Source: Octopus sinensis (lineage: Eukaryota). Taken from it: a stretch of 64,000 nucleotides of DNA. Below the pieces are notes generated by a model, which saw only the letters and a list, made by a program, of their open reading frames with translations, did no database searches and was not told where the DNA came from. Position 1 is the stretch's first letter. Every line of letters begins with the position of its first letter. The stretch is from positions 44,764,001 through 44,828,000 of the forward strand of contig NC_043004.1 of assembly GCF_006345805.1 (NCBI RefSeq), in the 5' to 3' direction. A program made the translations under genes and the position numbers. This document shows, one piece after another, positions 1 through 64,000 of the stretch.

Positions 1-82
1 CTAAAAAGTCACATTCGATCACAGCACCAGTAACAGCTAAGCTTCGTGTAATGGCCATACTCGATAACGAGGGGACAGCCAT

Positions 83-83
83 A

Positions 84-149
<66 letters not shown>

Positions 150-170
150 TGTGTATATATATATATATGC

Positions 171-215
<45 letters not shown>

Positions 216-241
216 ATATATATAATATATATATATATATA
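83..241. repeat. (AT)n microsatellite
   Basis: Direct reading; source of the spurious IY-repeat ORFs. Many similar tracts occur across the window (e.g. 1200-1375, 6250-6360, 19670-19800, 20600-21290, 33580-33910, 50650-50950, 51950-52560). Confidence 0.98.
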
Positions 242-688
242 ATGTACGTTATATGCAATATACAAAAACATACGTTAGGTTATATTGATCCCCGCATTTG
301 ATAGATACTAGTCCTCTAAACAATGGTATATGTTAGTTTTTCAAGTAAGAAATAAGCTTCAGGTTTTTTTTAAATGTACTGGGGTCGTTTATCCGATTAA
401 AATTCTTCAAGCCGGTGTCCCAGCATGGCCGCAGTTTAATGACTGAAACATGTAGAAGAATAATAACCCAGCATGGTCAGGTCAGATGTAAAGCTAAACA
501 ACATCAACAACAGCAACAACAACAAGAATCAGAAGAGAGTAGCATAGTAGATAATTCAACAACAGTGAAATACTTGCTTGACCAAGAGATTCTGGACTAG
601 ATAAAAACCATCAAATTTGACGAACATGCTGACACGTCATTGTTGGAGCTAGTGGCGAAATCAATACAACGGCTCCACATGTATACAG

Positions 689-731
<43 letters not shown>

Positions 732-1276
732 ATGCACATGCAATCACGCACACACATGCCCAAATGTACGCAAACGCAATTCCTTTACAAACAATCTAAT
801 AAAGAAGGGATCTATTTGCTAAGTGAGATTTAAAAGAGGGGGTGAAAAAAAGAGAACAGCGCCCCCTTAGAACCGATGATAATTTGAGTCAGGAAAGAAA
901 AAAAAGGAGAGAGTGGCACAGAGAGAGAATTACTTAACGCAAAGCTTTATCTTACAATAAGATGAGAATTGCATTGGTGAGAAGACTTACGTGATATAAG
1001 TGCATATCCACGTGCTCCTAATGGAACATCTAATGTAAAACCTTTAAATCAATCAATTCGCGTGATTGATCCATCGAAAGGTCTCACGGTTGATGTTCAA
1101 TTAGGAACGCGTAAACTTGCACTTTTGCTGCTATACACACACACACAACTCGCGCGCGTGCACCCACGCACACATACACACACACACACATATATACATG
1201 TATTCTTATATGTATAGACATATTTAAATATATATGTATATTCATATATATATGTATATATATATATATATATGTG

Positions 1277-1316
<40 letters not shown>

Positions 1317-1321
1317 TATAC

Positions 1322-1373
<52 letters not shown>

Positions 1374-1514
1374 GTATATATCTATATGTATGTATTTATG
1401 TATGTATACACGTATTTGTGTATTGTATGTGTGTGTGCGTGTGCGCGTGTCTTCAGACGACATGTTTTTTCGTTGTCATTATAAGTACAACAGATGTTGT
1501 CATCTACAGTAATA

Positions 1515-1530
1515 GTGGTGGTGGTGGGTG

Positions 1531-1564
<34 letters not shown>

Positions 1565-1808
1565 CAGTTGTAGTAGTAGTAGTAGTAGTAGTAGCAGTAG
1601 TAGTAGTAGTAGTTTTAGTAGTAGTGGTGGTCGTGGTGGTCGTGGTGGTGGTGGAGGTGGTCTTGGTGGTGGTCGTGGTGGAGGTAGTGGTGGTGGTGGT
1701 GGTGGTGGTGGTGGTGGTTGAATGATGATGACAGCAACAAGAACTATGAACAACGCAACGTCGACAACGATGACGAAGACAACGGCGACGACAATAACAG
1801 CAGAGTTG

Positions 1809-1850
<42 letters not shown>

Positions 1851-1870
1851 GAAGATCACGACGACGATGA
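1515..1870. repeat. Compound trinucleotide repeats (GTG/GTA/GAT)n
   Basis: Direct reading; explains the poly-P/L/T/V/S ORFs at 1382-1907. Confidence 0.95.
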
Positions 1871-1889
1871 TGTTGCTGTTTAACTCCAG

Positions 1890-2001
1890 ATCTTCTTTAT
1901 CGAACAATCGTATGTTGAAACTCGTTCCATCCGTAGCCTTCCTGCCTCATTATATATATCAAAAACACTATTCGTGAATGCACCCACCTTTATTCGAGGA
2001 G
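1890..2001 (+). CDS. Candidate isolated exon of unknown gene (IFFIEQSYVETRSIRSLPASLYISKTLFVNAPTFIRG)
   Basis: 112-nt open segment bounded by tttaactccAG and GAG|gtaagc. No homology recognised. Confidence 0.2.
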
Positions 2002-2797
2002 GTAAGCTGATGTTATTTTAGTGTGTTTGAACTCAAAAGCGTTTCATCAAAGGCGTTCCAGCCATACCCATCTCGATTTGAGGGGATCTTTTTGTGATTC
2101 ATTGTTGTTGTTGTTGTTGTCGTCGTTGTTGTTCATCTTCTCCTCCTCGCTTTCTTCTTCTTCTTTTTCTCCTTCTTCTTGTATTTATCGAGGATCACAC
2201 TGTCCAAGGTGTCTTCAATTATACGTACAAGTTCATACGATAAATGACGGTGGGGTAACTGTAGAAACTGTAGAACCGTTACAGTTTCGGAAAAAGTGAT
2301 GTTTTCAGTCTCTTTAGGCCCTGAAATTGATACCAGCTGAGATCACCTTTACCTTTCATCCCTCTCACATCGAAACAACAAAGGACAGTCCAAGCACTGG
2401 AGTCGATTGGTGGCCTTTCAAAATGGGTGTCCTTGAACCGAAATTAGAATGATTGCAGCTGTGTGAAACTAAAGTCGATTGACAAACTCCTCTTTAGCCT
2501 TTAAAAAATCCGTATCATCTTTCTCGTCACATATAACAAGCAGATTAGGACAGTTAAGGTGGTCACATTTGGAATTTCTATGATTAGAGGTATTCTTCAT
2601 TGTTATTCTAATGATAATAAAAGGCAATTAACAATAAATCATTACATTATCAACGCATCCTTCAGTTTTAAAGTATGAATTGAGAGAAATTTGGCTGTTA
2701 CATCTAACATAATGAATCTCTACCTAGGAGTCCTTTAATGGATCGAAAATCTCCTAGTTATATGATCCTGTTATTAGACTAGTACTAGCAAAATATA

Positions 2798-3021
2798 TTT
2801 CTTTATTACCCACAAGGGGCTAAACATAGAGGGGACAAACAAGGACATACAAAGGGATTAAATCGATTACATCGACCCCAGTGCGTAACTGGTACTTAAT
2901 TTATCGACCCCGAAAGGATGAAAGGCAAAGTCGACCTCGGCGGAATTTGAACTCAGAACGTAACGGCAGACAAAATACGGCTACGCATTTCGCCCGGCGA
3001 GCTAACGTTTCTGCCAGCTCG
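2798..3021 (-). mobile_element. tRNA-derived SINE family A
   Basis: Minus strand has an A-box-like TGGCAGAAACG and B-box GTTCAAATTCC, then GCCTTTCATCCTTTCGGGGTCGATAAA, ending CCCCTTGTGGGTAATAAAGAAA. Near-identical to copies at 17288, 42402, 55218 and 56974. Confidence 0.9.
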
Positions 3022-3284
3022 GTATTCTTTTCTGTTGTGTGGCAGACGTAATCCGGTGCCCGGTTTAACATCAGCATCTGACATTTGGGTGCTTTTACCA
3101 TCTCAGCTATTTAGATTACATGTATGTTTTTCGTTCACGTGGTGGTCTTACTGGTAGCTGCATATAGTTTAGGAGAGACAGAGAACGAAAGTGATATGCT
3201 GCTCAAGGGGAAAGAATTGCTTTTAAGCATATCTTTCTTTTGACTTCTGTGGAGAATTTTTAAAATTTTCTCTGTTAAACGGCA

Positions 3285-3530
3285 ATTAACTACTGTGTAC
3301 AGTCTTGAGTCCTAGGGTTCATAGGGCTAGTTACCAGGTTTCCATATCGTGTAAGCGACCAGATCACATCATTTCTTCTGATCGAGATCACAATATTTCC
3401 TCGAAACCAATTGTTCGTTTGAACACCATTTAATCGAGTGCATTGAAGCAACGTAAAATGATGTGTTTTACTCAAGAACACATCGTAAAACCCTGTCCGG
3501 TCAGCGAAACCACTTGGCCATGCACTTTCA
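3285..3530 (-). mobile_element. Degenerate tRNA-SINE, family C-like head with a distinct tail
   Basis: Minus strand GCATGGCCAAGTGG...GTGTTCTTGAGTAAAACACATCATTTTACGTTGC resembles the 8364 copy. Confidence 0.55.
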
Positions 3531-3554
3531 CAATATACACGATCGTTCGAGGCC

Positions 3555-3960
3555 CCAAGCTGGTACAATCGTTAGCTCGCCGGACAAAATACTTAGCGGC
3601 TATTCGTCCATCTTTACGTTGTGAGTTTAAATCCCATTGGGGTTGACTTCGCCCTTTATTCTTCGGGATCGATAAAAGAAGCAGCAATTGAGCACTGGGG
3701 TTGATGTAATCGTCTTAACACATCCCCAGAACTTGCTGGCCTTGTGCCAAAATTTAAAAGTAATATGTCCAGGTAGATTAAGTCAACGGGCTGGGAAAAT
3801 CGTTAGAACGTCAGACAAAATGCTTACCGGCATTTTGTCCGTCTTTTCGTTCTGAGATCAAATTCCGCCGACGTCGACTCTGCCTTTCATCCTTTCGGGG
3901 TCGAAGAAATAAGAACCACTTGAATACTTGCTGATCTTGTGCCAAAATTTGTGACCAAGA
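3555..3960 (+). mobile_element. Two degenerate SINE A copies in tandem
   Basis: Diverged A-box/B-box heads, CTTTCATCCTTTCGGGGTCG core and GGCCTTGTGCCAAAATTT tails. Confidence 0.75.
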
Positions 3961-4609
3961 TATATATAGTAATGTTCAATCTGTACTTGATATATATTTC
4001 TTTTTTTTTTTATAACGTCTTGTTCAGTTATTCAGATATATTTGCGAATTTATAATTCTCTTTAATCTCTCGGCCAACAATTTAATAGCACGTGATGTAT
4101 TTGTTTTAACACGATCGTTCATTCATTTTCAGTTGCTATCCATATTATAATTAAGTGATGTTTGAGAGATCCAATAACTAGCCGCATCATGGAATGTATT
4201 TAATATATTATCAATTAAAATTATATCCGTAATGGTAAATTAACGCTAATGAGAATCGCTGTGCGTGTGAATTTCGTACCTATGTATGTATGCATACATA
4301 TTGGAATGTATGAATGTTTGTATTTATGGGGTTATGTCGATATATGGAGAAATAAGCAATTATACACACACGTACATGCACGTGCACAGACACACACACA
4401 TACACACACACAAATATGAGTCGTGTGGATTCGTTATGTCTTTCTTTTTGCCTACGCAAAAAAGTATGTTACTGTCTGGGAGATCTTTACGGTAGTAAAA
4501 AGGGAATTTTAACTCCTATTTCTAAATTCGGTGCGTGGCGAAGCAATTAGCTGACCCCTAATTATAATTATGCTCATAATTATAGAATATTTGTGTGTGT
4601 ATATATATA

Positions 4610-5573
4610 TGGACACCCATATGCTAGAAAAAGATCCGCTACGGTCTCACCACCAAGAAATGTTTTCAAGAAAAATTTAGCAAAAACAACCAAAACGTAA
4701 TCGTGCAAGACAAAAGAAAAAGTAATAAAAATATGGATTATTCGTATACATGTTTCACTATCAGCAAATTACGCAAATTTACTTACGTAACTTACGTAAT
4801 TGTCCGCAGATCATCGGTACGACCGTCCAAGGTGAATATAATTTGCAGGACTGCATACTAGGACGTCCACTGAACAGAAAAGAATACCGACGCTGTTATT
4901 TTGCTTGTACTAGTCTAATAACAGGCTCATATAACTAGGAGATTTTCGATCCATTAAAGTACTGTAGTAAAGTATCAGTTTTTCGGGTATTTTAGCGCGC
5001 CAAAACGAGGACGTTTGAAATAGAAGCCACGAGTGTTTCCCTCTAATATATATATAATACAGTTTTACTGAACCTTCAGTTTTTCTATGCTAGACCACTG
5101 GTGTGAAATCGATGTTAATTAAATTAATATCTAATTTCTCACCCTAATTTTAAATTTAAAATTAAATTAATAAGTTCTCTAAGCGGCAAAGGCCGCTGTA
5201 GTACAGTATTATCTACAGCATCAGTTTTTCCGGTATTTTAGCGCACCAAAACGAGGACATTTTAAATAGTAGCCACGAGTGTAATGTGTAGGACTGTTTT
5301 ACAAGTCTGACTTTGTGTGGACGTCCTAGTATGCAGTCCTGCAAATTATATTCACCTTGGACGGTCGTACCGATGATCTACGGACAATTACGTAAGTTAC
5401 GTAAGTAAGATTGCGTAATTTGTTGATAGTGAAACATGTATACGAATAATCCATATTTTTATTACTTTTTCTTTTGTCTTCCTCGATTACGTTTTGGTTG
5501 TTTTTGCTAAATTTTTCTTGAGAGCATTGGGGGTGAGACCGTAGCGGATCTATTTCTAGCATATGGGTGTCCA
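4610..5573. mobile_element. Foldback/MITE-like element with about 260-bp inverted arms (4610-4870 and 5317-5573)
   Basis: TGGACACCCATATGCTAGAAA...GGACGTCCAC is the reverse complement of GTGGACGTCC...TTTCTAGCATATGGGTGTCCA, with few mismatches. Confidence 0.85.
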
Positions 5574-5703
5574 CATGGTGGTTTCCCTCTAATATATATA
5601 TAATACAGTTTTACTGAACCTTCAGTTTTTCTATGCTAGACCACTGGTGTGAAATCGAGGTTAATTAAATTAATATCAAATTTCTCACCCTTATTTTAAA
5701 TTT
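5035..5703 (+). repeat. About 123-bp direct repeat (5035-5157 and 5581-5703), possibly a non-autonomous Helitron-like end
   Basis: GTTTCCCTCTAATATATATATAATACAG...AATTTCTCACCC occurs twice, nearly identical. The first copy is followed by the hairpin GCGGC-AAAG-GCCGC. The Helitron assignment is tentative. Confidence 0.7.
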
Positions 5704-5719
5704 ATATATATATATATAA

Positions 5720-6182
5720 AATAAAGTCAGTCTCCACATCTAAATGGCTGTTCCATGTTACAACTAGCTTAACCTCAGGCAGATTCTCCGCCGGCTGGTT
5801 ATCGGTGCGACTCTGCAGCCTTTATATAATATATGTTGTTAGCAGTGGTGATCGAACACTTACTACCCTGCAGGACGTAACAGGATCGAGAGGGTGACTC
5901 AATCTCGAGCTATGTGGCTTTTCTTCAGTCGCGAACGCCCGTCCGCCAGAGCAATAACCAGAGTCCGCTCCAGCCAACAATATACCCGTTGATCTTCGCT
6001 TGAGATTTGACAACTAGCTATTTTGCTTGTTGCAACTCAGTGGCCGATGGTCAGTTTCTTTACAGTATATTGTTGGCTGGAGTGGACGCTGGCTAGCACT
6101 GTGGCGTACAGGGGCTCGCAATTGAGGATAGCTTGAAATGGAGGCAATGGAACCGCCACTTGGATCTGGCGACTGACTTTAC
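5720..6182. mobile_element. Nested inverted-repeat element
   Basis: Outer imperfect IR (TAAAGTCAGTCTCCACATCTAAATGGCTGTTCCAT / ATGGAACCGCCACTTGGATCTGGCGACTGACTTTA) and inner 27-bp IR (CAGAGTCCGCTCCAGCCAACAATATAC / GTATATTGTTGGCTGGAGTGGACGCTG). Confidence 0.7.
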
Positions 6183-6285
6183 TTTTTAATATTTTAGTAT
6201 AGTAAGTATTCTGATCTCTTCTTGAGATTTTACAACTAGCTATTTTGCTATATATACGTATATATATATATATATATTATATATA

Positions 6286-6334
<49 letters not shown>

Positions 6335-6400
6335 TATATATTATGTATTATATATATATTATGTATTATATATGTATCATGTTATATACATTATATACTA

Positions 6401-6580
6401 AGGCGACGAGCTGGCAGAAACGTTAGTACGTCGTGCAAAATGCCTAGCGGCATTTCGTCTGTCTTCAAATTCCGCCGAGGTCGACTTTGCCCTTCATCCT
6501 TTAGGGGTCGATAAATTAAGTAGCAGTTGCGTACTGAGGTCGATCTAATCAACTGGGCCCCTCCACAAAATTTTCAGCCT
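6401..6580 (+). mobile_element. SINE family A
   Basis: GGCGACGAGCTGGCAGAAACGTTAG...TTCAAATTCCGCCGAGGTCGACTTTGCC. Confidence 0.88.
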
Positions 6581-6615
6581 TTAGTAAATAAGTTATATAT
6601 AGAGTATATGTATAT

Positions 6616-6658
<43 letters not shown>

Positions 6659-7188
6659 AGAGAGAGAGAGAGAGAGATGGATAGATATCCTCTATAAGTC
6701 TTCCTATGAGATCTTTAAATGTTTTCCTTATTTTTATTACATCGATGTTGACAATTTTACTTCTTAGTTTTCGTTGTTTTTGCTGTGATATATTTGTAAA
6801 TTATTTTGGGCTATTTTCCATCAGTTTCTATATTTTTACTTCCTAATTGCGTTTAAAAATGAACGTATTTTTGAAAGCAAAATATATATTTTATTGAAAA
6901 AAAAATGATAAATCAAATTTAATCTACAAGTCTTGCATTTATTTATATGTATGTATACATACATGCATACAGTAATGTATGCTTTTATCGAGAAGCATAT
7001 ATATGTGTAAACATTTGATTTCTACGTAGATATGTATGGATTTATATGCGTGTGATTATGTGTATACATAAGTGTAATGTACATATGTCACTTATAGACA
7101 TGATTTTTTTTGCGCGTACATAAATATGCCTCAGTATTTCTCAACATCTGTGTGTGTGTATAAACACATGCGCATACACTTAGATATA

Positions 7189-7224
<36 letters not shown>

Positions 7225-7313
7225 ATTATGTGTATATATAAACTATGTATGTACGCATATAATAAATATGTATATATATGCACTTGTAAACATATGTATG
7301 TATGTATGTATGT

Positions 7314-7615
7314 TTCGGGGTCGATAAATTAAGTACCAGTTACGCACTGGGGGCCGATGTAATCGACTTAATCCCTTTGTCCCCTCTGTTTTTAGCCCCT
7401 TGTGGGCAATAAAGAAATAAGAATCGTTAGCACGCCAATTAAAATTCTCAGCATTATATCGTCCATATTTGCGTTTGAAGTTTAAATTACACCGAGGTCG
7501 ACTTTGCCTCTCATCTTTTCGGCGCCGATAAAATAAGTACCAGTTGAGCGATGAGGTCGATATAATCGACTTACCCTCTCCACTGAAATTGCTGGCATGT
7601 GCCAAAATATGAAAC
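7314..7615 (+). mobile_element. SINE A 3' half followed by a second SINE A copy
   Basis: Matches to the family A core and tail motifs. Confidence 0.8.
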
Positions 7616-7770
7616 CAAACTAGTGCTATTACAGAACTTAGGATGAAGTAAACGTCGTAGAAGCATTAGAGGAACATGTTTTATACAGTTCTATATTTAA
7701 GAGATGAGGAATTATGTACTTTGTTTACATTATTTACATTTGACGGATATTTGACCTCATCTTGTTTATT

Positions 7771-7816
7771 AACACAACGTTTCGGCTGATATACTTTCCA
7801 GTCTTCATGAGGTGTC
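7771..7816 (-). ncRNA. Minimal type-I hammerhead ribozyme motif, core-mutated (CUCAUGA)
   Basis: GACAC-CTCATGA-A-GACTG(gaaagtatat)CAGCC-GAAA-CGTT-GTGTT; stem I pairs; G5 is replaced by C. Confidence 0.7.
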
Positions 7817-7905
7817 TTGGGGAAAATTTCGAACCTGGGTTCTCATTCCTAAGGTATTTTTCGATGTTGTTGTTGTTATTATTATTATTGTTGTTATTAT
7901 TATCA

Positions 7906-7976
<71 letters not shown>

Positions 7977-8020
7977 TTATTATTATTATTATTATTATTA
8001 TATTATTATTATTATTGTTC

Positions 8021-8060
<40 letters not shown>

Positions 8061-8130
8061 TAATGATAATAATAATAATAACATCGAAAAATACCTTAGG
8101 AATGAGAACCCAGGTTCGAAATTTCCCCAA

Positions 8131-8176
8131 GGAACCTGATGAAGGCTGGAGGGTATATCAGCCGAAACGCTGTGTT
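8131..8176 (+). ncRNA. Minimal type-I hammerhead ribozyme motif, U16.1 mutated
   Basis: GGAAC-CTGATGA-A-GGCTG(gagggtatat)CAGCC-GAAA-CGCT-GTGTT; perfect 5-bp stem II. Confidence 0.7.
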
Positions 8177-8363
8177 AACAACAAACAAGATGAGGACAAA
8201 TATCTGTCAAATGTAAATAATGTACAATGTTTTATGTTGTAGTTAGTGATGATGAAAACCTGAGGTGCCAAAGAATGTAGAAATTTTGTTCGATAGCCAA
8301 TAACTTCATTATGATCGATAATCGTATCTATTGTTTGAAACGTATTTTGTGATATATATTGAA

Positions 8364-8693
8364 GGCGCATGGCTCAGCGGCTAGAGCGTCGAGCTTACGA
8401 TCGTGAGGTTGTGAGCTCGAATCCCGGACCGGGCTGCGTGTTGTGTTCTTGAGCAAGACACTTTATTTCACGTTGCTCCTGTTCACTCAGCTGTAGAAAT
8501 GAGTTGCGACATCACGGGTGCCAAGCTGTATCGGCTGCTGCCTTTCCCTTGGATAACACTGGTGGCGTGGAGAGGGGAGGCGGTATACATGGGCGACTGC
8601 TGGTCTTCCATAAACAACCTTGCCCAGACTTGTGTCTGGGAGGGTAACTTTCAAGGTGCAATCCCATGGTCAGTGTCGTGACCGAAGGGGGTC
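8364..8693 (+). mobile_element. tRNA-derived SINE family C (tail Z)
   Basis: GGCGCATGGCTCAGCGG A-box, GCTCGAATCC B-box, and a CORE/V-like TGTGTTCTTGAGCAAGACACTT segment. Confidence 0.85.
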
Positions 8694-9009
8694 CCAGCCA
8701 GATTTTGCGATATAGTCTAAGAAACGCGGTGTTTTCTTGTTGTTGTTGTTGTTAAAACTCTATTGTAATATCGGTTTCAAATTTTGATACAGAACCAGTA
8801 GTATTAGCAGAAGTGTGCCTCGGTCACATCGACCCCAGTATTCAACTAGTACCTATTTTATCGATCCGAGAAAGGCAAAGTCCACCTCAGTGGAATATGA
8901 ACAAACACAACGTGAAGACGAACGAAATGCTTCCATGCCTGGTTTTCATCTTCAATAATGACAACATAAAATCTGGTGCTCTTCGAATGCTTCTGCGCCT
9001 ACATCGCAG

Positions 9010-9600
<591 letters not shown>

Positions 9601-10032
9601 TGTAGTTGCGTGTGTATATTGTTTGGTATTTAAGCTTCTTGAATCGCAAACTCTGTGTTTCACATTGCCGATTATTCGAACGATTAAGGTGGGACAGTAT
9701 TTAAGCTAATACTTACGAATATGTTTTATGTTATGTTATCGTGCTATACCTTTCTTTCAATCGTTGTGAATAAAAATCAACTGAGAAATTTTGATTTACC
9801 TTCTAAGATTTGCAGCCTCTAATAATGTGTATGTGAGAGTGCCCGTTTACGCGTCTATATGGAAACCAACGTGTCAAATATGATTTTAATACATGTGTGG
9901 GTGAGAGAGAATATGTGTATGTATATATATATATATACAAACATACATACATAAATATATATGTATGTATATATATGAACAAATACATTACATATATATA
10001 TATATATACAAATATATATATATATAATATAT

Positions 10033-10078
<46 letters not shown>

Positions 10079-10938
10079 AATACATACATATATGTGTGTG
10101 TGCATGTGCGTTTGTGTGTGTTGTGCCTGTGTATGTATGGGTTTGTAGATAGGTTGATAGTTAGAGATATAGGTAGATGCAAACATACATACATACATGC
10201 ATTCATACATAGATACATACATACATACATATATACATATATACATACATGCATTCATACATAGATACATACATACATACATTCATACATATATACATAC
10301 ATACATATATACATACATGCATTCATACCTACATACATACATACATACATACATACATACATACATACATACTTGCATACATACATACATAGGTAGGTAG
10401 ATACATACATACACACCCATACAGATATGTATGTGTCTGGCAGAAAATGATGGAAAGAGATAGATTAGCAGAAAGACGATAGTTACACAGAAGGCGAGTG
10501 ATACTGAAGCACAGAAGCACATAGATAGATTAGCTATTATATAAAATCGTGCATACGTCTGCATGCGTTCGTGTACGTATGCATATATACGTGTTTCTGT
10601 GCGACTTTGTGTATATATACAAGTTTGCAATAAACGTATGTATGCGTACCTACGTGTGAAATCCGCCATTTTCGCTTCCTTTTATGTTTTTATAACTTTT
10701 CTTCCTTCGCGTTTTAGTATCCGAATTTATTCAGTTTTAAAAGCTTTTAATGAATTTAGATGTGTTGTTTTTATTTTTGGGGTTTTAAAATTAATAACTC
10801 TAGAATATTCTTTATTATCCTAGACTCTGTCAAAATGTTTAACATTTTTATTTAGAAATTTGCATGAATATAGTAAACATATGTATACTATATACATGCA
10901 TATATATATATAATATATATATATAATATATATATATA

Positions 10939-10976
<38 letters not shown>

Positions 10977-11769
10977 GTATTTATATATATATATACAAAT
11001 TAATGCACACGTTATATATACATTGTTATATACATGTATATACACGTTGTTATATATGTATATATATATATTGTGTATATATATATGTGTGTGTGAGTGT
11101 GTGTGTGTGTGTGTGCATACTTACAGAAAATATATATATACAAATATATATATATATACAGATTCACACACAAATTGACACACACACTTACATGAATTCA
11201 TATATGCTATGTGTGTGAATGTATGTATGTGCATATGACGAATCATTTATATATGCGCACGAGTGTATATGTATGTGGGTGTGTATGTCTGTATATGTCT
11301 GTGTGAATATCTGTGTGTGTGTGTGCGCGCGTGCGTAGGCACGCGTATGCGTATGGTGCTGTTTCCTTCTAAAATTTCCAGTAGAGAAATGTGTGATCAA
11401 TACGGAATTTATTCGTTTTAAAACATGAGGAACGCGTAATTTATTTCTGGATGTTCCAAGACGAATAAAATAAAACACTATACATTCCATATTCAATTTT
11501 CACTTCAGAATTGGTCTTTAAAACTCACTTTTAACTCTCGTACATTAAAAAAATGAAGATTTCAGACAGATTTTTCTTTCAAAATGCATCTTTGCCACTT
11601 GATTGTATGTAAGTGCTATAGTATCACTGTGTGTGTCTCTCTACCTGAATTGACGCAACATCACCGTTGTCAGTTACTTTTCAGAGACCACCTAAGTGGT
11701 CGAGGAATGAATGTATATGCATATATATACATATATATATATATATATAATATATATATATTATATATA

Positions 11770-11830
<61 letters not shown>

Positions 11831-12063
11831 TGTATGTATGCATGTATGCATGTATATATGTATATAGGTGGGGTATGTGCGTGTGAGTGTGTTTGTTTGA
11901 TATACTGACGGTGGAGAAGAGACAATTTTTTGTAGATCAATTTTGGGCGGAATGGAAGTTTAAATCATTAAGTAAAACGCATAAAATATTTCCTTTTTTA
12001 CGTATTACAAAGATCTTATAATTTCTTGTCATTGATAGCCAATATAGTGCGTGTGTCTGTGTC

Positions 12064-12106
<43 letters not shown>

Positions 12107-12165
12107 GTGTGTGTGTGTGCGTGTATGTGTGTGTGAGTGTGTGTGTGAGTGTGTGTTTGTGTGTG

Positions 12166-13048
12166 TACAGTATTGTCCCGAAAGTAATGCAAAAGAAGTC
12201 ATAACTATTTTAGAAACTGTCATATGTCAATAATAAGGCGCATAGTGCCATGTGATGCAAAAAATTCTTCGTCGATGCATTGTTGAAACCAACTCGCAAG
12301 TCGTCTTCCAAAAAAATTTAGGTGTACACTTCATAGCCGATTTCGCTGTATGTATTATCCATTTGTTGTTCCGCGAGACTGTTCTTCATTTGTCCAAAGA
12401 TGCCTGATCCGGACAGTACGGGTGATGGGGACTATTGACTAGCGGAATTCAACAGCCTGATCTTTACGTGGTCACGTGTTGTCCAGGTGAATGTGGATAG
12501 TTTTCATGTTCTTGCTCTTCCTCTTCTAATGGCTTCTAATGGCTTTGAATGCCCCAATGTCCTACACGTTGTTGAGAGAGGGCACAGTAATGTTCTACAA
12601 AATCAAGGCCAATGACGACATTGTCATCGCCAAAATGTCACCGTGACTCTCTGTTTCGGTTGCTGGCTCTCGAATTTCATAGACCTCTAAGAAGACGTGT
12701 AATGCTATTCTGCGGAGGGAACCTTCTCTTTTTCTGCTTAAATATACTATCACGTTTTATCCCCTGAGGCCAGTTCCAAAACAAATACTGTCTTCATCGG
12801 TTTCAAATGCTTCCAGCAGATCATTGCACTCTTACACTTTTCTCTCCTTTATCACAAATGTAAACTTCCGAGGTTTCGACTTTGCACACACTTTCCGTTG
12901 TATAAAGTCTTCCACCATCTTCTGTAATGTATCGTGGCCATAGTCTAGTTTTGCTTCAAGCTCATGGATTGCGGCTCGTTTGTCCGTGCGAATCTAATCG
13001 ACCATCAGCTAGTGGTTAGTGTCCAGAGGCTGCAGTTGAAGACCATAT
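12166..13048 (-). mobile_element. Decayed mariner-type transposase with TIR remnant
   Basis: Minus-strand translation gives ELEAKLDYGHDTLQKMVEDFIQRKVCAK (VCARWVP-like), GDKT..YI (GDETW-like), HLDN and HHPYCPDQAS (HPPYSPDLAP-like). TIR-like TACAGTATTGTCCCGAAAGTAATGC at 12166. Confidence 0.75.
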
Positions 13049-13057
13049 CATTCTTTG

Positions 13058-13357
13058 TTGTTGTTGTTGTTGTTTGTTCCTTCTCGAGCCATGCCTGGCT
13101 CATAAGGGCCGGTTTCCCGGTTTCTTGGCGTATAGGTTCCCCGCCTGGACGGGACGCCAGTCCGTCGCAGGTGAGCTGCAAGATGTGGGAGGAAAGAGTG
13201 AGAGAAAGTTGTGGCGAAAGAATCAGCAGAAGTTTTGCCATTACCTTCTGCCGGAGCCGCGTGGAGCTTAGGTGTTTCGCTCATAAACACACACATCACC
13301 CGGTCTGAGATTCGAACCCGCGAGTCCGCTGCTCTAACCACTAGGCCATGTGCCTCC
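13058..13357 (-). mobile_element. tRNA-derived SINE family D (tail X) ending in (AAC)n
   Basis: GGAGGCACATGGCCTAGTGGTTAGAGC A-box, GTTCGAATC B-box, GAGCGAAACACCTAAGCTCCACG body. Homologous to 38515-38818. Confidence 0.9.
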
Positions 13358-13365
13358 AATGTGTT

Positions 13366-13485
13366 ACGCTTACTACACCTAAGTTTCTCAAGCGGTCACC
13401 CATCTAAGTACTGACTCGGCTCGAGGCTGCTTAACTTCGGTGATCGGACGAGAACCGATGCTTTCAACGTTATATGGCCGTAAGC
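13366..13485 (-). rRNA. Full-length (120 nt) 5S rRNA copy, probably a retropseudogene
   Basis: GCTTACGGCCATATAACGTTGAAAGCATCGGTTCTCGTCCGATCACCGAAGTTAAGCAGCCTCGAGCCGAGTCAGTACTTAGATGGGTGACCGC...GTAAGC. Helix I ends pair, A- and C-box motifs are recognisable, the 3' half is diverged, and there is no oligo-T terminator. Confidence 0.92.
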
Positions 13486-14278
13486 ATTCTTTGGGATACC
13501 ATGAATGCTGATTTCCCTTTTCAAATTATTTATCAATCTATGCACATATGATCACGTCAACGGTGTCATCTGAATAAAAACTTGTCGCCTTCCGTGGATG
13601 TCGAACTACAAGCAACCTTTTTTTGTAAAGAACTGAATGATGGCACATTGCTTGTACTTGGAATTCATTATCTGCAATGAATACGGACAGGAGGGCAAGT
13701 TACTATACAGTAAAACTTACTCTTCCAGCATGAGCAACTTCAATAACCTATGTCTATTCATAAAAAACTAAGCCAACTTTTGAATTACAATTGTGTATAT
13801 GTATAAATCACAGTATGCATGTATGCACAAATATATATATGTGTGTGTGTGTGCGTGTGTATGTGTATGCGTGCACGCGTGTATGTAGTATAACTACACA
13901 AGCCTAATACATATGTACAATCATATGGAGAAGCTATAAATTATGCTGGTGATAACATTTCATCTTTGCTTCGCACTGAACACGACTTCGACATTCTGAC
14001 TAGTATGACGTAACATTAGAGGTACATTTCTAAATGTCGATGTTATGTGATACTATACGCGAGCAGAAACACACACGCACACACACACACACATACACAC
14101 ACATACACACATGCACACACACACGCACATGCACGCACACACACACAACACACGCGCACACACACCAGGAGATGCTTAGATAAAAACAGACAGATAGATA
14201 GATAGACTGACAGACAGACAGGCAAACAGACAGACAAGTAGACAGACGTATGGAGGCAGGGAGAGGTATATAGAGATG

Positions 14279-14350
<72 letters not shown>

Positions 14351-14392
14351 AGTAGACAGGCGTATGGAGGCAGGGAGAGGTATATAGCGATG

Positions 14393-14438
<46 letters not shown>

Positions 14439-14439
14439 C

Positions 14440-14509
<70 letters not shown>

Positions 14510-14784
14510 GCTTAGACGTAACCAAATGGTGATGACAAGTTCGAACAAATTCAAACCCAGGCAAGTCTTATGGACGCCGTCTACATAAACATTAAAAAAA
14601 AAATTGTATATGAAAATGAAAACAAAACCCAATTCCGATAAGCAGAGCATTATAACTGATATTCACAAATGCTCACACCTGTTTTTATTTCGATTCATAG
14701 ATTAGAGCGTTCGCTACCATACGATGGGTGGCTTTGGAAGTACACTTTTACCATAATACGTGATACCAGGAATTATGGCGTCTT

Positions 14785-15300
<516 letters not shown>

Positions 15301-15784
15301 GCTTCAAAAGAATGATATGGGTTACTTTAAAATAAAATTACGAGATATGAAAACAATTTCTCATTTGTATAACTCATCCCGTAACTAGCCTATCATTTAA
15401 TCCCTCTCATTCCTCACATCACCCTCCTTCTCTTTCTCTCCCTCCAACTCCTTTTCTTCCTTTCTATGTTTTATTTCTCTCTCACTGCTTGTGCAGCGTT
15501 TCTTTACTCATTGCCTGACATCCAGCCTAGTATGTGCATTTATCCTGCACTTCATACGTTAACTATCTCCCTTTAACTGTCTCTCCCCATCTCTCTACAC
15601 GATGTATCTACCAACCAATCAACCAACCAACGTTATTTATATCACTTATTATTTACAGACTTTTTTTCAGCATCATCGCCACCAGCATCACTTATATTAA
15701 TGCATTTCATACACCTTACCAACCTCTATGCATTTTGTTGTCATCAGTACCTGTGTGAATTTGTGTAAGTAAATGTGTGTTTAA

Positions 15785-16335
15785 CAGTTTCCTACCACCA
15801 AATTCATTCACACGGCATTGGTCAGTCTGGGTGCTCATGTAGATAACACTTGCCAAATGTGCCACGGAATGGCACTGAGCCCGAAATTACATGCTTGCAA
15901 AACAAACTTCTTAACCACACAGCCAGGAGTGGCTGTGTGGTAAGTAGCTTGTTTACCAGCCACATGGTTCCGGGTTCAGTCCCACTGCGTGGCACATTGG
16001 GCAAGTGTCTTCTACTATAGCCTCGGGCCGACCAAAGCCTTGTGAGTGGATTTGGTAGACGGAAACTGAAAGAAGCCCGTCGTATATATGTATATATATG
16101 TATGTGTGTGTGTATTTGTGTGTCTGTCTTTGTCCCCCTAGCATTGCTTGACAACCGATGCTGGTGTGTTTATGTCCCCGTTACTTAGAGGTTCGGCAAA
16201 AGAGACTGATAGAATAAGTACTGGGCTTACAAACGTATTGGGCTTACAGAAGAATAAGTCCCGGGGTCGAGTTGCTCGATTAAAGGCGGTGCTCCAGCAT
16301 GGCCACAGTCAAATGACTGAAACAAGTAAAAGAAA
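15785..16335. mobile_element. Head-to-head SINE B pair: old minus head (15785-15924) abutting a full plus copy (15926-16335)
   Basis: ...CTTAACCACACAGCC|AGGAGTGGCTGTGTGGTAAG... Confidence 0.85.
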
Positions 16336-16899
16336 ATAAAGAGAATTTGAGTTTGCTTGGATTGTTATTCTTAAACCGATTTCATTATTTGTGACTGTAT
16401 TTTAGTTCCGATGTTTCATATTTCACAAGGCGCCGTTGTTCTCGTCGGAGTGCGACTTTTAAAAATGCAAGCGGTTCTTCATATCCCCCTTAATAGCAAT
16501 TTTCACTTTATAATTTCAATTAAAAGTATAAAATTAACTTTTAGAACAAATTTCTTGCAAGTGTTAACAGACAAGTCTAGAATCAAAAGGAGGTTTTCTT
16601 CATCTCATCTGGAAAACACAGGAGATCAACTAAATTAGATTAAAAATTCTTAATCTTTTCTTCTACTTAATGTTTTACAAAAATTAATGATTTTGCATGT
16701 GTAGGAGGCAAATGGCAGTTGTTAGATACGTTAGCTGTGGCACTTCTACTTGAAGAAATACACGATGACAAACACCGATGTCCCACGGTCTGTAGCTCTA
16801 ATAAATCTGGTGTGTTATGAACACAGGCATCGTAAAGAAGCTGTTCTTGTTTGACGAACGTCGATTAGCATATTTGCGTTCGAATCTGCCAGAACGTAT

Positions 16900-17512
16900 T
16901 GGTTTCAAATTTTGGCACAGGGCCAGTAAAGATCGGATGGGTTTGGGGTTAAGTCGATTACATCGACGCTAATATTCAAGTGGTTCTTATTTTATCCACT
17001 CCCAACGGACGAGAGGAAGAGACGACATCAGCGGAATTTGAACTAAGAACGTAAAGACGGCACAAATACCTCTAAGCATTTGCCTGACATGCTAACGATT
17101 CTCCTCGCCTTAATCTTCCGAAACATATTGCTTTCAAATTTTGGCACGAAGCCAGCAATTTCGGGGAGAGCTTAAGTTGATTACATCGACCCCAGTATTC
17201 GACTGGTTCTTATTTTATCGACCCCGAAAGATTAAAAATCAACTTCGGCGTAATTTAAACTCGGAACGTAAAGACGGACAAAATACCTATTTCTTTACTA
17301 CCCACAAGGGGCTAAACACAGAGAGGATAAACAAGGACAGACAAACGGATTAAGTCGATTATATCGACCCCACTGCGTAACTGGTACTTATTTAATCGAC
17401 CCCGAAAGAATGAAAAGCAAAGTCGACCTCGGCGGAATTTGAACTCAGAACGTAGCGGCAGACGAAATACCGCTAAGCATTTTGCCCAATGTGGTAACGA
17501 TTCTCCCAACTC
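16900..17512 (-). mobile_element. Cluster of three SINE A copies of different ages
   Basis: Repeated family A motifs; the youngest copy is 17288-17512. Confidence 0.8.
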
Positions 17513-17629
17513 GCATAATCTACCAGAACATATTAAACATTGATATGCGTGTGAACTTGTAAATCTCACTGTTCACCGTTCAAATAACGATTTATTTTCT
17601 TATAAATCTTTATGTGCATTTGTGTCGAG

Positions 17630-19240
<1,611 letters not shown>

Positions 19241-19685
19241 CAGACAGACAGACAGACAGTCAGATAGATTTATACATTTCGTAGCATTTATACATAGGTC
19301 ATTCAAAATGCTGATGTTGGTAGACTAATTCTTACTTTATAGTAACTTGCTAAGATATTTAGATTTCTAAACTTCGTAGTATTTTAATAGAAAGAAAACT
19401 GCCACAGAATGGTACTTACCATGTCAAAGGATAATAGCTACCTTGTATTTGAAATAAGTTTTATAAGTAAAGTATTTTCGGCCACGAATTCCCAATTGTT
19501 ATGGAACATTTAACTGTCAGAATTTTATTTTGCTTTCGTTTCTAATGTCCCAACCTATCCCATTGAACTGGAAGTGTTTCTGATTTTCGTACGTCAAACA
19601 CTGTTTTTTATTGATGTTTCTTGTGAACACTGCATATAGGTGTATATGTACAAATATATGCAAATGTACACTCATATATATATAC

Positions 19686-19793
<108 letters not shown>

Positions 19794-20620
19794 TTATACA
19801 TATATAGTCATACACACATACCTATATATATCTGCATCTGTATATATGTATGAATGTATGTATGTATTTATTAATCTATGCATGCGTGTGCGCGTGTGTG
19901 TGTGTGAGTGTGTGTACAGTAAGTACTGAGGACATAAATAAATATGTGCACATTTATTTTTAACACACTTCTCTACATCAGAATGTGAAAGAAAAGAACA
20001 GCTGGATTTTGCCTCAGAGAAATGGCTTTCTCTCTATAGCTTTGGTGTACGAATCCGCATCGAGGCATGTTCTAAGTGAAGCAAGCAGACGACTGGACAT
20101 GATGTTTTGGTGTGATTTCGTTCTTCAGTGAGGGATACTACTTCGATCATTTGGGACTAACCTGGAACTTTTATTCCTATATATAGAACGCAGCATACAC
20201 TACCTTAAGACTTACCAAGCTGCAATTCATTTAATATAAACGTGTGAATAGCGAGGAACAAGGCGAAAATGTGTGCATGTGTTTTCCATATGCTGCTCCT
20301 GTACAGCTTTGTTACCCTCAGCGCATAGTAGAATATGTAATGTGCTGTATTTTATACATCCGGTGAACAGACTAAATTTTACCGAGAATATTTACTTTCT
20401 CTCTTTAGGAATCGAGAAACATATGTACACAGATACATACATACATTCATATATATATGTACGTATGTATGAATGTATGTATGTATGTATATATGTGTAT
20501 ACCACTGCTCCTTTATTGGTAGCATCAATAATAGAGGTACTCTCCGTATAGAGATTTTAGCATTTATCTTTTATACGAGGGCTTTATATACATACATACA
20601 TACATACATATACATGTATA

Positions 20621-20676
<56 letters not shown>

Positions 20677-20743
20677 ATATATACATATATATACATACAT
20701 ATATATATATATGTGTGTGTGTATGAATGCATATATATACATA

Positions 20744-20786
<43 letters not shown>

Positions 20787-21031
20787 TATCAAAAGCATTT
20801 GACCCAGACAGACTGCTTTTTATAACTTTTAAAAAGCGATGAATAGCATTTTGTCGAAACATGCGCTTTGTTCTCTTACTTTATTATCATTTTATAATCA
20901 TCTCATAATGACTTTTATAACTTTTATTACTACCTCAGTCCATCTAAATGTATATATTTATCGTTACCTGTCATAAAAAGCCTTTTTATATTTGCAATGT
21001 GCAATTTTGTTGATTTTCATATTTTACCCCT

Positions 21032-21193
<162 letters not shown>

Positions 21194-21291
21194 ACATATA
21201 TGTATATATATACATATATATATATATACACATACATATATATATATGTGTGTGTGTATGAATGCATATATATATATATAATATATATATA

Positions 21292-21850
21292 TCAAAAGCA
21301 TTTGACCAGACTGCGTTCTTCCAACTGTTAAAAATGGAGGAGTATCTGTAATGATTGGGGGTGGAGGAATGCTATAACTTGGAAATCCGCCGGCCCAATG
21401 GTTTCCCTTCATGGCAGAATTAATAGTCAAGTCTATTTAAGCATTTTATCTGATAAAATTCATCTTATAGTTGCGGAACGGTTTCCGGAGGGAAGCGCAA
21501 TCTTTCAGAATGATAATACACCAATTCACAGAGCTAAACTTGTTACTGAATGGCGTGACGAAAATTCTAGTGACGCTGAATATCTTATCTGGCCACAGTA
21601 GTCCCCAGATCTCAATATTATTGAACGTTTATGGCGTATTTTAGAAAAGCAAGTAAGGAGTCGATGTCGTCCACCATCATCACTAGAAGAACTGGAGACT
21701 GTCTTAGATGAATATTGGACAAAAATTCCTTTGGAAACAATTCAAACTTTGTACGAGTCTATGCCTCGTAGAATTCAACCTGTAATTACTGCCAATATAT
21801 TAAAATAAATTTGTTTGAAATTTGAAGGTGTTTCCATTATTTTGATAAAT
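21292..21850 (+). mobile_element. Tc1-type transposase 3' half, pseudogenised
   Basis: PTVKNGG.SVM; IFQNDNTPIHRAK; WPQ*SPDLNIIERLWRILE; LYESMPRRI. TIR-like GGTGTTTCCATTATTTTG near 21827. Confidence 0.9.
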
Positions 21851-22135
21851 TCCAACTCTGTTATTTATGTTTTACTTATATTCTTTATAATATTAATGTA
21901 GAATATAGAATATATAGTATAAATAATATATATAGTGTGAAATGAAATGAAATATTGATTGGCTTATTGAATAGATGAAATATTGAATATAAAATAATAA
22001 GGGACCAGTATACTTTCTTGCAATAAAGCAGTCTTCAAGGTCCCAGGTTGTGACAGGAGTGTTTCAACTGTCCACGAGACAAAACTCCACTGCGGGGAAA
22101 TTCAGAGTGTCTCGGTGACCCAAAGGGTCGTCTAG

Positions 22136-22244
<109 letters not shown>

Positions 22245-22592
22245 TACACACACATTAGTTACGAATGGTGTATGGGAAATCCGGGCTACATATGTTTCAT
22301 AGCGATTGGAAACTTCTGTCTCCATAAACCACTATTGTTCCTGAAAGTTATTTCTTTTATATTCAATATGGATAACTCGAAGCTAACTGTCTTCCTACAC
22401 CTCGATCGCTGGATCTTACATATATATATATGTGTGTTTGTGTATACATATACGTATCCACATATGATCATATCAAAGGGAAATGGAATTTAATTTAAAT
22501 TAAATACATTCAATTAAAATTTACATTTCCAGTGGTCTAACGCATAAAACAATTTTAGTCAAAAAGACTATGTTTTGCCATACGATACAGTG

Positions 22593-22828
22593 CATATTTA
22601 AACACATAGAGAATCCCCTTATAGGGATTCAACGCGCAAGAAAGAACAGCTAAGTTCTATAACCACAAAAAATTCGGGATAAAATTCGACAGGAATAAAT
22701 TAAATGTTTTTCATTTCCAAATTTATTCCTGTTGAATATTATCCCGAATTTTTTGTGGTTATAGAGCTTAGCTGTTCTTTCTAGCGCGTAGAATCTCTAT
22801 AAGTTGATTCTCTATGTGTTTAAATATG
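22593..22828. mobile_element. Near-perfect 236-bp palindrome (MITE-like)
   Basis: CATATTTAAACACATAGAGAATC...AGGAATAAAT, a spacer of about 20 nt, then ATTTATTCCT...GATTCTCTATGTGTTTAAATATG. Confidence 0.9.
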
Positions 22829-22862
22829 TACTATATCGTATCCACATATGTATAGATAGAAT

Positions 22863-22940
<78 letters not shown>

Positions 22941-23039
22941 CAGATAGATAGTGATATAAGTATATATCAGAGGGTATATGTATGTATGTATGTGTGTGTG
23001 TGTAAGCATGTAAGCATGTATTACGTAATTATACTAGAG

Positions 23040-23480
23040 ATGAACGCCTTTTTTTCAGCAATTTATGTGAAAATCTTTCCTTTCACACCCTCACTTTCTT
23101 CAGAAATCAAAATATCATAGAATGCATTAATATTATTCCGTTGGTGAAGAATCTGATTTATGCCTTGACTATTCTCTGTTTATGAGCTCAACACATGTTT
23201 TATATTTTTATGATTCGTCTCCCTTGTGGTCGTTATATTAAGTATAGTTAGTTCAGAGAATTTATAGAAATTATGGAGAAAACATCATAGAACATATTTC
23301 TGTAAAAATAGATCTTTTACGAAGAAATATTTGACTTGAAATTTCGGGGTTAAAAAGCGAGTCGTTATGATGAGTTTGGCTTTTATGTTGAAATCTCTGC
23401 GAAGCTCTATATTATATATTCTGTGTTTTTTGAATGGCGTTATGGATAAGATGCTCGTTTGGCAACCAAGTGGTTTAGTG
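23040..23480 (-). mobile_element. Highly decayed Penelope-like GIY-YIG-region fragment
   Basis: Minus translation FNIKAKLIITT...KYFFVKD...YKFS...FYDILISEESE..KIF resembles PLE C-terminal motifs. Confidence 0.4.
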
Positions 23481-23724
23481 GGGATGCGGTTAGTCTCGTT
23501 GTGTGGTTACTTGATAAATCTTTTCTTGCTTTATGCCGACCTCTGTCTTATGAGTCAATTTGTTAGGTGAAAACTATGCGGAATCCCTTCGTGTGGAGGA
23601 GGGGTGCGTGTATGTTTATATGTGTGTATATGTGTGTGAATGTGTGTGTGTGACAGTGTTTGTGTCTGCATATGAGTATGTATGTATATATCTGTCTATG
23701 TACGGATGTGTGTACGTATGTATG

Positions 23725-23755
<31 letters not shown>

Positions 23756-24431
23756 TCGTGCAACTCTTTGTGTTTATTTATCACCAATTCACAACTGGTA
23801 TTAACTTGTTTACGTCCCCAGGACCTAATTGTTCAACAAAAAGCGTGCGATTGAATAAGTACTGCATTTCAGATTAGTACTGCCCTCGACCAAAGCATTC
23901 AATGCGATGCTCCAGCATGGCCGCAGTCCATTGTCTGAAACAAGTAAAAGAATCTAAAATAAAGTATAAATATGTTAAGAGTGAAAAGACATAGTGCTAA
24001 CAAAGTTTGTTACAGATGTACTGTTCTTTCAGTATTCACTGAAATGTGCTATACTACCGTGGATAGATAGTAAGAGCTCTTTGGATAGCTCGGCAAATTG
24101 GGCCGCTGTAATTTAGGTCCTAGGCTTCGTACACATTTTTTGTTTTGAAATAGGAACTGCCCATCATTTTCAGTGTATGAATTCCGCCACTTGGGATTCA
24201 CGATAATACGAAAGAGTTGAACACGAGATAAATAGATGTGAAATTCCGTGACACTACAAGGACATTTTTGTGTGATCGGTACCACCTGCTCAGAGTGTAT
24301 TTTAAACTATGGACCGAAATCTGCTGTCATAGAACAAACGGTCGACTCTTACGATCAAGTTCAATTGATCCAATCTAGTCAGTGTCCTACTATAAAACCA
24401 GATATAAACACGACTGTTTATGTAGAAACAC

Positions 24432-24775
24432 GTAGAATCACGCCGTGGTGATCTCATTCTCGCTCACAACATCATAAGCGGAAAGTGTAACATCTCGAAA
24501 GAGCTGTTTTTCACTTCTGCTCCAGAGCGTGGGCTGCGGGGTCACTCCGAAAAGCTCTATCTACGACGATTTCATCTCAATCGAAGGGGAGGGGCTTTCT
24601 CCGTCCTGATTGCGATCCGTGGAATAAGCTGCCGGACGAGATAGTGAAGATGCCGACGACCGCTCGGTTTAAAGTCTCTCTTGGACCAGAAATGGCCTGT
24701 GACTCTTTGTATGACCATCCTCCCTGTACATAACTCCCTGTCCCCCTACATGGCCGAGCCAATAAAAATTGAATT
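24432..24775 (+). mobile_element. CR1/L2-group LINE 3' end
   Basis: Frameshifted translation (RR)...GDLILAHNIISGKC...GLRGHSEKLYLRRFHLNR.G.AFS...PWNKLPDEIVKMPTTARFKVSLD, then a short UTR and AATAAA. Confidence 0.85.
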
Positions 24776-26102
24776 GAGGTTTTCGTGAAGAAAGTTGTTC
24801 GGGATTATGTATTTATGCAAGACCGACGAAATGGTCTGAAACAAACACTAACTTCTTTACGAGCTATGATATCTAACATTGCTTTCTGCATAGTTATCTG
24901 CCTAAATTATTTTGCAAAGTCTTCTTTGTTCATATCCTCCTTTAGATGCTGCACGACGTCTTTCCTCAACCCTTTCTTATCAGAAAGATCTGATATTCTG
25001 CTGTGTCTGGGGAGAGTCATTCTCTTTTATTACCTTATTATTTAACACACTCACCCGTAAAATTTCCACTTATTTCTTATTTTTATTTTCTAAAATTTTC
25101 GTTGCACCTTGCAACCTTTTCAATAGTATTGAGTGTGTTAAATAATAAGGCACTAAAAGAGAATGACTTTCCCCAGACACAACAGAATATGCTTCAACAC
25201 ACGATCTCATATAAAGAATCTTGCAAACCAAATCCAAAAACGAAATAAGCTCTGATATGTTTTCTTTTTATTACTGAACACGTAGGACTTGGGCTTTCTA
25301 CGTCACACTACTAAGCTAACCGCTTTTAAAACTAAACCCACGATAAGGTTTACTTCGAAACAGCCCCATAGTCTTCATTAATATGCAGTTTTCATTGATC
25401 TATTGCGACAATCGACTAAATATTAATCAGTTCACTCGCAGTTGTACTACTTCCCAATACAGTTTTGCGAAAGCCACCATAACGCACGAGCCTGCATTGT
25501 TGCTCACATTCCTGACGTGACTAACATTTATTCGCCCAATATTCTGTGATACGAACCCACTACTCTATGTATACTGCTTGAGTCTTGACTAATTTTTACG
25601 TCCTCTTCGCATTGTCCCTCTGATGCACTGATTCATTTAACGGATCTGACAACTGGCCTCTTATATGCTGGGGTTGTTGCAAAATATTCCTTCCGAAGAA
25701 TATAATACTCTTCTTCCCAAGGAAAAAAAAGCGGTAAGTCACAATTATCTTTGCTCTACCCTTTATGAATTCTTAGGGCAAAGACGTATCATATCCAATG
25801 GTTCCGCTTTTTCAGAAATGGCTTGATGGTCAAGTCTTCCAAGTTCGGCAGCAACAATGACAAAGATTGTTGCTATTGCTTTGTTCTGTTGTTGTAGTCA
25901 ATATCGGCACCGCTTGCAGATTGTAATTATTTGAACTTGATAGTATTCGTAATTAATTTTTAATTTAATAGCCAAAAATGTATTAATGTTACTCTCCACA
26001 TTATGTGAATCAGACTTTTCTTTAAAAAAAACTTTCTAAATTCATTAGGGAAGAGCGCATCTATTGCATTACATTTTAGGAATGCTATCACCATCATCGG
26101 TG

Positions 26103-26141
<39 letters not shown>

Positions 26142-26143
26142 GT

Positions 26144-26176
<33 letters not shown>

Positions 26177-26906
26177 TACAGTCACTACCACCACTATCAC
26201 CACCGCTACTGTTACTACTACCACGAATACTAATAATAAACTTCCTTATAATTGCTAGCACAAGGCTGATGGTGGTGGTGGAGTCGGATTCAGAACTAGC
26301 TATGTTTACAAGAAAAATCTGCCAATGTCTTACCGGGAAATCAAAAGGAAAAAAAAAACACGTCAGAACCAAACCAATACAACCACCCTTAAGAGAAGAA
26401 GGAAATGAAAGTTTAAATTTCTCACACTCCCGTTTCCCCAAACAATCCACAAACATAAAAAGTAAAAAAATGCGAACAGCACACACCTCAGAAAATAAAT
26501 CCAATTTTTAAAACGTAAAACCGAGGGCGATGTTCTTGTATAGTTTGACGGCTGCACAAATTATACTTCTGGTGATCCTCTTGATGCTGCTTCAGGTATT
26601 TCGGTTATTACTGCATTGCCTCTAAGAAAAAACATTCAGGAACTTGTGCTGCAACCAAGTATGTGTGCATGTATATATACATATACCTACATATGTATAA
26701 ATGTATTTATAATATATATATATATATATATATATGATATATATAATATATATATATATATATATAGTATATATATATATTGATATATATATTTATAATA
26801 AGAGTAGATCGTATACGAGTGGGTATATATTTGTAAAAATGAAGTTTGAAAACGCCACTATATTAGATAAATTTTAATTTTCTTATGAATTTTACATGTT
26901 TCGGTT

Positions 26907-27106
26907 CTTGAAAAAACGAACCTTATCAAAAATATTATAAAAAGTGTAATGGAGAAGAAAAGTGTAATGGAGAAGTTCATAATCGTTTCTTACTGGTCTC
27001 AATAGAATCCATGTCCTTGAAAAAACGAACCTTATCAAAAATATTATACAAAGTGAAAATTGAAAAGTTCATAATCGTTTCTTACTGTTCTCAATAGAAT
27101 CCATGT
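26907..27106 (+). repeat. Two-copy tandem duplication, unit about 100 bp
   Basis: CTTGAAAAAACGAACCTTATCAAAAATATTATA...AATAGAATCCATGT at 26907 and 27016. Confidence 0.9.
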
Positions 27107-27639
27107 GGTGGTGTTTTTTCTGTAGTTGGTATAATCGCTATATTAAGTGTATTGAAGAAGTCCATTATTGTTTCTTGCTGGTATTAAAAGGAACCGCTTT
27201 TTTGTTACCTTGTGTTCCAATGGTAGCAACAGTAGTGATTGTTGGTCGTAGTAGTTGGTCGTAATTTTGGCAACCTTGGTGGTGGTTGGGGTTAGTAGTA
27301 GAGGACTGTTGATTGTAGCAGCAAAAGTGGTGGGTTCACTGGCACTGTCCACTGACTTCACATAATTCCAAACCAATCAAAACCAACTTCAACGAATACA
27401 AGGTAAAGACCCCCACTGTATCCTGTAAGGAAACCAACCAAGTAGATGACAAGCTTGACCACGGAAGAAAACGTCCATCAATTTTTAACGAATCAAATCA
27501 GATCAGATTTTTTTTATAAATTCATTTTTCCCTAAAACACACCACGCAAGCGGGAGTGACTGTTTAAAGATCTGAGAAATTGTAATTCCATAATTGTAAT
27601 TGTGGTAGAATTTCATTTTCCTTTCGGAAGACCAATGTT

Positions 27640-29144
27640 TTGTTTTAATATTCCTGGCCCGGGGTTGTGTTCAAACTTGGTCTAAATTTTTTGATGGAAA
27701 TAAAGTTCTTTATTTTGGCGTTGGCTGAAGGTTACGCTGTCACTGATTTGTAAAGTGGTAAGTTGTAAATTTCGGATTTTCATTTGTAGCACATCTATCT
27801 ATGTGTCCGCTGACCGGTATTTTCCGGTATTCAGGGTTTCTAATTTGGGATTTATGCACCGCCATCCTCTTTACGTAAGCTATTTTTTGTATGGCCTAAT
27901 ATACTGCCTATTGCAGCCTGCTTATGTGTAAGACGTAAAGTAAGTTTTCTGTTCTGATGCACAGTGAAGTTTGTTCTTGGTGAACTGATGGCCTTGTTCT
28001 AGTATAAATTCTGAACCTTCTACCAGATGACACAGATTCCGCAGCTGGGCCTTCCACATTTCTAACTGCTGGTTTTGTGGTTGATGTTGAGTGCAGTTTA
28101 GCTTGGGTTAAAATCCTTTTCAAGGATTTTGGTTCCCGTTTACTTTTAATGATGGTGTGTGTTTCGAGGATCCGGTTCATCTTTGGGTCTCCCTTTAGTA
28201 GGGCTGTGCTTTGTAGTATGGCGCTGAAGGCCTCATTGTTAAGTGGGTTGTGTGTAGAGATGTAGGGAAGGGTTTTTAATTGTTCTTTCGTTTTTGGTTT
28301 TGTTTATCTCAGGTCTTCTATAGTTAATTTAAGTGCCCGTTGAATTGCACTGTCTATTAGGGGCTGTGGATAATTTCTATTTATGAGTGTAGTTCTAAGT
28401 TCCTGGAGACGTGTGTGTCACGTGTTTGTGTCTGATACTATGGTGCAAATCCTTCTAGCTAAACAAAAAGGGACATGTATTCTAGTGTGTCTTGGGTGGC
28501 ATGAATCAAAGCGTACGTACTGTTTGGAGTCTGTCGGTTTATAATAGATATCTGTCTCTATTTTGTTGCCGGCTTTCTTAATGAGGATGTCTAAAAATGG
28601 TAATTCTTCTTCGTTATGATCCATCGTGAATTGTATATTATCATTTTATTCCATTTAATAGTATTTAAATTCCTCAAGTTTCTCTATACTTTTATCCCAG
28701 AGGATAAACAGTCGTCGAGGTATCTTTTCCAGTTGTTCTGGATATAAGTGGAGAAGGTGTTTCCATATTTCTCGAGTGTTATCTGATAGAGTATTTTTTC
28801 GAGGTATCCCATCACTAGGTTGGCAAAAGAAGGCGCAGTACGCGTTGCCCATCGCTGTTCCCGATCTTTTGTCTAGAAATTATTGTCAAAAATTAAGTAA
28901 TTGTTTTCTAAAATATATCTAAGTCCTTCTATTATAAGTTCTTTATTTATGCGAGTTGGGAGTTCAAAGGAGTAGTTATTTAGCCAGAAAGTGATCGCTT
29001 CTATTCCTAGGGTGTGAGGGATGTTTGAATAAAGGTTAATTACGTCGAAGGATACTAGAAGGGTTTTCTCATTGACTGTTTTAGGGAGGTGGTTAAGCAT
29101 GTCTATATCGTCTCTTACGTAGCTTTTGAGGTTAAGCATGTCTA

Positions 29145-29147
<3 letters not shown>
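27640..29147 (-). mobile_element. Penelope-like retroelement, 5'-truncated: RT plus GIY-YIG endonuclease, frameshifted
   Basis: LVSFDVINLYSNIP; GTAMG; LPFLDILIKK; DIYYKPTDSKQYVRFDSCHP; KSKREPKSLKRILT; YVLT...MAVHKSQIRNPEYRKIPVSGHID. Confidence 0.92.
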
Positions 29148-30020
<873 letters not shown>

Positions 30021-30061
30021 TTCTAAAATCTTTATTACCCTGATATTATAATTATATATAG

Positions 30062-30106
<45 letters not shown>

Positions 30107-30609
30107 TATAATATAGGGAGAGAGAGGCGGTGTGAGAGAGAGAAATGGAAAGAAAGCGAAAGAAAGACAGAGAGATTTGACCTCATAGATGTTTTATAAT
30201 GTGATATAGTTGTTTTGGAACAGTGAATCTCGAAGCCCATAAAGTTATAGAAAACACCATAGATAGCTTTCCACTGTCTCCTTTCAGAAGGGTTTTTCAA
30301 CCGAATATTTACATGTTATAGCTATATAGCTCTATGTGTTTCGAGATCCACTATTCCTGAAAAGAATTATATACACCTTTTAGCTTTACCTTTCATAGTC
30401 TACTTGTTTTAGTCATTCAACTGTGACCACTCTTGGACACCGTCTCAAGAGATATAGTGGAACAAAATGCTCTCAGCAATTATTTCTTTTAAGCGTGTTA
30501 AATATTTTAACATTCATTTCAACTGAACCATTAAGTTATGGGACGTAAACAAAATAACACCCGTTGGCAAGCGTCTACAAGACAATACAAGCACAAGGAT
30601 GCACACGCG

Positions 30610-30658
<49 letters not shown>

Positions 30659-30899
30659 CTGTGTGCGTGTGTGCTTGTATGTGTGTGCGTGTGTGAGTGT
30701 GTGTGCGTGTGTGTGTGTGTAAGTTTGCGTCTTTACGTATGTGTATGTATGTGTGCATATGTAAATACATACGCATATACACACACACATATATATATAG
30801 AAAGACAGACAGATATAAGACAGACAGACATATATACAGTCAGACAGACAGATGGATAGATAAATAGATAGATAGAAAGATAGATAGATAAATAGATAG

Positions 30900-30989
<90 letters not shown>

Positions 30990-32521
30990 GACGGGGTTAT
31001 TTCAGTTTCCGTGAACCAAATCTGCTCGCGAGGCTTTTGTCGTCCCGGGGATATAGTAGAAGACACTTGCCCAACGTGTTACGTCATGTGGTTCTTAACA
31101 GTTGATTAAAGTCATCTACCGTTATTTTAGGTTCCGCAATAGCTTCAACTTTTGTACGGTTATTGTCAGTCTATAATGACGAACACATTTTAATCCAATT
31201 CTAGATGGCCTCGGGACATTGATTTCATTGGTTAACGCAGATACGTGTCACACGTACAACGAAGTGATTCGCACGAAAAAAATAAATAAAAAGAACATCT
31301 CACAGCTGCGCGTCACTTGAAAGGGAAAATCGTAGTATAAATTAGATTTTGCTTCATTTTACGTATCGATTGACTTGCTTGGATATGTGCCACATAGCGC
31401 CCATCATAAGAACGTGTCTTCCTAAAGGTGTAATTGATTGTTAAGAGTCAATATTACGCTTAATTCTCCGCTCGGAATTTTGTGTTGAACGTCTTAATAT
31501 CTATGTGCTGACTGTACGTTCAACCAGCCTGAAGTTTCAAATCTACTTGCTTGGGAATAAGTTTGAAAGCTCGGAACTTGTATTTCTTTGCATACGGTAC
31601 AGCGTTAACGCTTTTCATTTCTTGTGGACCGGTAGTTTCACTATCATGAAATTCTGAGTTGCACATATTTGACAATGACAGTTACAGACGGTGGGCTTTT
31701 TTCTCAATAATGCTAATCTATTTCATCGTAATGTTGCTTTCCTTTTTGTCTTTTAATACCTACCCATATATATTTCGAAAGAGGTGCGGCATTACACTTG
31801 TAACTGTACACTAGTGAATGTATGTACAATGTTTATCAAGTTTTAAGTGTATCTTCAGTTAACACGATGTACGTCATTACTAGAATGTCAACTGATGCAA
31901 CATATGCTCTCTATATTACTTATTACCATAGAAATTTTCTATCTAAAGAACAGTTGTGTCTCTGCGCTCGCATTCATATTAAATTAATTATGTGATGCAA
32001 ATAGATATTTGGATGTGGATGTGGGTGTGGTTGGGGTTACCTGTTTAAAATCTTTCATTAACCATAGAAATTCAGCTGCCTTAAAAGTCGACCTCGGCGG
32101 AATTTGAACTCAGAATGTAGCGGCAGACGAAATACCGCTAAGCATTTCACCCGACGTGCTAAAATTTCTGCCAGCTCGCCGCCTTACACGCATATTTCCG
32201 ATGCAGCGGATATATATATGTCAAACATTAAGGCAAGGCAAATATCTCAAATCATATACAATATTATTACAGGTTTACCTTGCCTTAATGTTTGACGTTC
32301 TGTTTAACAATTATATATCCGCTGCATCGGAAATCTGCAATGGCTCCATAACTACTGTCTCGGCTATAACCTTAGAGCCCACGTTATCCATTACAGCACT
32401 TACCTAGCGTACCTAATTGTTTAGATCACCTGTGAACAAAACCCTCATACTTTACTAACATACATACATACATACATACATACATACATACATACATACA
32501 TACATACATACATACATACAT

Positions 32522-32883
32522 GATGGCTGCCCCCTCGTAATCGAGTATGACCATTGCACGAAGCTTAACTGTTATTGGTGCTGTGATCGAATGTGACATT
32601 TTAGCCCAGCTAAAAATCTACAATGTCTTGTACAAAATTGGCAACTAAAACCTTTACTGGTAATAGCCGGCTGTAGTTGTAACTGGGCTTCATGTACCTT
32701 TGCATGTCATTTAAGTCCTCCTGCTGAATTACACTCTCTTCCACATGCCCGACAGATATGATTAGTATGGTGTGTTACACCACCACCAGTGGCCAGGTTG
32801 CCACTCATCTGTCTCGCTTTATGACAACGAAGATGACTCTTGAGTCCAGCTTTACTGAGGCAGGGCCTTGCACAGACACTGCA
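32522..32883 (-). mobile_element. RTE-type LINE 3' end encoding three C2H2-like zinc fingers, flanked by (CATA)n
   Basis: CSVCARPCLSKAGLKSHLRCH; CRACGRECNSAGGLK*HAKVH; CQFCTRHCRFLAGLKCHIRSQH*. Followed by an ATGGTCATACTCGATTACGAGGGGGCAGCCA tail and (ATGT)n. Confidence 0.7.
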
Positions 32884-33660
32884 TGCATACATACATACAA
32901 ACATACATATACATACATACATACATACATACATACATACATACATACATACATACATACATACGTATATAGTTCACACGTCAAATACAATGACTCCCGC
33001 TTCTGAAAGATGTTTTGACGGACACAGTGCAAACATATGCTATGAAGGAACCCAACACGAAAGGCTAAGCCTTACACAAAGGTGAACATAGTATTTTCGG
33101 ACATCAGATTTTGTACAGTCGTTTCCTCTTTAGACATGCCCGTTCATTTATATTTAGATGTAAATTCTGAATAATCAAACAGAGACAGTCCGACGCCATT
33201 TTTGATTCACTACACTTCAATAGATAGAGCTGTTGTGAATATTGAAATATTGAGAGAGGGCGTGAAACAAATAAATATAATTATACTCAATAACCTGTAT
33301 TGAGTCACTTTCATGCCGTTTCGCAATAAACAACATATAATTTGAGCGTTTGTGGTGGCGTATATGTGTGCTTGAATGCGTAATAAACATACGTATTTGT
33401 ATTTTATATGCTTGTACGGGTATAGATGTAGTTGTGTTTGTGTGTGTATGTATGTGTGTAATTATTTCATTTTCCAATATCACGCACGCAAAATAAAGAA
33501 AATGTAACTAAAGTATTATTAAAAATACTGAACAGGAATTCAACCGGAAGACAAAAATATACGATAAAACAATCGTATATATATACATATATATATATAT
33601 ATATAATATATATATTATATATATATATATATATATTCTAGATTATATATATATATATGT

Positions 33661-33709
<49 letters not shown>

Positions 33710-33797
33710 TTATATATATATATATATATATATTTATCTATATATATATATATTATATTATATATATATATATATATATTTTAATATATATATATTT

Positions 33798-33886
<89 letters not shown>

Positions 33887-34351
33887 GTATATATATATAT
33901 AATATGTATATATATCACACCCCATAAAGAGATGGAGAGGAGAGAGACAGACAGAGACACAGAGACAGAGAGGCGAGAGAGAGATTCAGAAGCAGAAGAA
34001 AAAATAGCAATGATATTAGCAAGAAAACAAAATTGTAATTCAATATAGGAGGCTTAGGATGAAAGATGAACAAGAATTCATCGAAACAAAAGAAAGATTA
34101 TGCCACCAGGTGAAACCAAAAAACAAAAACAAAACAAAAAAAACAATTGAGACGACGTTGGTTTGAGAGAAGAAAGAGGTAATTCAAACAATTTAAATAT
34201 TCCTAAAAGATTAACAAAAACTTTGTAAAAGAGAAAAAAAACATCAAAAGCAGAAATCTTCCAGACGAAGAATAACGTATAAATATTTTGGAGAAAAATG
34301 CGGTAACTAGAAGAGTAGACCAAAGTACATACGTACAAAGATAGATATATT

Positions 34352-34401
<50 letters not shown>

Positions 34402-34570
34402 TATATAATATAATATATATATATATAGTATGTATGTATGTATGTATGTATAATATATACGTGTGTATATGTATGTATATATATGCATATATATACGTAT
34501 ATATACACACATATATATATGTATACGTGTATATATATATAAATATATATATATATATACATATATCTAA

Positions 34571-34601
<31 letters not shown>

Positions 34602-34743
34602 CGTTTATATATACATCTACTGTTCTTTATTACTAACGGACATACGTGGTTGTGAGAGCGTGCTTAGGTGTTCATGACATACGTTCATACATACATATAT
34701 ACATAAACAGATACATACATACATACATACATACATACATACA

Positions 34744-34775
<32 letters not shown>

Positions 34776-35092
34776 CATATACATATATGAGAATAAAGAT
34801 AAACATGTTTGTTTGTGTGTGAGTATACACGCGCGCGCAGACGCAGCCGTTGATATTTGAGCATGCGAGAAAAAGAATTCAGTATTACAGTAGAGTATAA
34901 TAATTTTTCTGCGCTTGATTTAGTGTTCTGTTAATCGAGCCATTTCTTCGGACAGGAAAAACAAAGTTGGATGACTAGGCAGGACTATTTCCCGTGATAA
35001 TGATTAGAATGTAAGATACGACTGGGGGAATAGTCAGACTGTGAATAGAAAGAAGTTTATGATCACCTAATCTATCTATCGTACATAGGCGT

Positions 35093-35992
35093 AGGAGTGG
35101 CTGTGTGGTAAGTAGCGGAGTCTATCATTGAGATTGTGCCACCTCCTTTCCTCAGCAGGGAAAGGAAGGCTCGTTTTTCCTGCGTAGTAGCCATACTGAA
35201 AGAAACAGAATGGAAGACGCGTACGAAAGGTATAGTGACAGGTACCTTTGTATCCGGCCAGGGGTTGGTTAACTTTTTCAGTTACCACCTCGGTAGTAAG
35301 ATCAGGCTGGAGAAGAGGTGTCTGTCACGAGATATGTTTGCGAAAAGATGGAAGTCTGTAGCTTGCAAGCTGGGTATATCTGGCACCAATAAGTGTGGCC
35401 GGATCAAGAAGTAAAGGTTCTACCAGATGGCTGGGATCCGTGCCCTACTGTATAATACCAAATTTTAAAAACTTTATATTGTAAATATTATATATATTTC
35501 ATTGTAAATACCAACGTTTTAAGCTACTACACCCTATATGTTTGTCTGTATTTGTATGTCCCCTCTATGTAACGCTTTAATGGCGAATCTTTCATGAATT
35601 AAAGTAGCTTGCTTACCAACCACATGGTTCCGGGTTCAGTCCCGCTGCGTGGCACCTTGGGCAAGTGTCTTCTACTACAGCCTCAGGCCGACCAAAGCTT
35701 TGTGAGTGGATTTGGTAGACGGAAGCTGAAAGAAGCCCGTCGTATATATGTCTATACATATATGTGTGTGTGCGTGTGTGTGTATATATTTTTGTGTGTC
35801 TGTGTTTGTCCCTCAACATCGCTTGACAACCGATGCTGGTGTGTTTACGTCCCCATAACTGAGCGGTTCATCAAAAGAGACCGTTCGAATAAGTACTAGG
35901 CTTACAAAGAATAAGTCCTGGAGTCGATTTGCTCGACTAAAGGCGGTGCTCCAGCATGGCCACAGTCGAATGAGTGAAACAAGTAAAAGAGT
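35093..35992 (+). mobile_element. SINE B interrupted in its head by a LINE fragment
   Basis: Head GGAGTGGCTGTGTGGTAAGTAGC at 35093-35116 resumes as AAGTAGCTTGCTTACCAACC at 35602. Confidence 0.9.
35117..35601 (+). mobile_element. Tx1/L1-clade LINE 3' fragment
   Basis: VVAILKETEWKTRTKGIVTGTFVSGQGLVNFFSYHLGSKIRLEK..LS...FAKRW resembles Tx1 ORF2 C-termini. Followed by an AT-rich 3' UTR and flanked by the AAGTAGC duplication. Confidence 0.65.
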
Positions 35993-36446
35993 ATATTCAC
36001 GGCGGTGCATCATCATGGCCGCATCTCTGAGCTGAAACTACAATGAAAAAGAAATGTATACATAGAGGAAAAATAGGGTAAGTTAAAGGAAAAAGAGACA
36101 AAAAGTAAATCGTCTAAGTATTTAGGAAACAGAAATAGGGACAGCTACGTGCGGACAGCGAAGCAGTCGTGGTCAATGAAAAATAAATATGTGGACTACG
36201 CCAAAAGTCTCTATCTATGTTACGGTGGTCATTCTGAACTAGTGAAACTAAGTATATATCTTAGGAATAACAATTACCTGTTACTTCAGTATATACTACT
36301 GGTGTATATACTACTGTGGTAAGAACAACAGTGGGGGGAAAAGACTAAAGCACAATCAGAAAAGATGATTCATTAGGGAACAGAATGGAAAATATTCCAT
36401 CTCGTGATGAGTTTCAGAGAGATACGACAAAGCTCGAAAGTAATTA

Positions 36447-37430
36447 GTTCTTCTTCTTCTTCTTCTTCTTCTTCTTCTTCTTCTTCTTCTTCTTCTTCTT
36501 CTTCTCCTTCTCCTTCTACTTCTTTTTCTTTTTCTTCTTTTTTTTTCTTCCTCTACTTCTACTTCTTCTTCTCCTTCTCCTTCTCCTTCTACTTCCTCTT
36601 CTTCTACTTCTCCTTTCTTTCTCTTCTTCTTTTTCTTCCTCTACTTCTTCTTCTTCTCCTTCTCCTTCTCCTTCTCCTTCTACTTCCTCTTCTTCTACTT
36701 CTCCTTTATTTCTCTTCTTCTTTTTCTTCCTCTACTTCTTCTTCTTCTTCTTCTTCTACTTCTCTTCTTCTTTTTCTTCCTCTTCTTCTTTTTCTTCCCC
36801 TTCTTCTTTTTCTACTTCTTCGTCTTCTTTCTCTTCTTCTTCTTTTTCTTCTACTTCTTCTTCGTCTTCTCCCTCCTCTCCTTCCTCTTCTTCTACTTCT
36901 TCTTTCTCTTCTTCTTCTCCTTCTTCCTCTTCTTTCTCTTCTTCTTCTTTCTCTTCTTCTTCTACTTCTTCTTCTTCTACTTCCTGTTCTTTCTCTTCTC
37001 TTCTACTTCTTTCTCTTCTTCTTCCTCCTCTCCTTCCTCTTCTTCTTTATTTCTTCTTTCTCTTCTTCTTCTTCTTCTACTTCTTCTTCTTCTACTTCCT
37101 CTTCTTTCTCTTCTTCTACTTCTTCTCTTCTTCTTCCTCCTCTCCTTCCTCTTCTTCTTCTACTTCTTCTTTCTCTTCTTCTTCTACTTTTCTTTGTCTT
37201 CTTCCTCTTCTTCTTCTCCTTCTTTCTCTTCTTCTACTTCTTCTTTCTCTTCTTCTTCTTCTCTTTCTTCTTCTTCTTCTTCTGCTGCTGCCGCTGCTTC
37301 TTTTGCTACTGCAACTTCTCATCGTCCTCCTCCTCGTCCTTCTCTTCCATTTTCTTCTTTTGTTCATCTTCTCCGTTTTTCTTCTTTTCTTTTTCTTTTT
37401 CATCTCCCCTTCATCTCCCCACTCACTTCT
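36447..37430. repeat. About 1-kb (CTT)n-based polypyrimidine tract
   Basis: Direct reading; source of the 342-aa S/F/L ORF. Confidence 0.95.
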
Positions 37431-37804
37431 GATCTCTGACATCCACATCGTTTGTAAACACATTATATCTAAGTCTATATTATCGAATGCTGTTTCCTCT
37501 TTTCAAGTAGGAGTGATTTGAGATCGTGCTGGCTATTGCTTCTGGCATTTCCAGCAACCACGTTCACTATCGTTTCGTTTCAAACTGTTACAAATATAAA
37601 CAAGACTTTCTAATAAGGAACTGTATTCCTGGTAACTACGTTTAACCTAACGGAAGTACTTTCTGTCAGAAGTCTTCGGACCCAATAATGGAACAAAAAA
37701 ATTAATTTACATTTTCTAATAGACAATACTTCAATTTTGCATAGAAACGTAAACAAATACCAACAGTCGTTACTTATTTGCCATAAGGGCGACAGAGGAG
37801 ATTG

Positions 37805-37872
<68 letters not shown>

Positions 37873-38075
37873 TCAAAAACACCTCGATCAAGAAAAATGT
37901 CAAACAAAACTTGACAGCAAAAGGAACCACTAGAACAGCATCCACTAAATTGAAATCACCTTAAGCAGAGTTATTGGCAAGTTTAAGTGTTCACGTGACC
38001 TCTTAAGAAGAAACTTGAAATGTGATTTATATTGGATAATCAGTGTTGTTAGCGTCACTTTTTAACAGAATATTG

Positions 38076-38121
<46 letters not shown>

Positions 38122-38122
<1 letters not shown>

Positions 38123-38215
38123 GCATCACAACAAATCACAGCACATACCCAAGGCACACAGAGCTGCGCTCGGTAGTGAAGTGAAAGCACGCTATAAAAA
38201 TAAAACTACTGAATA
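38122..38215 (+). mobile_element. Probable 3' UTR of a (TAA)n-targeting RLE LINE (R4/Dong-like), with (AAT)n on both sides
   Basis: Unique 90-bp insert between two AAT arrays, ending AATAAAACTACTG-(AAT)n. The assignment is inference. Confidence 0.45.
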
Positions 38216-38224
38216 ATAATAATA

Positions 38225-38267
<43 letters not shown>

Positions 38268-38274
38268 TAGCTTG

Positions 38275-39025
38275 TATTTTAGGCACAAGGCCCAAATTTT
38301 AGGGGAGGGTACTAGTCGATTGCATAGACCTTAATGCTTAAATGGAATTCAATTTATCGACCTCGAAAGAACGAAAAACTAAGTTGGAATTTGAACTCAG
38401 AACATGAAGACACGAAGTGATGCTAAAGAATTTGGACAGGGCGCTAATATTTTGCCTGCTCGCCGCTTTAACAACTACAGCAAAACTAATAATGTTTTCT
38501 ATTTATCTATTATTTATGCGCCCTTATCAAGCCTAGCCAGGCTCATGGGCCCGGTCTCCCGGTTCCTATGGCGTATGTGTTCCCCCCAGCTGGAGGGGAC
38601 GTCAGTCCATCGCAGCGTTACTCAAGAAACAGGAAGAAAGAGTGAGAGAAAGTTGGGGCGAAAGAGTACAACAGGGGTCGCCACCACCCCCTTCCGGAGC
38701 CTCGTGGAGCTTTAGGTGTTTTCGCTCAATAAACACACACAACGCCCGGTCTGGGAATCGAAACCGCGATCCTCCGACCGCGAGTCCACTGCCCTAACCA
38801 CTGGGCCATTGCGCCTCCAATGCTTTCTATTACAGGCACATTACCTGAAATTTTGGAGGGGAATGAGCTAATCTATTACATCGACCCCAATGGTACTTAT
38901 TTTATCGACTCCAAAAGGAGGGAAAGTAAAGTAGACATTGGCGGAACTTGAACTCAGAACTTTGAGATGGCTGAAATGCCATTAAGCATTTTGCCCGGCG
39001 TGCTGACGATTCTACCAGCACGCTG
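38275..39025 (-). mobile_element. SINE A remnant + SINE D (38515-38818) + SINE A remnant
   Basis: Family motifs as above; D head GGAGGCGCAATGGCCCAGTGGTTAGGGC. Confidence 0.85.
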
Positions 39026-39774
39026 TTTTAGGAACAGTAGTAACAATATAAACGAAAATACAAAGCGAATCGTAGCAGTTGCACGAGGATGTATGCTTGT
39101 ATTGAAGGCAACACTCTTAAACATGTAATTAACAGGTAATTATTATTATATAATTACGACAATTCTCGCAAAGTCATTTGCATAAACATCTAAATAGAAT
39201 GCTGATTTAACCTTAAAACAAATCAGCATAACGTGTTGCAAAGGAAAAAATTAAAAGATTTCCTGCATACAACCATCTCTCTATATATTCTTTCATTTTT
39301 TTTTTTTCATTCTTTTACTTGTTGCAGTCATCTAACTGCGGCCACGCCGGAGCACCACCTTAAAAAGGTTTTAGTCGAAAAAAGTTTGCCCCAGGACCTA
39401 TTATGTTTTTAAGACTAGTACTTATTCTATCAGTTCTCTTTTGCCGAACAGTTAAATTACGGGTACGTAAACACACCAACACCGGTTGTCAAGCGGTATT
39501 AGTGGGGACTAGCACAGGCACAAAGACACGCGTACATACATACATACATACATACATACATACATACATACATACATACATACATAACATATGTATATAT
39601 ATATATATATTATATATATATATATAATTATATATATAATATAATATGTATATATATATTATATATATTATAATATATAATATAATATTAATTTCATTGA
39701 TAAATTTATAATATTTATAGTTTTAGCCATTTTAAATTTATTTTTTTAAAATTTGATATTTTTAGATGTGAAAT

Positions 39775-39820
39775 CCACTTGATGAATGTCATGTTTGAAG
39801 ACAGGAAACAATTGTAGTGG
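39775..39820 (+). ncRNA. Hammerhead ribozyme-like motif (C3 to U), palindromic stem III
   Basis: CCAC-TTGATGA-A-TGTC(atgtttgaa)GACA-G-GAAA-CAATTGT-A-GTGG; perfect 4-bp stem I and GUA cleavage triplet. Confidence 0.65.
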
Positions 39821-40137
39821 CGATTTATTTACTTTATATTAAAATTTTTGTATGTTTTGATTAATGTTTCCTTGTTTGATTTACAAAATAGTGGTTTTTT
39901 CTCTAATTAATATTATATAATATTTTACTATAAAATTGGATTCAATCCTAAATCTGATTTTTTCCCTGTAAATTTGGATTTATTCCCTAATATTTTTTAT
40001 ATATATTATATAATATATATATATTATATATATATATATATAATATATATTATATATATATACAATATGTGACCGCGTGTTTATCGTTGGCTATTTTTTT
40101 CCTCCGTCTTCCCTTCCTTGGATCTTTCCTTTTCCTA

Positions 40138-40176
40138 TGTTTTCTGACGAAGAGCTCCGCTCGAAACGTTAAATCC
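40138..40176 (+). ncRNA. Minimal hammerhead ribozyme motif with intact core
   Basis: TGTTTT-CTGACGA-A-GAGC(tcc)GCTC-GAAA-CGTT-AAATCC; stem I is short (3 bp). Confidence 0.7.
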
Positions 40177-40268
40177 TCCTTTCTTTCTTTCCTTTCCTGA
40201 GCGTCCAGTAACTTATACTTGTTCCACGTCCTCGCGTTGTGTTTTCTTTTTGTGTTTTCATGTTTGGA

Positions 40269-40311
<43 letters not shown>

Positions 40312-41084
40312 ACGGGCTTCTTTCATTATCCGTCAACCAAATCCACTCACAAGGCTTTGGTCAACCCCGATGCTATGACAATTACCCAAGGTGCCATGAA
40401 GTGGGACTGAACCCGAGCAATCTTTTTACCACAGAGTCATATAGGTTTTCTTTTAGAGACAAATAAAAAGCCATTTTTCTTTATCTACGTACGGAGCAAA
40501 ATACGAACAGGACTAAGAACTATACTGTCTCGTAGAACTCAAATACATCAAACTTAATATTCTGTTATGATTCGGGCCTTGTGCCTAGAGTAGAAAAGAT
40601 TATATTTCATGATATTCTTTGTCACTTAGTTATTTTGTTTATAAATTGAATATGATTTGCAGTAATATTAAAAGATAATAGACGGAGATAGAGTCGTATA
40701 AAAACATTAACAGCTAAAAACTACAGATATGAACATCTAAAACCACAGGCACAAACACAGACGAAGGAAAATACTACGCAATCCATACCAAGTATAAAGT
40801 GATTGTGTGGAATCTGAAAGCAACTAATTTTTCTTTGTCTAATATTTATGCTGATTGTAATCAGTTATCAGTAAAATTGAATGAATAAAGTCATATATAT
40901 ATATATATATATATACAAAATGTTAAATACAAGGTAAAAATACTAATTTTTTAAGAGTGGCCAGCATAAATATGTCTGTAGACTGTAACTATTATTTAAT
41001 TATATGTGTGTATAAGAGTTATACACTAAGGGATACACACTTATACACACATGTAATATAATATTCTATATATATACACATAAG

Positions 41085-41246
41085 ATTATGATTAAGGGTA
41101 TCTAAGAGCTACCACCATGCTAGATATAGCAGCCAAAACTTGACTCTAAAACCACATTAAATGTTGTTTTAATGTAGTTTTTTAGAGTCAAGTTTTGGCT
41201 GCTATATCTAGCATGATGGTATCTCTTAGATACCCTTAATTATAAT
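41085..41246. mobile_element. Near-perfect 160-bp palindrome (MITE-like)
   Basis: ATTAAGGGTATCTAAGAGCTACCACCATGCTAGATATAGCAGCCAAAAC... and its reverse complement, with a loop of about 6 nt. Confidence 0.9.
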
Positions 41247-41344
41247 TCTAATAATAATTATTACCTATGAAGTTTTTATTCTCATGCTAGCCACTTGATA
41301 TAATCGGTATTTGAAATAACGATCTTATCCTTATTTATATAAAT

Positions 41345-41760
41345 TTATATACTCTTTTACTCTTTTACTCTTTTACTTGTTTCAGTCATTTGACTGCGGC
41401 CATGCTGGAGCACCGCCTTTAGTCGAGCAAATCGTACCCGGGACTTATTCTTTGTAAGCCCAGTACTTATTCTATCGGTCTCTTTTGCCGAACCGCTAAG
41501 TGACGTGGACGTAAACACACCAGCATCGGTTGTCAAGCAATGCTAGGGGGACAGACACAGACACACAAACACACACACATACACATATATACATATATAC
41601 GACAGGTTTCTTTCAGTTTTCGTCTACCAAATCCACTCACAAGGCATTGGTCGGCCCGGGGCTATAGCAGAAGACACTTGCCCAAGATGCCACGCAGTGG
41701 GACTGAACCCGGAACCATGTGGTTGGTTAGCAAGCTACTTACCACACAAGCCACTCCTGT
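41345..41760 (-). mobile_element. SINE B, full length
   Basis: Head, microsatellite and tail present. Confidence 0.9.
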
Positions 41761-42344
41761 ATATACACATACATATTTACAGATATATATATATATAATT
41801 TTTTCCCTTTTTTTATTCTTATATATAAACATATATGTACATTTTTACTCCGGCAACCCGAGTGATATTTGATCCCTTTATACAATGTTTGAAACTCGGT
41901 TTGGTATCTGGAATTGGGTTGCTTACCGCACGGGCAAGTAAAAGCTATTCAAGCTTAGTTGGTAATCTATCTAAGAAAAGGAAAACTCCGAAATATAACC
42001 AAGGCCTTGGAAGTTCCTGGTTTTGTCAATTTTCATGCCACCCCGGCGAAAGTCTTCTTGGGTCAATAGGTGGGGCTAGTGAAGTGCAAGCTACACCTAA
42101 TGAAAATCATTCATCCGCACAGGTACTTCCTGTACACCAAATCTTAGTAAAATCATTGAATTGGTTGGTTGTTGGTTGGTTGGTTGGCTGGTTGGTAGAA
42201 ACCTAAAATTGCACATGTAATTTACTCTAAAATGTCTCAAACAGATTCAGTAAATGGCAGAAAAGGCTTGGGAACGTCAGGAGAACAGGTCTGGCTCGGC
42301 AGTGACCCAGTGTATCACAGGCTGGTCCCGGTCGTCATCTTGCA

Positions 42345-43705
42345 TCTTTACTGTCAGACAATTGCAAGAAAAGTGCATTGAATAGTATCTTACTTTATAC
42401 CTATTTCTTTATTACCCACAAGGGGCTAAACACAGAGGGGACAAACTAGGACAGTCATAGGTATTAAGTCGATTACATCGACTCCAGTGCGTAACTGGTA
42501 CTTAATTTATCGACCCCGAAAGGATGAAAGGCAAAGTCGACCTCGGCGTAATTTGAACTCACAACATAACGACAGACGAAATACGGCTTCGCATTTCGCC
42601 CGGCGTGCTAACGTTTCTGCCAGCTCTTACCTTATACCATTGCCTTGTTGATTTGAGCAAAGCATTTGATACTGTTAACCGAAATGCTCTGTGGCTAATT
42701 CTTAGGAAAATAGGTTGCCGAGAATAAACATGATCAGAGCTTTGCATCAAGATATGAAAGCTAGAGTTAATTTTGGTGGTAGGGTCTCTGAATCTTTTGC
42801 CGTGGAAAATGTAGTAAAGCAAGGAGATCTTGATGCACACACATTCTTTGCAATATAATTTGCTGTTGTGCTGTCACGCGCTTTTGAGAACTCTGAGGAG
42901 GGTATTTAAATAAAATATCGAATAACAGGGAATGTTTTTAATCTGACCAGACTGAAATTCAAAACGAAGGTTTTTACTTCACTCATTAGGGAGCTTTTAT
43001 ATGCCGACGATTGTGATCTTGCCAGTCGTTCTGGAACGGGTCAGCAATCTCTTGTATCTGCATTTGATTCAGCTTGTAATGATTTTGGTTTTACCATCAA
43101 CTTGAAAAATAAAAACAGTTGTAAGGTATCAAACTGCTGTTTGTAAACTCACTAAAATTTTTGTTATGGGTAAGTTACTTGAGGTTGTTGATTCGTTCAT
43201 CTACCTTGGAAGCTCTGTACAAAATGATGGAAATCTGGATACAGAAATACATCTGCAAATTCAAAGAGCAGCACAAGCATTCGGTGGCTTGGAGTCATGC
43301 ATTTCGCGCCAGCGACATATAAATTACAATACAAAGTTGGCTCTTTACAAATCCTTTGTCTTACCATCCCTGTTGTATTCTTGTGAAACATGAACATGTT
43401 ATGAAAGACATTTTAAGTTGTTAGAACAATTCCAACAAAAATGCCTTCATCGCATTTTAAGCATTAAATGGAGTTCTTTTACTCCAAACACAGATGTTCT
43501 TTTATCTGCTGGCATCACCTCAATTAAAACTATGATTTTGAGAAGCCAAATGAGATGATGTGGCCATATTGTTCGAATAGTGGATGAACACATGCCCAAA
43601 CAACTGTTTTATAGTGAACTTGCAGAAGGGAAACACTATCGGTCTAAACCTAAAAAGACGTTTAAGGGCAGTATAAGGACTACTATGAAGTCACTTGGAA
43701 TGAAT
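42345..43705 (+). mobile_element. RTE-clade LINE RT region, decayed and interrupted by SINE A
   Basis: RQLQEKCIE; VDLSKAFDTVNR; ELLYADDCDL; VDSFIYLGS; YKSFVLPSLLYSCET; MPKQLFYSELAEGK. Confidence 0.92.
42402..42624 (-). mobile_element. SINE A with a 14-bp TSD (one mismatch)
   Basis: TCTTACTTTATACC (42388-42401) and TCTTACCTTATACC (42625-42638). Confidence 0.92.
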
Positions 43706-43947
43706 CTAGAGAACATAGAACCCCCATACCAGCGCTTCACAGCTCGTGTTGGTGTGATTACATCCTTGCAACACAGCGGTTCGGCAAAAGATAACCGATA
43801 GAAAAGTACTAGACTTTTAAAATGTCCTGGGTTCGATTTCTTTGACTAAAACCCTTTAGGGCGGTGCTGCAACATGGCCGCAGTCAAATGACTGAAAAAA
43901 GTAAAGGAATATATATATATATGTATGTGTGTATATATATATATATA

Positions 43948-44154
43948 CGAGGGGGTGTTGAAAAGTTCCCGGTTTTAAGAGAATCGCGAAAGGTTGGAAT
44001 CTCAACCTTCTGAGTTCTTTTATAGGGCTTAGAAATACTGACGATCCCTGGAGGGAATATGTCGAACTGAAGAACTGAGAGGGGAGTATGATGAATAAAA
44101 TTATCTTCCCATATTTTCTTTTAGCCAAAACCGGGAACTTTCAGCACCTTCTCG
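43948..44154. mobile_element. Mariner-derived MITE with TA target duplication
   Basis: TA|CGAGGGGGTGTTGAAAAGTTCCCGGTTTT ... AAAACCGGGAACTTTCAGCACCTTCTCG|TA. Confidence 0.88.
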
Positions 44155-44239
44155 TATATAATATAATATATATTAGTAAAAACAGTAAGATAACAAAAGA
44201 AAGAAAGAGACCTCAATATTATGTAAATAGAGGAAATTT

Positions 44240-44400
44240 ATCTGTAAAATAATATGTGACAATCATTCAATAGCCAAGATAAAACCTTTTTCAAATGGCC
44301 AGCTAACCGAAGAGATGGTGTTGTGGATTTCCACCTCGGCATCCGAAACTCAGTGTTTTATCTTGGCTATTGAATAATTGTCACATATTATTTTACAGAT
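44240..44400. repeat. 46-bp inverted repeat around a 69-nt GC-richer loop
   Basis: 44240-44285 vs 44355-44400, one mismatch. Confidence 0.9.
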
Positions 44401-44971
44401 ATATATATACACATTTGTACAGATTGAATGTGAAAGAATTCGAAACAATGAGAGAAGGAAAAGGGGAAAAGAGAAGAGAAAAAGTGAAACAGAACGCGTT
44501 TATGGAGGCCAATAAAGATTTTTCTACATAAGGATTCTAGCCAGATTGCCAATTTACAATTACCTCCTGGTAATTGTAAATTGGCATGGACTTTCTACAG
44601 ATAGCATCGTGTGTATGTGCGTGTTTAGATAAATGAGGGAGGGGTAAAATTGAGACGACACTGATAGACATATATCCTGCTTCATATACACATGTGTGTA
44701 TACTTATATACATGTACCGGAACATCTATGAATATATAGAAGAAATGAAGTTGAAAATACACCGAGAATATATTAGAATTAATTTATTAATTAATTTGAT
44801 TATATCCTAAAATATAAGAATACACTTGACCGGTTTCCCACTAGGATTTAAATGAACTATCTAGTGTGCTATTTTAATGCTCTATCAATGTATACAGAGA
44901 AATGTTTTGCCCTAGGTTTCGAGAAGGCACTCATTAAGAAATGGAAACAAACTTGAAGGAAGAAGAAAAAC

Positions 44972-45006
<35 letters not shown>

Positions 45007-45007
45007 G

Positions 45008-45170
45008 AAAACTTTAAGAGAAATACAAAGCAAATTGGAATAGTGTCCAGTAGAACGGTTACAAAAGGTTTACGTCCTTAGCGCGGTCAGAATAATCAGG
45101 AAAGTATTAGATACCTGAAGACAGCGAATATCACGGTACTGTAGGCTGTAGGTAGTAAGCCCGCTATGCA
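45008..45170 (+). mobile_element. R4/Dong-like RLE LINE 3' end next to (AAT)n
   Basis: CPVERLQKVYVLSAVRIIRKVLDT* matches the LQKxxLLGTARILRKVL terminal motif. Confidence 0.7.
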
Positions 45171-45210
45171 TGTAAGACTCCAGGAGCTCCAACTAAACCC
45201 GTGATAAAAA

Positions 45211-46328
45211 GAGGAAGAAGAAGAAGATAGAAGAAGAAGAAGAAGAAGAAGAAGAAGAAGAAAAGAAGAAGGAGGGGAGGAGGAGGAGGAGAAGGAGGGG
45301 AAGAAGAAGGAGAAGAAGGAGGAGAAGAAGGAGAAGAAGAAGAAGAAGGAGGAGGAGGAGAAGAAGGAGAAGAAGGAGGAGAAGAAGGAGAAGAAAAAGG
45401 AGAAAAAGGAGAAGAAGGAGGAGGAGAAGAAGAAGGAGGAGGAGAAGAAGGAGAAGTAGGAGGAGAAGAAGGAAGAGGAGAAGGAGGAGGAGAAGAAAAA
45501 GGAGAAGAAGAAAGAAAGAAGAAGAAGAAGGAGATGGAGGAGGAGAAGGAGAAGAAGAAGAAGAAAAGAAGATGGAGGGGAGGAGGAGGAGAAGGAGGGG
45601 AAGAAGAAGGAGAAGAAGGAGGAGAAGAAGGAGAAGAAGGAGAAGGAGGAGGAAAGAGGAAAGGAGAAGAAGAGAGGAGAGAAGGAAGGGGAAGAAAAAA
45701 AAAAGAAAGAGAGGAGGGAAGAAGGAGGAGAAGAAAAAGGAGAAGAAGGAGGAGGAGAAGAAGGAGAAGTAGGAGGAGAAGAAGGAGGAGAAGAAAAAGG
45801 AGAAGAAGAAGAAGAAGAAGGAGATGGAGGAGGAGAAGGGAGAAGGCGAAGAAGAAGAAAAAGAAGAAGAAGAAGAAAGAAGAAGAAGAGGAGAAAAGAA
45901 GAAGAAGAAGAAGAAGTAGAAGAAGGAGGTCAAACAGATTTGAAAGACAATAGGACCAGAGGACGTCCACTAAAGGAGAGAAAAGAGATGGAGGGGAGGA
46001 AGGAGAGACGGAGGAGGAGGAGGAGGAGGAGAAGGAAGGAGAAGAAGGAGGGGAAGAAGAAGGAGAAGAGGAGAAGAAGGAGGAGGAGGAGGAGGAAAAG
46101 TGAGAAGAGGAGAAGAAGGAGGAGAAGAAGAAGAAGAAAAAAGGAGAAGGAGGAAGTGAAGCGAGGAGGCGAAAGGAGAGGAGAAGAAGAAGGAGGAGGA
46201 GAAGAAGGAGAAGTAGGAGGAGAAGAAGGAGGAGGAGAAGAAAAAGGAGAAGAAGGAGGAGAAGAAGGAGGAGGAGAAGAAAAAGGAGAAGAAGAAGAAG
46301 AAGAAGAAGAAGAAGAAGAAGAAGGAGG

Positions 46329-46359
<31 letters not shown>

Positions 46360-46368
46360 GAAGAAGAA
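45211..46368. repeat. About 1.15-kb (GAA/GGA)n polypurine tract with internal higher-order duplications
   Basis: Direct reading; source of the 404-aa and other low-complexity ORFs. Confidence 0.95.
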
Positions 46369-46849
46369 TGTCAAACAAGATTTGAAAGCAATAGGAACCA
46401 GAACGACGTCCACTAAATTGAAACCATCTTAAACGGTGCTACTGGCAAGTTGAAGTGTCCACACGACATCGTAAAGCGATATTAGGATCTTGAAGTAAAT
46501 GTGATTTGTGTCAGAAACAACAACAAAATGAAAAGTAACTAATCACAGAAATTACACAGCGATGAACGATCGTAATGGAGTCACCGGTTTTAAATATGTA
46601 ATTAACTGGTAATTAATGTTAAACAATTGTTATATAATTACGACATCCTCGCAATATAACAATTTGTAATGAAATGCAGAAGTAAAACAATGCCAATATG
46701 AAATCTCTTTGCATAAAGATCTGAATACAAGGAGTGAAGGGAATTTGAGGAGATTTTTGTAAATTTAATAAAGCAATTCTAACCTACCAAAAACTAAAGG
46801 CATATTAATAATAAATATCTGTCCATAAATATTCTTCATAAGCTTTCCT

Positions 46850-47900
46850 AATTATCCTACTAATGCACCTTCTGCATTGATGTCTGCTTCAATGCAGGTC
46901 TGGTATCGTTGACATACCTGCACTAAATGATCTTTATACATTTTTGATTTCATCTCAACATTGGCGGCCTTCAGTGAAGCTTCAGTCAAGTAGTTTGAGG
47001 ATTTCGATTAGTCCCGCTATCAACAACACTCCAAACTTAATAGTCTATTGGATTTAAATCTGTCGAGTTTATAACCCACAAGGCTGGTTGGTGTTATGTG
47101 ATCGCAAGGATTATCTGACATCCATTTTTTTAATAACATGGGCGCTATGAGAATGTGCTGAGTTTGCTGAAACACATATGGCTTTCCACTGTATACTTCA
47201 TCCGTTCATCTACGATTTAATACCAGTCTACAGCACCTCAACCTATCCAGCAGCATTAATTCTAAGACCCTGTGGAAAGATTTGAGCTGGCATGATATGA
47301 CCGTCATTACTCACAACCCCTAAACTCATCACAGTAACTGGAATCTTAGTGACCATCACTCTGGGAACAGCAGAAGGATCTGCTCATAATCATCTGTCAT
47401 TTCTCCAGTTAACCTTTTGGTCTTATAAAGTTGTTTTTTTTTTTTTCGATCGGAGTAGAATCAAAGCTTGCTATGTTTGTGAGGGTATTTAACCTTGTTA
47501 AATAACCTTGCTTGGTACGAATGAAAGGGTTTTCCCGGTTTTCCCCGGTTTTCCTGTCTTTCCATATATGAATTAGCTTCTTTTCAGTACATACGTCTTA
47601 AATGGAACTTCCTCGCACTAAACTGCTTTGATATCCCCATCTGACACCTCATTGGTTTCCCGGGATCATGATCAATAACGTTTTTGAGCCCGTTGAATGG
47701 GTTGCGGTATCCCTATGCAGCCTCGACTTTGAATATGCTTATCTTTTTCTCCACTATATTTGAACCCACTAAACTTCTAATTCTATCCGCACTTTGCACA
47801 CAAAAAGTTATTTCAACATTTAGAAAGTTTGCAATTTCTAAATCTCTGTTCACCGCAAACAGAGCAACAAAGACTACATGTTTTTAATTTCTTGTGTTAG
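46850..47900 (-). mobile_element. Decayed Tc1/mariner transposase, most like maT (DD37D)-type
   Basis: MLTQEIKKHVVFVAL..DLEIANFLNV; DQKVNWRNDR; TKIPVTVMSLGVVSNDGHIMP; KPYVFQQ; DLNPIDY*VWS. Confidence 0.8.
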
Positions 47901-47931
47901 CATTTTATCTGCCAAGGATCACCTGCAAGAA

Positions 47932-47962
<31 letters not shown>

Positions 47963-50884
47963 ATATATATATTAATAAATGAAATAAAACATATGCATAT
48001 ATATAAACATATATGTACGTACCTACCTCTACATGTACATATACACGCATATATGAGTACAGGACACCAAAGGGACGTCGAACACAAAGAGAAACGAAAA
48101 CATAGACACAAACCAAAGGAACAGGACGTTTTTTTAAAAACAACAAAAAATGGAGTACAGGACAATTAACACAACGAAAAAACCCCTTCTTCAGTCGCTA
48201 AGGTTTCATCTACTCTACGTTTCGAAGGATAAAAGCGAGACGTATCTTATATATATAAAAAATTAATAGACTTGAAAAGTATCATCTAGTTGTAATTAAG
48301 TGTCCTTGAATATCCCCCGCACACAGTAAAAGGCTCACTATTTCAAAAGTTCTATCTTGAAACGTATCAATACAGGCTTGAACTGCAAGAAGACAAATTC
48401 AAATATCGTCTGCATCAAACAGCTCAACGTATGCATTTTTGTCCTTTTCAAAACAAATACAAATCAACTTTTCTTTATGTAGGGAGCAAAATACGAACAC
48501 AACTAGGAACAATAGTGTCTCATAGAAACTCAAAAACACAGAGCAATATGTTTCGTTCAGTTCTTTTTCTTATTTGTTATTTTGTATATAATTAAATAAG
48601 ATATTGTTGTAATAGATAATAGTCAGAAATGTAGTCATATAAAAACATAAACACCTAAAAAAAAATACAGACACAAACTGCTAAAACCACAGACACAATC
48701 GCAGACGAAGTAAAATGCTACGCAATACATACCAAGTATGAAATGATTGTCAGAAATCTCAAAGCAACTAATTTTTCTTTTTCTAATATTTCTGATGATT
48801 GTAATCAGTAAAATTGAATGAAAAATGTCGACATTGTATTAATAGAACGTTACATACATGCACATACATACATACATACATACATACACACATACATACA
48901 TACATACACACATACATACATACATACACACATACATACACACACACACACACACATACATACACACATACATACATACACACATACATACACACATACA
49001 CACACATACATACATACACACATACATACATACACACATACACACACATACACACATACATACATACATACATACATACATACATACAAGCATACATGCA
49101 TACACACACATATACAAACATATATATATATATAAATAAATATATATACATATATATTTAGACACATAGATACACACGCGCACATACACACGCACACGCA
49201 CACACACACACACATTCTTCACTGTTTGTAGTTACACAGACATATGCAAACAGACAATTCATAATATATACAGATAAGAAATATAACTGTTAGGCTATAT
49301 CCTCCATCTTTTTTTTGTTAAAGTCTATAATGGTGCACACTTATATCAGTGTATGTGTACGTGCCTGCATATTTATGTGTGTGTATATATGTTTTAATGC
49401 ATAAATATATACACATATATGCCTATACATTCATACATGTATATACTTATATATGTATATATATATATACATATATATATATCTGTGTGTATATATATAA
49501 ATATATATATGTATGTATGCAATGCATATTTATGAATATGTATATATATATTATATATATATATATATATATTATATATAATATATATGTGTGTGTGTAT
49601 ATGTATGTATGTATATATATATATATATACATACGCGTGTATCTGTGTATGTTGCGTGCATGTCTTTGTGTGCGCGTGATTTTGTGTGAATGTATGCGTG
49701 TATAAATATATACAAACATGTAAATGTGTATAAGCACACACAAATATGTGTATGTATTTATCCCAATTTCTATAACATTAACTAATACTAGCATGTATGT
49801 ATATTTGTGTATGTATGCATGTATGTATGTATGTATGTGTGTGTATGTATGTATGTATGTATGTATGTATGCATGCATGCATGTATGTATGTATGTATGT
49901 ATGTATGTATGTATGTTGTATGTATGTAGGTACGTGTATAGACATGTGAACTTATGCGTATGGATGTATAGTCTACGTGCAAATGTAATGTGCGCCCAAA
50001 ACCATATCTGAATATGTGTGTCTATACATATATGTAAACATTTATAAATATATCCATTAATAAATGAATGTATGTGTATATATGTTATATATATATGTGT
50101 GTGTGTGCGTCTGTGTGAGTGTAAACATGAGTATACTTACGTATCTCTGTGTAGTTATACGTATATTGATCCATTTCAGTATATTTCTGTATTTATCTTT
50201 GTATCTTACAATACCAATTTTCCATTTCAAATTGTATCTTATTTTATATCCGACTATAGGTCGGAGTTTAAGTATACTTCAATATATCGGTTGTCTGACA
50301 TACCTTTGAATCTTTCACTCTTATTAAAAGCTTTCCAATGGAGAGTTGTAGGTGGTGAAGCCATTTTCAAAATCATATTTTTCGTATTTTTTCTTTATTT
50401 TATATATATAATTTTTTTTCTCCAGATTACTTGGAATTAAAGATCTTTCTCTGAAATATTCTATGAAAATCTTCCTGCAAGTTATAGTTTCAATTGTATA
50501 AAAGTAATCTATGTAAAAATTCTTCGGTTTTGATATCTCAGAGTTAGTAAATGCGTGTGTGTATGTGTTTGTTTGTTGTAGGCTAGTCTGTCTATAAATA
50601 TTCGTATATATATACATATATATATGTGTGTTTGTATACATATTTACGTATGTTTGTATGTATATATATATATGTAAATATATATAATATATGTATGCAT
50701 ATATATATATATATAATATATATATATATTATATAATATAAATAATTGAATAAATAATATAATGTATAGAATAAATATTATTTATCCTATATATATACAT
50801 ATATATATATTATATAGGTTGTGATAGAGGGAGAGTTTGATTTTCTCTTCTATCTCTGCCTCTCTATGTATACAATCATCCCTA

Positions 50885-50945
<61 letters not shown>

Positions 50946-51970
50946 TATGTATACAAATATATGTGTATATATACATACGTACGCATATTGTGTGTATGTT
51001 TGTATGTATGCATGCATACATGTATGTGGACACGTATACAGAGGAAGATGCAAGAGAGATCGAACGATATGCAAAGTATTGGAAAACTGGATACATAATA
51101 GATTGGTAAATATACTCTCACACACAAGCACATATACACATACTCACATACACACAAAAGCACACACAAAAGAACACACGCATACACACAATTGAATGTG
51201 TGCACCAGCTTTATGTATGTATCTGTATTGGAATGTCTTTTTTTCCCCCCCGTTTGAAAATGTGCCTATGTTTGCATCTATCATTATTTATATGTGTGAG
51301 GGCGTGCGCTTTGATTTCAAAACACCTGAGTATTGTGTATGTGCGTGTATGGTTGGTTATATGTATGTATGTATGTAACTGCATGTAATTGGAATGTTTA
51401 TATATGAATACGTTTACAGTTGGATACAACTGTCTGTCTGCGCATATCAGCTATTTTCAATACACGAGAGTGTTCGTATGTTCATATGAGTAACAGAGAG
51501 AGATTTATAAATGTGTCTACGACATTTCACTCTGCTTCTTTCTGAAATATCTTTTGTCAGATTGTCTGAATATGCCTGCATCTGTTTTATTCAAACATTA
51601 GATACATTTTTTTCCTGTGATACAATTTCTTCGTTTTTCCTTAGTCTTCAATTTTTTTTCATTCATACAATTCTCTTCATTTCTGTCTCTCCCTTTCCTT
51701 TAGCTTTTTCTTGGATTTTTTTTATATCCTTTTCTTTCCTTTCAGTAATTTTTCTTCTAAGGAAAGAAAAAAAAGCAACTTACATAGCAAAATCAAATGG
51801 ATTACGCAAAATTGTAAAGAATATTTAAATAAAGTTAACTTAAGAAACGTATAACATAATTTTGTTAGCTCTGCGACGACATGTAATATAAATGAAACCC
51901 AATGTGGAATAATTCAAAAAACAGTAAATGGAAGGGATGTCTATGTGTGTGTATATATATATATTATATA

Positions 51971-52013
<43 letters not shown>

Positions 52014-52104
52014 CATATATATATATACATATACATATATATACATATATATCATATATAATATATATTATATATATATAGATATATAATATATATATAG
52101 ACAA

Positions 52105-52139
<35 letters not shown>

Positions 52140-52421
52140 TAGATTTAGATGCGTGTGTGTGTGTGTGTGCACATAGATACGTAACATCCTCGTGATTGTG
52201 AGTGTTGGACTTATTGTACTATCCTCGTGTGCATGTTTACTGGTTGCATACCCAAGACTCTTTGCAAGACTCCAAGACTCCAAGTTATGAATATCACGAT
52301 TATCACGTATCTCTGAGTTTCCTGAAACAACTGTTAAGAAATAATATATATATCGTTCTTAATATTCAATATATTTGTGCTCTATGTATATATATATATG
52401 TGTGTGTGTGTGTATTATATT

Positions 52422-52494
<73 letters not shown>

Positions 52495-52523
52495 ATGTAT
52501 ATATGTGTATAATATTATATATT

Positions 52524-52569
<46 letters not shown>

Positions 52570-52572
<3 letters not shown>

Positions 52573-53165
52573 ACCATTTACGGAGATCGTCCACACTTTT
52601 GAATAGGCACCTATAACAAATTAAAGAGGGATTTACAACCAAAAGCCCTACCATACATCTCCACACACAATCCTCTTAACAATGAAGCCTTCCGCACCAT
52701 CCTCCAGAATGAATTTAATCCTCCAAGCGCACACAATCATAAAGAGCAAAAGACAGCCCAAATCTATGAAAAATCTCCTAACACAAGCCCATGTACGCTC
52801 GAAAACAACACTGAAGCCATAAGAAAAAAAATTTAGACGACCTAACTGCAGTATATGCGTCAACCTATTTGAGGGATCAGAATTCTCTTTCAAACAGGGT
52901 CAACGTTTTACAGTGAAAAGCAATTTCACATGTGCTTCGGAGAACCTGATATATGTATTAACTTGTTCTGGGTGTCGAGAGCAATACATAGGCCTAACTA
53001 AAAACAGTCTACGTAAAAGGATGGCTCTACATAGATCCCAGATCAAAATTCGGAAATACAGAAAAATAGCATTCAACGAACATATCCACATTTGCGCCAA
53101 TAACAAACAACCCAGCTTCAGAATGCTTCCCCTCTATCAATTCAGGGACGATGCAACCTATAGTC
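52570..53165 (+). mobile_element. Penelope-like element fragment: GIY-YIG endonuclease
   Basis: KSKRQPKSMKNLLT; NFTCASENLIYVLTCSGCREQYIGLTKNSLRKRMALHRSQI. Same lineage as 27640-29147. Confidence 0.9.
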
Positions 53166-53368
53166 AGCGCATATATTATATATGTGTCTAATTGTATGAC
53201 AGTGTGAGAGAAGTAAGTATATGTGATATACAAACGCGCACACATAAACGGAAACTTGCAGAAGTATATCAAAAAATATCATTGCCCTGTATATTAAGCA
53301 ATACAACCAAATACACACACACCTATATATATATATATAGACATGCATACATATGTGCATATATATAT

Positions 53369-53415
<47 letters not shown>

Positions 53416-53450
53416 CAGACAGACAGAGACAGACAGACAGACAGACAGGC

Positions 53451-53543
<93 letters not shown>

Positions 53544-54419
53544 GATGATAGATATGTGCAAATGTATAGACATTATTCATACGGACATAAACATCTACAC
53601 ACATTTTAATAATACGAAAAGACAATATGAATATAGAAAGACAATTGTGACAATTACTAGATAATTGGAAACGCTACAAGCAACATACAAGAATTTAATA
53701 AAAATAATTTCTAATATAAATACACTTGGGTCCGTCTTATTTTTTATTAATTTTTTCCGTACACATCTGAGATCTTAGTAGGGCATGAACGCCTAAGGAA
53801 GATTGAACTGTGAGTGCTCGATGGCTGTGTTTGATTCGCTTCATGATCTAGCCACCTTCGATTACTCGTCACCGAAATTCTGGCTGTTGTTATATAGTCG
53901 CTGGCGGAGCTTTGTGGTAAGAAATTTGCTTCCCTACCACATGGTATCGGGTTCGTTCCCACTGCGTGGCACCTTGGCCAAGTGACATTTACCACAAATT
54001 GCGGCCGACCAAGGACTTGTGAATATATTTGGTAGACGTGAACTAATTTCATCAATATCATGTTAGATAAATTAAAAGAATTATGAATATACCAAAACAG
54101 AGTTTAATATATTAACCAATTAATGAACTAGACACCTCATGTCTAGTTCATTAACTGATGCGTACAGAAATGAAAGAATAAGTTAGGAATGAATACTGCA
54201 GAACCATTAGATTTACGCGTAAAACACTTATAAATGAGAAAATATAATAGCTGTTAATTAGCGCTTTGTAATGAATCATAGTAATATTATTTTCGAGTTA
54301 GCAGTAAATGAATTAACGATATTTGGAAGGAAAAGAGATAAAATAAGTATTAACTTTTGAATATACCAGATAAAATCTGGCACGGGAATAAATTTACCAC
54401 GTTCATAGATAAGTAATAG

Positions 54420-54742
54420 CTAAGGCACGTGGCTTAGTAGTTAGGGTAATTGACTTACGATCGTAAATTTGTGTGTTCAATTCCGGACGTCGCGTTGTCT
54501 CCTTGAGCAAGACACTTTATTTTACATTGCTCCAGTTCACTCAGCTGGTAAAAATGAGTAGTGCATGTATTTCAAAGGATCAGCCTTATCAAACTCTGTG
54601 TCACGCTGAATCTCTCTGAGAACTACGTTAAGTGTACACGTGTCTGTGGAGTGCTGAACCACATGCGCGTTAATTTCATGAGCAGGCAGTTCTGTTGATC
54701 GGATCAACTAGAACCCTCGTCGTCGTAACTGACGGAGTGCTA
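54420..54742 (+). mobile_element. SINE with family C head and tail Y
   Basis: TTGAGCAAGACACTTTATTT body, then TGTATTTCAAAGG...GTCGTCGTAACTGACGGAGTGC. Confidence 0.82.
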
Positions 54743-55056
54743 GTAAAAAAAAAAAATAAGAAACTAGAAAGAATTATATTGCCACAAACACTACAGGAAA
54801 TACCTCGTAATGAATAATGGAAATTTAATACAAATACACAAAAAAACAAACGAAACAATAATTTCACAGTCCAACGAGGTTTTTAGATACGTGTATGTCT
54901 GTCTGTCTGTCTGTCTAAGAAGATCACTTTGCAAACACGTGGTTTCAGGTTCAATAACCACTGCGCAGTACCGATCAATGCTCGCGAATAAATTTGGTAG
55001 ACAAAACTGTGTGAAAGCACAGATGATGATGATGATATGTGTGTGCGTGCGTGTGT

Positions 55057-55100
<44 letters not shown>

Positions 55101-55217
55101 CGTCAGTCAGTCTGTGATTATGTTTGCCACACATTGCTGGTACTTAGCACCCGGTTGTTGGTTTGTTTAAGTCACCATAACGTAGCGTTCAGGCAGGAGA
55201 GACGGCTTTACTAAGTA

Positions 55218-55446
55218 CCTATTTTTTTACTACCCACAAGGGGCTAAACACAGAGAAAACAAAGAAGGACAAACGGATTAAGTCGATTATATCGACCCCA
55301 GCGCGTAACTGGTACTTATTTAATCGACCCCGAAAGGTTGAAAGGCAAAGTCAACCTCGGCGGAATTTGAACTCAGAACGTAACGGCAGACGAAATACGG
55401 TTACGCATTTCGCCCGGCGTGCTAACGTTTCTGCCAGCTCGCCGCC
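55218..55446 (-). mobile_element. SINE family A
   Basis: Near-identical to 56974-57201. Confidence 0.9.
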
Positions 55447-55800
55447 GGCTTGACTAAGTCCCGGTATCGGTGTCTTCAGCTGAACACTTTAAAGCACTAC
55501 TCCAGCATGGGCAAATGTCAATTCACAACACAGACAGCAAAGTTGTAGCAATTCCATGAGATATTGTCGTCAAGGACGACAATATCTAAAGTTTACTTTT
55601 CCGAGATTGACTTTTCCTCCGATCAATTCAGTATTCCAATGTTTTATACTTTCATTAAGCATTTTCTCCATGTTTTTTGCTATTCCATGCATGCTCACTG
55701 TTTTCCTTATCCAACTGTATGGTACCATGTCATACATTTTTTGTGTAATCTAGCCACGCTATATTCAGTCCTGTCAATCTGCCTGTAACAGTTTCTAATT

Positions 55801-56197
55801 GTGGAGGCGCAATGGGCCCAGTGGTTAGGGCAAGCGGACTCGCAGTCGTCTAGATCGCGGTTTCGATTCCCAGACCCGGGCGTTGTGAGTGTTTTATTGA
55901 GCGAAAACACCTAAAGCTCCACCAGGCTCCGGCAGGGATGGTGGTGATTCCCTGCTGAACTCTTTCAACCACAACTTTCTCTCACTCTTACTTCCTGTTT
56001 CTGTTGTACCTGTATTTCAAAGGGCCGTGCCTTGTCACTCTCTGTGTTACGCTGAATATCCCCCCGAGAACTACGTTAAGGGGACACGTGTCCTGTGGAG
56101 TGTGCTCAGCCACTTACACGTTATTAATTTCACGAGCAGTCTGTTCCGATGATCGGTCAAATGGAACCCTCGTCGTCGTAACCGACGGAGTGCTCCT
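55801..56197 (+). mobile_element. SINE with family D head and tail Y, 13-bp TSD
   Basis: ACAGTTTCTAATT at 55788-55800 and 56198-56210. Confidence 0.92.
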
Positions 56198-56512
56198 ACA
56201 GTTTCTAATTATCATTTTATCAACTAACAAGTGATCTTTTCTTACCCTTTTCGTTTCCGGCATGCTTTCTATTCTTCCGGTAGCAGATTATTACTTTCCA
56301 GATGGTTGTATAACTCTTCCGCCAACAAACACACCGGTCGTAAACTTCCACGTAAGTGGTCGACTTTGCCTTTTATCCTTTCGAGATCGATAAAATAAGT
56401 AGCACTTAAGTACTGGGGTCAATGTAAACGACTAACCTCTTCCCCTAAAAATTTCAAGCCTTATGCTAATAATAGAAAGGATTATTGTTATTATTATTAT
56501 TATTATTATTAC

Positions 56513-56554
<42 letters not shown>

Positions 56555-56973
56555 CATCATCATCATCATCCATCATCATCATCATCATTATTATTATTTA
56601 TTATTATTATTATTATATTATTATTATTAATTACTATTATTATCATCATCATTATTATTATTATATTATTATTATTATATTATTATTATTATATCAATCA
56701 TCATCATCATCATCATCATAAGGCGGTGAACTGGCAGAATCGTTAGCACGCTTACGGCATTTTGTCAGTCTTTATGTTCTGAGCTCAAATTCCGCTTTTC
56801 CTTCGATGTAATCGCTCAGCTCCTTCCCAACAAAACTGCTGGTTCTATGCAAAAGTTTAATCCATTACTATTATTACTAGTACTAGTTGCAGTTATCCTT
56901 TCTTTCTCGCAATATTATCATTTCTATATCCTTTCTTTCTTGCAAATGTTTCATTGTTGCGTCATCAGTATCC

Positions 56974-57201
56974 TATTTCTTTACTACCCACAAGGGGCTA
57001 AACACAGAGAGGACAAACAAGGACAGATAAACGGATTAAGTCAATTATATCGACCCCAGTGCGTAACTGGTACTTATTTAATCGACCCCGAAAGGATGAA
57101 AGGCAAAGTCAACCTCGGCGGAATTTGAACTCAGAACGTAACGGCAGACGAAATACGGCTACGCATTTCGCCTGGCATGCTAACGGTTCTGCCAGCTCGC
57201 C
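56974..57201 (-). mobile_element. SINE A with a perfect 17-bp TSD
   Basis: TTGCGTCATCAGTATCC at 56957-56973 and 57202-57218. Confidence 0.95.
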
Positions 57202-57269
57202 TTGCGTCATCAGTATCCGACTGCTCGATACCAAGTTACATCCCACTAAATTAAGTGACTCACACGTTT

Positions 57270-57605
57270 CTCATGGTTCGTGCAACATCCAAGCAAGCAG
57301 ACATTCTGTAAAATCAAGGATCTCACATCGATACCCGGCATCTTCAACCAACCATTTAACCGTGTGTTGCTGCTCTTCCTGAGACTCTCGTTACAATTGA
57401 GATAATGCAGGCGATTCCAAATTCTCTGAAGACCATATTTGTTGTTCCTGCATTTTATTTTTCTATTACATCACTTCATTTTTGTACCACTCAAGTATCA
57501 AATGAGCAAGCTACATCTATTCAATAACACGCTCTTTCTTCTTTATTATGACAATATCTGGGCGTGAATGTTTTATTTGTCTCTCCGAACTCGAAAGTCG
57601 ATTTT
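57270..57605 (-). mobile_element. RLE-LINE (R4/Dong/NeSL-like) endonuclease fragment
   Basis: RQIKHSRPDIVIIKKKE...DVACSFDT...LQNVCLLG. Confidence 0.72.
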
Positions 57606-57639
57606 TTCTGTATAGGAGATCATGTAATTCATTGCCTAC

Positions 57640-58300
57640 ATTCGCTTCAATAGTCACATATTGATAATACAAATTTCTTTTAAGCATATAGAATGCAAAA
57701 TTCAATAGTTCATTTAAAATATTACAATTATCTGCCATTCTTGGAACAGTAATTCAATTTTTTGTTTTTGAATTCACCCAGCACAGGTCTCATAAATTCA
57801 TTAGTTGCATGAGTATGTGGCATGTGATTCCCTTGCATAAGACTTGTCGCTACAAGATGTCATTTGAAAATATAATTTTAATGCACCCCACTGGCTAAAA
57901 ATTCATTTTACACAATTACGTTCCGCTAACCAACTTGTGTCTGAAAGGGGAATCAATTTTCACTAGTTCCTCGCTATCGTTGATTAATTTATAGATTTCC
58001 AAGCAAAATTCTATTCGCAATGTTGATCTGTGGAACCAGTTGTAAGTTTCTCTTCTTAACGGATTGTCAATATTAGAAGGTAATTCTTCACCAACCTGGG
58101 AACATGCTAAATGGAGAGAGTGACAAATACATTTTATGAGAATCGAGTTTGGATTTTCTAATTTCATTAACTTTTACAGAGAATTATTAATGCGGCAAAT
58201 GTTTGATGTGACGGCTGTTGAAATAGCAAGACAGCTGTAAATATTAATTCCCACATCACTTGAACATTTTTCACGACCTCAAGCAAAACTTTAGTTGTAG
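57640..58300 (-). mobile_element. hAT-superfamily transposase fragment
   Basis: KCICHSLHLACS (CxxH motif), ETYNWFHRS, a TRWL-like site, then IFSQW..LKLYF. Confidence 0.75.
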
Positions 58301-58521
58301 TTTTGGGGTATTAACCCTTCAAAATGTGATACAATTATATGTTCTCATTTCCTGAAATGTCTAATACAGAAAACATAGATGCTTTTCAGAAGTAGCATCA
58401 GCTGGTTCGTTCAAAGACAAGTGGAGCTGACAATTATATATTTTAAATATTTTGTTTCAATAAGAACGAAGCAATGATATTTTTTCACAAATGTTGTGAG
58501 TCATTTTTCTATGCAGTATCA

Positions 58522-58554
<33 letters not shown>

Positions 58555-58799
58555 GTGTGTGTGTGTGTGTGTGGTGTGTGTGAGAGAGAGAGAGAGAGAG
58601 AGTATTGGTATCCAGAAAACCCAAGATGGCAGGTAAGGCTATGGAAGTGCTGCGGGAGGACCGTAGTTAGACTCTCGATTCGATAATAATACGAATGATG
58701 AGTCTAATTCGGGTCTTGTGTGAGCATGTATAAGTTAAATAAAATGAGACAACAAAACTAAGGCTGTGTGAAATTTATAGGACATTTCTAAAGTGAAAG

Positions 58800-60700
58800 G
58801 TTGTCTTACAGCTGTTTCTGGGATGTTAGGGATATCCCTTCGTCAGAAACGATATGAGAGAGTTAACTATAGGGGAATAGTAGAGAGTCAATATAAAGAG
58901 TTATTTTGGGAAAGGATGGATGTAGGAAGTATGAAGGGAAACAAGAGAATAAAAATAAAAGTAGAAATATATGTAGGATGTTACAGTTGCAGTTCCGTTA
59001 TCCAAAGAAAGTTCAGTGTAGAATGGGTAGAAATGCTTCTTATCCATGGGATGTAGATTCCGCTAAGAGTTCATATTTCGTTATTACGAGTGGATAGTGT
59101 GGAGAAATAAATTCCATGTGCTGTTCATTCAAAGGGGTCTTGTGGTGTGAATGAAATTTTGAGAATGTACTGGTAGGGGTAAATAGATAGGGAAAAGTGT
59201 ATAGATATGTATGTTAGAAGGAGAATGGTATTAGTCACTAATTCATGAATGTATTTATGTATGTTTGTGTTTAAGTTAGTTGTAAGAATCGAGTAAAAAC
59301 AACCCAATATCTCAAATAGAATAACTACATACTTTCTATAAATTTAACTATATTATCATTACTTGAAGTGTTTCATTTTTTGTTTTTGTTTTTTTTTTGT
59401 TTTTTGCCTGAGGAGCAGTCGTAACATAGTTTATCAATAAAAAAAAATATTTTTTAAACGGTAACGGATATTTCGTTTAGTGGGGCAGGATAGCAAGTCG
59501 TAAACTTTCATGTGATCCAATTACTTACCTCAGGAAGATCAGCCAGGTTTTATTTTCCTATTAAAATTTGACTGTTAGAATTTTGTTTCATGAATGCATA
59601 TTGGTTTTATTTTTAATTTCTGTTCATATTATACGTTTAGCTTCTTAGTATTTGGTGATTTGTTTTCTACAGAGCATATTAGAAATGTATTGTTCAGTTT
59701 ACGCAATGTATATTGTGTCGGCCAGAGACTTAACCCGAATGCTTGCAGCAAAACAGATTCTGTCAAAGACACTTAAGCAGTCAGGTTGGTAGTGTTAAAT
59801 CGGGTGACATATCAGTCTACCATTCTACATATGAATAAGAATCTAATTTTTTTCTTTAAACACGCTTTTGCACTTTTTCTCTTATATGTTATAGTAGCTA
59901 CTGGCTGCTTTATCTGAAGATAGGTTACCTTCATTTGAAGATAGGTCACCTTTTTCTGAAGAGAGGTCACCTTTTTCTGGAGATATATAAGATGCTTATA
60001 CATTTTTAGGATATTGGAATAAGATAGATCGTTATTTTTGTACTTTTCATGAGGCTTTCTATGGAGAAGCGTCACCTGTCTTCGGCACTCAATGTCTAGG
60101 ACGTAAACCATGTTTATATTGACGGGAACAAATATTAAGGCCTAAATACTTGAATATACTCATAAATTCTGTCCTTGACATATCTCATGTGTAGCCTCGT
60201 GTGGTGTAAGATTGTACGTCCATTTCTGTATACAACCATATAACTTGAAGTTTTGAATTTTCTTTTCAGAATAATTCAACTCCTGCATCTCAGCTCTGTC
60301 GTCGTAGCTGTTTATGTTAACATCAAATATGTCACTCATGTATTTCATTTCTATGAATTCGTTATTGGAAAATAAATTTTGTAACTAGCATTATTATTTC
60401 GATATTGTTGCTGTTTGTGATACTGTGTTTCTTTCCGTATTCCATTACCTTTATCAAGTGGCCTTGGAAATTGACGGAGAGAACTTGGTGGTATCAAATT
60501 GAATAAAATTTTGCTCCAGATATTGTTGATTTAGATAGCTATGGCGATGCTGATATTCCGTTGTGGTTTGTCGGTTTCCTAATTGCATCACTGATGGTGC
60601 AGTGAAATTATATTTGAGGTCATTAAGTGTAATATAAGCATGTTGCTTTGATAACTGTCTTATCTACCTAATTTTAGTTTATGTGTTACTTTTCTTTCTG
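58800..60700 (-). mobile_element. Decayed Penelope-like element of a second lineage (RT remnant plus 3' hammerhead)
   Basis: Across frameshifts: AYITLNDLKYNF (AFITLKDHKPNF-like), FDTTKFSPSISK (FDI..FYPSIS), FDVNINSYDDRAEMQEL (FDVTMGSYDGAE.CEL), NMVYVLDI...RKP. Confidence 0.7.
58803..58850 (-). ncRNA. Hammerhead ribozyme motif with palindromic stem III
   Basis: GTTT-CTGACGA-A-GGGAT(atccctaac)ATCCC-A-GAAA-CAGCTGT-A-AGAC; intact core, GUA site, one extra A before GAAA. Confidence 0.72.
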
Positions 60701-61676
60701 ATTACATAGTAGGCAACATTAGAAACGGCAAAGTAGTTAAAAGAAGACGGTGGATAACCGATTTCTAACAAAACAGCAACAGAAACTCGTCAACCACAAA
60801 GACGTTCGAATTTAGTTCCCGAAAATGCCCAACGCGTATCAACAATAGTGACTACGTTGAAGTTAAATTTTCAAACAAAAAGCAGCAAGGCAAGGTGGAA
60901 GAGAAATGGTGTTATCCGAATTGGTTAATAAGAGAGAAAGAAAGTCATTTTACATACATACATAAATAGATATAGGCATACGTGCGTGCGTGCATTTTGT
61001 GTGTGTGTGTGTGTGTGTAAAACATTTAATAGCAATTTGATTCAGTTCTATATAACTTAAAGATTCGTAGGCTTACCAAACGAATCTATTTGATCAGACT
61101 CTTAGAATCCAAATGAATCAAGCCGATATGGTTTCTGGATGTTGGGTCACTATTGATCAGCATAGTGTTATCAATTTGGTAACATCAGTTCAGAGTGTAT
61201 TCAATCTATACCCCAGGGATCACGTTCTGGAACAGGCTGTTGGTGGCGACTTTCAGCCTAGAATGTAGGGTGGGATTTGTTAACGAAATCAGTGTGCTGG
61301 TGTGTGTGCGTATGTGTGTACATGATGTGTGATTGTATACTTCTAGTTTGTGTGCGTATGTACATTCTGCGCGTGCATCTGGTAAGTGTATGTGTGTATC
61401 TGCTGTGCAGAAGACTCTCTGTCGTGTGTGTTTGTGTCTGCATGTGTGTATGTGTGTGTGTGTGTTTTAGTACGTTAGTTCGTTGATGTGTGTACCTGAT
61501 ATGTGAGTGCATATATCTGATATGTCTACGTTTGTATCTGCTGTGTGTATGCATGCAGGTCGGGTACGTGTGCAGAAACGTTAGCGCGCCGGGCGAAATG
61601 CTTAACGGTATTTGGTCTGCTGCTACGTTCTGAGTTCAAATTCCGCTAAGTACGACTTTGCCTTTCATCCTTTCGG

Positions 61677-61776
61677 NNNNNNNNNNNNNNNNNNNNNNNN
61701 NNNNNNNNNNNNNNNNNNNNNNNNNNNNNNNNNNNNNNNNNNNNNNNNNNNNNNNNNNNNNNNNNNNNNNNNNNNN
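61677..61776. other. Assembly gap (100 N) truncating a SINE A copy (61570-61676)
   Basis: Run of N. The true distance across the gap is unknown. Confidence 0.99.
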
Positions 61777-62119
61777 TCTCTCTCCCTCTCTCTCTCTCTC
61801 TGAACATATCCGCTCTCTCCCTCTCTCTCTCTCTCTCTGAACATATCCGCTCTCTCGTCTCTCCCTTCCCTCTCTTCTCTCTCTCTCCCTCTCTCTCTCT
61901 CTCTCTGAAATATCCGCTCTCTCTTCTCCCCTCCCTCCTCTCTTCTCTTTCTCTCTTCTCTCTCCTCTCTCTTCTCTCTCCCCTCTCCCTCCCTCTCTCT
62001 CTCTCTCTGAACATAACCGCTCTTTCCTCTCTCTCTTCTCTGTCTCTCTATTTCCATCCTCCTCTCTCTCTCTCCCTCTCTCTCTTTCTCACATTTTATT
62101 CTACGAAAAATCACATATC

Positions 62120-64000
62120 AAATGGCCAGAAGGCCACATCCTTTCCGGAATGTCACTGCATGAACAAAAGCATGTAGAGTCATTACTTGAACTTACTAAT
62201 AAGCTATTCGCGGAGCAATTGTTACTCAGGCAATCAGGTGAAATACATATTGGATCTCTGCTTCACAAATAATGTGGACCTTATCCATAATGTGAAGGTG
62301 ACACCAACAGCACTCTCAGATCACAACATTGTTGAACTAACGATGTATGGTCCTGAGCGAACTGCTGGTATCTACCCTATCAGGAGAACTCAAATCTTAT
62401 CCAACGAGAATTTCTGTAAAGCAAAATGGGAATCAATCCACAAAGAGATCCACAAACAGAACTGGTTCAATATTCTACGTATGCAAGTCAGTTTGTGTCA
62501 AACGTGCAAGCCGAATACACTAAATATACATCCAGAAAGAAAGGCTAGCATACTGGCAAACAAGATTCCCAGAGACAGAAAAATCCTTATGAGACGTAGG
62601 TCAAAGGACTCAGATCGGCTGAATAGACAACTGAAGGATAAGAAGAAGTCTTAATACGGACACTCCTAGGAATCGAAAGCAAAATCAAACTCTCTCACGA
62701 AAGGGAAAGAACAGAGAGAGGGAGAGAGAGGGAGAGAGAGAGAGAGAAGATAGATGTAAAAAGCATAAAAAAAAATAAATCCCAAGGCTTTCTATAAGGT
62801 TGCAAAGGAAAGCGTCACAATACAATATAGAATAGGACCATTATTCCGAGGGAATGACTCACTGACCGCAGACCCAGGAAGGATAAGTGAGATACTCAGT
62901 GAACAATTTAAGAGTGTCTTCACATCCCCCCTTTGGACACATGCAGGTAAAAAATCCTGCTGATGTAACAGCGGCCAAAGATAAAATGAGCTCATGCCCC
63001 GCAACTGGTCCTGATGGCTTCCCAGCTATTCTCCTGAAGCAGGCGTTAGTGTGAATGGTAAACTTTCGATATACAAGTGGGTCAAGATAACCAACATGCA
63101 GTTTAATGCTGGAAAATTTCAAGCACTGAACTATCAACTCACGAATGCACTACAGCCTGCATATACAAGACTCGAAGGCACTACAATCCCAGAGTCACAA
63201 GCAGTGAAAGACTTGGGATCAGTATGTGCAATGTCGAATCATTTTATATGCAAATTACCAAGCTGGCAGCAAAGTCCAGATATCTGGCAGGATGGATACT
63301 GTGGTCCTTTAGGGCAAGAGACCAAGAAACTATGTTGACTCGGTGAAAAATATTTGTTCTCAGCTGCTTGGACTACTGCGCCTAATTATGGTCACCACAT
63401 AGTGCCAAACTACCAGCAGAGCTTGAAGCAGTCCATCGTCACTGCACTAAAAATTAAAACAGTGCAGCGGATGAGCTACAGGATAGGCTGAGAAAACTGC
63501 AGCTTTGCTCCCTGGAGCGAAGGCGTGAGGGTTATGCAATGATCTACATATGGAAAACTCCAGAAGGGCTAGTACCTAATTTCGGCATTGAGCGTTATAC
63601 AAATGCCATAACTGTCCGCCGTTGTATTGTACCAAACGTAACATGTATTCTATATAAATTCAGGACCAGGTACTGCAATAGTCCAGGGTTCAAAGGCCCA
63701 CATCTCTTCAATGCTCTGGCACAAAAATTTATAAATCTGCATAAGGTGGAAGTACATGTCTCCAAAAAGGAACTAGACGTCTTCCACTCCACAATACCGG
63801 ATGAACCAACAGTCCAACATGAGATGCAGGCGAGGGCAGCGAAATCAGAGCCCCTTATACACCGAATTGACCAACAACTGAGATAAAGGCACATACAGGA
63901 GTAATGTGAAACCTCCCAGACTGAGGAAATCAGAAAGACCACGGTGGTGCTCCATCATGACTACAGTTGCATGGCTGAAACGAGTAAAAGAGTAAAAGAG
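62120..64000 (+). mobile_element. CR1/L2-group LINE with internal deletion of most of RT, ending in a SINE B-like tail
   Basis: APE end ILDLCFTNN.DLI.NV...LSDH; NPKAFYK; GPDGFPAILLK joined directly to MQFNAGKFQ; VKDLG; SLERRRE.YAMIYIWK..EGLVPN; tail GGTGGTGCTCCATCATGACTACAGTTGCATGGCTGAAACGAGTAAAAGAG. Confidence 0.88.

What the first reader, a model, noticed from the sequence alone, without database searches (positions are those of the whole stretch)
13049..13493. 5S rRNA-tRNA-SINE chimera inserted as one unit
Seen: on the minus strand a complete 120-nt 5S copy is followed after about 8 nt, with no T-run terminator, by a full SINE D ending in (AAC)n. The 9-mer CATTCTTTG lies on both sides of the whole 5S+SINE block (13049-13057 and 13485-13493, overlapping the 5S first base), and mariner-like sequence appears to continue on both flanks. 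Known: LINE-driven insertion makes TSDs, and both template-switch chimeras and 5S-headed SINE3 families exist in other animals. Inference: this is one retrotransposition of a fused RNA carrying both a type 1 (5S A/C box) and a type 2 (tRNA A/B box) Pol III promoter. It is either a one-off chimera or a member of an undescribed dual-promoter SINE family.
Basis: partly seen in the sequence, partly recalled or inferred. Interest (0 to 1): 0.78.

Follow-up and report, generated by a model that had tools for sequence, protein, structure and literature searches.

The report
5S rRNA fused to a SINE
A complete 5S rRNA copy joined head-to-tail to a complete tRNA-type SINE was pasted as one piece into a dead mariner transposon; it is a clean single example of a known retrotransposition accident, and I found no sign that it founded a family.

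Summary
Rfam finds one full-length 5S rRNA (13485-13367, minus strand, 89.9 bits). Nine to ten bases later a complete tRNA-headed SINE begins (13357-13058, AAC-type tail). The sense strand has no T-run. The 9-mer CATTCTTTG lies at both ends of the block.

The flanks are one degraded mariner. An intact relative (P0001, contig L001) aligns on both sides of the block. The flanks joined with one copy of the 9-mer fit L001 to within 1 nt, which gives a paralogous empty site.

Seven other copies of this SINE lack a 5S: two in the window and five on public contigs. They carry their own 7-13 nt duplications and 0-12 extra 5' bases. The AAC-type tail is the SINE's own. Neither half of the block has its own duplication.

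Best reading: one LINE-driven insertion of a chimeric cDNA. The reverse transcriptase most likely finished the SINE RNA and then jumped to a 5S rRNA. This kind is known (U6/L1 and 5S/L1 chimeras). It is also the proposed origin of the 5S-headed SINEs AmnSINE1 and HaSE3.

Interest is modest.

The parts
13485..13493 (-). Upstream copy of the target-site duplication (sense CAAAGAATG). Its last G is also base 1 of the 5S.
   Evidence: Exact 9-mer repeat spaced 436 nt apart. It aligns to CCACGCAGTG of the intact mariner L001.
13367..13485 (-). Full-length 5S rRNA retrocopy (119 nt). The region of the type 1 internal promoter (5S positions 50-97) lies at 13436-13389. No terminator follows.
   Evidence: Rfam RF00001, 89.9 bits, model 1-120, three non-standard pairs. 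No T4 run. Only 5S in the window.
13358..13366 (-). Junction bases TAACACATT, which derive from neither the 5S, the canonical SINE nor the target.
   Evidence: The SINE 5' end is set by 8 aligned copies. Ordinary copies carry 0-12 such extra bases between their duplication and GGAGGC. The bases are absent from the mariner empty site.
13079..13357 (-). Complete tRNA-headed SINE body. Box A is TGGCCTAGTGG (13348-13338). Box B is GGTTCGAATCT (13318-13308). A private 15-nt deletion lies near 13321.
   Evidence: 71-77% identical to seven other copies over its whole length. Rfam tRNA scores only 13.7 bits.
13058..13078 (-). The SINE's own AAC-type tail, AACAAAC(AAC)4AA.
   Evidence: Copies L013 and L020 end in the same GAGAAGG-AACAAACAA.
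13049..13057 (-). Downstream copy of the target-site duplication (sense CAAAGAATG). Its CAA end could have paired with the tail during priming.
13494..13732 (-). 5' part of the degraded mariner-like element that received the insertion (N-terminal helix-turn-helix region).
   Evidence: 72% DNA identity to L001 bases 2-238. Protein match to P0001.
12278..13048 (-). 3' part of the same mariner-like element (rest of the transposase, with frameshifts and stop codons).
   Evidence: 68-71% DNA identity to L001 bases 266-1077.

Best explanation
This is a one-off chimeric retrocopy. A LINE reverse transcriptase nicked the mariner target after ...CATTCTTTG on the + strand. It primed on the AAC-type tail of a SINE RNA and copied that RNA to its 5' end, including the few extra bases this family usually shows there. 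It then continued on the 3' end of a mature 5S rRNA instead of joining the target, and copied the 5S to its first base. The product was joined to the target, which left one 8-9 bp duplication around 5S + 9-10 nt + SINE. Ligation of the two RNAs before reverse transcription would give the same product.

Shown: the block is a single insert relative to the mariner, it has one duplication, and both parts are complete.

Inferred: the template switch itself, and that the copy has not propagated.
For: 1. Single insert. The intact mariner L001 has 27 nt where the window has 464 nt. The flanks joined with one 9-mer give 28 nt; with no 9-mer they are 8 nt short and with two they are 10 nt long.
2. No private duplications. 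No word of 6 nt or more is shared between the 60 nt upstream and 80 nt downstream of the SINE part, and nothing brackets the 5S alone. Ordinary copies have duplications of 11, 8, 12, 7 and 12/13 nt (for the four contig copies; read by eye for the window copy at 38.5 kb).
3. The 5S runs from base 1 to its mature 3' end, in sense orientation, with no T-run, no flanking gene sequence and no tail.
4. The spacer resembles the 0-12 extra 5' bases of ordinary copies.
5. The tail is the SINE's own.
6. Seven other copies lack a 5S.
7. Published precedent: sense, full-length small-RNA/L1 chimeras with one duplication are ascribed to template switching or RNA ligation (PMC13174262). The same route is proposed for 5S-headed SINEs (PMC4824008, PMC3272025).
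Against: 1. Only one locus was examined, and there is no orthologous empty or half-filled site.
2. The spacer begins TAACA, which resembles the AAC tail. An earlier 5S retrocopy with an AAC tail, later hit by the SINE, is therefore not excluded.
3. The duplication overlaps the 5S G at one end and the tail's CAA at the other, so it may be as short as 6 nt.
4. The host genome could not be searched, so the one-off status rests on a sample of seven copies.
5. A 9-10 nt spacer is long for untemplated addition.
Confidence: 0.66

Rival explanations
1. The block is a member, or the founder, of a propagating SINE family with a 5S head. In this reading the 5S type 1 promoter drives transcription and the SINE's 3' end recruits the LINE. 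The copy seen here would be one of several.
For: The anatomy is what a young AmnSINE1- or HaSE3-like element should look like: a complete 5S, a complete SINE body and tail, and no terminator between them. The 15-nt deletion shortens the box A to box B spacing to 19 nt. That would shift dependence onto the 5S promoter, much like the loss of tRNA sequence described for DeuSINEs (PMC4758252).
Against: None of the seven other copies has a 5S. The 5S is still full length and near-canonical, so there is no sign of evolution as a mere promoter. No second junction was found in any collection I could reach, although none of them holds the host genome.
Confidence: 0.15
2. Two separate insertions occurred at this site. 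A 5S retrocopy with an AAC-type tail landed in the mariner and made the 9-bp duplication. The SINE later homed into the start of that tail.
For: The spacer starts TAACA, which is like the tail repeat. A duplication made inside a microsatellite would be invisible. Another SINE family in the window also ends in (AAC)5, so AAC tails are common here.
Against: The bases CATT next to the SINE are not repeated after its tail, and no shared word of 6 nt or more exists. Ordinary copies have clear 7-13 nt duplications. The AAC-type tail is encoded by the SINE itself. My rough estimate of the chance that a SINE starts within 10 nt of the only 5S in 64 kb, in the same orientation, is below 1%.
Confidence: 0.1
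3. The fusion arose at DNA level at a source locus, where a SINE had inserted just downstream of a 5S gene. A read-through transcript driven by the 5S promoter was then retrotransposed here.
For: No terminator lies between the two parts. This route would also yield a single duplication.
Against: A canonical 5S gene is followed directly by its T-run (established knowledge). The 10 nt after the 5S here contain no T-run and look like the SINE family's usual 5' extra bases.
Confidence: 0.06

Closest known systems
LINE-mediated chimeric retrocopies (U6/L1, U3/L1 and 5S/L1; Buzdin et al. 2003 as cited in PMC4758252 and PMC7245038; catalogue in PMC13174262)
   Same: The insert has two parts. A small-RNA copy sits 5' of a LINE-mobilised sequence, one duplication surrounds both, and there is no tail between them. 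A sense-oriented, full-length 5' partner, as in U6/L1, points to template switching or RNA ligation.
   Different: The 3' partner here is a complete SINE rather than a 5'-truncated L1, and the LINE has a non-poly(A), AAC-type tail. Human 5S/L1 chimeras are mostly antisense and truncated (PMC13174262); this 5S is sense and complete.
AmnSINE1 / SINE3-type DeuSINEs with a composite 5S + partial tRNA head (Nishihara et al. 2006, as described in PMC4824008 and PMC4758252)
   Same: A 5S rRNA sequence is fused to the 5' end of a tRNA-derived SINE head. The proposed origin is a template switch from the SINE RNA to 5S rRNA.
   Different: Those are multi-copy families with a trimmed tRNA part and a Deu domain. 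Here there is one copy, the whole SINE is retained, 9-10 junction bases are present, and no Deu domain was identified.
HaSE3 of Helicoverpa armigera (PMC3272025)
   Same: An invertebrate chimera of 5S rRNA with a tRNA-derived SINE (HaSE1), which shares that SINE's body and tail. It is ascribed to template switching.
   Different: HaSE3 is a family found in several species, and its 5S replaces the tRNA head. Here the tRNA-like head is kept and no further copies are known.
Composite SINEs with two Pol III-type heads (Tu types of tree shrews, GarnAlu; PMC7245038)
   Same: Two promoter-bearing small-RNA modules lie in tandem within one retroposed unit.
   Different: Those combine 7SL and tRNA modules and are established families.

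Membership tests
Chimeric retrocopy made in one LINE-driven event | One target-site duplication brackets both parts, and the pre-insertion site carries a single copy of it | tested here: met
   The 9-mer lies at both ends. The paralogous empty site L001 fits one copy to within 1 nt.
Chimeric retrocopy made in one LINE-driven event | Neither part has its own duplication, and no tail lies between the parts | tested here: met
   No shared word of 6 nt or more around the SINE part. No repeat brackets the 5S alone. The 5S is followed by 9-10 nt and then the SINE.
Chimeric retrocopy made in one LINE-driven event | The 5' partner ends at the mature 3' end of a small RNA, and the 3' partner carries the LINE-recognised tail | tested here: met
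   Rfam model 1-120 is matched with no T-run. The tail is shared with L013 and L020.
5S-headed SINE family (SINE3, AmnSINE1-type, HaSE3-type) | A 5S-derived head that includes the box A / IE / box C region | tested here: met
   A full 5S is present, including positions 50-97. This is sequence only; promoter function was not tested.
5S-headed SINE family (SINE3, AmnSINE1-type, HaSE3-type) | Many dispersed copies with the same chimeric structure and different duplications | tested here: inconclusive
   One copy was found, and none of seven other SINE copies has a 5S. The host genome is in none of the searchable collections.
5S-headed SINE family (SINE3, AmnSINE1-type, HaSE3-type) | Pol III transcription from the 5S promoter and mobilisation by a partner LINE | not testable with these tools
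   This needs expression data or assays.
tRNA-derived SINE (SINE2) | Box A and box B motifs in a tRNA-like head | tested here: met
   TGGCCTAGTGG matches TRGCNNAGTGG at 11 of 11 positions. GGTTCGAATCT matches GGTTCGANNCC at 10 of 11. The motif consensus sequences are from established knowledge.
tRNA-derived SINE (SINE2) | Significant similarity to a tRNA | tested here: inconclusive
   Rfam tRNA scores 13.7 bits, E 7.7. ARAGORN finds none.
tRNA-derived SINE (SINE2) | Dispersed copies with a defined 5' end, a tail and duplications | tested here: met
   Eight copies were aligned. Five ordinary copies have duplications of 7-13 nt.
Functional 5S rRNA gene | Intact helices, a T-run terminator, and usually a tandem array | tested here: not met
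   Three non-standard helix pairs, no T-run, and a solitary copy inside a transposon.
mariner (Tc1/mariner) DNA transposon, as the host of the insertion | A transposase with HTH_48 and Transposase_1 domains | tested here: met
   The window copy is too decayed for Pfam or the PDB. It matches P0001, which carries PF17906 and PF01359, at E 1.7e-40 over 97% of its length.

The most novel reading that the evidence does not exclude
The block is a young member of a real SINE lineage that carries a complete 5S head in front of a complete tRNA-type head. That would be a living intermediate of the route proposed for AmnSINE1 and HaSE3, in a host group where no 5S-headed SINE turned up in my literature searches.
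Probability: 0.15. Interest if true: 0.55.

Novelty: new member of a known kind. Interest (0 to 1): 0.3.

Why it matters
5S-headed SINEs such as AmnSINE1 and HaSE3 are thought to arise when a reverse transcriptase jumps from a tRNA-type SINE RNA to 5S rRNA. The families we see today are already trimmed, so that first step is inferred rather than observed. This locus shows the untrimmed product. Both partners are complete, the junction bases are still in place, there is one duplication, and a paralogous empty site exists. It is a useful textbook-style example and a search seed. It is not a new mechanism. It would matter more if a genome-wide search found sister copies, because that would catch a promoter swap in progress.

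Tried and rejected
1. Pfam scans of the single-frame flank translations and a PDB phmmer search gave no mariner hit. The copy is too decayed. A search with the stitched translation solved this.
2. The translated whole block searched against the 5.8-billion-protein index gave no hits.
3. A junction pattern scanned against metagenome contigs gave nine loci. All are chance bacterial matches without a 5S. The same pattern gave nothing in viral contigs.
4. Two conserved SINE words found nothing in GTDB genomes or viral contigs. Those collections do not hold this host.
5. Exact look-ups of three ORFs that overlap the block found nothing on record.
6. I looked for a degenerate 5S upstream of the 38.5 kb copy, because MAFFT aligned a few bases there. 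It is rejected: Rfam finds no 5S at E up to 10, and the sequence is the 3' end of another SINE.
7. I tried to date the 5S against a native 5S. No reference for the host is available, and my remembered invertebrate sequences proved unreliable (one search shows the same first 13 bases in vertebrate 5S). I dropped this test.
8. Host identification failed. The run accessions appear in no paper. P0005/L024 was a spurious match with no DNA similarity to the block.
9. I tested whether the spacer is a templated SINE leader. L013 (TTTACACCT) and L020 (TTACACA) resemble TAACACATT, but in L020 the motif is part of the duplication. This stays unexplained.

Full report
**What is there**

On the minus strand, Rfam finds a single full-length 5S rRNA at 13485-13367. 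It scores 89.9 bits against a gathering score of 38 and covers model positions 1-120. It is the only 5S in the window. Three helix pairs are non-standard. No T-run follows it, and the block has no run of four or more T at all. The first such run lies 268 nt beyond the block.

After G13367 come nine bases, TAACACATT. A tRNA-headed SINE then begins at GGAGGC (13357). Box A (TGGCCTAGTGG, 13348-13338) fits its consensus perfectly. Box B (GGTTCGAATCT, 13318-13308) fits at 10 of 11 positions. The tRNA likeness is otherwise weak: Rfam gives 13.7 bits at E 7.7, and ARAGORN finds nothing. The body ends at ...GGCTCGAGAAGG (13079). The tail AACAAAC(AAC)4AA runs to 13058.

The + strand 9-mer CATTCTTTG lies at 13049-13057 and at 13485-13493. 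One copy overlaps 5S base 1. The other overlaps the repeat phase of the tail. The real duplication is therefore 6-9 nt. In this repeat-rich window, 1.2% of random placements give a flanking repeat of 9 nt or more within +-3 nt.

**The flanks and the empty site**

The flanks looked like mariner by eye, but Pfam and the PDB gave nothing. A translation stitched across the frameshifts hit one intact 348-aa transposase, P0001. It carries HTH_48 and Transposase_1 and matched at E 1.7e-40 with 39% identity over 97% of the query.

Its contig L001 (a Logan assembly of run SRR26545701) aligns at DNA level to window 13732-13504 and to 13039-12278, at 68-72% identity. Between these two anchors L001 has 27 nt and the window has 464 nt. 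The difference of 437 nt matches the 436-nt spacing of the two 9-mers to within 1 nt, that is, the block plus one 9-mer.

| Flanks joined with | Length between anchors | Difference from L001 (27 nt) |
|---|---|---|
| one 9-mer | 28 nt | +1 |
| no 9-mer | 19 nt | -8 |
| two 9-mers | 37 nt | +10 |

The duplicated bases align to mariner codons: CCAAAGAATG against CCACGCAGTG. This is a paralogous empty site. 5S, spacer and SINE together form one insert, and the spacer does not come from the target.

**The SINE family**

The window holds two more copies. One is at 38522-38816 (minus strand, 77% identical). It follows a different SINE and has no 5S, even at Rfam E up to 10. The other starts at 55808 (+ strand). 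It shares the head and centre but has a different 3' half.

An exhaustive phmmer search with the block's long ORF found six short ORFs. One of them (P0005, locus L024) proved spurious. The contigs of the other five gave five more independent copies: L013, L018, L019, L020 and L021. Three of the five alignments (L013, L018, L019) start one base before GGAGGC. The other two (L020, L021) start further inside the SINE. None reaches the spacer or the 5S, and none of the contigs contains a 5S.

The eight-copy alignment shows three things:
- The 15-nt deletion in the head is private to the block copy. It lies between two TCGCGG repeats and leaves 19 nt between box A and box B, against about 34 nt in the others.
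- The 3' end GAGAAGG-AACAAACAA is shared with L013 and L020, so the AAC-type tail belongs to the SINE.
- Sequences upstream of GGAGGC are unrelated between copies.

The ordinary copies have clear duplications (for the four contig copies; the window copy was read by eye):

| Copy | Duplication | Extra bases before GGAGGC |
|---|---|---|
| L013 | 11 nt | 12 |
| L018 | 8 nt | 7 |
| L019 | 12 nt | 2 |
| L020 | 7 nt | 3 |
| window copy at 38.5 kb | 12 of 13 nt | 0 |

The block's 9-10 nt spacer therefore matches a normal feature of this family's 5' ends. For the block, no word of 6 nt or more is shared between the 60 nt upstream of the SINE part and the 80 nt downstream of it. Nothing brackets the 5S alone either.

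**Mechanism**

The simplest account is a single target-primed reverse transcription. The nick falls after CATTCTTTG on the + strand. Its TTG end can pair with the CAA of the RNA tail. The SINE RNA is copied to its 5' end with its usual extra bases. Synthesis then continues on the 3' end of a mature 5S rRNA, through to base 1, and the product is joined to the target.

A sense-oriented, full-length small RNA at the 5' end of a LINE-mobilised sequence, inside one duplication, is the signature ascribed to template switching or RNA ligation for U6/L1 chimeras (PMC13174262). That paper reports that human 5S/L1 chimeras are mostly antisense and truncated, which it links to twin priming. That pattern is not seen here. 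I cannot separate a template switch from prior RNA ligation.

Read-through from a 5S gene is unlikely, because no T-run or gene flank follows the 5S.

A two-step history at this site remains possible: a 5S retrocopy with an AAC tail first, then the SINE homing into that tail. The spacer does begin TAACA, and AAC tails occur on another SINE family in the window. This history would need a SINE insertion without a visible duplication in a family that normally shows one. It also leaves the CATT bases unexplained.

**Comparison with known systems**

The fusion of 5S rRNA to the 5' end of a tRNA-derived SINE is already the accepted origin model for several families:
- Vertebrate SINEs with a composite 5S + partial tRNA promoter region (Nishihara et al. 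2006, as described in PMC4824008, and PMC4758252).
- Insect HaSE3, described as a chimera of 5S rRNA and the tRNA-SINE HaSE1 (PMC3272025).

This locus works like the first step of that route. Membership of such a family is not established. Its defining feature, many copies with a uniform chimeric structure, could not be met with the data available. No collection I could search holds the host genome.

I could not identify the host. The related contigs come from Logan runs SRR11869384-94 and SRR26545701 and from ENA ERZ23283403. None of the accessions I searched appears in the paper library.

**Verdict**

The single-unit insertion is well supported. The dual-promoter family is untested and not favoured: none of seven sampled copies has a 5S. 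The phenomenon is a known kind, so I rate it a new member of a known kind, of modest interest.

| Reading | Probability |
|---|---|
| One-off chimeric retrocopy | 0.66 |
| Member of a real 5S-headed family | 0.15 |
| Two insertions at this site | 0.10 |
| Read-through from a source locus fused at DNA level | 0.06 |

Noticed in passing
window 55808-56110 (+): A SINE copy shares the head and central region of the SINE in the block (as far as ...CTCACTCTTACTTCCTGTTTCT) but continues with an unrelated 3' half. It looks like a module swap between SINE families, that is, a different LINE-derived tail.
   Followed up: partly
window 38830-39030 (-) and 8760-9130 (-): Copies of a second SINE family contain ...GTCGATAAAATAAGTACC..., which is reminiscent of CORE-type SINEs (from memory, not tested). 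The copy at about 8.8 kb ends in (AAC)5 (8753-8739). The copy at about 38.9 kb directly abuts the 5' duplication of the next SINE.
   Followed up: partly
L013 bases about 629-673; L020 upstream of base 1142; window 13366-13358: The bases just upstream of GGAGGC resemble each other in three copies: GTGTTTACACCT, TTACACACAA and TAACACATT. In L020 the motif is part of the target duplication. It could be a templated leader, a target preference or chance. It is unexplained.
   Followed up: partly
window 17630-19269: A tandem repeat of about 516 bp, with at least three units at 99% identity. Each unit carries a (GATA)n array. Its period is too long for the TRF run.
   Followed up: partly
window 62118-62654 (+): A LINE fragment with an open 155-aa ORF. 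It is 70% identical to P0002 (PF14529, endonuclease-type domain), and 73-83% identical at DNA level to contigs L011 and L012. It is a possible relative of the partner LINE, but it shows no 3'-end similarity to the SINE.
   Followed up: partly
window 19289-19350: A short match (80-89%) to the 5' end of the same mariner family (L001 bases 3-37). It is probably a terminal fragment or a miniature derivative.
   Followed up: no
window 61677-61776: A run of 100 N (an assembly gap), inside a CT-rich simple-repeat region.
   Followed up: no
whole window: The window has 35% G+C and a very high microsatellite load: 84 TRF rows, many of them (TA)n, (GATA)n, (ACAT)n and long (AAG)n or (TTC)n tracts up to 1.2 kb. 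No convincing host protein-coding gene was seen among ORFs of 110 aa or more.
   Followed up: no
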